Shown in pieces: positions 1-64,000 of a stretch of DNA of 64,000 nucleotides. This DNA comes from Ministeria vibrans ATCC 50519. Lineage: Eukaryota; Protista; Filasterea. Where the stretch lies: assembly GCA_943704425.1 (NCBI GenBank), contig CALSCP010002736.1, positions 11,185 to 75,184 on the forward strand, in the 5' to 3' direction. Position 1 is the first letter of the stretch. Every line of letters begins with the position of its first letter. Made by a program: the position numbers and the translations under genes. The notes beneath the pieces were generated by a model. It ran no database searches and was not told where the DNA came from. It saw nothing but the letters and a program-made list of their open reading frames with translations.

Positions 1-1051
1 ATGTCGGAGGAGGTCACGTGGAACAAAGTGGATTCAGAGAAACTTTTGAAAACGGAACTTTTCAGTTCGATGAATTGGTTCGAGAGAATCAGCGCAGTGA
101 TGGAGTTGTTGTGCGACAAAAACGCCACGTTGAGCGTCAGAATCTATAAAGAAGATGTTAAAAAAAAAGGTACGTTCCACTCGATCGATTAATTGATCTG
201 AGTACTACCTGTGAGAACTTTGTGACTGCGTGGAAGAGAACGTACGTGGTGGCCAGGAGGAAGTAGAGGAAGAGGTAGAAGGGGTCACGACGACGACGGG
301 TTTGGACACTGCAGGCGAGCCAGTAGAGGGTGTCCATGATGTCCTGGCCCACCGACGAGAAGAGGCGGTCGACCACCTCAAGCATGTTGTAGATAACGTA
401 GAGCTTGATGGAGGACTGGCCGCGAATGGCGTGGTAAAGGCGTGAGAGGTCGAGACGTGAGAGGACAAGAGTGACAGCGACGATCATGAGCAAGCGCATA
501 ACGTCGCACAGTGCTGCGCCTCTGTCGCGCTTCTCCTGGTCTGTGTTGTTTCGGTTGGCGTTGAAGAGGCGCCGGACGAACGTGAAGAGGTGGCGGGGCA
601 GAGAGAAGAGAATGCGGAGGGGCAGCACAGTGATCATGAAGAGAAAGGAGTCGAGGCAGAGAATGAGGCCGAACCAGAGGAGCTGCTCGAGCACGGGCGG
701 CACCTGGAACACCGTGACAACACGGCGGTGCTTCTCGCTTGAGATGGGGTCGTTTTCGTCGGCGAGTGGAGCGGTGAGAACGAACTCGCGCGAGAGAAAC
801 CCAAAGAGCGACGGTGCGCGCAATTGTGAGGGAAGAGAGGAGGTGCGCCGCGCCGGGGGGGTCGACGGAGGAGTGGCGTCAGCACAGGCGGCGTCCTCCT
901 CGGCGTCCGCATCGCTAGCAGTGTCAAATGAAGAGCGAGCGTCGACCGAACGCGAATGTGAGTTGCCACGCAAGTTGGAGCGCCGGCTGGGACTCGTCGG
1001 AGCGTCGCTGGAGGACTCCTCAGTTGGCAGTGATCTCTTCCCCGAGGACAT
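1..1051 (-). CDS. TAPT1: TAPT1/EMP65 (DUF747) family membrane protein, 5' part; continues beyond the window start
   Basis: ATG at 1051. Motifs LEQLLWFGLILCLDSFLFMITVLPLR and DLSRLYHAIRGQSSIKLYVIYNMLEVVDRLFSSVGQD. After a short GT-AG intron (~144-208) the next exon reads ILTLNVAFLSHNNSITALILSNQFIELKSSVFK. Confidence 0.9.
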
Positions 1052-1166
1052 GCGATGGCTGTGAAGAAGCGTGAAGTCACTCAAGTCAGGTCAGACTGTC
1101 AGAGAAATCTGAAAAAATCTGTCTTTTGACTAAAACATTAAATTTTATATATATTTCATTTCTGTG

Positions 1167-2026
1167 ATGAGCAGCGAGCCAACACCATCGCCGTGGGGTG
1201 CGCGCGTCCCCGATCTGGAGGAGGTGGACCCGTCCGACCGCTGTGGGGTTCTTGAGGCGCGCGAACAGGCGTTCAGAGACCGTGCCGTGTACCAGATGAG
1301 ACTGAGTATGTGCACATGTGCATGTGTGGTGTGTGCGCGAGAGCGTCGTAGTGTGCGGGCGCTTGTGAGGCGAAGAGAGAGTGAGAGAGAGAGAAAATAG
1401 TTTTCTCTCTCTGCTTTGCGCTCCTTCTCGCTCTCTGTTGCACCTCTACATCCAGGTTGGAGGGTGGAGGGGGCACGGGCGCCTGCATTGGGCAGCGACG
1501 CGGGTCGCTTATGTTTCTGGACGAATGAGCAAACGACCTTTTTAGTTCTTTTTTTTTGGTTTTGGTTTTGCCGTTTATGTCTCCTTTGGGGACTCTTTTC
1601 TGCTGCTCTACGGTGCATTCTGCCTCCTATGCAGTGTTTCTGCTGATGGGAGGTGGGCGCAAGTCAGTTTGGTGCGCTGTTGGAGTTTGTTTTTGAGTTT
1701 TTGAGTTTTGATTAATCGTTTGAGTGTTGCAGAATAAGAACCTGATGGCAATAATTTTTATGATTGATAAAATTAATAATAATTTGTAACAATTTATGTC
1801 ATTGGCGCTGATGTTTGTTTTGCTTCCTTCTCTTTTCTTCTTAGTGGTGTTGCGTGACGAGATGCAAACGTGCTACATGCACCATCCAATGGACCACAAG
1901 AAGCACTGCCGAGAGATCGCCGAGGACTACATGGAGTCGTTCCGCAACCCACCGCCTACTTACCACGCCATTGCGAAGCGTAGAGGGCTTCCCAATGGCG
2001 CAGGGCCGGTTAAGGGGGACGAGTGA
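1167..2026 (+). CDS. NDUFB10: NADH:ubiquinone oxidoreductase subunit NDUFB10-like (2 exons: 1167-1305, 1845-2026)
   Basis: A phase-1 GT-AG intron joins ...EVDPSDRCGVLEAREQAFRDRAVYQMRL to MVLRDEMQTCYMHHPMDHKKHCREIAEDYMES. The CY-x10-C pattern resembles plant/fungal NDUFB10. Confidence 0.75.
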
Positions 2027-2223
2027 GAGTGAGTCGTGTGTGTCTAGTGAAGCAAATGTGACAATCTTGATTTTTAACGAGTATCTAGTGTGTAAGGGAG
2101 GGGTTATTAGGTGTAATAAGAAAAATAATGGAAAATAATAAAAATAGGGGTGCAGAAGAGTTGAGACTGAGGGTTTGAGAAAGAGAGCCGAGAGCAATGC
2201 GCAGACTGGAGAGCAGAAAGCAC

Positions 2224-2326
2224 TCAATAACCAGATTTTGATGGAATTCGGTTGCTCTCACGTTCCTTCTTCGCGAGTTTGCGCAGCATTGGAGCTTTGT
2301 TCTTGTGTGTCTATACAAAAAGAGGA

Positions 2327-2417
<91 letters not shown>

Positions 2418-5132
2418 AAGATACAAAGTGATAGAGAGAGAGAGGAGAAAGATACAAAGTGATAGAGAGAGAGAGGAGAAAGATACAAAGCGATAGAGAG
2501 AGAGAGAGGAGAAAGATACAAAGTGATAGAGAGAGAGAGGAGAAAGATACAAAGTGATAGAGAGAGAGAGGAGAAAGATACAAAGTGATAGAGAGAGAGA
2601 GAGAGAGGAGAAAGATACAAAGTGATAGAGAGTGAGGGGAGAAAGATACAAAGTGATAGACAGAGAAGAAAGATACAAAGTGATAGAGAGAGGAGAAAGA
2701 TACAAAGTGATAGAGAGAGAAGAAAGAAACAGAAGAGAAACGAATAGAGAACAAAGTGATAGAGAGGGTTAAAGGATGTCAATTAGAGATAGTGGACCTT
2801 ACGAGTTCAATAACACCCGGTCGTTGCATCCATGGCTCGCCATCCACCTGCATAGGCAGTGTGTCTATACATAATAATAAGAATAACAATAAACAAACAT
2901 AGTATCAGAGAGGCAAGTCATTACAAATAATAGTATCTCATTTACCGACTGTTGTGATTCGGATGACAGAACCTTGACAGATTCGATGAGCCCCAGACGA
3001 GATTCCAGTTGTCAGTCGGCCCTATAATAGAAAAAAAAGATTGAGCACACACACACAAACAAAATCAAACCTAGATTGATTACTAGGAGTGCAAGAGAGG
3101 CCTGCTTGACTCACAATCACCGACTCACTCTCTCTTTCACTTACCACATGCACTGAGCTGTAGAGACCAACAACTTCAAGACGGCCATCGCCCATGTCCT
3201 GCTGGCCAAACTTGGTGTCGTTCTTGGACGGAGTGCCCCATAGGTCAGCACCACCGTACATCGACGTGATGTTCACCACTGCGATCCCTTCTAGTTTATG
3301 CCCCTCACTGCAGCAACAAAAACGTGAGTGAATGAGTGAGTGGTCATATATATACATATATATATGTGTGTGTGTGTGTGTGATGATGATGATGATGATG
3401 ATACGTGATGCGCGCGATAGTGTGAATAGTCATACACAACTGATGACTTGAATACGACTTTATGTGGCGGTTCATACCCCAAATCAAGCTTGACTCCATC
3501 GCATTCAAGTGAGACGGACTGATGGACATTCTTGAACTTGTGCTGCAGTGCGTCCTGTGTACCAAACTGTGCGTACCACAATTTATTGCGTGCTCGTGAG
3601 CTAAACTATAACCATAATGCGAGTGTGAGAGAGCTGTTTTGTGCTCTACTTTGCTACCTTTTGTGGATGTTTCTCTCGCATCAAGTGGAACTTGCGTGCA
3701 ATGTGAGCATCAACACCAATGCTAAAGTAGTTGTTGACAATATCCAAAGGTGCATCGTCGCCCTCAGAGTCCTCGCTGCTAACACTCTCCGTAATGTCTA
3801 ATCGCCACCTGTAAAAAACACAAGATGCACACAGAGAATTGAGTTGGCATTGTCTGATAATACCAAAATAAGTTTCTTATTATTATTCTTCTTCTTACCG
3901 ATCAAGATATTTAATTTCCGTGTCGTACAGCTCAAGAAGACGCTTCATTGGCTCACCCGTGTAACCACCACCCCAATTGAGGGCACGTGCAAGGTCATTC
4001 CCAGTGCCGAGAGGCACAATACCAATCGGTGGCCATGACGACGGGTTGAGCTTGTCGAGCACAGAGAGCACCCAACCCACTGTACCGTCGCCACCGCAGC
4101 ATAACACTTGATACCCAGGGACCTTTTGAAACATCTCAAGACTGCGCATGAAGAAAAAAATAAAAAGTGCAAACCAGACTTTTGTGAGTGACTGAATGTG
4201 TATGTTGTAGAGTGTTTTACCCTCTGGCAGGTCCCCCGTCGTTGAGATCAAACAACTGACGTGGGTTGAGAAGAAACTGTAGTTGACGCATAAGCTATGT
4301 AAAGAGAAGGAGGGAGCGAGGATAAGTGTCCGTTCCCAGAGTAAGCGAGAGGGTTTCTGCGTTGTGTTGTACCTTTGCGCCTTGATTTCCGCCTGATTTG
4401 GGGTTGATGAAGACAACCAAGGGAGTCGTTTCGGGAAGGGGGACAATCTACAAGGAGTAAGTACACGTGAATGAGTGTGGGTGAGGAAGAGAAGGAGAAA
4501 ATATGACGACTGTATACGTACGTTGAGTTTGTTGCTGAGAGAGATTGAGGCAGAGGGGTCAAATGGCGAAGGAGAGCTCGGAATGCTCGCAACAGAGTCA
4601 ACTGAAGAGGCATGAACAAGTTTGGGAGAAGATGAAGCAGTGACAGTGGCAATTGAAGCGAGAGCAGTAGTAGTGGTGGTGGTTGTGGTTGATGATGTTG
4701 AGGGTGTTTCAGGATCTGATGCGTGTGCAAGTGCGAGTGAATGTACGTCCAGTTGCAACTGGCTTCCAAACTACATGCGCGCAACATCACAATATTAGCG
4801 TGTGTGAAAATATCTCTGTGTGTGTGAATTTGATAGAAAGAGAGAGAAAGGAAGAGAAACAAAGTGATAGAGAAACAAAGGGATAGACAAAGTGATGGAG
4901 AGAGAGAGGAAAGATAATGTGTGTGTGGTGTTACATCTGATTTGAGGCGGAATGCAGTGGACGGAAGAATGAGATCTCTGAGAGCACCGAGATTGCATCG
5001 TGGAGGAACAGATCCTTGACACTTTGCATGACACTATAAACAAGCGCGAAAATGTTAAGAGGAGACATCAATTAAAAGAAGGTTAGGAGACGCAACGTAT
5101 TCACTCTAAAACTCAAAGAAGTACACACAAAT

Positions 5133-5190
<58 letters not shown>

Positions 5191-6529
5191 GCCCTATCTA
5201 TTCACACGCACATATCCACATCCGTTTTTTTTTACCGATCTCTTGCACCATGCACATCTCCACCCATCCAACGACTTTGTCTTGCCACAGTCCTTGCGAC
5301 ACACCATACATGGCTCCTGCCCAAAGTTGCCCAATACCCAATGGTGTAAGGGTGTCTCATCACCATTTCCTTTCACATTAAAGCTCTGTGAAAGAAAAGA
5401 ATCAGAAGATTTACACAAAAGCCTTTTAGTGCGTGTGAAAATAAAGTTACCTTGACAAACGTTGGACGACAGGGTGATTCCATCCGATAAGCACATTCCT
5501 CGTGACTGCACACTTTGCACACTAGAGTTGTATCAGCACGCACAAACACCACAATTAACACCATTAGTTTTGCTTTGAATATCATTGTGTGCGTGTGGGT
5601 GTCTCTGTCTATCTAAAGTGGCTACCTTGGCAACGCAGTCCTTGTTTCCCCAGATTATTCAGACGTTTCTCGCACACATTGCAATATGCTCCAAACACAA
5701 ACGTTTTTAAATACCACTTGTGTTTCCCTATTGAACAAAAACAACAAAACGTCACGTCAGTTGCGTTGTTCAATGCGTATTTGTGCGGGAGTGCATAGAG
5801 AGAATACTCTATAATGATTTTTTTTTAGTAAAAGGTACCTTCGCGCACAAAGGACGACGCATCAAGTCCCAGTGCGGCGAGGAGAGGCGCTGCTCGTGTT
5901 CCGCCTTCGACCCATTCCTGCAGTGAGATCCTGCCCGATTCGTGCGAGCTCAAGTCCACTAGCATCTTGCGAAGAAGCTGAATCAAAAAGAGACAAACAG
6001 AGTGTTTGTGATGACTATTATTCCAACGTGGTGTGGTTTCGTACGGGAAGCGCTTCGGTGTGGTTGTGCCCAAGACCCGTCACTGTTTTAATCATTTGCT
6101 TGAGAAGGTTCTCCAGTTCGCCATCTTCCAGAAAGCCAGAGTTGTCTTCGTCGTATACCTTGAACATGACTACGCGAAAAACAAAACAGTCAGTGAGACG
6201 AGAAAGGGAAGCGCGTCGGGAGAGTGTGAGTGCCGGTGCATGTCAATGCGTACATTCCAGCTTCTGTTCGGGCGTGCCAGCCTCGAGAATGGATGCGGAC
6301 AGGAGAAACTCCTTGAACGAGATGGTCTGGCTCTTGTCTGCGTCAAACGTCTCAAAGAGCCGCTGCACAAGGCTCTCGTCCGCCTTGATTTGCAGTCGTT
6401 CGAGCAGAAACATTTTGAACTCGTCGTAGTTGAGTTCGCCCGAAGGATGTTCCGAATTGGCATCGCCAACGCCCGTCCGGCGCACTGCCGCGTACTCCTT
6501 GAACACACGACTGAGCTCCACCTTGGACA
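2224..6529 (-). CDS. DGK: Type I diacylglycerol kinase (recoverin-like/EF-hands, two C1 domains, DAGK catalytic and accessory domains), multi-exon; first exon/start codon not found
   Basis: Spliced exons give [55 protein letters not shown]1 motifs ([20 protein letters not shown]; HHWVLGN..CMVCRK..WRCAWCK), [44 protein letters not shown] and VDGEPWMQ. The 3' end at 2224 is tentative. Confidence 0.93.
2330..2765. repeat. (GA)n microsatellite followed by a ~30-bp tandem minisatellite (GA)nGGAGAAAGATACAAAGTGATA in the last DGK intron
   Basis: About a dozen visible copies of GAAAGATACAAAGTGATAGAG. Confidence 0.95.
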
Positions 6530-6752
6530 CTGTGCATCGTGGGGTAAAATCAAAAAAAGAGGGAGAGACAGAGAGAGAGGTGAGAAAAAAAAACAAAGAA
6601 AACAATAGTTTTGATGACGATTGAAGATTGGTTCGAAAAAAAGAGAAAAAATACAATAGCGCGTCGACGGGCTTCAGAGGGGCAGGCACGAGCAGCAGAA
6701 AGCCATGAGGTTGGCGGGGCACGGTGGAAACGGGCGAAGGGAGGCGTGGGAG

Positions 6753-6797
<45 letters not shown>

Positions 6798-6955
6798 CGC
6801 GAACTCGTCACATCAGTGGGGTGTGAAAACGTCCTTGGAGCGCCCACACACGCATGCGATGTGCTAGGTGGTCGCGCGAAAGCCGCATACGGCGCCACGC
6901 CACCGTCGTATGGCGCGAAACAAGCGGAGATGGACATAACGGGAATCCGTTTTTG

Positions 6956-6999
<44 letters not shown>

Positions 7000-7008
7000 G
7001 TATCTTAC

Positions 7009-10000
7009 CTGGATCGGATCCTAAGAGAGTGTTAACGAGCCCAAACAGCTGCATCACTCGCTCGTCCTGACGCAAATCCTCGTGGCCCTTTAGCAAGAAT
7101 TGATAACGCTTTCCGTCGCTACCCATCACCGTCAGCTTGCGCGGTCGCTGTTTGCTCGTAATGACATTGAGAGAGGCAACAAACGACTGGATCTTCACGA
7201 CTGAGCTGCGCGCCGCCTCGACCGTGTACATACCAGGCATGGCCAGCTCCATGTCACGCGCCTCAAGCAGCTTGGGCGACACATACTGTAGCTCGAGCGA
7301 CGTCAGCTGCGGCAGCTGCTTGCTGATGCGTCGGAACACATGGTAGTACAGGTCCCACGCCTGGTTGAGATCCTTGACTGCTCCCGATCGCTGGTACTTG
7401 CGACACCACTCGAGCGCCTCCTGCAGGTCCCGTCCAAACGCCTGGTTGAAACTCACCTCCCGCAGCGTCTCCGGTCCGCGCTCCAGCATTTTGTGAAGCG
7501 GCGCGAGCTTGGCCAGCATCCCTTCGACGTTGTGCTCGCCAAAGTACAGACGTGACGCCTCCTCAAGTCCCTCGTGCCACATCTCGTGCCACAGAATCGC
7601 CACACGAATCAGCTCCTGACTCACCAGCAACGCCTGCTCCACAAGCAAAGCAGAGTGCTGTCGCATGTTGTCCATGATGCTCGCCGCAGCATCGCGTCGA
7701 TCAGGCATCTCGCTCTTGCTCGCCACCGTCACAGGGTACACCAGCGCCTGAGGGTGCTCACGCCCAATGCTCGTCAACAGCGTGTGCACCAGCCCACCCA
7801 CCTTGGCCGAAGGCGTGTGGATGCGCGCAATGAGCTGCGGAATTACCTGAAGCCATGTGTCGATGCTCAGACTCGCAATGCCCTCCACAATGGTCGCGCA
7901 CACCTCCTCCTGGTGACCATACTTGAACCAGAGCGTCAACAAACGCAACGTGTCCTGCAACGACTTGCCCTCTTCGCTCAACGCCACGCTTCGGAAGAAA
8001 CCCCGCAACGACGGGATCACATAGCGCGACACAAGGTCGTCCGCACGCAACGAGTTGGTCTTCTCGTAGTGCGCCACCGCCTCAAAGTAGGCAAGCGAAA
8101 GCGCGTGCCACGCATGGTACCAGTCCTCGTCGTAGGTGGTCGCCTGAAGGAAGGCCGACAGGATCGCGGGAAAGGCTTCGTCGGCCTGCTCGCTTGCCGC
8201 CGACGCACCGCCACGCTGACCCATCACACCATCGTTGCTCATTTGCAACTGCCACTGGCCCAGCTTAAGATAGCAGCGCGCCAACAGACGGTTGCGCTCC
8301 TCGGGCGACATCACCGCTGTGCCACGCGACGCCAACGACGACCCGGGTACCGATCCAGATGCCGACGACAACATGGCGGGAACGGCCATCGCCGACATGG
8401 ACGCCGACGAGGGAACCGATGCCGTAGCCGACGACGCTGCGAGCATGATGAACGCTGGCGAGGAGGAACGGCCACTCGACATAAGATTGCTCAGGTGCGC
8501 TGCGGGGTTCGCGGGCTGTCCAGGGCCCTCGTGGAGCGTGTCCACAAACTCGCGAAGACGCTGCAGTGCCAGCGGTCCCTCGCCCACATGCCACATGTGC
8601 TGCAGATAGGCAAACGTCACTTGTGGATGAGCGTCCTTGGGCACTCGGCCACCGGGTAGCCGCGCCGGATCCGCACCCAACAGGTCCACGAGTGTCTTCT
8701 GGCTCAATTGCGCACGTCCCGAGCGCCGACACAGCGACGCAAACTCAAGCCAGGCTTCGCGATTCTCCTCAATGGTCACGACGAGCGAACGCATCTCGAG
8801 CACTCGTTGCCACACCTCGACGTTGCGCTGGCACCAGCGCAGACGCTCGTCCCATGTCTTACGCATACTCATACGTCGCGCGTCATCGTCCGGACCCGGC
8901 GACAGCTGCTTGTACTGCGCAATCTCTTCAAGCTCGGCAAGCATTTGCACCTGCACGGTCACACGGTAAGCACGCTGGTACGACTCGCCGGTAAGTGCCG
9001 TCATTTCCGCGTCAAGCAAATCGCGTGCCGTATCAATGTGCTGCTGGGCGGCGACAAAGCTGTTCTCGTGAATCGCAAGGACCGCGCGATAAAACTCAAA
9101 ATCGGGCGAGTCGCCGCGCATCACCGACAGATACGTCTCCATCCATTCCCACTGACTGAGACCCCAGGCGGCCGCGGCAGCCATGGGCGCAATTGCACGC
9201 TTATTCTCCTTGGAGGCGGTACGCCAACGCTCCTGTGCCAGCAGCTGCAACTGTTCCCAGCCACCGAGGGCGTGCAAACATCGCATGCGCCCCAGCATTA
9301 TGTCCATGTCAAGTGGATTCGCCGCTTGCTTCTTCTCGTAGCTGCCCAACGCCTCGTCCCACTGCTGCAATTTCTCATAGATGCTATCCTCGATCTTCAC
9401 CTCCATGTCTCGCTTGTTCTCCGCGTACTTGAGCATGCCCGCAGCCGCCTCGGGCTTCTCCAGCTTGTTGTTAATTGTGATGAGTGCCTCGACCGCCTCG
9501 GCCGTCGCCTTCTGGTGAAACTCCAGCTCCTTGTAGTGCAGCGCCTTGGCGTAGGCTTGGCAGCGCGCCGCGTGCTCGCCGAGCGTCTTCGACTCAATGG
9601 GCAGTGCCTTGTCGTCGTGCTCCATAAACTCCGAGAGATTCAACAGTGTCTGCAAAATCTTTGTGGGAATGGTAGTGGAGCGCAGCGCCGAGTCAATGGT
9701 CGTGGCAAGATCTGCTTGCATGCGCTCAAACAGTTCGCTCCAGCACGACACAAAGGCCGCATTGAAGAGCTCCTGTGCCAACGGTTCGTACACGTGCGCC
9801 AGTGCCGAGCACGATCGCAACGACGGACTCGGCGACTCGCGCAGCAACTCGACGGAAAACTGCCGCATCCACTGCACCCAATCTTCCTTGGTCGACTGCT
9901 CCGTCGATTCCCACGTCTTGCGCAAGTTAGCCTGATTCACCGCAAGCTTCTTCAGCGTGCCCGTTACCACACCACCGTCCGAGCCTGCACCACCACCAAT

Positions 10001-12346
10001 CGCGCCACCACCCACACCACCACCGCCACCCACGCCACCCACGCCGCCACCCACGCCGCCGAGACCCCCGAGTCCGCCACCACCCGTGGTCGCACCACCA
10101 GCCGTGCCGTTGGCCATGGCCTCGCCCAGCATATCGCCGCCACCGCCCAACATGGTCGACTGGTTGCCCGCTCCCAGTGTTGGTCCGGTGACACCGACAA
10201 GTCCCAAACCGCCGCCAACCGGACCGCCCATTTGGCTGCTGCCCATCAGCGAAGCGTTGTCGCTGTTGAGCGCACTCTGCAGGAAGATGTCCGTCTCGGG
10301 GGCGTGTCCAGCCGCAATGCGCGACGCAATCGTGTTGAAGAGCGGATGTTGAATGCGGTTGCGAATAAGCAGGGGACGCACAAGCGGCAGAAATACCGCA
10401 AAGTCGTTGCCCATCTGCATGGCAATGGCCGATAGCGCCGACATGGCGACGGGACGCAATTCGGGCGAACTGTTGAGCACGCGCGCAATAGGATGCACTA
10501 CACGACTAGCATAGTCGGTGAGGTCGAGGCGACGGCACATGCGAGCAACGGTGCGCAACGCAGCGTCCTTCACCGACAGTTCGGCGTCGGTCGCCTCGAA
10601 CAGCTTCACGATGGCCGGCAACACCAGGTGAAGGTAGTCGTCGAGGTTGGCACCAAACTTTTCGAGTGCATCCAGCATTTTGATGGTCGCCTGCTGGTCG
10701 TCGCGCTGAACGCGACGTGCAAGCACACGCAGAATGCAGGGTAGCAGTTGTGGCAGGTAGACCTTGAATTCGGAGCCGATGGCAAGCGAGATGCTCTCGA
10801 CAAGTGCAATAATGGTCATCTGAATGACATTCCAGTAGGTGTTGATCAAATCGAAGATGTCCTCGAGATAGGGACGCACATGTTGACGCACAATGGAGAC
10901 AAGTGTACCGAGTTCGCGAAAGAGAAACTCGCGAAAAGACGGCTCGTGACGGTGTCGCATGACTTGCAAAAGCGGTGCCATAATCTTGGGAAGGTAGGGC
11001 ACGCACTTGAGGCCGAGCGACTTGACAATAAACATAAGTGCCTGCACGGCAAGCGTGTGGTGAGCACTCAGGGTGGGGTCGCGCATGATGCGCACGAGAG
11101 CCTCCACCGATACGGTCGGGTAGTAGTCCTCGGACGACGGACTGAGCGTCGTCGATGACGAAGCCGAGTCGTTGGCGTTGGCCTCGTCGAGGGTCGCGTC
11201 CACGTCGCGCACCTTCTGCTGATTGACCTTGTAGTGATAAGGATCGAGAGCACCAAAGATACCAATAAGCTTGAGAACCTCACGACGAATGGAAGGAGTC
11301 GGCTCCGTCTTCAAGAAGTTCAAGAGAATCGGCAAGAGAGACGCGTGGTCGAGGTAAGGGCGCATGACATAGCCAGTCGACACGGCCAGCTGGCCCATGG
11401 TGCGCAGGGCAACTTCACGCTTGGCAACCGACCCCTGATCGCGGAGCTGATCGATGAGGATGGGAAAGAGCTCATCGAGTTCCTTGGACAGCTCGTCGCT
11501 GCCAACCTTGGCGAGCTCGCCGAGAGCCGAGAGCACCGAACAGGCGACAGCGGGATTGCGGTCGCGCATTTTGGAAACGAGCACGCGTAGCACAGGCTCG
11601 ACGTAGGGTTTAACAAGACGCGGTGCGTTTGCAATGAGACGGCAAAGCAGGCGGGCGCTCTCTTCCTTGTTCATGCTGACGCCCGAGAACTCGAGTTCCG
11701 TCAGGAGTTGCACAAGTGTCTTGCGCAATGGAGGCATTACATGGGCCGGATTGAGTGTGGTGAGACGACCAATAACGCTGACGGCAAGTTCGCGAATCTC
11801 AAAGACCTCGTCATTGAGTGCAGTAAAGAGCGAGCGAAGGTTCTCCGCTTGCGCAAGATACACGTCAAAGCAAGGATCGAGGGAGTTGAGCACAGAAAGA
11901 CGAATGGACGGCTCTGGATCGGCAATGCCCACAATGAGTAGACGCTCAAGGACCTCACCGACCACGGCGGAACTGGCGCTCTGTTTGGCACGCGCCGTCA
12001 TGTTGTCCAACGCCGATGTCTCCGCTTGCAGCATATGGTTGATGCCCGGCGGTGAGTTTGGAACGTAAAAACTCGTGTTGTTGCTTGTGGTCGGAGTCGG
12101 ATGAGGCTCGGATGGCAACGGGTTGGTCGAAGCCGACGATGGTGATGCCAGTGAGAGGGTTGAGTCGTCAGTGCCGGAAGGAATACCGACCGAAGCGGAG
12201 GTGGGGAGCGCTGCAAAAGAAGTCGATGGAGCAGCAGCACCACCACCACCACCACCAGCACCACCAGCAGCAGCAGCACCAGCGGAGGCACCAGCGGAGG
12301 CAGAGATGCTCGATGAAGACGACCCTGTAGCATTCGTAGCAGCAAC

Positions 12347-12383
<37 letters not shown>

Positions 12384-14474
12384 CTACCTCCAACAGCACC
12401 ACCACCACTTGAAAAGGTTGTGACGGGAGGTGGGACAGGTGCGCCTGAGGAGGCGGTAGAGAGCGATGATGCGGCAGGATGAATCTTCTTTTTGCTGCTC
12501 TTGTCGGTCTTGGCGGAGACAGGACGTTCGGCATTGGCAAGAATGCGCAAACACGTAATGGCGGCCTCCTTGCGAATGCCAGCCGAGTCATCCTCGAGAC
12601 ACACGACGACCCATTCACGCAGGAAGACGGTGAGATCATGACTGCTGAGGTCAAATCTACCGAGGGTGCGCAGTGCAAGCATGATGGTCTCGTTGTCAAA
12701 CGTCTCGGAGGTAGTGCCACCAGCACCACTGCTGGAAGAAAGCAAGAGATTGGCAGTGCGCGAGTCTGAGCCTCGCAGACCAATGGCGGAGGCGGGGCCT
12801 GAGCGGACGGCACGGGCACTTGCGTTCACAACGGCACTGACAACATTCGTGGCGGACGAGACGGGCATGCGACCAGACGTGGCGGGCCGACCGCCACTGC
12901 CGGTGCCGTTGGGCGGGATGGAGAGTCCCGGAAAGCGGTAGGGAAGACGCGAGAGAACCTTGGAGAGGATCTCGAGCAGACGTGCCTGAATGTTAGGCAC
13001 CATGGCCTCGATGTTGTGTGCGAGGTCGCGCAGGGCCACAACGAGTGGCTCGCTGAGACCACTGGCAAACATGAGGTCGAGCAGGTCGTACATGCTGGTG
13101 GAGAGGCAAGGGACGGAGGGGACGGCACGCGCGAGCATGGAGACGCAGGCGAAGACGGGACCCTCGTTGGCAAGCTTGCTGCTGCCACGTTTCGGCGTGA
13201 GGCCGTCGCGCACGTTATTGAGGATGCGTTCGTAGTAGGGAGGAGTGATGTCGGCGCCCAAGGCGAGAGCCATTTCGCCAAGAGCGTGGAAGGCGGAGGC
13301 GCGATGGGGTTCGCGGCGCACCACGTTGAGCAAGTGTTCCATGCACGAGTCGAGGTGGCCCGAAGCGACAAAGCCCTCGGGACTAAAGCTCGCCAGGGAT
13401 GGAAGCAATGAGATGACGGTGCGTTGCACAAGCGAGCTACGATGGTCCTTGTACTTCATGATGGTCTCGCAAGTGAACGCAAACTGCTCCATCATAAACT
13501 CGTCCTGGTGCAGCAACAGTTCGCCCAGGGCCAGCAGCGAGCCGTGCACTGGATCGTCCTTGTTCGACTTGAGGCCTGTCAGAGCCTCCTCGTAGACGAT
13601 TTTGGTCCATTGTGCGCGGATGCGCGGCTCGCGCTTTGCCGTGAGGGCCAGAGCAGCGCGCAACGCTGCAATGGCCCCCTCGCGCACCGTGTTCTTTTGG
13701 TCGCGCACGGCGACAAAGATACTCTTGAAGAACTGGCCGATGATGGTGTAGAAGAGGGTGGGGGCATTGGTCGCGAGCTGGTCGAGGACGAGCACCGCAG
13801 CGTACCGCTTCATCTCGTTACGATCGCCCTGCAGCCACTCGAGCGCCTCACGCGCCTCAAACTCGATAAACTCGGCCGTGAGCGTGCCGCCTACAAGGGC
13901 AAGGCGACCGACCGCCTTGGAGGCGACGACCATGACCTGTGCGTCGTTGCCAGGCAGCACATAGCGCAACTGGTTGGTAAAGCGAGCGATTTTTGTGGCG
14001 TTCTCTTCGCCCTCAAAGTCTATGAGCTCGTTGATGGCAAGCAGGCCGCCAATGCGCTCCGCAGTGTCTGTGCAGTGCACCATGTCGCTGATGCCGCGGT
14101 CAACGGCCTTCATAAAGGTCACAGCGTCGCCTGGATTTTCTCGGACGTGCGACGCAACATAGGCGCGCAGTTCCTGGGCTGCACGGACGCGCGCGTCCTC
14201 GTTGCTGTCGACAGAGAGGGCGGGGGTGAGCAGGGGGGTGTGGGGCGCGCGGCAGACGGGGGAGAGAGGGCCCAGGGGGGCCGGGGGAGAGGCGGGAAGC
14301 GATGCGGCTGCTCACAGCATCGAAAATACCCAAGAGAAAAAAAAGAAAAAAAAGGGAAAAAAAGAAGAAAAAAAGGGAGAGCGGAAGGGAAAGGGGGAGA
14401 AGTGGAACACACAGGTGTGAAGAGAAGACATACCGGCTCTTGAGCTCGCCGAGTAGGCGAGCAAGTTCTGCCAT
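7009..14474 (-). CDS. TOR: Target of rapamycin kinase (HEAT, FAT, FRB, kinase N-lobe); kinase C-lobe and FATC absent from the window
   Basis: Exon 1 (14434-14474, MAELARLLGELKSR) splices to exon 2 (14204-7009). Motifs ELLRESPSPSLRSC, AYAKALHYKE, FRB ([40 protein letters not shown]) and [34 protein letters not shown], then donor AG|GTAAGA at 7008. Confidence 0.97.
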
Positions 14475-14499
14475 TCACGAGAAGAGAATAGAAACAAAA

Positions 14500-14885
14500 A
14501 AAAATAATGATCATTGATTATCAGTAGAAGTTCGATGTGACCGCCAGAACTGTAAGATGAGCGCAGGCTGATGGTCGAGGTGACAAGTGTAGAGTCACTG
14601 GACACTGAGGGATCAGGGATGAGTGTGTGAGTGAAAAGGATCGGTTGGATGGGTTGTTGTTATTATATTCCTTTGGTCTATTAATTATTCATTCGATATT
14701 CAATATCATCAGTCGAGTGAGAGTCGACTCGACACTCGACAGTCGACAGTCATCAGTTTCTCACTCAGTGAGTGACACTCACTCATCACTGATCCTGAAT
14801 AATAATATAAAAAATCGACATCTTTAGTGCTCTTTACTCTGACTCAGATCACTCATCACTCAGATCACTCAGTCTTTTTTTTGTT
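14500..14885. promoter_or_regulatory. Putative bidirectional promoter between TOR and NADK, rich in TCAGT/TCACT/TGATC motifs
   Basis: Divergent ATGs at 14474 and 14894 with a dense cluster of TCACTCA, TCAGT and GATCACT on both strands. The function is inferred. Confidence 0.55.
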
Positions 14886-14893
14886 CATTTGCA

Positions 14894-16775
14894 ATGGCTG
14901 ATCACAAGCGCGACAAAGCTTGCGATGAACTCCAGCCCGAAGGGTTTGCCTCGCCTCGCCGCCTGTCGGCCATGAAACGCTCGGGCAGCAGTGGGATCAA
15001 GGATGAGCATAGGTACGTGAGTCGTGTGTTGAGACTGTTCTTTTGGGGTATTGTTGGACGATAACAATTTCAAAACCGACAAGGGTCGACACCCGCTGAG
15101 CCCAAAACGCCTTTTTGCTGCCTTCCCTGCAGGTCGCAGAGCGCCAACTCGATCCTACTGACCTGGACGGTGCCTCCCAGAAACGTGCTGGTCATCAAGA
15201 AGCACCGTGACAGCCGTGCGACCGACAAGTTTTTTGAGATTGTGTTGTGGCTGCTCGACGAGAAAGTGAGATGATAATTATTATCATAATTATTATAACA
15301 ATGTTTCTTTTTTTGTTGTTGTTGTTGGCTCACACGTCTATGTTGTATGATTAGAAAATGATTGTGTATGCGGAAAATGGAGTCACGGAAGACGCGACGT
15401 TGCGCGACGACGGACGATTTTCGGGTCTGATCAGTCGTCTGGAGATTCTCGACACTGCAAACATTCCGAAATCGGACGAAAAGGTGCGACAACGAGTGAA
15501 CGTGTGTGTGAAAGAGAGGAAACGGGAAGAGAACGATCAGAGACGAGGTGGATAATAATGATTGTGGTGTGTAGGACATTGACATTGACTTTATCATTTG
15601 CATTGGGGGCGACGGAACCATTCTGTATGCGTCGTCGCTGTTTCAAGCGGAAGTACCGCCCGTCATTAGTTTCCATATGGGTTCGTTGGGATTCCTGATG
15701 AACTTTGACGCGAGTTCGTTTCAGACGCCCATTGAGCGGATGATTGCGGGTCGAGCGAGCGCGACACTGCGCTCACGACTCGAATGTGAGTTCATCAAAG
15801 CACGACAGGTATCCTATCGTACTAGTCAGACACAATGACGAATTGAGTATCCATGTATGCATTTGTATGTCTTTTATATGTGTTAGTCTGTGCACTGCGT
15901 TTCGCCATCACAGCAGCAATCACGTCGCGACAGCTTCTCCTCCTCTGCTCACGATACCATTTCCGCTCTTCCCTCGACGGAAAATGTCTTTCGCATTCTC
16001 AATGAGATTGTCATTGATCGTGGCTCATCGTCCTATCTCAGTGATTTGGAAGTGTACTGTAACGGACGGCACATCACCACTGTCCAAGTAACTCGAAAAA
16101 AATCAATAGATTGACAGTGAGAAAATTGACAATGCGTAGGGTGATGGGTTGATTATTGCCTCATCGACTGGCTCGACGGCGTACTCGCTGTCCGCCGGCG
16201 GGCCTATGGTCCATCCCACTGGTAACTCATTTGCACTGTGTGTCGTGAGAATTCAATGAGTATTGCGCTACTTTTTTTCTTCATTCTTCTCTTTGTGCGT
16301 GTTACGTTTTTTTTTGTGTGCTTTGTGTTTTTCTTTCGTATTCTTTTCTTTTACATGACAAAATCGAAGAAAGAAAGAGGAGAATCTAGTGATGTGATTT
16401 ACGCAATTGACTTATTCCTGTGTACGCACTCACTCTCACTACATCACTCACTGCTTACACTTTGGCGCAGTGAATGCGATTCTGCTGACCCCCGTGTGTG
16501 CGCACTCATTGTCGTTCCGGCCGATTGTGATGCCCGACACAGTGATTCTGCTTTTGGTGGTGTCGCCGCACAGTCGCGAGAGCGTGTGGGTGTCGCTAGA
16601 CGGACGCAACCGTCATGAACTCAACAAGGGCGACGCTATTCGCGTGCGCATGAGCAACTCGTATGTGCCAACCATGAACGACATTGATGACTCTGCCGAC
16701 TGGTTCCACTCCCTCTCTTCCTGTCTCAATTGGAACACGCGCGTGCACCAGAGACCTTTTGAAGGCAAACTCTAA
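14894..16775 (+). CDS. NADK: NAD+ kinase, multi-exon
   Basis: Spliced motifs [59 protein letters not shown]|[21 protein letters not shown] and [16 protein letters not shown]. Confidence 0.95.
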
Positions 16776-17185
16776 CATTGTACATTAACAAAAGAAGACG
16801 GTTTTTCATGTTCACACATCCACAGTGTCTCGTTTTGCCAAAAGAGATTTTTGGTTTAAAGCGCCCGCTTCAACATAAATTACGTGTGCAGAATCCTTGT
16901 AGGCTTCGTCGAATCGACATCGGGAGACAATGTTGGTGATCTTGCTGTGTTCTCGTGCTGACGTAGTTGCAAGACGCAGTTGCAGGTTCAGGATTGTTAA
17001 AGCGATCATATGTGCATCCTGCAGCAAAACTACAAGAAAAACATTCTCTCCTATCACTCAACAACGTTCATGCGCAGATATAAATAATTATTTTAATTTT
17101 AATAATAATAATAAAAAAATATAATGATTAATAATAATAATAATTTAAGAAACAATAATAATAATAATAATAATAATATAATTAA

Positions 17186-17222
<37 letters not shown>

Positions 17223-17291
17223 TTATTATTATTATTAATTATTATACAGAAACAAATATTAATTTATAATAAATATTTTTTAACATTATCG

Positions 17292-18548
17292 TTATGATAC
17301 GGTAGTATTGACAGTGGTTTGAAGGGAAAGCTCTCGAAAGGAAGAGTGAGGAGGGGGAGAGGGGAGGAGAGGCCAGTGGGGAGAGCGAGCCCATTGAGGA
17401 GTGTTGTGGAGCCAGAGGGAGGGCAGGGCGGAGATAAAGGCGTGCTGGGGCGCATGTGTATCACTGGTACTGCCAGTGGGGTCGTCGGCACGAGCAAATT
17501 TACGGGCGATGAGGAAACAGTGAGTTGGAGTGCAGGGGAGTGAGTCGGTGTAGGCGAAGGAGGTGGCGTTCCGGAAGGAGGCTGCGTCGGCACCAAACTC
17601 AAAGGGATGCTGGTTGCTTGTTTTGCTCCAGCCCCAACGCGCGTAGGTGAGCGAAGCTTTCACGCGGAAGAATGACCCGAGGGGCATGGGAAAGGCGGCA
17701 AAAAAGTTTTGAAAGATGTGCTCGGGTGTGGAGACGGAGAAGGACACGCCAAACTCAAAGAGCCACGACCGGTGCTCGCGCATAGCAATCTGTTGAGCAT
17801 GAGTGCGTGTGAGGGCCGTCCACGAGCTGCCCTTGAGGAATTCGTGACGAGGTACGGGGGGGTTGAGATGATTTCCAAAGTAGCGCACGGCCCAGTCGAA
17901 GTTGCGCTGTTTGCCTGAGACAGGGTCCTCTGTGCCGGGCCCAAAGCTCTCGAGGAAGGAGGTGTTTCGATGGTAGATGAGAAGGTAGCGGTAGATGAAG
18001 GCAAACGACTGGAGCGGCAAACAGGACTCGGTGACGGTGAGAAACATCTGGTTGTGCGCATCGTCGGCCAGCGCCAGCTCAAGCAGCAGAAAGATGGCAT
18101 TGGCCATGTCGCGGGTCTTGTAGCGCGTCTTGATGGGCTTCGGGTGGTTCACGACGGGGTTGTCGTCGCTGAGGCGCGACGCAAAGGGGACGTTGGGCGC
18201 CGTGTGGGCGTACAGAGTGTACAGCTCGCGTGGGACGCCGCGGAAGAAGGCGCGCCACGCATGCGGCAGTTTGTGCGTGCCGTTCTTGGCCAGAAACACA
18301 AATGCGATTTTGCCATAGCGGCGCGCAAAGTCGGCCGTGAGCGCCTCCTCGGTGGGCGTCAGGGCAGCATCAGCAGCAGCAGCAGCGGGGGTGGGGGCGG
18401 CGGGGGGCTCCCGTGGCAGCGATCGCAGAGCGACTGTCACCGGACGAAGTGTGGACGGCGCTGGCGGCTGACTCCACCACAAGACGCCCCCGACGAGTAA
18501 GATGCACACGGTGGCGGCAAGTATCCTACTGACATGAAGGCGGATCAT
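17292..18548 (-). CDS. Type II membrane Core-2/I-branching (GT14-like, DUF266-type) glycosyltransferase; a possible extra 3' exon lies at ~16812-17018
   Basis: N-terminal TM anchor and Pro/Ala stem, then KIAFVFL, W..FF, LY.H, LALAD..NQMFLTVTESCLPL.SF..IY.YL, KGSSW.AL.R.HA, LTY..W and FLIARKF. Confidence 0.85.
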   Translation of the reverse strand: MIRLHVSRILAATVCILLVGGVLWWSQPPAPSTLRPVTVALRSLPREPPAAPTPAAAAADAALTPTEEALTADFARRYGKIAFVFLAKNGTHKLPHAWRAFFRGVPRELYTLYAHTAPNVPFASRLSDDNPVVNHPKPIKTRYKTRDMANAIFLLLELALADDAHNQMFLTVTESCLPLQSFAFIYRYLLIYHRNTSFLESFGPGTEDPVSGKQRNFDWAVRYFGNHLNPPVPRHEFLKGSSWTALTRTHAQQIAMREHRSWLFEFGVSFSVSTPEHIFQNFFAAFPMPLGSFFRVKASLTYARWGWSKTSNQHPFEFGADAASFRNATSFAYTDSLPCTPTHCFLIARKFARADDPTGSTSDTHAPQHAFISALPSLWLHNTPQWARSPHWPLLPSPPPHSSFRELSLQTTVNTTVS

Positions 18549-18613
18549 AATAAAAATTTGAATTGAATGAGTAGGAAAATTGAATGAGTAAGTTTACAAA
18601 TCAAATATTTGTC

Positions 18614-19202
18614 ATGTCGTTCAAGCGATCCAGAAGTGATTCCAGTGGTTCAGCCTCGTGCAAAGCTGGGGGTAGCGAGGAGCCCGGAATGCTGCAGGTG
18701 GCTGAAAAACACTGTCGCCGGTACGAAAAGTGCTCTGATCACTCTGGCGACTGTCGTTTCTCTCGCTGACCGTCTTGCTGGGGGTGTGTTTGTTTGGCGG
18801 GTGGGCGTGGGCGCTGGGGGTGCTTAGGTTCATTCAAGGGTGGAACCGGGCGCGTCGCACGGACGGCATTCGGTGTTCGCAAATGACGTACGTGTCATCT
18901 CTGTCTCTCTCTCTCTTACTCTAACGTTCCTTCTCAACTCTCACCATTTACAATAATAATAGAGGAGGCCTGACTAACGTGCTCATTAAATGTGATTTGG
19001 TTGATGAGGACCTGGCTGACGTGACAGAGCGGCGCGTGCTGGTGCGTCTGTACGGCAAGAACGTCGAAGTCTTCTTCGACCGAAATCTCGACCAAGTGCT
19101 GTTTGTGACGCTTGCCGAGCGCGGCTTTGGCCCTAGGCTGTACGGGCTCTTTCCAGAAGGACGCATTGAGCGTAAGATGTCCACGCGAGTCCTCTCGTGC
19201 AG

Positions 19203-19233
<31 letters not shown>

Positions 19234-20522
19234 GCCCTTGACTGTTATGTGTGTGGCTTTTGACTGTTATGTGTGTGGCCCTTGACTGTTATGTGTGTGG
19301 CTCTTGACTGTTATGTGTGTGGCTCTTGACTGTTATGTGTGTGGCTCTTGACTGCTATGTGTGTGGCTCTTGACTGATATGTGTGTGGCTCCTGACTACT
19401 TTGTGTGTGGCTCTTGACTGCTATGTGTGTGGCTTTTAACTGCTGTGTGTGTGGCTCTTAACTGCTGTGTGTAGAGTTCATTGACGGCCGAACGCTTTGC
19501 ACCAATGACCTTTGCCAGCCCGCCATAAGCACAGCCATTGCGCAAATGGCTGCTCGAATCCACGCACTGGTCGTGCCGCTTGACAAACGACCCAATGTCG
19601 AGCGTGACATTCTCCGGTGGATGCAACTCGCAAAGGAAACGGTAAGACTTGCGAAAGCCAGCACAAGTGCACCATTGTGTAACGTTTCATTAGGGTTCTT
19701 CCCTTGCGAGTGAATTTCTGAGTGATTCTGACGATATTATGCGATTTGTGCGGGAAATTGTCTCTTTGGCACACACTAAAACGGTCTTTTCTCACAATGA
19801 TCTTCAAGAGGGTAAAACAATCACAAAGTGTTTGCACATGAGAGTCACGCTTCTTTTGGTTTGTTTTGTTGTTAGGAAATATTATATTGACGTCGGATGA
19901 AACGTCAGAAGAAGTTCAATTGACAGTCATTGACTATGAATACGGGTAAAAAGAAACGCACGATCAAACAATACTCTAAACTACTTAATGTCGGTCTATT
20001 ATCGTTTGTTTTATTCAGCCGGTACAACTTTGCGGGTTTTGACATTGCAAATCACTTTTGCGAATGGACTTATGACTATTCCCACTCTGAATATCCCTTT
20101 TTCACATTCTCTCCCGATCAATATCCCACTTTGGAACAGGTAACGTCGAAAACCAAGGTTCAAATTGAAACGCATTGTCAAACAGCAAAAGCGGTTCATT
20201 GAAACGTACCTGAACGAGAGCCAAGAGTTAAGGGGAGAGGAGGAGAGGGAGCAAGTGAGCACCGATGAGATTGCCTTGACTGTGAGTGATGTGATGCGCT
20301 TTCGCATTCTCTTGGAACTCTTTTGGGGCATATGGGGCATTTTACAGGTATTCAAGCTGATTGATAATCACGCTTACTTGTCCAAACTCCACTCCATTGT
20401 TCTTCTCTTGTTGTTGTTTAGGCCCAGAGTTCAGTGATTGTGTTTGGGTATAAGAGTATGCTCAGACGCGATTGAGCAACTATGTCCGATTGAGAAGAGA
20501 GTTCGAAGAGAGTGACAAATAA
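18614..20522 (+). CDS. Choline/ethanolamine kinase, multi-exon
   Basis: Spliced motifs GGLTN, VLVRLYG, LAERGFGPRLYGLFPEGRIE, Brenner motif VFSHNDLQEGNILL and IDYEYG.YN..GFDIANHFCEWTYDY. Confidence 0.93.
19236..19470. repeat. 22-bp tandem minisatellite CTTGACTGTTATGTGTGTGGCT in a choline kinase intron
   Basis: About 10 near-identical tandem copies ending at the acceptor GTGTAG. Confidence 0.95.
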
Positions 20523-20816
20523 TGAATGAAAAATTGTGCAATTTTATTTCTTTTTCTGAAAAATAGACACAAAACTCAGAAATTCCAATGAGAGAGCAAA
20601 CGTGTTATAATGTAATAATCATAATAATCATAATAATTATTAATAATAATTATTGTTATTCTTATTATTATTATTATTATTATTAATAATTATTGTTATT
20701 ATTGCTATTATTGTTATTATTAGTATTATTATTATTATTATTATTACTATTATTATTATTATTATTATTATTATCATTATGTTAATGTGTGTGAAAAAAA
20801 AACACAATGTATTGTT

Positions 20817-22853
20817 CTACTTGAGCTCAAAGAGCCCCCAAGTAAGAGGACCATCGGGAGAGCGCAGGAGCTTCAGGGCCTCCTCAAAGGAGTATTCCTT
20901 CTGCTCGGACTGGTCTTGCTTCTTGACCGTCTTCTTGGCATAGCGGAAGAACTTGGCGTTGGCCTTGGTGTCCTCGTCAAGCGCCGCCAGAAAGGCCTCC
21001 ACCGAGAAGGGGTCGTCGAACTCGCCGCCGTCGTCATTGCCGTCGATCACGGCGCACTTGCGTACCTCCTTGACAATAACGTCGAGCGTGATTTCGTCGA
21101 GTTCGTGCGCGAAGATGGTGCATGAGAACGGCTCAACCTTCTTAATCGACTCGCCCTATACACCCACAAGTGTCACTCACTCCCTCTCAAAACCCCAACC
21201 CCAAACTCAAACTCAACCCAAATCGACTTACCTGCAGCGACACCAGCTTACTGCGCTTCATTGGGTTGACGTTGTCGCCACGCCACCACGTCGCAATGTA
21301 CTTTGTGCGGCGGAACTGCCCAGTCCCAAAGCCCATGCGCACAATCCCGTACAAAATCTCATCGTCTTTGAGCCATTCGCGCATCTCCTCCACCGACAGT
21401 GTTCCACCATTAAAGAAGTCCATTTTGTTGTCGGGCGTCGGCTTGAACAACGCCCAGTTAAACGGCCCCCGTGGCTTGCGGATCTGCTCCATACACTGGT
21501 CCGCCGTAATGTCGCCCATCTCAATCGCGGTCAGTCGGTGTCCATCGCCCGCCTCAATCGACGCGCCCGCTGCCGCCGAAGATGATTGCACCATCTGTAC
21601 GCATAAAATAGATGAGTAAAAATAAGCAGAGTGAGGCAAAGTAATGCATACTAATACAATGATAGAGAAAGTGAAACAAAGTGATACATACAGAGAGAAG
21701 CAAAGTGATACATAGAGCGAGTGAAGCAAAGTAATACATACAGAGAGAAGCAAAGTGATACATAGAGAGAGTGAATCAAAGTAATACATAGAGAGAAGCA
21801 AAGTGATACATAGAGCGAGTGAAGCAAAGTATTACATACAGAGAGAAGCAAAGTGATACATAGAGAGAGAAGCAAAGTGATACATAGAGAGAGTGAAGCA
21901 AAGTAATACATAGAGAGAGAAGCAAAGTGATACATAGAGAGAGTGAAGCAAAGTAATACATAGAGAGAGAAGCAAAGTGATACATGGAGCGAGTGAAGCA
22001 AAGTAATACATAGAGAGAGAAGCAAAGTGATACATGGAGCGAGTGAAACAAAGTGATACAGTGAGAGAGAAGCAAAGTAATAAATCAAAAATACATATAG
22101 AGAGAGTGAAGTAAAGTGATACATAGAGAGAGTGAAACCAAAGTGATAGAGAGCATATGTGTGTATATATGTGTATGAGTGCACATAAGACGTGCGCCAT
22201 CGCATCCGCCCACCCCCCACGCCATCTGACCTTCTGATAGTCTCTCTTGAGGCTCTCAATGGAGAACTCTCCGTTGTCCGACACAAACACTGTCTTGAGC
22301 TCCGTCAGAACATGCTCGATTGAGCAGTCCTCGCGGTCGTCAATGGTCACCTGGCCGTTCACGTCGCCCACAGCACTCTTGACAGCACCTGTGGACGTCC
22401 GTGTCAGTGTGTGCGGTTTCAATCACAAAATCAAACCAGAAAAACCAAAAACACAAAAGAAAAAAGAGCCAAATGGGACAATAAGAGACGGACATACGGC
22501 AGAAGAGGCGCTTACCCAGGTTTGTGTTGACACGGGCCTTCTTGATGCCCGACACATTGGCCCCTTTGAAGACAACCTAACAACAACACATCCAATCAAT
22601 TATTATTATGGTTATTGTTATCACATTCCATAATTATTGTGTGATTCGGACCATCAGGAGCTTTGTGCGCTGAAACGTGCCGGAGCCAAGAGTAAACCGC
22701 AACAGTCCAAACTGAACGGCGTCGTCGCTGAGACGGAGCAGTTGACGTGCACAACATGAGATCACAAATCAGATCTTTTTTTGGTTCTTACTTGAGGTGT
22801 CCGCGCATCTCATCGATGCCGCCCGAGCCCGTTCCAATAACTTTCATAGCCAT
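20817..22853 (-). CDS. Tandem ADF-H (coactosin-like) actin-binding protein, apparently circularly permuted
   Basis: Two ADF-H units: GSGGIDEMRGHLNDDAVQFGLLRF..RTKL..GANVSGIKKA, and NWALF..GGTLSVEEMREWLKDDEILYGIVRMGFGTGQFRRTKYIATWWRGDNVNPMKRSK. Exons are joined by GT-AG introns. Confidence 0.85.
21650..22152. repeat. Intronic minisatellite GAAGCAAAGT(G/A)ATACATAGAGAGA in the ADF-H gene
   Basis: About 20 tandem 22-26 bp units, often alternating GTGATA and GTAATA variants. Confidence 0.95.
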
Positions 22854-23260
22854 AGTAGAATAAGTCGTGAGAGTGGGAATGCGCTAGTTGAAATGGGAAT
22901 ATCAAAATTTTATTGTTTGGAATAATTTGATTTTGCCATTTTGGAAGATATGAATAAATAAGCCAAAACAATTACAGCTCTTGATCCTCTATTTATTTTT
23001 TCTTAATACAAATTTTACAACAATACAACATCACACTGCTTCCGCGGACTGCCATTAACTTGAAAACTCGCTCAAACTCGTATTACGGGAATGATTGGAA
23101 AATAATGCCCAAGAAAAAAATACTTCGAATGATTGTCTTACTCGTTCATACAACAACGGAAACACATTGAATACAAGTACAACAATACGTTGGTTTTGAT
23201 CGCTGTACAACAACAAACAACTCTCTTCTAGACATTCCACTCGGCAAACTCGACATGGCT

Positions 23261-24169
23261 TCACTCGGCGTGCGGGACTCTGCGCCTCAGCACAAACCCG
23301 TGTGCGGTCCGCCGCACATCAGGATCACCCGGATCCCGCGGAAACACCGGTGGTCGGTTCATATCCGTAAACAGTCGCTCAGCAAAGAAATAGTGTGGAG
23401 CTAACTCGGCCAACGGAAAAAACGCCTATAGAGGGAAGACAAAACCCAATTCTTCAGTCCATATTTCACGCACATTCTATAGCATTACCAAATCTCGATC
23501 AATATGCTTCACTGTGTGATGACAATACCCAAACAGAATGATTCCTCCCTCTGCCAAGAGCCCACTCATCGACTCCAGAAAGTACTCTACAACACGAATA
23601 CAATACAATGAGTGCGCACTTTCTCCATTCATCCTCTCTCCTCTTATTCCTACTGTGCTGATTGTGGTTGAAAACCAAATCACTCATAATAATCACATCA
23701 AACCGACCGTGCTTGCTGCGAAGCTCTTCAATATCGCGACCACATCGATGCGCCTAAGTCGATTAAGGGTTGTATTAATAATAATAATAACATTATTATT
23801 ATTAACTGATAGTGCACTATGACTGCTGTGTATACCTCAACAAAAATGCGCGACTTGTAAGGCTCCTCTGTCACAACCTGTGCCATGTTTTCTTTCACGG
23901 CATTTACCAGTAACTCCTCGGGATATTCTGCTGCCACCACCTTTTGCGCTGCAACGAGAGTGATCGGTAGTTAGTGCATCTGACTCATATCCGACTCGCG
24001 TTCGACTCTCTCCTCTTACCACCGGAAAAGAGCGCCACCAAGCTTGGAAGAGCTGCCCCAGCTCCAATTTCAATCACACTCTTGCCCAATACCAACTCTT
24101 TGTGGGCATCAATCCATTCGGCGAGTGAGTAGGATGAGTTTGAGATGGTGCTAAAATGATCAATGTCAT

Positions 24170-24205
<36 letters not shown>

Positions 24206-24422
24206 ACACCGCATTGCTCACGCTGCCCTCTTACTGTGCATAAAGAGGATGCCACTGTGCCAGGGTGAAGGTGAAGCTAGCGGGCGTGCCCTCGCTCACG
24301 TCGCGCGTCTGTCGTGTGAACACGCGTGTGATCGCCGGCGCCCACGGCACCTCCACCTCTCCGGCAAACAGCCCGGCAATGCCGTCCTCTGCACCCTCCT
24401 CCCCGCCAGTCTCGTCAGCCAT
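23261..24422 (-). CDS. Methyltransf_16 family protein methyltransferase, EFM7/NNT1-like, 6 exons
   Basis: HPLYAH..LAEWIDAHKELVLGKSVIEIGAGAALPSLVA..KVVAAEYP, FDVIIMSDLVFNHNQH, YCHH...DRDL and a C-terminal PVFPRDPGDPDVRR. Confidence 0.85.
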
Positions 24423-24817
24423 GGTCCGCCCAATTCACAGAATACCAACAATGAACAAATATCTAATGACTAATTATAAGTAATTGTGAGATGTGAGTTC
24501 GGAAGTGATCAAAATACATCGGTTTAATTCATTAATGAATTATACATTCTTCTTCTTTTTCTTCTTCAATACAAACGTATACAATCATTATCTCTATCTA
24601 TTCAACTTGCCACCACTAAAATATTAAAATAATAATAATTATTATCGAAATCAGTCAATCACCAAATTCAAACTCTATCACGTCACGAGTCACTTTATCA
24701 CAGTCTTGACAATTGGCACGAAAAGAAGAAACGAAGGTGACACATTGAAAATACTATTATTCAACGTCATGATAAAAAAAATTACTATTACGATTATACA
24801 ATAACGCGCTGTTTTCT

Positions 24818-25267
24818 TTAGTGGTCTGCTTTGGAATCGTAGAACGAACGCGCATTTCGCTTCCGTGCGTTGAAGCGTTCACGGTCCGTCTTGAATGAGA
24901 GGGACGCTGTAAATGGTTGGTTGTGGGAGTCGGGTGAGAGCGGAGCAAGGACAGCGACGGCTGGAAGAGAGAAACGCAACTGACGATCGGGTGGCTGAAC
25001 AGAGTCTGGAAGAGAATTGGTTTGGGATGGCGGGAGGGCACTACGTGGTGCGGTGGGGTGGTGGGGTGGCGGTGCAGTGGGTTGGATCGTGACGGGTGCA
25101 TTTGCTTGGTTGATTGCGTTGACTAGTCGTCGCGTGAGTTTCTTGTGGAGAATTACCTATACATACATTTCAAGACCAGAACAATTTAGTACTCTCTATC
25201 ACTTTGATTCTCCTCTCTATCACTTTGTTTGTTCTCTCTATCACTATTTTTCTTCTCTCTTTACTCC

Positions 25268-25312
<45 letters not shown>

Positions 25313-26109
25313 CTTGTTCGATCTCTCTCTTTTCTCCCTCCTCTCTCTCTGAATAATTTGCTTCTTCCCCCCCTCTCTGCTCTCATTGTGTTTACTTCGT
25401 CTTCCGTCCAAGGTGTAGACCCAAAGCGAGCACGCTCATAGTTACTGATGAATGTGTCTGCGTCGTACCGGAGGGCCTTGAACCCCGCTCCCGAGTTGAA
25501 CACAGACAGCCTACACCTCATTCAGCAAACGTCCCTTTTGTCTCGATGACCACCACCCACGACCCCCCACCACTCAGACAACACATACCTTGAGACAAGG
25601 GCAAGCATGTAGCCGCGCAGTGACTGCGTGCGGGGCAGCGACGCCGCAAAGTGCCGGTCGTAGTCGTAGACGGTCGACAGAAGCAGATCCGCCGTGTCCA
25701 GCACCTCGTCGACAAACGACCGCTCCGTGCCGCGACTCGTCATCTTCCAATTGCGTATCCGCTCGACCGTCTGCGGCGCCGGCTGCAGCCGTAACCGAGC
25801 ATTGCTGGCAAGCTGTTCGCGGATGGGCACACACTTCTGCCCTAACGCCCCCATGTCGCCCCATGCCAGCGGCATACACTCCGTCGTCTTGCGCCGAAAC
25901 ATCTTGAACATGCGACGCTCCCGTGCACCAAAAATGAGAAACAGAATCCCCCCCTGGACGAGCGTAGACGCGAGACAAGAGGGAGAAGCGTCGCTCGTTG
26001 AGTTTTCACAAATATAAAACAAAGTATTATTATTATTGTCGTGTAGCAATACCGTCACGCCGTAGACGATGACAACCAAAAGGATCTCAGCGGTCTCAAA
26101 GCTAGCCAT
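24818..26109 (-). CDS. NICE-3 / C1orf43-like protein
   Basis: N-terminal TM (ILLVVIVYG|GGILFLIFG..RRMFKMFRR), SLRGYMLAL and FISNYERARFGSTPW. These resemble C1orf43 NFRSYLLDL and LLDGYETARYG (recalled from memory). Confidence 0.7.
25190..25350. repeat. Intronic CTCTCTATCACTT units plus a (CT)n tract in the NICE-3 gene
   Basis: Four CTCTATCACT copies flanking a (CT)n run. Confidence 0.85.
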
Positions 26110-26265
26110 AGCCAAGAAAACAAAAAAAAAATTGAAATGACTAATTTCGGATCTAATGTAAATGAACAAGCAAACCTTCGAAGTTTGAAAAGTAGTCAGT
26201 GGTCACTGGTCAATTCTCAAAACTACTTAAATAGTTGATAGTGCGACTCCACCCATCCATTCGCC

Positions 26266-27051
26266 ATGTCGGACCATAGAGCATCGCAGAAGACCGTCGT
26301 CGTCGTGCAGGAGCACAGAGGGTTCTGCCAGCGCCACCATCTGTGCATGCTCTCGCGTGGCGCCAAGCGGGTATGTAGCGCGCCCTCGCCCACCGCCCCT
26401 CCTTGTGCCCCACCCCCAGCGCGCCACCCGCCGTCCACTCACTCACCAGAATTCTTTTTGTCACTCACAAACTTATTTTTCGAACAAAAGTCGCAAGAAA
26501 AATAGCTTTAACTCCTTCTTTCTCGCTTCGCCGTTCCCTACACACGTGCAGTTCAACGTCGCCCTCCCCACCTCCTCCCTGTCGCGTTCCGCAACAGTGT
26601 CCGTTGGACTTTTGCGCTTTCATCTATTTCAAGAAAAACACTCCCCGTTCCCCTCCTCACCGCCTGCGCCGCCCCCCGGCCTGCCTTGTCTTGTCTAGTG
26701 TGCTGGAGGCGATGTTGGTGGCAACAACTGGTACTTCTTTGCCTGGATTCTCACGGTATGGCCAAATGGAGAGAGAGAGAGAGTGAGAGTGAGAGTGAGA
26801 GTGTGAGAGTGTGAGAGTGTCGCGATTGCCCATCTAAGCGGATTTGTGCTCTCATTTAGGTGCCGCTTGATCTCGTTCTCTTCCTCCTCATGATGCTTTT
26901 CTGGATGTTCTACTACCTGTTTAAGGGCATCCACAACTGCTGCGTAAGACCATGCTCGCTCCCACTCCCAGTCCTAACCTCACACACTACACACACTCTA
27001 TGCTTATAGTCAAACAAGGAAGTTGCGCGTGCGTCCGGTCCCGGTCCCTAG
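26266..27051 (+). CDS. Uncharacterised 95-aa membrane microprotein (exons 26266-26370, 26699-26755, 26860-26943, 27010-27051)
   Basis: Four exons with canonical GT-AG sites, all phase 0, give MSDHRASQKTVVVVQEHRGFCQRHHLCMLSRGAKRCAGGDVGGNNWYFFAWILTVPLDLVLFLLMMLFWMFYYLFKGIHNCCSNKEVARASGPGP*. Confidence 0.7.
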
Positions 27052-27181
27052 GCAACCACCTTTCTCTCATCCGAACCTGTATCCACCCCGCCACCCAAAA
27101 CTCCCTCTCCTTTTAGTACAACAAGCTCGTTACAATAATAATTATTATTATATCCTCCTGTCAAAGCCCCTGTTCTGTCTG

Positions 27182-27475
27182 TTACCGTTGCATCTTGCGT
27201 CCCATAAACTCGCCCGTTCCCCCCACATCCACAGTGCTCACCTGCACTTGCATCTTCCTCTCCAGCTTGGAAAACAGCTGTTGCTCAAACGGGTGTGATG
27301 TGACGACATAGCGGATCGTCACATCGTTCGTCTGGCCAATGCGGTGCGCCCGATCTTCAGCTTGAATCAACTAACAAAGAGAGACAAATTGCTGTTCAGC
27401 GACTCTCACAGTCACGAAATCCGCACTCAATCACACTAAAAACACACTGAACCCCATTCAATCACACTCAATATC

Positions 27476-27518
<43 letters not shown>

Positions 27519-29628
27519 CCTCTCAATCATTTTGTTCCTTTCTCCCCCCGCTCTCCCTCTCTCTCTTTGTTTCTTTCTCCTCTCTCTCAGACCTGTCCAA
27601 CGTTCCAATAGGCCTCAGCAAAGAACACACTGGCAGCCGCATGCAAAGTCAGTCCCACACCGGCCGCAGTCAATCCCAACAGCCCCACTCGAACCCCACT
27701 CACACTACTCACACTCCCCTCCGTCTTCTCCTTCTTCTTCTTCTCCTTCTTCTTCTTATTCTTCTTCTGAGACGTGTCCTCCGAGCTTTCTTGTAGTGGC
27801 GTTTGAAACTCATCACAGAGCGCCTGTCGTTCCTGTGCGGGTGTTGAGCCGTCAATCCGAATGTACCCAATCTTTTTTTTTTCTAAATGTGCTCCAATCG
27901 CATCCAAAACCTTACAACAAAACAGCAACGACAACAATACAAAACTCAATACAATAGCATCTTCTTCTTGTTCTCATCTTTTTGATTCTTACAGACTTGT
28001 GGTGGGCAAAAATCAAATGCTTTCGGGTATCGTCCGGATCAACAAAAACAACTTCATCGAGATAGCGGGTAAACGCAGGTAGCTTGACCTTCCCCAGCGT
28101 AGCATAAAGATGTGTTAGGGCGGTGTAGAGGGTCTGCTGGGCGGGTGAGAGAGACGCTTTGGCGGACGAGAGCAGAGAAAAGTCGGAGTCGGAGAAGAAG
28201 AGTTCGCCCACAGCGGAAGCGGGAGGGGACGTAGACGAGCGACCCGATTCGATTGTGAGCTGTTTGCGCGCCTTGTCGATGGCTTCGGAGCATTTCTCAA
28301 GAACCTTCTTGTCCGATTTGCGCTCGACGTCCACAAACAGGGGCACGCGGGTCTTTGCGGGGAGTTGAGATAGCACCCGGGACTTTTGGCGGCGGATCAT
28401 GACAGCGCTACGGAGAATCCACTGGAGTTCGTGGAGGTGAGAGGCACCAGCGAAGGACCAGGGCCCCTGGTAGAAGTGTTTGGTGTAGTGAAAGGCAGGA
28501 AGACGGGTGCCGGCGCAGTAGTGAACGCCAAAAGCAATGCGGTCGGAAAACAGCTGTGGCTGGACGGCATGCACGAGGTTAAAGAGTTCAATGGGGCGCG
28601 AGAGGACGGGAGTCCCCGTAAGGAGGATGCGATGGAGGGCGTGCTCGGTGAGACGCAGGATGGCACGGGTGCGCTGCGCCGTCGCCGACTTAATATAATG
28701 TGCTTCGTCGATGATGAGCGTGCGTCGTTGGGCCTCGCACAGTGCTTCAATGTTGTTCACTGCCAGGCCGTACGTGATGATGCAGACGGGCCGTGTCAGG
28801 TCCAGCTTTGACGATGAGCTCACCACTGCAATGTCACTCTCAGGAATGCCCAGAACCGCCATGAGCTCGTGCTTCCACGTCGCCGACAGCGACATGGGCG
28901 TCACAATCAGCAGCGGCCAGTCCGAGTGAAAATGCTGCGCAATCATGGCCGCCTGGCGCGTCTTGCCCAGTCCCATCTCGTCGCCCAGCAACACACAGCC
29001 GTTGGCACGGATGCCCCGAAGCACGCCCACTCGCTGAAAGGGCATCAACGAGCTTAAGAGTGTCTCATCCATGCCCAGCGCTCTCAGACCGGCCGTTGCC
29101 GCCCCGCCGTCCTCGTCGTCACTGCCGTCCAGCAACGGCACCGACAGACCCGTCAGCACTTCCAGTGGCGTCGCTGCCGGCCCCACCTCGGAGACAGGGC
29201 GAAACGCCGAGGCGACAAGGTCGCTGTGGCCAAGTCTCATGAGCTCCTGCGACGCCATGACGCGCAGCGACGTCGGATGCGGCAGGATGAAGTCAGCGTA
29301 GTGATCGGCAAGCATTGCCATCGCGGGCACTACCGACTGGGCCGTCAGCGTCGACCCTGCCGCCACGCTGCTGTGCTGCGCAAACAGCCGGTGCACCGTG
29401 GCTGCTGCTGCCCCTCGGCCCACGTTGGACAGCCGCCATCCGCTCGAGTCCTTCAGCAGACCAAAGCGTATTCGACCTCGTCTGTCGATTGCAATGACTG
29501 TTATGATATATTTACCGCTCAACAACAGTGTCGTACTTTTGGCCCGTGTGCACAACGGCTATCGAACGAGAGTACAAACTTCGAGCGGCACGCGCCCACT
29601 CGAACAGTTTGGCGTTGTGCTGAGCCAT
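27182..29628 (-). CDS. SMARCAL1/ZRANB3-family SNF2 annealing helicase
   Basis: LMPFQRVGV, LLGDEMGLGKT, WPLLIVTP, IIDEAHYIKS..AQRT, LLTGTPVLSRPIELF, LIFAHH, IRIDGST, AAGVGLTL and QAEDRAHRIGQ. The first exon from ATG 29628 joins in phase 2. Confidence 0.92.
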
Positions 29629-29749
29629 AAACACAGAAAATATTTACTTTTGAGTTTTGGGATTGGGTTTGGATCAAAAATATAAACTATTTGTTTTCAT
29701 GGTGGTGTACTGTCACATATGAATTTATCACTCTATCGTCACCATACAA

Positions 29750-31278
29750 TCAGACTCCCGTAACGCGCGAAATCATCTTGGTCAGCGCGGCCATTTGAAA
29801 ACCAATCTTGGACGCATAGTCTACGCCAGTGTAGCCCCACCAGTCAAAACACGCTAAATGAGAGAGGGGGAGGGAGAGGGAGGGAGAGAGAAAGAGACGG
29901 TTAGGCATTATGTACGATTCTTGATTGGGTTCACTGCATAAGTGAGTGTACCTTTTGGATTGAGGGTGGTTGAGTGTGCCTACAAAGCGATAAAGTGTGA
30001 GTGCAACCGTATTCGTTTTTGTTGTTTAGCTGACCTGCGGGTAAAGGATAATGAGATGGTTTGCCTCTGCAATTTCATTGTAACCGGCATGAGCAGTGAA
30101 AGAGTCGTTGATAAGCGAATAGGTCATAAGACAACCGTGAAAGGCAAGGTGGAGACGACACTCAACTAAGAGAAGAGAGAGGAGAAAGAGAATAAGAGGA
30201 GAGAATTTCTTTATTCTTCTTAATTTAACTCTTTGGTTACCTTGCCCGGACTTGCAATCGGTTGGAACGTAGATTGAACCGGTAAAGTCAAACCCATATT
30301 CCGTTGGTTCCTAAAACGAACAATATAATAATAATAATAACTTTTTACTATTTTTCTGTTGTTATTATTATTATTCTTACGCTCAATGCAAAAAACTCCG
30401 ACTGATCAAAGTACATCAACTACAAAAGACGCCATGAACGCAACATACAAGTGATACAGCCCGCAACTGGCAATGAGTCCATTTACACACACACACACAG
30501 GCACAAACACACATGCACCACACACACACACACACACACTCAGTCATGTTTACGTTTTCGGGCTTGGACGGAACGGACGGATCCATCTGACCGTAAATCG
30601 TCGTTAAAAGCGCATACGCTGCGTCGTAATCGCAGTTGTTGATATAAGGAGAGCCCAGATAGTTGCAGGGATTGCCAAAAGACGCAGTGATGAAGGCGTG
30701 CTCGGATGCGATGGAGAATTCACTCGTGACATTGGCCGAGAAGGCTTCGTAGTACTTGACGAGCTTCTTACCGACTCCCTGGTGGACAACCGAGTCCTGC
30801 GTGCCCGAGAAGACATACACCGGGGCGTTCTTGAGATGCTCGACGGGGTCAATGGTGCGTGTGGTCGATGCGGTTGTGCGTGTGACGCTCGCAAGATAAT
30901 CAACATCAATTTGCGCCGGCTTGCTCATGCACGCGCCCAGGGCGATCTCCACGTTCGCCTGCGCACAGTAGTAGGGGCCCCCTGCACACGTCGACAAGGT
31001 GCGCAGCAAACAAGGCCGTTAGAATTGCGTTGTGGAAACCCATTCAAAGAAAGAGACGATCACAAAAACTTTTTCGCACCTGCAATAACTCCTGCACCAT
31101 AAACAGACGCCGAATTCGCCACATGGTACTGCACAGCCATGTACGCACCCGCTGAGATCCCAGACACGCTTGTTTTCGCAGCATCAACAAAATATTTTTC
31201 CAGCGGCGGCGCAGTTGCGTCCACTACCGCTCCAAGCACAGCGCATAGTAACAACAAACGACTGAGACGAGCGACCAT
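29750..31278 (-). CDS. Secreted poly(3-hydroxybutyrate) depolymerase-like esterase, multi-exon
   Basis: Signal peptide, SVSGISAGAYMAVQYHVA (nucleophile elbow), GGPYYCA, VFSGTQDSVV, SPYINNC.YD.A, IYVP..C..CRLHLAFHGC, ILYPQ and NPKACFDWWGY. Confidence 0.88.
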
Positions 31279-31388
31279 GCGACAACCAAAGCTTGAAACA
31301 ATATAATTTATTTTTTAATTTTTTTATCGCTGATTTTCCTTTTGATCTCAAGCAACAACAATTTCACTTCACTTTTTTCACGATTAAT

Positions 31389-34300
31389 ATGAACTTCTCG
31401 TGGGACGCCGGTCCAGCTTTACGGCGCCTCCGAGATGTCCTCCCGGACCTCGCAACGCCCTTATTAGGTCCTATTTTCAAGGCCCTTGACGGCGCAGGGG
31501 AATCGTCGGCGCGTGTGTCGGACCACGCGGCTCACGACACTCTTGTGGGAGTCGCGCGCGTCTTTGTGATCGCGTCGCAGCAGGACATGCGCGATCCAAT
31601 CGCGCCCGCTTCCCTTGCAGCCGTTGCGTCGCTGCAGGCTGCGGTCGATGCACGCTTGCCCACCAGAGTGCTGCTCGTCGCGAGACTGTTCCGTCCACTT
31701 CTCCTCGAGATTGTGTCGCTTGCCATTCAGTCTTGCGATCCTCACGATCCCCACAGTCAACTCGCCATCGCGTACGCCCTTGCAGCAACCCTCCCCGTTT
31801 ATCCCGATGCCATTGGACCCACCGTACTCGTCAGATTCGCCTCAAACGAACGTCTCGCTGAGCATTTGCATCGTCTGGTCGACGACTGCGACACCGCCGA
31901 TCCCACTCAACGCGCGACGTCGTCTCTTCTGGCCGCACGCACACTCGCCTTTGTCGCGCACTCCTTTGTCTCCTTCAATGTGAACGCCTTCCGCGACGCC
32001 TGGGACTGGTCGTCGCTCTTGGCTCTGCTCCACGAGACACCCTCCACCGATCCCTTTGTGCGTCGTCACGTCGTACCCACCGCACGCCTCTTGCTGGGCG
32101 CCTCCGAAGCACAGGCGTCTGCCTGGACCTCCGTTGCCGGCGCACTCGACGACACACTCGCCGACAGCGCCGTCTACAGCGACTGGCTCGTCGAGGCTCA
32201 CCAGTCCCTCGAACTGGCGCTCCTCCAAACGTGCAACGACAACGACGACAACACCAATGACGATGGACACGCATGGAGCCTCCCCATTGAAGCACGTCAT
32301 CTCAGTGATACTCTTGTGGACTTGTGCGGTGTTCTTGTGCCCACCACGGCAGCAGAGGCAACACCAGCACACGACGACAACGACGCGCCGCACACCTCAT
32401 TGCTTTACGCACTCACGCCCTCAGCCGCAGACAACATGCACCGACTTGCAATGGCGCTGCTGCAGCCGCAACAGGCCATTCTGCTGACGGGCCCCACCAG
32501 TGCTGGCAAGACAGCGACACTCGAGCACGCAACGCACCTGATCCACCGTCGTGCGCTCATCTCCATCCACATTGGCGACCAAACTGACAGCAAGACGCTT
32601 CTTGGCGGTTATGTCTGCACCGACACGCCCGGCGAGTTCCGCTGGCGTCCCGGTGCCCTCACGCGTGCCGTCACCGAAGGCCGTTGGCTTTGCATCGACG
32701 GCATTGACCGCGCCCCCTCAGACGTCATTGCCATTCTCATTCCCCTCATCGAACATGGTCAGTTGCCTATTGCCAGTCGCGGCGACACAGTGCGCGCTCA
32801 CCCGCAGTTCCGCCTCTTTGCGACCGCCCGCGACGACGCCGACACCTTCCACGCTCACCATGCGCTTTGGACACGCGTGCGCATTACACCACTGCCTGAC
32901 TCAGAGTACCACAATGCCCTCACTAGCGCCCTCCCTTCCCTCCGTGACCACCTCGCCACGCTCATTGCCGCCCACGTCGCTGTCCGTGACGCCATCACGC
33001 GGCGCCGCGGGCGCTGTCCGCAGTCACGCGACCTCATCAAGTGGTGCGCGCGTCTTGCTCAGACTTCTACCGCAGATTCAAGTGCCTTTGCCGAGTCGGC
33101 TCTCGCCGAGGGCATCGACTGCCTCTGCGGTGCCCTTCCGCCCGCCACCGAGGCGTTTGGTGAAGCCGCACTGGCTCTGGCCGACGCCCTTGCCGTACCC
33201 CGTCACCGTGTCGACTTTTTCCTCAACACCTACCGCCCTCGCGTCGCACTCTCACCCGACCAGCGTCAGCTCACCTTTGGACGAACCATCCTGCCCATCA
33301 CACGCGCACCCGAGCAACTCGACGAGCTCACCAGCGCTCCTCCGCCCCCCTTTGGCCACACACGGCACGCACTCGTGCTCATGGAACGCCTTGCCGCCTG
33401 CATCGCCCGAACCGAACCCGTTCTGCTTTGCGGCGAGACGGGCGCCGGCAAGACTACCGTGATCCAGCACATGGCATCACAGCTTGGTCAGCAACTTGTC
33501 GTCGTCAACATGAGCCAACAAAGCGACTCGGCCGATCTTCTGGGCGGCTACAAACCCGTCAACATGCGTCTGTTGGCCGCTCCTCTCTTGCCCCACTTCC
33601 ACGAGCTCTTTGGCGCCACCTTTAGTCGTCGCCACAACGCAAAATTCCTCCAGACCATCGACGACAAGTTTCGTCGTCGCAAGTGGGACCACCTCATCAA
33701 GTTGTTTCGCTCGGCCATTCAAATGGTCCGTGACAAAATCGAAAAGGGCAAAGCAGCAGCAGCAAATGCAGAGACGTCAGCCGTGGCAGCAGCAGCAGCA
33801 GCAGTTGAGCCTGCTCTGAGTGACACACTCGTTGCAGGTTGGAATGAATTTGAGGAGTGTGTCGATCGGTTCTTCCAGCAACGATCGCGCGCTCAACATG
33901 GGTTTGCATTTGACTTTGTCGAGGGTGTCCTTGTACGTGCGCTGCGTCGCGGCCACTGGATTCTCCTCGATGAAATCAACTTGGCATCGCCCGAGACGCT
34001 CGACTGTCTGACGGGTCTGCTTGAGTCGTCGCATGGCTCGCTTGCTGTGACGGAACGTGGCGATCTCGACACCGTGACGCGTCACCCCAACTTCCGTCTC
34101 TTTTCCTGCATGAACCCCAGTACGGACTTTGGCAAGCGCGAACTGCCCACGGGCATCCGCTCGCGCTTTACCGAATTCTACGTGGCCGAACCCGACTCGG
34201 CCGAGGATCTCTCTATCATTGTGCGTCAGGTGCTCAGCGGTGGGAGTGGCGCGTCGAATCAATCGTCCGATGTCGCTACAGCGCAGCCGGCCGATTCGCT

Positions 34301-37300
34301 GCGTCCCATGGTCGACGCGTGTGTCTCCGTCTACCAGACGGCCAAGGCGGCCGCTAACGAGGCGCACCTGGCCGACGGCGAAGGGCGCCGCCCTCACTTC
34401 AGCTTGCGCTCTATGTGTCGCGCCGTCGCCTTTGGACGTCGTTGCGCGCGTCTCTGTGGCGGAGTTCGACGGGCTCTTGTCGAGGGTTATCTCATGTCGT
34501 TCACCACGCAGCTCAACAGTGCCTCACGCGCAACTCTCTCCCGCCTCATTGTACAACAGATCGCACCCAACATGCAACAGCACGACCTTGTCAATGTGCC
34601 CCCACTTCCGGCCAATGTCGCCTCGGACGAATACACATGCGTCGAGCGATTTTGGTTGCGCAAGGGGGCGCTGTTTGACGCCGACCGTGTCGCCAAGGCA
34701 CGCGCCGCATCCGTCGCCAACGCCGACACTGAAGCTGTTATTGCCGCCGGCGGTGACGCTTACATCCTCACTGCGTCTGTGCGAGCCAACCTCGTCGCCA
34801 TTGCACGGGCAGCGGCCGCAGGAGCTCAGCCTGTGCTGCTGCAAGGACCCACGTCAGCAGGCAAGACCTCCATGGTGCGTCATCTGGCGCTACTCACGGG
34901 ACATCGCTTCACACGCGTCAACAACCACGAACACACTGACTTACAAGAGTACCTGGGCACCTATGTCAGTGACGAACAGGGCCGCCTAGTCTTCCAGGAG
35001 GGTGTCCTTGTCACGGCTGTGCGCGAGGGCCACTGGATTGTTCTCGACGAGCTTAACCTTGCACCGACAGATGTGCTCGAGGCGCTCAACCGACTGCTCG
35101 ACGACAACCGCGAACTGTTCATCCCGGAGACACAGGAGACGGTCAAGCCCCATCGCGACTTTCTGCTTTTTGCCACCCAGAACCCGGCGGGTGCGTACGC
35201 CGGCCGAAAGCAACTCTCGCGTGCCTTTCGCAACCGTTTCGCCGAAATTCACTTTGACGACATTCCCTTGGACGAGCTCCAGTGCATCCTTGAGCGCCGC
35301 TGTCTCATTGCCCCGTCCTACTGTCAACGTCTCGTCAATGTGCTCAACGAGTTGCGCGCGCGTCGCCAAGACACGCGCGTCTTTGCCGGCAAGGAAGGGT
35401 TCATCACGTTGCGCGACCTCTTTCGGTGGGCCGGACGTCGTCCCGACTCGTACCAGCAGCTCGCCGAAGATGGTTATATGCTGCTTGCCGAGCGATGCAG
35501 ACGGGCCGACGAGCGTGAGACGGTGCGTGCGGCCATTGAAAAGCACATTCCACGCACCTCCATCAACGTCGAGCAGATGTACACGGGTCAGGCATTGCTA
35601 GACACGCTCGCAGCCATGCCCCGCGACCAACTTGCACCGCAGCTGCACGATGTGGTCGCCACCAAGAGCCTGCGCCGTTTGCTCACCATTGTGTCACGCT
35701 CGCTCGAGAACCACGAGCCTGTGCTGCTCGTGGGCGACACGGGTTGTGGCAAAACGACTGTGTGCGAACTGCTTGCGGCATTGCGCCAACGTCCTCTGCG
35801 CGTCGTTGCTTGTCACCAGCACACCGAGACGAGTGACTTCCTTGGCAGCATGCGACCTGTTCGGTCCCTTGGCGAAAGCGCAATGGAGGAACAGGAGCAG
35901 GAGAAACAGCGCAAGTGGTTTGCGTGGCAAGACGGTCCCCTCGTCGAGGCGATGCGCGACGGCTCACTCTTGCTCGTCGACGAGATCTCTCTTGCGGAAG
36001 ACTCGGTGCTCGAGCGTCTCAACCCGGTGCTTGAGACACCCGCGACACTGGTGCTTGCTGAGAAGGTCGGTGCAGCCATTGAGCATGTGCGTGCCTCGAG
36101 TGACTTTGCCGTGCTTGCTACAATGAATCCAGGCGGTGATTTTGGCAAGAAGGAGCTCAGTCTGGCGTTGCGCAACCGTTTCACGGAGGTGTGGGTGCCG
36201 CCGGTGACGGACCTCGACGACATGCGTCTCATCATTGACCACGAACTCGCCAAGTGTTCCTTACCCGAGCCCCTACCCGCCTACATACCCTCGGGTATTC
36301 TTGCGTTTGTCTCGCACTGCCGTGAATCGGCACTCGCCGCGCGTGCCAAGGCGACCACCGTCTCGCTTCGTGATGTCCTTGCCTGGGCTCGCTTTGTCGC
36401 GACCACAGCGCCTCGCGTAGGACCCGCCGCCGCCTTTGCGCACGGCGCCGCGCTGACTTTCATCGACGCCATGGAGCCATCGCCGTGGCGCTCCGCCTGC
36501 GTTGAGGTGGTGCTCGCGCAGCTGCCGCCTGCCCACGCGAGCGAGCATGCCGTCTCGAGTGCCTTTGACGAGACAGCTGGTGCGCAGGTGACGCTCGAAG
36601 CAAACGCAGCGACCCGCACATTTGCGCTGGGTCCCTTCGCAGTCGAGTACGGCGGCGAGAGTGACGCTTTTGCGAGTGTGTATACACTTGACGCGCCCAC
36701 CACGCGCCGCAATGCGTTGCGTTGCATGCGTGCGCTGCAGTCGCGCAAACCTATTCTGCTTGAGGGAAGTCCCGGCGTGGGCAAAACCTCACTGGTATCT
36801 GCCATTGCTCGCTGTGCTCAGCGCAAACTCGTGCGCATCAACTTGAGCGAACAAAGCGATATTGCCGATCTGTTTGGCTCGGATTTGCCCGTCGACGGCG
36901 GTGCACCCGGCGAGTTTGCCTGGCGTGACGGACCCTTTCTGCAGGCGGCGCGTGCCGGCGACTGGGTTCTGCTTGACGAGCTCAATCTTGCGTCGCAGCA
37001 GGTTCTGGAAGGTCTCAATCCGTGTCTGGACCACCGCAGCACTGTTTTTGTGCCCGAACTCAATTTGCAGTTTGCCTGTCCAGCCTCCTTCCGCGTGTTT
37101 GCCGCGCAAAACCCTGCCGTGCAGGGCGGCGGTCGCAAGGGATTGCCTCGCTCCTTCCTCAACCGCTTCACGCAGGTGCACGTCTCACCCCTCGGCGCCG
37201 CCGACTACGTCGCCATTGCATCGGCCGCGCATCCGCAGCTGTCACCCTCTACCATTGAACGTATGGTCCAGTTTAACGCCCAGGTGCACACGCTGAGCGC

Positions 37301-40300
37301 TCGTCTCCCCGGCGGGCCCTGGGAGTACAACCTGCGTGACGTGCTTCGCTGGTGCGACTGTCTTGTGTCGCGTCCCGACGCCGCTCAGGACCCCGCACGT
37401 TTTGTGGATTTCATTTATGCCCAACGTTTGCGCTCGATCGACGACCGCGAACTTGTCTGGCGTGCGTTCACGTCTGTCTTCCAAGACGTCATTCCCGCCG
37501 AGCAACTTAGCCGATGCCACGAAGACCTTGGTCGTGATCGTTCGCGTCCCTTCTTTCGCCTCAGCGAATCCTTTGTACAGTTTGGCGACGCGTGGGCCCT
37601 GCGTCGCACCAACGACACGTCCACCTCAACCACCCTGCCCGTCGCTTCGTCGTCCTCCTCCTCATCGTCGGCGTCACTGTTGCTGGGCACGGCACTGCGT
37701 CCCCTGGAGCACCTGCTCAAGTGTGTCGAGATGAACTGGATGGCCATTCTTGTGGGCCCCGCTGCTTCGGGAAAGACTTCGCTTGTACGTCTTTTGGCCG
37801 ACGTGCTCGGACGTCCACTGCGCGAGCTTGCTGTCAACGGTAGCACCGACACCAGCGAACTGTTGGGCGGCTTCGAGCAGACCGATGCAGCGCTGGCGGC
37901 TCGTGAAGCCAAGGGAGCGGGACGCCACGCCATGGACGCTGTGTGCTCGTTGCTGCTCACACAGGGTCGCATTGACGAGGCATGTGCTCTGCTCCACGAG
38001 TGGAACACCGTTGGCGGCGCACACGACCATGCGTCGTCACTTGTTGCAATTGCTCAAGTCATGGACCGACTCACGAGTGCACTTCAGAAGAGTGCCAACG
38101 ACGATGACGACAAGAGCACCGACGACGCGTCAGTTGACATGCTTGTGCAAGTCATTGAGCAGTGTCGTATGTTATTGGAGCACGCCACCGAAGTGGCCAC
38201 GCACGGCGCAGGGCGCTTCGAGTGGACCGACGGTGCGTTGGTGCATGCCCTTCAACGTGGCGAATGGCTTCTCATTGATGGTGCTAATCGATGCAGTGCC
38301 GCCGTACTGGACCGTCTCAATGCTCTGCTTGAACCCGGCGGTGTGCTGGAGCTGAGCGAGCAAGGTGTGGTCGACGGAAAGATTCGTCGCATTGCCGCTC
38401 ACCCTGATTTCCGTCTGTTTCTCACGGTTGACCCGCGCGACGGCGAACTCAGTCGTGCCATGCGTAATCGTGGCATTGAGTTGCACGTGGACGCCGTTAA
38501 CACGTCACACTCGCACGACCTTGCGTCGCTTGTGCGCGCTCAGGGTGTTGCCGATCCGTCTCTCGTTGCCTCTCTCGTCGCCCATCACTGTGCGCAGTTT
38601 CGTCCGCATCGTGCTGCGCCGTCGCTTCGCTTGCTCTTGCGCGCCGCCGCCTGGACTGCCTCGGCGGTGTACCAGGGTGTCGCGCCCAAGCAGGCGCTCA
38701 TCAACGCGTGTGATCAGGTGTACGCGTCGCACAGCGACTTTGTGCCCGCCGACGCAGCACATCAACTGCGTGGTCTCACTCCTTGGCATGTGTCGCGCGC
38801 CACGCTCAACCGTGGCACAGCCGCGACACAGACGGTCCTCCGTGACGCTTCTGTGCTCGTCGACATTGTGGTGGCGTCCCACGAGAGACCCGCGCACAGT
38901 GATGACGACGTGACACGGTCATCGGTGCTTCGTCGCGTCCGTGCCGCCGTGGAGTTTTTCTGCTCGCTGGCGTCGCTCAGTGACTGGCGATGCCGCGCCA
39001 CACTGCTGGATCGTCTTGCGGCCGCGACTTATGTGGCCAACGATGACGATGACGAGGCTCGCTCGAACGCTCTACTCATTCGGGATGCACTTGAGTTTGG
39101 GTGCACGTGGTTGCGCCGAGCCGCCACCGAACACACACTCTTGCCACAGGCACAGGCGCACCTGGCACGCGTGCTGGCGTCTCATCCAGCGTTTGCCACG
39201 ACAAAGTCTGTGCAGACGCATTTTCTGTGCGAACAGCCCCTTGACGTACAGGTGAACGGACCCGTATCGCGCTACATTGCTGCGGGTGTGGTGGACGCGA
39301 CGACTGCTGACGCATTTACACAGTATGTTCAGTTGAGCTTGCGCACTCACACACTGCGGTCGCTCGAGGCTATGCTTGCCCAGCAACAAGTCAACGATGC
39401 GCGTGCTCGTGAAGGATCGCTGTGGTGGCAGGCGCTGCGCTGCGACGAGGCGGGTGTGGGTGCAGTGGAGTTGGCGCACCCTGTTGCCGAATGGCTTGTG
39501 CCCGCTGTGCGCTCGGTACGCACACTGGTGCTCACCGCCGTCTCCAATTGCGCTGCTGAGGACTGGTCGTCTGAGCTGGCGCGCGACAGTTTTACCACGA
39601 TGCACGCGTGCCTTGCTCTTCAGTCGAGCTGCAACTCGACTGGCGCGGAGATTGCATTGGACGCGCTTGCAGTCTGCTGGCGTCTCCTGTGCGACGCCAT
39701 TGAGTCACTCGTGGGAAATCGTTCCTCGCTTGTGCTTGACAGCCACCTAGTGGTGGTGGCCGAAAAGCTCGATGCAAGTCTCGGGGGTGTGCGTCATGCG
39801 GCACTGTGGCGCCCCTTCTGGCTGCACGGCGGCCACCCTCGCGGCTTCCGCAGTGTCCAAGCAGCTGAGACCCTGCGTACGCTGGTCGAGGCGAGTGAGC
39901 GATTGCACACACACGCACGCGCCGCCGACGAACGCACGCGAGTCACGGTGAGTCAGTTGCGTGGGAGTCTATGTGACGCCGCTGTGACTGTGTTGCTGTT
40001 GAACGAGCGAGGCGAGGACACGGGCGACGGCTCGGCCTCCCATTTGTTGAGTGAGCTTGCGAGTGTCGCGTCGCTTGTCGATCGTCATTTGGAGCAGCGT
40101 GCAGTTGCGCCCACCATTCTTACGTCGCAACAGGAACAACGACTTAAACAACAGCAACAGCAACAACAAACTGGTTCGGTGACAGCTTTGCGTGGACTTG
40201 GCAGTGACAATCTCAACGACCGAGCGGCAGCCTATGCAGCAGCTCACATTGACGGTGTGCCGGGCAACGCGGACGACGACGACGACGACAATGGTCTCGC

Positions 40301-43300
40301 ATCGATGGCGGCCGTCGCTGAGCGTCTGCGTCAGGTGGCGTACGACGAGGCGGAGCGGTTGCGCCATCTGGTGTTGACACTTGACGAGCGTGCGTTGCAC
40401 GCCGATCTGCTCGCGTGTGTGCTGGAGGCAGGTAAAACTCAGGACGAAGCGTGTCGTGGTGACGGCGGTCCTGTGTTGTTTGGCGATGCCCTTGAGCAAC
40501 GACTGCTTGCCATTGGCGCGCGTGTGCTTACCTGTGTTGAACGACCCGCCCACAGCGCTGCTCCCTACCGACAACTCGAGTGGCGACTCGCGAGTGGACG
40601 ACAGAACACTCGTGATGCCGTGGTGCGCACTAGCACAGCGCTCGAGTGTACCATGGGCGACCAGCACTGGCGTGTGGGCGGACCTCAGGTGGCGACGAGT
40701 GCGTCACAGACGACGCACTTGTTGCCACTCTGTGTGAATGCTCTGGCCGTGCCTCTGGGCGAGCTTCAAGCGAAGAAGATTCAGCTGGAGCAGGTGGTCG
40801 AGCATCTTGAGCGTGCGGCGCCTTCGCTTGTTGCCTGGCGTGTTGACAAGGCCGAGTGGCGCATTCTTGGCGTGTGTTTTGCGCGTGTTCTTCTAGCGTA
40901 CGCTGGCGAGGCAGTTGACGAGACGCTGGCCGAGCAACTGACCGCACTTGCGCGTGGCGATGCGACGCATTTCGACGGTGCTTCGCTTCACCGTGTTCTT
41001 CCCGTCTCGCCCGATTTGAGTGGCAGCGACAGTGTTGCCCAGTGCATTGAGCTCTTTTCGCAACAGATTCACGATGTATCGCTGGAGGAGCACACAAGCA
41101 CGCGTCGTCGTGGACACGTGGGCGTTCATCTTGGGCTGCTTCGATGTGCCCTTGTGCGTCCCGCCAGTGCCGTTGATCCGGCCGTGTTGAACGCGGTGAA
41201 GTTGGCGACGGTCTGTGAGCGCACCGAAGACCTGGAGGCCGAGATTGACGTGCGTCGATGGCACGAGCAGGTCGTTTCGGGTGGCGCATCGAGCACTGCG
41301 GCGATTCGGGAGCGACAAGAGTCGTTGGCCGTGATGCAAGTGGCGCAAAAGGAGTACGAGGAGGACACGACGGTGCGCCCAAATCCGCCAGCCTTCACTC
41401 AGTTGCACCAAACGCTGTCGGTGCACTTGGGCCAGGGTGGCATTGGATCGCTGGAGCGTGCTTGTGCGCTTATGGCGTTGCTCGAGGAAGTCTCTCAGCT
41501 GGTGGTGGCGGAGGATGCGCGCGCGCTCACCGAGGCACTTGCCAAGGAGCGCGTGTGGCAAGATGCACAGGCGGCGCTCATTGTGCGTCTGCGTGATTCA
41601 TTTGCGCTCTATGTGGACATTGTAGAGCCGATTGTGGCGGGACTGGAGCAAGCGCGTGTTGGTATGCGTCTGGTGGCTGCTGTGGCCGCTGCACAGTGTT
41701 TGCGCACGCCCACAACGGCCGCGCTCCTTGGCGAACTGCTCACCGTGGGCTCGTCGTGTCTGTGCAACTCGCGTGCGTCCATTGGGCTGCTCTGCGAAGC
41801 AGCCGTGTCTTTGCTGCACGCCAAGAAACCCGATGCGAGCAGCGGCAAGAAGAACCCGAATCAATATCGCACGCACGAATGTGCGATGTTGCTACTGCGC
41901 ACGGCGCTGGAGCGCGCCATGTGGGTGGCTGGACAGCGCGGTCGTGACGACGAGGAGGCTCGCGAGACGCTGGCGGCCGTCATGACTGTGTACATGGACT
42001 ACTGGCGTGCGTACGAGGCGCAACGACTGGAGCGCGAGGCACGCGAGAGCGAGTTGTACAAGTACACGTCGGGTGGACGCAAGAAGGTGTACGAAGGGGA
42101 CACGGAGGAGGCGGACATTGAGGCGGAGCTGCGTGTGCTTTTTCCGTTGTTTGACGCCGATCTGGCGGAGAACCCGGAGCAGCAGCAGCAAGAGGAGGAG
42201 GAGGCGGCAGCGGCAGACGCAGCGGCCACTTCTGTGATGGACGATGTTGAAGGACGACTGCAGCCACTGGACGACTTTGATGTGGGATTGTTAGTGAATG
42301 CACATGCTCGAGTGTACGGCGATGCGTCTTCCGCTCACGTTGTGAGCCGACCGGACCGTGTGGCGATGCTGGGTACGAGCTACGAGGCGGCCGAGTGTGT
42401 GCAGGCGTGTGCGACCCGTGGCAACACAACAGCCACAACAACCACAATGAGTGAGACGGCGAGTGACTGGTGGCAGTCACCACTGCTGGCATGTGCACAT
42501 CTTGACGACGATGCTTTGCCGGCGCATGCAGTGGCTGCGGCAACGCTGTCGCGTACACTGGACGGTGACGATCTAACCAATGGTTCGGCGTTGCGCTCGT
42601 TGTCAATTCGTCGTGATGAGCACAACAAGAGCGGAGAGTTCAGCTCGAGCGTCGATGTGTATCGGGAGGCGGCGCTGCACGAGGTGCGACGCGCGCGTGC
42701 CGTGCTCTCATCGTTGCGCGAAGGAGCCAACCGGGTGCTGGGCGAGTTTCCCGGTCAGCCACTGGTGCTACGACTGCGCGAAGTCTGCGAACGAGTGGAG
42801 TCGTTTCCCGTTGCAAGTCCTCTCATGCGATTTCTTTTGGGTCTCGAGGCGGTGCTGCGTGCGGGACAAGAGTGGGAAGAGTTTGCGGCGAAGCACGTGT
42901 CGTTGGCGCCCATTATTGCCGACGTAACGGCGATTGTGATGCGCTGGCGACGCTTGGAGCTGCACAGCTGGGCTCTGTTGCTGGACAATCGCGAGACGGA
43001 GTGTCGACGGGCCGCACAACAGCACTGGTTTAATTTGTACATGGCACTTGTGGTGCGTGCGCGCGAGGCAGACGACGTTGGCGAGGCCGATGCGCATGTG
43101 GTGCAGCTCTTTGAGACCATCGAAGGCTTCCTGCGCAACGGCACCCTCGGCGAGTTTTCCATGCGCATGACGCTGGTGCGCTCATTCCACGGCCAGGTGA
43201 GCACGCTGGCACAGAGTCACGGTGTCACTACAACTGTGTGGGCGCGCATTGCGAGTGTGCTTGACAATGCGCTGCGTTTTTACGGACAGTACGCGACAAC

Positions 43301-46300
43301 GGTGCGCGAGCGACTTGCTGCGTCACGCACTCCCATTGAGAAGGAGCTCAAGGGAGCGGTGCAATTGGCGCGATGGCGCGACGTGAACTATTGGTCGGTG
43401 CGCGACCATGCGGAACGGACGCATCGCACGCTGCACAAGTGGTCGCGCAAGTACCTGACGGCCTTGCGACGTCCCATGGCCGAGGCACTCGGTGGCATGG
43501 GCACCATGAGTGACCTGTCACGTGCTGCCAAGGGAGCCGATGAGGTGAAGGAGGTCGAGGCGCAGCCAATTGTGGTTGTGGATGAGCTTGCGGAGAAGCT
43601 GCGTGAGCTAAAGCGCAAAAAGAAGGAACTCATGCAACGCCGCAAGAAGAAGAAAGAAAAGAAGCAAAAGAAGAAGAAGAAGAATGACGAAGGAAAGGAT
43701 GATGATGAAGAAGAAGAAGAAGGGACCGTGGTGAGTGTGTTGGACACGATTGATGCGATTGTAGGACAATCGGAGCGTGTGCTGGGCCGACTCGAGTCGC
43801 TTGTGGCCTCGAGTGCATCCTTGAACAATAGCGGTGACGATGGAGCTGGCGTGTTTTCCGTTGCTCATGTGATTGCCAAGGTGCAACGGTTGTGGCGCAA
43901 CGACCGACTGCTCCCGGCGTGTCCTGAGGCCCATTTGGTGCAGGCCGGCGACATGGCGGAGGAGATTGGATTGCGTGTGCGCTACTTTTCGTCGTGGGTG
44001 TTCAAGGATCCACGGCCGACACCCGGTGTGAACATGAGCAATGTGGAGGAGGCGCGCACGGAGCGACGACGCGTGCGCAAGGTGCGCAAGACGGCCGAGC
44101 GGCATATGGACGCGCTCAAGCGCAAGGCACTGGCACATCTGTTGCGTCAGCTGCGTGCAATGGGTCTGTCGTGGCGGTCGCGTCAGGCGGTGTCGTTCCG
44201 AGACGCAGCACAATTGCGAGCGCCCGCACTGCACGATCCCACTGCTCCTGTGGCTCTGCGAGTGAGTCCCGAGCGCGCGCGTGAACTGTGCGAGTCGCAC
44301 TCGAACGAGGCCGACACCTTGTTCTATCGTGCGCTGGCGGGCACTGCGACCATGCGCGTGGCCTTTACACAGCCACACAGCGATATTTTGGCGAATGCTT
44401 TGTCGCAAAAGTGTCTCGGGTACGTCGAGGATATGCTTGCCATGATGCTGCAGCAGCGACGTCTTGTGTCGGACATGTCTGTGGCGGCGCGTGCGTCCGC
44501 TGCACGTCTTACTGCATTGGAACATGCTGTAGATGATGGGAGTAGTGCGGTGTGCGACGCACCCTATGTGGTGCGCACGCACTGGGTGGATGCACGCAAT
44601 GCTGTTGCGCGTGTCTACGACGCCCTGGAGCAGGCGGCTGTGGTGGTGGAGACGGCACGACTTGCACCATTGGGTGTTGTGCTTGCGGCCCTGGGAGACG
44701 CAAGTGGACGCGTATCGCGTGTACTGCTGCAGCCGATGCCCACCCAGCTGATTATGGTTGCGCACCATGGACTCACGCGTCTCTGCGGCGCATTGGACGA
44801 GGCTGTGGCTACGTGTGTACAGCTTGAGGCGACGCTTGGCGCTGGTGTGGTGGCTACGGGGAGTCTTGCAGCGCGTGTGCTCGGTGACATTGTTGCGGCG
44901 GCTCAAGATTGTGTCAGTGTGCGTGCTCGTGTGACTGCGGCCCTGCAACAGCAGCAGCAGGAAGAGGAGGAAGGGGAGGAGGAGGAAGTGGAGCAGCTTC
45001 AACGTGCTGTGGTGGAGCAAGTGATGGTTGCGCATCAGCGAGTGCAGAGCATTATGCAGGCGCGTGTCAGAGAGGAGAAGGAGCGTGTGGCCAAGGAAGC
45101 CAAGCTTACACGCGACGATGGTGACAAACCTGACGCTGAGGCTGAGGCCGAGGCTGAGGCTGAGCGAGTGGTGTCGTTGCGGAAGACCCAGGCGCATTTT
45201 GCCGCGTTGTGGCGTGGAGTGCGATCGAGTGTGGTTGCGGAGCGCATTGAGGCCTTTGCGCGTGGCGTCGAGAAGAAGAGACACACGAAGAAGGACATGA
45301 GCGTGTCGATTGTGCGTGTGCGTGCGGTTGCAGAACAGCATGCGTTGCTTGTGGAGCGCGTCCTGTGTGAGTTTGTGGCGCACCATGTGGGCTGTTGTCG
45401 ACTGGCACGAGTGATGCTGGGGGTATTCACTGAGCTGGCACACAAGGGGTTCTGTCGAGCGGAGGCGGAGGCAGACGAGAGTGGCGATGAGGAGGAGGGA
45501 GCCGGTGGGAAGGGACAGCTTGAGGTGGATGGCACCGGGATGGGAGAAGGGACGGGCAAGAAGGATGTGAGTGACGAGATTGACAATGAGGGACAGGTCG
45601 AAGGGCTCGAAGGCGATGAGAAGCAGGACGGTGATGAGGAGGAGCAGGAGCAGGAGGAGCAGAGCAAGGAGGATAAGGAAAAAGGGTTGGACATGACGAA
45701 TGACTTTGAAGGCGATTTGTTTGATATGGATGGCAATGATGAGCAGGAGGAGCGAGACGAAGAGGCGTCGGAGGACGAGCTGGATGAGCAGATGGCGGAG
45801 GATGGACTTGATGAGGAGACTGCGGATGCCGTGGATGAGAAGATGTGGGGCGACGACAGTGACGATGAGCAAATGGATGTGGAGGAGGAAAACCGGGAGT
45901 TGGGCAAGGGAGTGGATGATGAGAAGAGAGATGTTGAGATGGGAGCAAAGCCGGAGGAGGAAGAAGAGGAGGAAGGGAAGAGGAAGAAGGAGGAGGAGAA
46001 GGAAGAGGAGGGAGCGATGGACAAGGATGATACGCGCAAGGGGGAGGAGCATGGCAAACCGGAGGAGAAGAATGAGGAAGGGGAAGAGGAGGATGAGGAG
46101 CGGGTGAAGGAGGAGGAGTATGATGAAGATCGGTACTTGAATCCGGAAGACAAGGGAATGGCGTTGGAGGATGAAGAGGATGTGGAGGCGAAGGAGGGAG
46201 AGGAGGAGAAGGAAGAGGAGGAGGGAGAGGGAGAGGGAGAGGGAGAGGACATGGAGCTTGAGGATGCAATGGACGTGGATGGAGAGGAGAAGGAAGGTGG

Positions 46301-48428
46301 TGAAGGAGAGGCAGAAGAGGAGGAGCAAGAGGGAGGGGAGGAGGAGGATGAGGAGGAAGCGGCGGGTGAGGGGGAGATGCATGCGGAGCGAGAGGAGAAT
46401 GGGGATGATGTGGAGATGGAAGATGGGGAAGGAGGGGAGGAAGAGAAGGAGTTGGGAGTGAATGATGACAACGTTGCTGCTGCAGAGGAGGAAGAGGCTG
46501 CCGCAGAGGCTGCCCCTGAGGATGTGGTGGGCTCTCGTGGGGCTGATGCGACAGACGACGCCGTGCAAGGAATGGCGGACGAGGAGGAGAATGCGGAGGC
46601 GGAGACGGGTGAACGACATGAGCAGCAGGCGCAGGAGATGGAAGAGGATGCGCACAAGGAGCGAGGAGGGACACAGCAGCAACAGCAACAGCAGCAGGAC
46701 AATCAACGGGAGGGAGACACGGACGCCAAGTGGAAGGCGCAGGATCAGGGGAGTCAGTCGGAGCGCAAGCACGATGAGGAGAAGCGACAGCGGGAGCAGC
46801 AGGAGGAGCGTCGACTGGAGCGCAAGGCGAACCCAATGCGGAGTGTTGGCGATGCGAGTAAGCGGTGGCGAGAGCGCCTGAAGATGCTCGAGGAGACTGT
46901 CAATGAGGATGAGGAGAAGAAGGGGAAGGACACAAAGGAGACAAAGGAGAAGGAAGAAGAAGAGGAAATGGATGAGAATGCGGATGTGGAAGCAGATGCG
47001 TATGAGTATGTGAAAAACGACGATGCGTCGGCTGGACACGACGCGCAAGTGTTGGGGGCACGACCGATGGAGGAGGATGCTCCGGAGGAGGAGAAGGAGG
47101 GAGAGGAGGAGGAGGAGGCAGTGCGCAAGCGCAAGTTGGATGAGGAGAAGGAGGAAGAGCCAAGTGGTGTGCGCCCGATGGCGGAGGAAGAGGAGAAGGA
47201 GAAGGAGGGAGAGGTGGAGAAGGAGGAGGAAGAGGAAGAGCCTGCTGTGAAACGACGCAAGTTGGACGAGAGCGGACGACGGGAGATGCGACGGAACAAG
47301 CAGAAGGAAAAGAAGAGTGAGGAGGAGGAGGAGGAGGAGGAAGGAGAGGGAGCACGGGATATGGAAGATGTGCTGATGGGAAGAGAGGAGGAAGGAAGGG
47401 AGGACTTGCGGGAAGAGACGGAGGAAGATGGAGAGCGGATGCGGGCACAGGTGGCAAAGATGGCAGCACTGGAGATGATGGACGAAGAGAGTGCAATTGC
47501 GCAGTGGCAGGGCGAGCAGAACGCGGACCATGGTGCAGGCAGTGAGGAGGGGAGTGTGTCGCGGGAGACGAGTGGTCGAGTGTGGCGGGTGCACGAGCGC
47601 AAGACACACCAGTTGGCGGCGGAGCTGTGTGAGCAACTGCGGCTGATTATGGAGCCACAGCTGGCAGCGAAGATGCAGGGGGACTATCGGACGGGAAAGC
47701 GCCTGAACATGAAGAAGGTGATTCCGTATGTGGCGAGTCAGTTCAAGAAAGACAAGATATGGCTGCGCCGCACACGCCCGTCCAAGCGCGACTATCAGAT
47801 TCTGCTGTGCATTGACGATAGTACGTCGATGAGTGCGCTGCAAACAGTGCAGTTGGCGTTTGAGTCGCTTGCGCTTGTGGGCACTGCAATGGCGCGACTG
47901 GAAGCGGGTCAGTTGGCTGTGATGAGTTTTGGACGGACCGTGCGACTGCTGCATCCGTTTGAGCGGCCGTTTACGGACGAGAGTGGCGTGGAGTGTGTGC
48001 GGCAGTTTACATTTGCGCAGGAGGCGACCGACTTTGGGCTGCTGATGGAGTCGTCGGTGGCGCTGTTTGAGCAGCAGCGGAGAAGCAATCGCGCAAGCAA
48101 TGCGCGCGAGTGCTCGCAAATCCAGTTTGTCATTTCGGACGGACGTGTGCTCGACGGGGGTGAGCGTGTGGAGCGGTGGATGCGGCATGCGCGCGAGACG
48201 GGCATTCTGCCAGTGTTTATTGTGCTTGACTCACCCGAGAGCGACCACTCGTTGCTCGACGTCAAGTCGGTGCAGATTGGCGACGATGGCAAGATTAAAA
48301 TGACGCGCTACCTCGACACCTTCCCCTTTCCGTACTACGTTCTCTTGCGCGACATTGAGCGCCTTCCCGAGCTCCTTAGCGATGCGCTCAGGCAGTGGTT
48401 TGAGCTGTTGCGAGAGGAGGAGGTTTGA
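31389..48428 (+). CDS. MDN1: Midasin (Rea1) AAA+ ATPase, single ~17 kb exon
   Basis: Six AAA modules (GPTSAGKT, GETGAGKT, GPTSAGKT, GDTGCGKT, GSPGVGKT, GPAASGKT), a long linker, a D/E-rich tail and a MIDAS domain (GDYRTGKRLNMKKVIPYVASQFKKDKIWLRRT..IDDSTSM..YLDTFPFPYY). The first plausible ATG is at 31389. Confidence 0.98.
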   Translation: MNFSWDAGPALRRLRDVLPDLATPLLGPIFKALDGAGESSARVSDHAAHDTLVGVARVFVIASQQDMRDPIAPASLAAVASLQAAVDARLPTRVLLVARLFRPLLLEIVSLAIQSCDPHDPHSQLAIAYALAATLPVYPDAIGPTVLVRFASNERLAEHLHRLVDDCDTADPTQRATSSLLAARTLAFVAHSFVSFNVNAFRDAWDWSSLLALLHETPSTDPFVRRHVVPTARLLLGASEAQASAWTSVAGALDDTLADSAVYSDWLVEAHQSLELALLQTCNDNDDNTNDDGHAWSLPIEARHLSDTLVDLCGVLVPTTAAEATPAHDDNDAPHTSLLYALTPSAADNMHRLAMALLQPQQAILLTGPTSAGKTATLEHATHLIHRRALISIHIGDQTDSKTLLGGYVCTDTPGEFRWRPGALTRAVTEGRWLCIDGIDRAPSDVIAILIPLIEHGQLPIASRGDTVRAHPQFRLFATARDDADTFHAHHALWTRVRITPLPDSEYHNALTSALPSLRDHLATLIAAHVAVRDAITRRRGRCPQSRDLIKWCARLAQTSTADSSAFAESALAEGIDCLCGALPPATEAFGEAALALADALAVPRHRVDFFLNTYRPRVALSPDQRQLTFGRTILPITRAPEQLDELTSAPPPPFGHTRHALVLMERLAACIARTEPVLLCGETGAGKTTVIQHMASQLGQQLVVVNMSQQSDSADLLGGYKPVNMRLLAAPLLPHFHELFGATFSRRHNAKFLQTIDDKFRRRKWDHLIKLFRSAIQMVRDKIEKGKAAAANAETSAVAAAAAAVEPALSDTLVAGWNEFEECVDRFFQQRSRAQHGFAFDFVEGVLVRALRRGHWILLDEINLASPETLDCLTGLLESSHGSLAVTERGDLDTVTRHPNFRLFSCMNPSTDFGKRELPTGIRSRFTEFYVAEPDSAEDLSIIVRQVLSGGSGASNQSSDVATAQPADSLRPMVDACVSVYQTAKAAANEAHLADGEGRRPHFSLRSMCRAVAFGRRCARLCGGVRRALVEGYLMSFTTQLNSASRATLSRLIVQQIAPNMQQHDLVNVPPLPANVASDEYTCVERFWLRKGALFDADRVAKARAASVANADTEAVIAAGGDAYILTASVRANLVAIARAAAAGAQPVLLQGPTSAGKTSMVRHLALLTGHRFTRVNNHEHTDLQEYLGTYVSDEQGRLVFQEGVLVTAVREGHWIVLDELNLAPTDVLEALNRLLDDNRELFIPETQETVKPHRDFLLFATQNPAGAYAGRKQLSRAFRNRFAEIHFDDIPLDELQCILERRCLIAPSYCQRLVNVLNELRARRQDTRVFAGKEGFITLRDLFRWAGRRPDSYQQLAEDGYMLLAERCRRADERETVRAAIEKHIPRTSINVEQMYTGQALLDTLAAMPRDQLAPQLHDVVATKSLRRLLTIVSRSLENHEPVLLVGDTGCGKTTVCELLAALRQRPLRVVACHQHTETSDFLGSMRPVRSLGESAMEEQEQEKQRKWFAWQDGPLVEAMRDGSLLLVDEISLAEDSVLERLNPVLETPATLVLAEKVGAAIEHVRASSDFAVLATMNPGGDFGKKELSLALRNRFTEVWVPPVTDLDDMRLIIDHELAKCSLPEPLPAYIPSGILAFVSHCRESALAARAKATTVSLRDVLAWARFVATTAPRVGPAAAFAHGAALTFIDAMEPSPWRSACVEVVLAQLPPAHASEHAVSSAFDETAGAQVTLEANAATRTFALGPFAVEYGGESDAFASVYTLDAPTTRRNALRCMRALQSRKPILLEGSPGVGKTSLVSAIARCAQRKLVRINLSEQSDIADLFGSDLPVDGGAPGEFAWRDGPFLQAARAGDWVLLDELNLASQQVLEGLNPCLDHRSTVFVPELNLQFACPASFRVFAAQNPAVQGGGRKGLPRSFLNRFTQVHVSPLGAADYVAIASAAHPQLSPSTIERMVQFNAQVHTLSARLPGGPWEYNLRDVLRWCDCLVSRPDAAQDPARFVDFIYAQRLRSIDDRELVWRAFTSVFQDVIPAEQLSRCHEDLGRDRSRPFFRLSESFVQFGDAWALRRTNDTSTSTTLPVASSSSSSSSASLLLGTALRPLEHLLKCVEMNWMAILVGPAASGKTSLVRLLADVLGRPLRELAVNGSTDTSELLGGFEQTDAALAAREAKGAGRHAMDAVCSLLLTQGRIDEACALLHEWNTVGGAHDHASSLVAIAQVMDRLTSALQKSANDDDDKSTDDASVDMLVQVIEQCRMLLEHATEVATHGAGRFEWTDGALVHALQRGEWLLIDGANRCSAAVLDRLNALLEPGGVLELSEQGVVDGKIRRIAAHPDFRLFLTVDPRDGELSRAMRNRGIELHVDAVNTSHSHDLASLVRAQGVADPSLVASLVAHHCAQFRPHRAAPSLRLLLRAAAWTASAVYQGVAPKQALINACDQVYASHSDFVPADAAHQLRGLTPWHVSRATLNRGTAATQTVLRDASVLVDIVVASHERPAHSDDDVTRSSVLRRVRAAVEFFCSLASLSDWRCRATLLDRLAAATYVANDDDDEARSNALLIRDALEFGCTWLRRAATEHTLLPQAQAHLARVLASHPAFATTKSVQTHFLCEQPLDVQVNGPVSRYIAAGVVDATTADAFTQYVQLSLRTHTLRSLEAMLAQQQVNDARAREGSLWWQALRCDEAGVGAVELAHPVAEWLVPAVRSVRTLVLTAVSNCAAEDWSSELARDSFTTMHACLALQSSCNSTGAEIALDALAVCWRLLCDAIESLVGNRSSLVLDSHLVVVAEKLDASLGGVRHAALWRPFWLHGGHPRGFRSVQAAETLRTLVEASERLHTHARAADERTRVTVSQLRGSLCDAAVTVLLLNERGEDTGDGSASHLLSELASVASLVDRHLEQRAVAPTILTSQQEQRLKQQQQQQQTGSVTALRGLGSDNLNDRAAAYAAAHIDGVPGNADDDDDDNGLASMAAVAERLRQVAYDEAERLRHLVLTLDERALHADLLACVLEAGKTQDEACRGDGGPVLFGDALEQRLLAIGARVLTCVERPAHSAAPYRQLEWRLASGRQNTRDAVVRTSTALECTMGDQHWRVGGPQVATSASQTTHLLPLCVNALAVPLGELQAKKIQLEQVVEHLERAAPSLVAWRVDKAEWRILGVCFARVLLAYAGEAVDETLAEQLTALARGDATHFDGASLHRVLPVSPDLSGSDSVAQCIELFSQQIHDVSLEEHTSTRRRGHVGVHLGLLRCALVRPASAVDPAVLNAVKLATVCERTEDLEAEIDVRRWHEQVVSGGASSTAAIRERQESLAVMQVAQKEYEEDTTVRPNPPAFTQLHQTLSVHLGQGGIGSLERACALMALLEEVSQLVVAEDARALTEALAKERVWQDAQAALIVRLRDSFALYVDIVEPIVAGLEQARVGMRLVAAVAAAQCLRTPTTAALLGELLTVGSSCLCNSRASIGLLCEAAVSLLHAKKPDASSGKKNPNQYRTHECAMLLLRTALERAMWVAGQRGRDDEEARETLAAVMTVYMDYWRAYEAQRLEREARESELYKYTSGGRKKVYEGDTEEADIEAELRVLFPLFDADLAENPEQQQQEEEEAAAADAAATSVMDDVEGRLQPLDDFDVGLLVNAHARVYGDASSAHVVSRPDRVAMLGTSYEAAECVQACATRGNTTATTTTMSETASDWWQSPLLACAHLDDDALPAHAVAAATLSRTLDGDDLTNGSALRSLSIRRDEHNKSGEFSSSVDVYREAALHEVRRARAVLSSLREGANRVLGEFPGQPLVLRLREVCERVESFPVASPLMRFLLGLEAVLRAGQEWEEFAAKHVSLAPIIADVTAIVMRWRRLELHSWALLLDNRETECRRAAQQHWFNLYMALVVRAREADDVGEADAHVVQLFETIEGFLRNGTLGEFSMRMTLVRSFHGQVSTLAQSHGVTTTVWARIASVLDNALRFYGQYATTVRERLAASRTPIEKELKGAVQLARWRDVNYWSVRDHAERTHRTLHKWSRKYLTALRRPMAEALGGMGTMSDLSRAAKGADEVKEVEAQPIVVVDELAEKLRELKRKKKELMQRRKKKKEKKQKKKKKNDEGKDDDEEEEEGTVVSVLDTIDAIVGQSERVLGRLESLVASSASLNNSGDDGAGVFSVAHVIAKVQRLWRNDRLLPACPEAHLVQAGDMAEEIGLRVRYFSSWVFKDPRPTPGVNMSNVEEARTERRRVRKVRKTAERHMDALKRKALAHLLRQLRAMGLSWRSRQAVSFRDAAQLRAPALHDPTAPVALRVSPERARELCESHSNEADTLFYRALAGTATMRVAFTQPHSDILANALSQKCLGYVEDMLAMMLQQRRLVSDMSVAARASAARLTALEHAVDDGSSAVCDAPYVVRTHWVDARNAVARVYDALEQAAVVVETARLAPLGVVLAALGDASGRVSRVLLQPMPTQLIMVAHHGLTRLCGALDEAVATCVQLEATLGAGVVATGSLAARVLGDIVAAAQDCVSVRARVTAALQQQQQEEEEGEEEEVEQLQRAVVEQVMVAHQRVQSIMQARVREEKERVAKEAKLTRDDGDKPDAEAEAEAEAERVVSLRKTQAHFAALWRGVRSSVVAERIEAFARGVEKKRHTKKDMSVSIVRVRAVAEQHALLVERVLCEFVAHHVGCCRLARVMLGVFTELAHKGFCRAEAEADESGDEEEGAGGKGQLEVDGTGMGEGTGKKDVSDEIDNEGQVEGLEGDEKQDGDEEEQEQEEQSKEDKEKGLDMTNDFEGDLFDMDGNDEQEERDEEASEDELDEQMAEDGLDEETADAVDEKMWGDDSDDEQMDVEEENRELGKGVDDEKRDVEMGAKPEEEEEEEGKRKKEEEKEEEGAMDKDDTRKGEEHGKPEEKNEEGEEEDEERVKEEEYDEDRYLNPEDKGMALEDEEDVEAKEGEEEKEEEEGEGEGEGEDMELEDAMDVDGEEKEGGEGEAEEEEQEGGEEEDEEEAAGEGEMHAEREENGDDVEMEDGEGGEEEKELGVNDDNVAAAEEEEAAAEAAPEDVVGSRGADATDDAVQGMADEEENAEAETGERHEQQAQEMEEDAHKERGGTQQQQQQQQDNQREGDTDAKWKAQDQGSQSERKHDEEKRQREQQEERRLERKANPMRSVGDASKRWRERLKMLEETVNEDEEKKGKDTKETKEKEEEEEMDENADVEADAYEYVKNDDASAGHDAQVLGARPMEEDAPEEEKEGEEEEEAVRKRKLDEEKEEEPSGVRPMAEEEEKEKEGEVEKEEEEEEPAVKRRKLDESGRREMRRNKQKEKKSEEEEEEEEGEGARDMEDVLMGREEEGREDLREETEEDGERMRAQVAKMAALEMMDEESAIAQWQGEQNADHGAGSEEGSVSRETSGRVWRVHERKTHQLAAELCEQLRLIMEPQLAAKMQGDYRTGKRLNMKKVIPYVASQFKKDKIWLRRTRPSKRDYQILLCIDDSTSMSALQTVQLAFESLALVGTAMARLEAGQLAVMSFGRTVRLLHPFERPFTDESGVECVRQFTFAQEATDFGLLMESSVALFEQQRRSNRASNARECSQIQFVISDGRVLDGGERVERWMRHARETGILPVFIVLDSPESDHSLLDVKSVQIGDDGKIKMTRYLDTFPFPYYVLLRDIERLPELLSDALRQWFELLREEEV

Positions 48429-48710
48429 GGGGTTTTTGATGAGAGAGAAAGAGAAAGAGAAAGAGAGAGAGAATATGTGTGTGTGGTGAGAGAGGCAGAG
48501 AGAGAGAGAAGGAGTATTTTATTGTGTGAGAGAAGTGTGTGTGTGTGGTGTGTGAATCATGTCATATGAAACGGAATCCTTTGATGATTATCTTATTTTT
48601 ATTGTCATCTATCGTACGATTAAAAGAGTGTCTCGTTCGATGAGGCCCAAACGATTGATTGATGTTGATTGTATCGTATGGGAAGTAAGTTATATAACGT
48701 GCGAGTGCGA

Positions 48711-48826
48711 AAGCACTCTGACAACTATATCACTTGCACCCTTTTCATTATAAACCATTGTAATTATATTATTTATATGTCAAAAGCACTCTGAAAACTA
48801 TTTCACTTGCGCCCTTTTCATTACAA
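48711..48826. repeat. ~44-bp imperfect direct repeat just 3' of the MIX23 stop codon
   Basis: AAGCACTCTGACAACTATATCACTTGCACCCTTTTCATTATAAA versus AAGCACTCTGAAAACTATTTCACTTGCGCCCTTTTCATTACAAA. Confidence 0.85.
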
Positions 48827-48841
48827 AACAATTTATATTCT

Positions 48842-49704
48842 CTACATTGCTGCGGTTCGCTGAGCGCGTGTGCATCGGTCTGAGTACACTTTGAGCGTCT
48901 GTGCGTGCGTCACTTCGTCGACAGTGAGCTCAGCCTCCATCAGACGTCGCTATAAGAGAGACAAAGATAGAAAAAGACAGAGAGAAGGAAGGGAGAAAGA
49001 AACAAAGTGATGAGAGAGAATAATGTGATATAGAGAAAGACGAAAGAAACAAAGTGATGAGAGAGAACAAAATGTGATAGAGGGAGAACAATGTGATAGA
49101 GAGAGAACAATGTGATAGAGAGAGAGAAAGACGAAAGAAACAAAGTGATGAGAGAGAACAAATGTGATAGAGGGAGAACAATGTGATAGAGAGAGAACAA
49201 TGTGATAGAGAGAGAGAAAGACGAAAGAAACAAAGTGATGAGAGAGAACAGTGATAGAGAGAAAGACAATAGAAACAAAGTGAATCAGAAATGAGTATAA
49301 GGTCAAAATCAGACAGTGACTCTCATCTGATTTTGTTTTTGATCCACTCACCGTGGTGCGAGCCTGCTTCAGAGCGCCAATATCGCCACTTTTGGCGGCT
49401 GTTTCAATCTTTTCGGTCCAAATGCCGACACATTTGTTGATGGCACTCACTCGCGTGCGGTGCGCCTGCTCGATCTCGGCAAGCACGCCATCGCATGCCT
49501 TCTTCACGTCTACGTCGTGTGAGAACGACGCAGTTGGAATCACACCGTTCAATCTGCGAAAATCGGTTCAAGAGAGGAAATGACAAAAAAATTTCTCTCT
49601 CTGTCTCTCTCTCTGTCACACTTGTTAGCAACGCGATCATCCACAAGGCGGAGCTCCTTCAGAGCTTGCTTGAACTCTCGAATGTCGTCGCAGGGGACAG
49701 ACAT
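48842..49704 (-). CDS. MIX23: MIX23/CCDC58 (Cid2) mitochondrial intermembrane-space protein, 3 exons
   Basis: Spliced product MSVPCDDIREFKQALKELRLVDDRVANKLNGVIPTASF..C....R...I.KC..LMEAELTVDEV...TLKVYSDRC. Confidence 0.88.
48985..49285. repeat. Intronic higher-order minisatellite (AAAGTGATGAGAGAG / AATGTGATAGAG units) in the MIX23 gene
   Basis: Repeated GAAAGACGAAAGAAACAAAGTGATGAGAGAGAAC and AACAATGTGATAGAG blocks. Confidence 0.9.
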
Positions 49705-49930
49705 GGAATGGGAAGGAGACTGAGTTGGGGAAAGGAGAAAAGACTGTCAAGTCACTCACGAGTCAAGTGATTTATGATTTCTATTAAAGAATTTCAGTTT
49801 GAATATTTTTCATCTCCCACAGTGCTGATATAACTGTGGGATAGCAGTGAAACTCAGAACCCACCCTCGAAAGAATACTCGAGTGAATTATTATGATTGT
49901 TTGAGTTGGAATAATGAAAATAATATCAAA

Positions 49931-49968
<38 letters not shown>

Positions 49969-50078
49969 ATTTTTTATTATTATAATGGGAATAATGAAGT
50001 AAAAGAATTATTATTATTAATATTATTATTGTATTACAATCAATATGGGTAAATAGAATGAGGTTAGAAAGGGATTCT

Positions 50079-53549
<3,471 letters not shown>

Positions 53550-54320
53550 TGCCAAAGTTCTTCTGCAAGTCTGCAACATATTATACATTAATAAATTTAG
53601 GAAGATATGACAAGCATAATAATAATACAAGACTGACAAAATAACAACCACCTTTAGACGTCCATAGAACACAACCCACGCGACAATAGCACCCGAACCC
53701 ATTGCAATAGAGCAATGGCCCAACCCCACTTGGTCCCAAAAGACAATATCCGCAAAGGTAAGGGCAAAAAGTGTGTGTGAAAGATCGTTTTACGATTTCA
53801 GATATTCTGTTCAGTTTCGCACTGGAAAACAAAATGCGACGGTGGTACGGCGCCGAAACGCATACAGCCACATTAATAATACTAGCATTAGGCTACCAGC
53901 ACTGCAAAATACCAAGGCAGGCGGACACAAATGGCGATATAGTCATCGACTCAACCAGAAGAATATTTTTGTACCCGTATGTGTAATGCGACTATGCGTA
54001 GCGTGAGAATTGAAGCTCGTATCACGCTATTCGTGTATGAACACGAGTTAGCAAACTAATGCGTAACAATTTTTTGAAATTTGAATTCCATTTATATTAC
54101 TACTGTGTTATTTATTTTACCTGGTTCAGGTTCGTTCCGACGGACTTAGGCTGTGGGACTACATTGGTTCCGCCATGGCCCATGAGCAGCACGTCCACTA
54201 TCCCGTGCCCTGTTTACTACTTCGATCGTGCCTCCCTTTGGTTAGCTATTTATCAATCAACGCACAGTCTGAGACTCTGAGTGATCTGACTCGATCACTA
54301 TTCTTCTCCCGATACGTAAC

Positions 54321-56889
54321 ATGTCTGCCGCTGTTTCACGACTGCTAGTTGTTGCAGCATTTGGTCTCTTGAGCATGGTTGGAGAGGCGGCGACTCCCCG
54401 TGAGCGAGCAGTCTCTCTGATGAAGACGATGAGTCTTTCCGACAAGATCAAGCTGCTGCACGGCACACTGTCGTCCAACTACACGGGCGAGACGCAACAA
54501 GTGCCCGCCCACGGCATACCCAGTATCCGCATGAACGATGGTCGTCAAGGGTAAAGGAATATGACCAACTCCTCTCTCTCTCTCTCTTTCTCATTCTCTC
54601 TCACACCCAAAAAGCGTTCGAAATGCGTTCCACGACGCCACGGCATGGCCGTCGCAGCTGGCACTTGCTGCCACCTTTGATCGTGACCTCATGTTTCAAA
54701 GCGGCGCAGCGTCCGGTGCCGAGTTTGCCGCCAAGGGCGTCACAGTTGTGCTTGCGCCAATGCTCATCTTGGCTCGCGTTCCGCAGGGAGGACGCAATTT
54801 TGAGTCGTGTGGCGAAGACCCACAGCTCGGCTATGAATTGGCGTTTGCTGAGATTCAAGGCATCCAATCGAACGAGCTTGTGCTGGCGAATGCAGACGAC
54901 TTTGTGTTGAACAATCAAGAGCAAAATCGCATGAACGAGTCCAGTGTGTGTGACGAGCGGACGCGCTTCGAACTGTACTACCGAGCGTACGCGGGTGCTA
55001 TTGCAGCGAACGTTGCGAGTTTTATGTGCTCGTATAATCGCGTGGCGGGCGTACATGCGTGTGAGAACAAGGAAACGCTTACCGACGACTTACGTGGGCA
55101 TTTGAAATTCGATGGCTTTGTCGTGAGCGACTGGTACGGTACACACTCGACGGTCGCCTCTGCGCTGAACGGCCTTGACATTGAAATGCCCATGGGAGTG
55201 TACTTTTCTGCGCCAGTTTTGAAGGCGGCTATTGCCAAAGGCAGTGTGCCTGAGGGAGTTGTGGACGACAAGGTCGTGCGCATTTTGACGCAGCTGTTCC
55301 GTGCGGGAATCATGGACAAGGCAAACCATGGACATGCCGATGCCAACACCACCTCGGCAGCACACTCGGCACTGGCCCGTCGCATTGCGACCTCAAGCAC
55401 GGTGCTTCTTCGCAACGAAGGGAATGCGTTGCCGCTGATTAACGCCGGACTAGGCCAAATAGCGGTGTTTGGCGATGATGCGTACGTTGACCCAATCTGT
55501 TGCGGCACTGGCAGTGGGCATGTGACACCCCCTTTTCTGTCGACACCCCTCGACGCCATTAAGGCGCGTGCACCCAGCAGCGTGCGCTACGCGGCAACGC
55601 CTCGCAACGGCTCGTCGTTGACGCAATTTTTCTCTTCGGTGCGACACGACCATCTTTGCGCGCCCAGCTGTGACGAATGTTTCGATTTGTATGTGCGCGA
55701 ACGACTCGAGGGTTACACGTATGGAGCGACGTGTCCGTGGGGCACCACCTGTGACGAGCTTGTGCTGTACTGGAGTGCCACGGCCAACGACAATGTTCTG
55801 TCGACGCGTGCAGTACCTCCCAGCGAGCCTGGGTACACGCTTGTGCGCACCGTTGCGTATGTGCCCACGTTGTCGTACCAGGGCACGCGCGCGACAGTGC
55901 CATTGGAGTTGTGGGTGGTTCATCAGGACAATGGCGACGCCAGCAACGCAACGGACCATTTCACACTGGCGAGCGCGGCATCGAGGCAAGAGGCGGAGCG
56001 TGCTGGCTACACCATGCTGACGACACTGGCACGCGTGTTCAGCGAGCCGTACGACGCCTTGGACGACGCGACGCACCTGGCTCAGTCAAGCAGTGTTGCC
56101 GTTGTATGTGTGTCGACCGCCTCGGGCGAGGGATCCGACCGTGCGAATCTGTCGCTGGCGGATGCAGACACGGCCATGATTGAGGCGATTGCTGCTGTGC
56201 AGCCGCGCACCATTGTGGTCCTCCACAATCCTGGGGCGGTACTGATGCCGTGGATTGATCGCGTGCCGGCCGTGATTGCGGCGTGGTTTCCCGGCCAGGA
56301 GATGGGTGTGGCGCTGGCGGATGTTCTTTTTGGCGATGTGGACCCTGGCGGTCGTTTGCCGCTGACGTTTCCGGCGCGTGAGACGGACACGCCTGTTGGC
56401 ACGCCCGAGCAGTATCCCGGGGTGGACGGTATTGTGACGTATAGCGAGCGACTGCTCATTGGCTACCGTTGGTTTGACGCAAAACACGTGGTGCCGTTGT
56501 TTCCCTTTGGCCATGGTCTCTCGTACACCACCTTTGTGTATCGCGAGCTTGCGGTTGAGCGCGCTTCCCCGCTCGCGGTGCGAGTTGGGTGCACCGTCGT
56601 GAATCAGGGCACGTCTCGTCAGGGGACCACGGTCGCACAGTTGTACATTGCCTTTCCTGCCACCGCCGAAATGCCGCCGTGGCAGCTGCGCAACTTTACA
56701 CGCGTCTCATTGGGCCCGGGTGCGAGCACACGCGTCACATGGGAGATGAGTGTCGCTCCCGCCGACGCCGTCTTCTCCACTTGGAATGTGAGCACACACG
56801 CGTGGCAGACAGTGCGTGGCACCTTCAATTTTACTGTGGGCGAGTCGAGTCGTGATCATCGCGTGTCCACACTATTCACCCTCAAGTAA
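54321..56889 (+). CDS. Secreted glycoside hydrolase family 3 (beta-glucosidase-like) with an inserted repeat domain and C-terminal FnIII-like domain (exons 54321-54550, 54615-56889)
   Basis: Signal peptide, GIPSIRMNDG.QGVR, GGRNFESCGEDP, FMCSYNRV, FDGFVVSDW (nucleophile), EGSDR, GRLPLTFP and GYRWFD..PLFPFGHGLSYTTF. Confidence 0.95.
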
Positions 56890-56969
56890 ACTATTGGAGA
56901 ATTTCAAGAAGAAGTAGCCCCTTAAAGAGGTGTCGGCGTGCCGCAGCTAAGCTGTGAATTATGTATAAT

Positions 56970-57032
<63 letters not shown>

Positions 57033-57339
57033 CATGAGGAGTAAATGAAGTAAAAAATCATTTTTCTCTTGTGAGAATCTTGGCGATTTATATCTAAATA
57101 TAAATGAATTTCGGAGTGGATCCTGATCGACTGTATCCACTGTGCGGCTATCAATGTAAGATCATTGTGCTCACTGATCATGAACCATCTGACTTCTGAG
57201 CACCCTGGCGCGACTTTCGGCGAGACTTATAACCGTAGTAAGATATGTTAGATCGATCATCGAATGACGAATCTCCTCAGTGAGTCAGTCAGTCTTTTTC
57301 ACTCTCTTACTCTTTACTCCCACTACCTACATATACATC

Positions 57340-58358
57340 ATGGCCTGCGGTGCTGTTGGAACTTCTCAAGCTGCGACTGCTGAGGTGCAGGCGCTTTGCG
57401 ACAAGGTGACAACAAACGATTTGCTCCTGCTGCCCATCGCCGCTTCCTGCGCCTTGTTTCGCGCCGCCAACCCTGTCCACCCGCTCCACCTTGCCATGGA
57501 CCACCTTGCTGGCCTGCTACGGAGCGTTGTGTTCATTGCTAGAGAGTTTTTTGTGGGGATTTTCCCCTTTCTTGGCAATATCACTCCTCACGGCCGCTGC
57601 TTTTGACCGTTGCGTCGACCGATTGGGCGTAGGCACTTGGCATGCCCCTCCTATGGGTGCTGGCGTGGCAGGAGTTGAAGCACATCCGACTTTTTGTTTT
57701 TTTTTTTTTTTTTTTTTTTTTTTTTCTGCTTCTTCGCGAAACTTCTCTCTCGCGGCTGTCTCTCTGTTTCTGACGTGTGTGTCCACTTGCTAACGCATCG
57801 CCAGTGAGCACGCGTCCTGTGGATTCTGTTGCGTTTTTTTCCTTTGATTTTTTGAAATGATAATAACGTTTGAATGATAGTTCATTGTTATGACTACTCT
57901 CTGACACATAATGTAATTTGATAGGTCAAGGCCGAAATCGAGGGAAAGGCTGGCGCCACCTACTCGACGTTCACTGCCACGTCTTATGCTACACAGGTAT
58001 TATAAGAGACTATTCGATGTGGATCAATTGAAACATGATTTTGTTGTTGTTGTTTGTTACAGGTTGTGTCAGGCACAAACTACTTTGTCAAGGTATAGTA
58101 CTGCTAGCTAGCTATGGCTATGTTGTTGCTGATGATTTCCTTGTTGTGGTGTTTTGTCTCGTTGTGTAGATTGACGTTGGTGGTGCGTTCATCCATGCGC
58201 GCATCTACCAGGGACTGCCCCACACTGGCCCGTACGATAACCAAGCCACACACACGACAATGATATTAATTGTTAATCGTTTTGTTTATAGGACTGTCTC
58301 TGTCGCGGCTGTGCAGACTGGCAAGACCGCCGACGATGCTATCACCCACTTCGAGTAG
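57340..58358 (+). CDS. Cystatin A/B (stefin) cysteine protease inhibitor (exons 57340-57405, 57925-57996, 58063-58092, 58170-58231, 58292-58358)
   Basis: Spliced product MACGAVGTSQAATAEVQALCDKVKAEIEGK..SYATQVVSGTNYFVKIDVG..IHARIYQGLPH..AVQTGKTADDAITHFE*, with the QVVxG motif. Confidence 0.93.
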
Positions 58359-58690
58359 CTCACTCCTCTCAATACAAAGCAAACAAAACACACAAGTTTC
58401 AAAAGAATCGTTATCATTAATAATTGAATGAGACAACTTTTTTTGTTTATACAACCACGCTCAGAGCCCGTCAGAGGGGTTGTTTCGTATTTGGCTAACT
58501 ATCAAGATTCAGCATCATCGTGTTCATTATTCAAGTTTAGTCACTAGATCAAAATAATTATAACAATAATTAACAATACAATATAAATTTTAACTTTAAT
58601 CTTATTAATTATTATTATTCTTCTTTGTGACATTTGTAGTATCAGCGTTCACACCGCTGCGTCCTTCCAGAGAATCCAGACGGGACGCTG

Positions 58691-61598
58691 ATGGAGCGCT
58701 TCGAGGAGATTGAAACGATTGGCCGCGGTGCGTTTGGTCGAGCTATTCTGGCCAAGGACCGCGCCTCTGGTGCCCAGCGCGTCATCAAGCAGGTACAAGC
58801 TAGTCCGATAACTGCAACGTCTCACATTCGTGTTTTTGTTTGGTCTTTTTTTCTTTTTTCTCTCTCTCAGATCAATGTGTTTGACATGAGCGAAAAACAG
58901 CGTGTGGACGCCACAACGGAAGTCTACTGCCTTGCCCTGTTGAACCATCCCTGCATTATTGCCTACCACGAGGTAAGGAGAGTGCTTCTTCAGTGCAGTA
59001 TCGCAACAGACAAGCTGACACTGATTGACGTCTTTATATATAATAATAATTATTATTATTATATAACAAGAACTTCATTCACGACAGTCTCTTGTGCATT
59101 GTCATGGACTATGCGTCCGAGGGAGATTTATACGGCGTCATCCAGCAGGTATTCCTCGCTGCAACCAACCCCAATATATAATCAACTATTGCAACGCCTT
59201 GACATAATTATAATTATAATTATTATTACATTTCATGTCAACAGAAAAAGGAGACACACAAACGGTTTGACGAAGAGCAAGTGATCCGCTGGTTTACGCA
59301 GGTCGCACTCGGCCTCAAGCACTGTCACGACAAGAAGATTCTCCATCGCGACCTCAAGTCACAAAATGTCTTCTTGCAAGGAGGACGTGCCAAACTCGGT
59401 GATTTTGGCATTGCCAAATTGCTTTCGGGCGAATCGGATTTTGCAGTACGTTGAAATTTAACAAGACGAAAATAGAACCCAAGGGACTTTTGGGTGATAT
59501 TTGTAATGTGTATGCGTTTAATTTGTGGTTTTTTGATTGGTTAGAGAACAATGGTTGGCAGTCCATACAACATGTCACCCGAGATCTACGAAGTAATCAT
59601 GGGGACCGAGCGATGATTGAGGGAACATTGATTGTTTTGTGTGTGTCGGTATATAGGACAAACCGTACAATACGAAGAGTGATATGTGGTCAATGGGATG
59701 TCTCCTGTACGAAATGACGACGCTCACACACGCATTTGACGGACAGACATTGCCGGTAAGGAAGATAAAAAATTTGAGAGAACAGTGGAACCGTTTTGTA
59801 TGTAATTGATTATGCAGCGCTTAGTGAATAAGTCAATTGTGCCCACTGATCAATTATTATTATTATTATTCATTAAAATAGCGTCGGTGTGTGCTATTGA
59901 CCTTGGACTCGTTGAGTGCCAATAATATTGTGTTTGTGTTGCACTATTGCCTCGTTGTGTGCCCTCTTGTGTTCTAGTGCATTTACTATGAACTTATTAA
60001 TGAATTGAAGGAAGAAGAACTTGTGTCACTTGCGTGGATGTAAAAGCCTCTTGAGTGACTCTCTTTCCCTTTAGAGTAATCTTCACGTTAATTTTTATTA
60101 TTAATAGAACTATTATGGAAATGGATTAAATTATTTTAGTAATATTCACGTTAATTTTTATTATTAATAAGAATCGTTATGGAAATGTCTTTAATAATCT
60201 TCACGTTAATTATTATTATTAATAAGAACTATTATGAAAATTCCTTCTTCTTCTTTGCCAGGCACTCGTGTTGAAGATAATGAAGGGACAATATCCCGAG
60301 ATTGGACCAGAATACTCAACGGAACTGGCGCACCTGATTGACACGCTGTTGCGGGCGGATCCAGATGGACGACCGTCGGTGGACGAAGTGCTGTTGCTAC
60401 GACTGGTGCGGAGGGCCATGTTGGAGTGTGCAGGGGAGTATGAAGCGGATGTGCTGGGAAATTTGGGTGGGACACTGATTGGCGAGGAAGAAGAAGAGGA
60501 GGAGGAGGAGGAGGAGCTCGAGGAGGACGACAACGAAAGCGACAAGGAGGACGAAAATGAGGTTGGTGTCGTGAAGCCGGTGTCGTCGGGGATTGTGATG
60601 TCGGTGGGAGCGCGACGAAGAAGACAAGAGCAGCGGGGGGAAAAGCAGCGGAAAGAAATGGTGGAGCATGAGAGAGAGTTTCGGGCAGGAGTGCGACAGG
60701 TGCAGCCCAAGGTGACGGTGGAGGCATTGCGACGACGACACAGTCAGGGAGAGGAGACTGACACGACAATCAAGACGAAAAGAGCTTCGGTCAGCATGGT
60801 GGTTGGAGTGGGTCAAAAGCGGGAAAGTGCGAGTGCGTCAAAACGCAATGGGAGCGCTGGTGCTCGTGGTGGGGGAGAGAGAGTGGTGACCAAACGCGTG
60901 CCATTAATTCAGCCCGGAAGCCGCCCGACCTCTGCTGCAAGCATCCCCAGTGTATCGCAACAGCGGAGCAGTAGATCGTCCTCGTCTTCGTCACAGGGAG
61001 GGTTGGCGGTGCGTGGCACAAAGGCGGGCAAGGCATTGCCACCTGTGCCCACGACGAACGGAGGTGGCGCACCTGTGATTGCGCGAGGAGTCCGCACGAC
61101 GGCTGAGCGAGAGGCGCAGGAGGAGCGGGCACGTGAAAGGGTCGCTGAGCAACGCAAACGCAGTGTGGCAGACCGAGAGCGATTTCGCGAGTTAAGACGC
61201 GAGCTCAGACGACAGCAGACGGAGCGCAAGCGAAGTGGCAGCAACAACGCAGGGGGACTAGAAATTGTGTATGGCAAGGGGGCAAGTCATGAAACCGCAC
61301 CCGAAGAGGGCAAAGAAGAAGATGAGCTATTTGCTGAAGGGGAAGAGGATTCGAAGAGCAAAGAAGGTGGGACAGAGCGACGCGCTCAGATGCGCCAGTC
61401 GCTCATTGACCAGCTTGGAGAGGAACGGTATGTCGCACTGTACACTCACTTGAGGGCAAATCAAGACAATGATGAAGGAGGGCAGTCGGACGAGCGGTTG
61501 CGCGAGGTTCTGGGTGATGAGATGGCGGCGCTGCCGCACTGGCGTGACCTTGTGCGCTCTATCTCACATTTGGTCCTTATGGAGTCCAAAAGGCAGGC

Positions 61599-61602
<4 letters not shown>
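58691..61602 (+). CDS. NIMA-related (NEK1/3/5-like) Ser/Thr kinase with an acidic/coiled-coil C-terminus
   Basis: IGRGAFG, VIKQI, LNHPCIIAYHE, LCIVMDYASEGDL, KILHRDLKSQNVFL, KLGDFGIAK, GSPYNMSPE, PYNTKSDMWSMGCLLYEM and LVLKIMKG.Y. Confidence 0.93.
60077..60238. repeat. About 2.5-3 tandem copies of a ~63-bp AT-rich unit in a NEK intron
   Basis: TAAT(C/A)TTCACGTTAATT..TTATTAATA(A)GAA..TTATG(G/A)AA occurs three times. Confidence 0.85.
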
Positions 61603-61631
<29 letters not shown>

Positions 61632-62042
61632 TATAACGATCATACTCAATCATGGGTGTATCAGTGGGTATATATATGGCTCCTTTCGGGACATTCTCGT
61701 CTAGAAGACGACGGCGGAAGTATAGTACTGCTCTTTGATTGAGCTGTACTCAATGTCAAAACAAGACTATACACCAACAAATACAAAAAGCAACACAATA
61801 CTTCCGCCGTAGAATTATTAGTGTTAATTTAGAACGATCATCAGAGCAACCCATAAAAACACACTGACTACTAGGGCCCAAGAGCAAGGGTAGCGCCTCG
61901 TGTGGCAATTTATTATTATTATTATGAATTTATTATTATTATCACTTGATTATGATTACTATCATTCGATTCCCGTTGCGAAAAAATACGACTCGGCAAT
62001 ACATGCACAATATCACACGCACACACAGTTGATTCTGTTTAT

Positions 62043-64000
62043 TCATTTCTTCCGTCCCTTGCCCTTCCCGCCCGCCATTGCCACCGGCTGCACATCTCCC
62101 ACACTCCCAATCTTCCGCACAAGCTCTCCATACTCGGCACCCACTCGAAAGTCCAGCACAGCGTCCGTCCGAGCTTCCCACTCCGACCGCACTTCCCCAG
62201 TCTCACTCGCGCCCGCCTCTCCCTCCTTCGATCGCGCATACTGGTCCAACTCCGACTTCAGAGAAAGCGCCCGTCGTACTCCGCCCTCCTCTAGTGCACT
62301 CTTCACAAGCTCGCACGAGCTCCGCATCCGACCCGCCTCCAGCTGCAAATGCTCGTGTTGCTTACGCAGCACTTTGCTCTTCCGCTGCGCAAACTCACCC
62401 AGTTGCTCAAGCAGTTCCTTCTCCCGCTCATCCACTGCGTCCCGCAGCTGTTGCATTGCCGCTTGAATCGTCGCCGCGACGCGTCCTTGGTTCTCTTCCA
62501 CTTGCTGCGACACCCCGGCCACATGGGCTGCTGCACTGACCGACCGATCAGCCAGTTCCCACACACGCATCACCGTCTGCTCCAGCTCCGGCACCAACGA
62601 CCCCTCCACAATGTGTAACTCAATCAGGCGGTGACCCATATGATGCATCGACGCACACAAATGGCACAAAGGCACGCCGCAGTCCCGGCAGTACAGCTTC
62701 AGCGGCTCACCGTGCCCCAGAAGTGGACACAACACAAGTTTTGCGGGGATCTAGAACAAAGTCAGTGTGCGACGTTGTTGTGAGCACAATTACAAAATAA
62801 AAAGCACATACCTTTCGTGTGCCCCTCAACACCTCGATAGCGTGGCGCTCTTCCGCGTGTCGGTCCGCGTGCATTTCGCAAAGCTCCGTCTCACACGTGA
62901 TGCAATGCGCCACCGCCACATTCCTTCCCTATACATGCACGTATTTGCGTCACAATTTCCGCAAACTCGAAACTCACCTTGTAACACTCATTGCAGCAAG
63001 CTGGAGGCGCAGGATTCACGGTCGCCTTTGTCTTCGACTCCGCCAGCGTGATGAGCCCGTACGCCACGGTCAGTGCGTCAACCTCGTCGTACCCAGCCTT
63101 GCACACGGGACACACGCGAGGCGAATTCGCAACCAGACACGTCGTGCAGAAGACATGCGAGCACGCCAGCGACCGTGGCAATCGCTCAAGCCGATCAAAA
63201 GAATTGCGGCACACCGAACACTCCCACTCCTTGTATATGCTGGCCTTTGCGGTATTGCTTCGCATTGGTGTCGACATTGTCGACGGAGCGACGAGTCGTG
63301 TCTCCAGCTCAGGTGTAAGTGTCGCCGCAAGTGAATCGTGACCCCCAGCATCCGCCACATCCGCTGCGGTGCGACTGTGAAAATCGAGCATAGCCGGGTC
63401 GGCATGGAACGTCGCGCACAAAAGCCCGACGCAATCGACGTGGCCACCAGCAGCCGCCCAGTGCAGTGCCGTCATGCCGTTGTAGTCGCGCGCTGAAGTG
63501 GCATCCACACACGACTGAGCAATCAGCTCCACAATAGACACGTGACCTCCACCCGCAGCATGGTGCAGTGCCGTCGCACCATTGGCATCACGACTCACCG
63601 GTGCTTTACCCAACAGCGCCGTGACCGTGTTGATATCGCCAGAGGCAGCCGCAATGATCAGTGGAGGCGATTCTGTGTCCACAACCATCGCCTATAACAG
63701 AAAAGCAGTGATGACCATTGAACAATAAACAGAAGAGACTACCGGTGGGATGGCGCAGACAGGTGCAGATTGGAGAACAGGCTCAGGGGCGGCTGATTTC
63801 TCGAGAACATTCAGCACTTCTTTCGTGTAAGCAGTCCATTCTACAAAACAAAACAAAAACCCCAGGACATCGTGCACGCAGTGCTCTCGTTGAAAGTCTT
63901 ACCCGCTACAATTCACACCACAATCAATGACAACCCAATCACAATCCAATGTCAGTCAATTCTCCCTTCCATTCTTCTCTTTTCTCAACTTACCAGCTAC
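62043..64000 (-). CDS. Ankyrin-repeat + RING + two B-box + coiled-coil (TRIM-like) E3 ligase; 5' end lies outside the window
   Basis: Ankyrin repeats (GATALHHAAGGGH, GMTALHWAAAGGH), RING (CSVC..LPRSLACSHVFCTTC..CPVC), B-box1 (CNEC..HCITCETELCEMH..H..H), B-box2 (C..H.EPLKLYCRDCGVPLCHLC..HMGH) and a coiled coil. Confidence 0.88.

What the first reader, a model, noticed from the sequence alone, without database searches (positions are those of the whole stretch)
2224..14474. TOR cut inside its kinase domain and spliceable in frame to a headless type I diacylglycerol kinase (TOR-DGK chimera or split genes)
Seen in sequence: TOR similarity runs to ...[16 protein letters not shown] and ends at a strong phase-1 donor (CCAG|GTAAGA, 7009/7008). 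No exon for the remaining kinase C-lobe (catalytic DRH and DFG motifs) or FATC is recognisable in the window. The next acceptor (long polypyrimidine tract, CACAG|, 6530/6529) is also phase 1 and opens the recoverin/EF-hand exon of a DGK with no start exon, and no promoter-like TCAGT/TCACT cluster lies in between. Removing the 479-nt intron gives ...[19 protein letters not shown]... in frame. Established knowledge: phosphatidic acid, the DGK product, binds the TOR FRB domain and stimulates TORC1; type I DGKs are Ca2+-regulated. Inference, three options: (a) a real protein in which the TOR HEAT/FAT/FRB scaffold carries a Ca2+/DAG-sensing lipid kinase instead of its own catalytic lobe; (b) both genes are split and completed by trans-splicing with pieces elsewhere; (c) a chimeric mis-join at the ~39-nt poly-A (6956-6994) or the (GA)n tract (6757-6794). 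Option (c) is a serious possibility.
Basis: partly seen in the sequence, partly recalled or inferred. Interest (0 to 1): 0.9.

Follow-up and report, generated by a model that had tools for sequence, protein, structure and literature searches.

The report
TOR–DGK junction is an assembly mis-join
The apparent fusion of a truncated TOR kinase to a headless diacylglycerol kinase is almost certainly an assembly error at a 39-base poly-A/T run; both genes are ordinary, and their missing ends lie on two other contigs and are joined to them in the mRNA.

Summary
TOR (minus strand, 14474 to 7009) stops at ...LLGSDP with a phase-1 GTAAGA donor, followed by 14 nt and T39. A DGK exon opens at a phase-1 acceptor at 6529.

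The fusion reading fails. Spliced RNA contigs from three studies show no 7009>6529 joint.
- The DGK mRNA continues upstream of 6529 into an exon on contig C964 (MGGHQSRLSEDDLEELQSRTQ, phase-1 donor, then T33). C964 itself ends in a second T33.
- The TOR mRNA continues past 7009 for 863 nt that are not in the window.

The only TOR-type kinase C-lobe plus FATC in the 29.7-Mb assembly lies on contig C733, 66 nt after a T30, behind a phase-1 acceptor.
- Capsaspora TOR aligns to the window up to residue 2126 and to C733 from residue 2127.
- The 863 nt match the distance on C733 from that acceptor to a GGA/GGT repeat.
- The intron halves share only a same-strand T run and no complementarity, which is what confuses an assembler, not what pairs two RNAs.

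It is not a real feature, and interest is low. I found no DNA read that spans the T run, so trans-splicing keeps a few percent.

The parts
14434..14474 (-). TOR exon 1 (MAELARLLGELKS + 2 nt), donor GTATGT at 14433
   Evidence: Sequence read. It matches the conserved TOR N-terminus once joined to exon 2 (…KSR-NEDARVRAAQELRAYV).
7009..14204 (-). TOR exon 2, 7196 nt: HEAT repeats, FAT, FRB and the first ~33 positions of the PI3/PI4-kinase domain. It ends ...LLGSDP + G (phase 1).
   Evidence: Translation. TOR homologues at 55-68% identity. Capsaspora TOR residues up to 2126 align here. FRB at window 7319-7615 is the only one in the genome. RNA contigs cover 7009-9500 and stop matching exactly at 7009.
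6995..7008 (-). First 14 nt of the true TOR intron (GTAAGATACGAGAG)
   Evidence: Contig 8 of DNA run X1 covers from 7006 up to 9500 and carries 35 more letters on its lower-coordinate side.
6956..6994 (.). A39/T39 homopolymer: the point of the chimeric join between the TOR locus and the DGK locus
   Evidence: T30-T33 runs sit at the matching places on C733 and C964. No contig of the independent DNA run X1 bridges 6944-7005.
6530..6955 (-). 3' part of DGK intron 1, containing (CT)19 at 6757-6794 and a polypyrimidine tract before CACAG|. It is not a TOR intron.
   Evidence: DNA contigs of X1 cover 5198-6748 and 6805-6943 continuously with DGK exon 2. RNA depth is zero over 6576-6943.
6254..6529 (-). 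DGK exon 2 (…[12 protein letters not shown]…; first EF-hand). The acceptor at 6529 is used, but with an exon from contig C964.
   Evidence: RNA contigs X6 rec17 and X16 rec13 end their match at 6529 and run on for 68 and 39 nt, a 30-nt part of which is found at C964:3440-3469. Pfam EF-hand_1/EF-hand_7 hits.
4000..6169 (-). DGK exons 3-12: 6045-6169, 5838-5977, 5626-5726, 5451-5521, 5236-5385, 4935-5033, 4522-4770, 4373-4447, 4221-4294, …-4141. They encode an EF-hand, two C1 domains and the start of DAGK_cat.
   Evidence: Ten GT..AG joints seen in RNA contigs of X6, X16 and X11. Pfam run exon by exon.
2782..3999 (-). DGK 3' exons (rest of DAGK_cat, DAGK_acc, C-terminus …[22 protein letters not shown]…). 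Exon borders here are inferred, not confirmed by reads.
   Evidence: Open-frame segments. DAGK_cat and DAGK_acc hits. Not covered by the read stretch.

Best explanation
Contig C2736 is chimeric at the A39/T39 run (window 6956-6994). To its right lies the 5' 2412 codons of a normal single-copy TOR gene. To its left lies a normal type I-like diacylglycerol kinase gene, from the 3' part of its first intron onward.

The true TOR intron is about 110-120 nt: GTAAGATACGAGAG, then a T run, then 66 nt ending TTGTGTAG. It continues into five exons on contig C733 (C733:121597 down to 120056). These encode the catalytic loop (GDRHPSN), HIDFGD and FATC, giving a TOR of about 2802 aa.

The true DGK exon 1 is on the 3.7-kb contig C964 (3406-3469). 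It reads MGGHQSRLSEDDLEELQSRTQ, a recoverin-like head that may be myristoylated. It is followed by GTACGCGTGG and T33, and the contig ends in a second T33.

The assembler could not resolve 30-40-nt homopolymers in introns. It either broke there (C964) or crossed over between loci (C2736, C733).

- Shown: the mRNA junctions, the locations of the missing exons, and single-copy status.
- Inferred: physical contiguity of the DNA.
For: 1. No joint 7009>6529 appears in three RNA data sets from three studies. All ten other DGK introns in the stretch are seen as joints.
2. The DGK mRNA contigs carry 68 and 39 further letters beyond 6529. The 30-mer reported for them occurs once in the genome, at C964:3440-3469. 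It lies directly before GTACGC and gives an ATG-initiated, phase-1 exon.
3. TOR mRNA contigs stop matching exactly at 7009 and carry 863, 863 and 49 further letters.
4. The only TOR-like kinase C-lobe with FATC lies on C733 behind a phase-1 acceptor. C894 is ATM/ATR-like.
5. Capsaspora TOR aligns to the window through residue 2126 and to C733 from residue 2127, with no gap or overlap.
6. C733 exons of 293 + 149 + 232 nt plus 189 nt make 863 nt. That endpoint falls inside a (GGA)4(GGT)7 repeat, where a k-mer contig would break.
7. FRB is single-copy.
8. All three break points sit at same-strand T runs of 30-39 nt. C964 ends in one and starts in (TC)n.
9. The predicted TOR intron of 110-119 nt fits the 65-202 nt of the confirmed introns.
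10. Other first-stage notes on this genome report many genes split at A/T homopolymers. These are leads only.
Against: - No DNA read or contig that I could examine crosses the T run in either arrangement. Logan contigs (k=31) of the independent DNA run X1 stop at both sides of it. Physical linkage of TOR 5' to C733 and of C964 to the DGK is therefore inferred from the mRNAs, not seen.
- I could not read the letters of the 863-nt extension. Only its length agrees with C733.
- The last base of C964 after its T33 is A, while the window has C after its T39.
- C964 has two T runs, so the exact path of DGK intron 1 is unresolved.
- The partner of the other side of C733 (an orphan signal-peptide/EGF-like exon) was not found.
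Confidence: 0.9

Rival explanations
1. The assembly is correct. TOR and DGK are each split between distant loci, and their mRNAs are completed by trans-splicing of separately transcribed halves.
For: Mature mRNAs join exons that lie on different contigs. No DNA contig was seen to bridge the T run in the alternative arrangement. Other readers note many genes broken at homopolymers in this genome.
Against: - The intron halves show no complementarity above chance: the longest runs are 10 and 8 nt, against shuffle maxima of 11 and 10.
- What they share is a direct T run, which cannot pair with itself.
- One break coincides with a contig end, and that contig also starts in a simple repeat.
- Joining the halves gives a TOR intron of ordinary size.
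- Breaks placed exactly at sequences that assemblers cannot resolve are what an artefact predicts.
Confidence: 0.04
2. The TOR 5'/DGK adjacency is real in some copies: a rearranged or duplicated segment coexists with intact TOR and DGK loci that the assembly collapsed.
For: An assembler can output a true minority junction. Depths in the DNA run differ somewhat between the two sides (292 against 364).
Against: FRB, the TOR C-lobe and all poly-T flanks are single-copy in the assembly. There is no twofold depth step. No transcript uses the junction.
Confidence: 0.05
3. A real fusion protein: the TOR HEAT/FAT/FRB scaffold spliced at 7009>6529 to a Ca2+/DAG-regulated lipid kinase.
For: Both splice sites are phase 1, so the join would be in frame. 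From established knowledge, phosphatidic acid binds the FRB domain, so the pairing looks functionally attractive.
Against: - No such joint appears in three RNA data sets, while each site is joined to a different exon.
- The DGK has its own ATG exon, and presumably its own promoter, on C964 head-to-head with another gene.
- The contig depths of the two mRNAs differ 3- to 22-fold. This is a weak measure.
- Contigs can miss rare isoforms.
Confidence: 0.01

Closest known systems
Chimeric contig (assembly mis-join) at a long homopolymer or simple repeat
   Same: Break points lie exactly at 30-39-nt T runs shared in the same orientation by several loci. A neighbouring small contig ends in such a run. 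Genes on either side are cleanly truncated at intron positions and are completed by other contigs.
   Different: Nothing unusual. The only notable point is that long T runs sit in introns, close to the donor (10-14 nt) in TOR and the DGK, so the mis-join mimics an in-frame exon junction.
TOR/mTOR (PIKK family)
   Same: HEAT, FAT, FRB, PI3/PI4-kinase domain with DRH and DFG, and FATC. 55-68% identity to fungal, Capsaspora and animal TOR over the FAT-FRB region.
   Different: Large low-complexity Ala/Gly/Ser insertions. In this assembly the gene is spread over two contigs.
Type I (EF-hand) diacylglycerol kinases, e.g. animal DGK alpha/beta/gamma
   Same: Recoverin-like N-terminus, EF-hands, two C1 domains, DAGK_cat and DAGK_acc, in that order.
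   Different: The N-terminus starts MGGHQS, a possible N-myristoylation signal like those of recoverin/NCS proteins. This is inferred from the motif only. The organism is a marine microbial eukaryote whose TOR is closest to opisthokont sequences.
Trans-spliced split genes of Giardia (Hsp90, dynein heavy chains)
   Same: mRNA exons lie at separate places in the assembly.
   Different: Those introns pair through long complementary stretches. Here there is none, and the breaks coincide with homopolymers and contig ends.

Membership tests
TOR-DGK gene fusion | A transcript that joins the TOR donor (7009) to the DGK acceptor (6529) | tested here: not met
   No such joint in RNA contigs of X6, X16 or X11. 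Both sites are joined to other exons.
TOR-DGK gene fusion | The DGK lacks its own start exon | tested here: not met
   The ATG exon MGGHQSRLSEDDLEELQSRTQ at C964:3406-3469 is present in the mRNA contigs.
TOR (PIKK) | FRB domain | tested here: met
   PF08771, 154.7 bits, at C2736:18503-18799. It is the only copy in the genome.
TOR (PIKK) | Complete PI3/PI4-kinase domain with catalytic DRH and DFG | tested here: met
   Profile positions 2-33 lie in the window and 38-240 on C733 (196.6 bits). GDRHPSN and HIDFGD were read. The two pieces abut at Capsaspora residues 2126/2127.
TOR (PIKK) | C-terminal FATC | tested here: met
   PF02260, 63.6 bits, at C733:120059-120151.
Type I diacylglycerol kinase | EF-hand pair and recoverin-like N-terminal domain | tested here: met
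   EF-hand_1 at 30.4 bits and EF-hand_7 at 30.5 bits are over their cut-offs. DAG_kinase_N scores 22.0 against a cut-off of 23, so that part is borderline (exon by exon).
Type I diacylglycerol kinase | Two C1 domains, DAGK_cat and DAGK_acc | tested here: met
   C1_1 at 28.7 and 24.2 bits (the second is just under the cut-off on a single exon). DAGK_cat at 65.7 bits. DAGK_acc at 43 and 53 bits.
Trans-spliced split gene (Giardia type) | Extended base-pairing between the two intron halves | tested here: not met
   The longest complementary runs are 10 and 8 nt, against shuffle means of 8.5 and 7.4. The shared element is a direct T run.
Trans-spliced split gene (Giardia type) | The halves are physically unlinked in the DNA | not testable with these tools
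   Only k=31 contigs were available, and none crosses the T run.
Assembly mis-join | Independent DNA molecules show the alternative path | not testable with these tools
   It needs long reads or PCR. The inference rests on the mRNA junctions and on the position of the breaks.

The most novel reading that the evidence does not exclude
The assembly is right, and this genome really keeps many genes, TOR and the DGK among them, in pieces that break at long intronic T runs. The pieces are joined at the RNA level by a trans-splicing mode that needs no intron complementarity.
Probability: 0.03. Interest if true: 0.9.

Novelty: not a real feature. Interest (0 to 1): 0.08.

Why it matters
As biology it does not matter. 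TOR and the DGK are separate, conventional genes.

It matters for use of this assembly. Contigs C2736 and C733 are chimeric at intronic T runs of 30-39 nt. Gene models that cross such runs will produce false fusions and false truncations. Other windows of this genome were flagged for the same pattern.

Any annotation of this genome should break contigs at long A/T homopolymers, or be rebuilt with long reads, before anyone infers domain fusions, gene loss or split genes.

Tried and rejected
- **Own-species protein search.** I looked for a full-length or junction-spanning TOR protein from this organism in the 5.8-billion-protein collection. The best identity was 63-76%, so nothing from this organism is served there. 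The letters of the 863-nt mRNA extension therefore could not be read.
- **Metagenome scan.** I searched for the TOR exon/intron boundary and got no hit.
- **Candidate DGK first exons inside the window.** Both are rejected, because the mRNA uses the C964 exon.
  - MAFCCSCLPL at 6706-6677 has an in-frame TGA and no phase-1 donor.
  - MSISACFAPYD, starting about 6936, has only a weak GTGGCG donor.
- **RNA duplex energies.** ViennaRNA runs on the intron halves timed out. I replaced them with a longest-complementary-run test against shuffles.
- **GC content across the junction.** It is 0.61 against 0.49 in the window and 0.51 against 0.55 on C733. This mostly reflects exon density and I did not use it as evidence.
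- **Joined models.** Pieces were searched one by one, by reference.
Full report
**1. The observation**

The window is G000:C2736:11185-75184.

On the minus strand, TOR starts at ATG 14474. Exon 1 is 14474-14434. A 229-nt intron follows. Exon 2 runs uninterrupted from 14204 to 7009. It ends ...[16 protein letters not shown] plus one base (phase 1), then GTAAGATACGAGAG and T39, which is A39 at 6956-6994 on the plus strand.

Downstream lie a GC-rich stretch, (CT)19 at 6794-6757, a long pyrimidine tract, and CACAG| at 6530/6529. That acceptor opens an EF-hand exon in phase 1.

Pfam run exon by exon finds EF-hands, a borderline DAG_kinase_N, two C1 domains, DAGK_cat and DAGK_acc.

No kinase C-lobe or FATC lies anywhere on the contig.

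**2. Where the missing TOR end is**

A whole-assembly search gave 17 PI3/PI4-kinase matches and 5 FATC matches. Only two places have a kinase domain that lacks its beginning and is followed by FATC.
- C894 reads [40 protein letters not shown], which is ATM/ATR-like.
- C733:120059-121597 (minus) is TOR: [52 protein letters not shown]…[24 protein letters not shown]…FATC.

Its first exon follows TTGTGTAG| in phase 1. The G left over at window 7009 plus AG gives Glu, so the protein reads [20 protein letters not shown].

Capsaspora TOR (P0002, 2461 aa) aligns to the window through residue 2126 (ending at window 7010) and to C733 from residue 2127. The two pieces abut with no gap and no overlap.

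FRB occurs once in the genome, in the window. TOR is therefore single-copy and lies on two contigs.

Sixty-six nucleotides upstream of the C733 acceptor is a T30 run.

**3. What the RNA says**

I found runs. I laid four of them on window:4000-9500.

X6, X16 and X11 come from three studies. Their contigs skip ten GT..AG introns of the DGK, so they are RNA-derived whatever their labels say. X1 is unspliced DNA.

No run shows a joint 7009>6529.

The DGK mRNA contigs (2511 and 2472 nt) match up to 6529. They then run on for 68 and 39 letters whose plus-strand consensus is GTTGGGTCCTGCTCTGGAGCTCCTCTAGAT.

The TOR mRNA contigs (6224, 1336 and 612 nt) stop matching exactly at 7009. They carry 863, 863 and 49 more letters.

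Both splice sites are therefore real, but each is used with a different partner.

**4. Where the DGK head is**

The 30-mer occurs once in the assembly, at C964:3440-3469.

There the sense strand reads ATG GGC GGA CAC CAA AGT … ACC CAA C|GTACGCGTGG, followed by T33. This gives MGGHQSRLSEDDLEELQSRTQ with a phase-1 donor. Joined to 6529, the protein reads …[17 protein letters not shown].

C964 is only 3675 nt long. It begins in (TC)n and ends in a second T33. The exon lies head-to-head with a zinc-finger (FYVE-like) gene. The DGK is not headless.

**5. A check on the 863 letters**

The tool did not show the letters, but their number can be tested.

On C733 the first three TOR 3' exons are 293, 149 and 232 nt. 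A further 189 nt into the fourth exon ends inside GGAGGAGGAGGAGGTGGTGGTGGTGGTGGTGG. A k-mer contig would break there, and two independent runs broke at the same length.

This agrees with the C733 exons being the continuation, but it is indirect.

**6. Mis-join or trans-splicing**

All three break points are same-strand T runs of 30-39 nt: the window, C733, and C964 (which has two, one at its end).

The halves of each putative intron share a direct run of 31-34 nt and nothing else. The longest complementary runs are 10 and 8 nt, against shuffle means of 8.5 and 7.4 and maxima of 11 and 10. A direct repeat misleads an assembler but cannot pair two RNAs.

Joining the TOR halves gives an intron of 14 + T(30-39) + 66 = 110-119 nt. 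This is inside the 65-202-nt range of the introns confirmed here.

The flanks of the T runs are unique in the assembly.

Not every T run is mis-joined. A T29 at 57697-57725 sits in the intron of a stefin-like gene whose two exons fit each other.

Other first-stage notes on this genome list many genes broken at A/T homopolymers. I treat these as leads only.

**7. What is not shown**

No DNA contig crosses the T run. Contigs of X1 end at 6943 (+7 letters) and start at 7006 (-35 letters), as expected for k=31.

The physical arrangement is therefore inferred.

Searches for the organism's own TOR protein and for metagenome contigs found nothing.

**8. Verdict**

| Reading | Probability |
|---|---|
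| A real minority or rearranged junction | about 0.05 |
| Real split genes with trans-splicing | about 0.04 |
| Fusion protein | about 0.01 |

- TOR is a conventional gene of about 2802 aa.
- The DGK is a conventional type I-like enzyme with its own first exon.
All pieces were searched apart, by reference.

Noticed in passing
L020 (C733:120000-129871) 2100-1981, minus strand: An orphan first exon encodes a signal peptide plus the start of an EGF-like domain (MVSRSGLLVLVLLGVLAGVGQAQECDSTPCQNQGTCSDTT|GTACGG). It lies about 290 nt upstream of the T30 that precedes the TOR 3' exons. Its downstream exons are not on C733. It is probably another gene cut by the same mis-join.
   Followed up: partly
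L022 (C964) 3406-3469: The DGK N-terminus is MGGHQSRLSEDDLEELQ…. That is an MGxxxS motif like the N-myristoylation signal of recoverin/NCS proteins, followed by an NCS-like LEELQ helix. If it is myristoylated, this type I-like DGK would have a Ca2+-myristoyl-switch-type head. This is inferred from the motif only.
   Followed up: no
window 57340-58000, plus strand: A stefin/cystatin-A-like gene (MACGAVGTSQAATAEVQALCDK | … | VKAEIEGKAGATYSTFTATSYATQV) has a T29 run (57697-57725) inside its intron. Here the two exons fit, so long intronic T runs are a genuine feature of this genome and are not always mis-assembled.
   Followed up: partly
window 2336-2720 and 4853-4891; also L020 5713-6312 and L022 739-1008: A dispersed AG-rich repeat of about 31 nt (AGAGAGAGAGAGGAGAAAGATACAAAGTGAT) forms arrays downstream of the DGK and inside one of its introns. 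It recurs on other contigs. DNA-run depth there is more than 100 times that of its surroundings, and many contigs end in it.
   Followed up: partly
window 5385-5452: RNA contigs differ by one base at one DGK acceptor. X6 uses 5385>5452 with an extra T, and X16 and X11 use 5385>5451. This may be an alignment ambiguity or a strain difference.
   Followed up: no
L022 (C964) 929-3164, minus strand: A two-exon gene with a FYVE-like Cys-rich finger (…CQVCGVATSQQEHCHLCGRTTCSTCG…) lies head-to-head with DGK exon 1, about 240 nt away. This fits the compact divergent gene pairs noted elsewhere in this genome.
   Followed up: no
L020 (C733) 771-605, minus strand: One TOR 3' intron is almost entirely (GT)n/(GTGC)n microsatellite. 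It is another place where this assembly could break.
   Followed up: no
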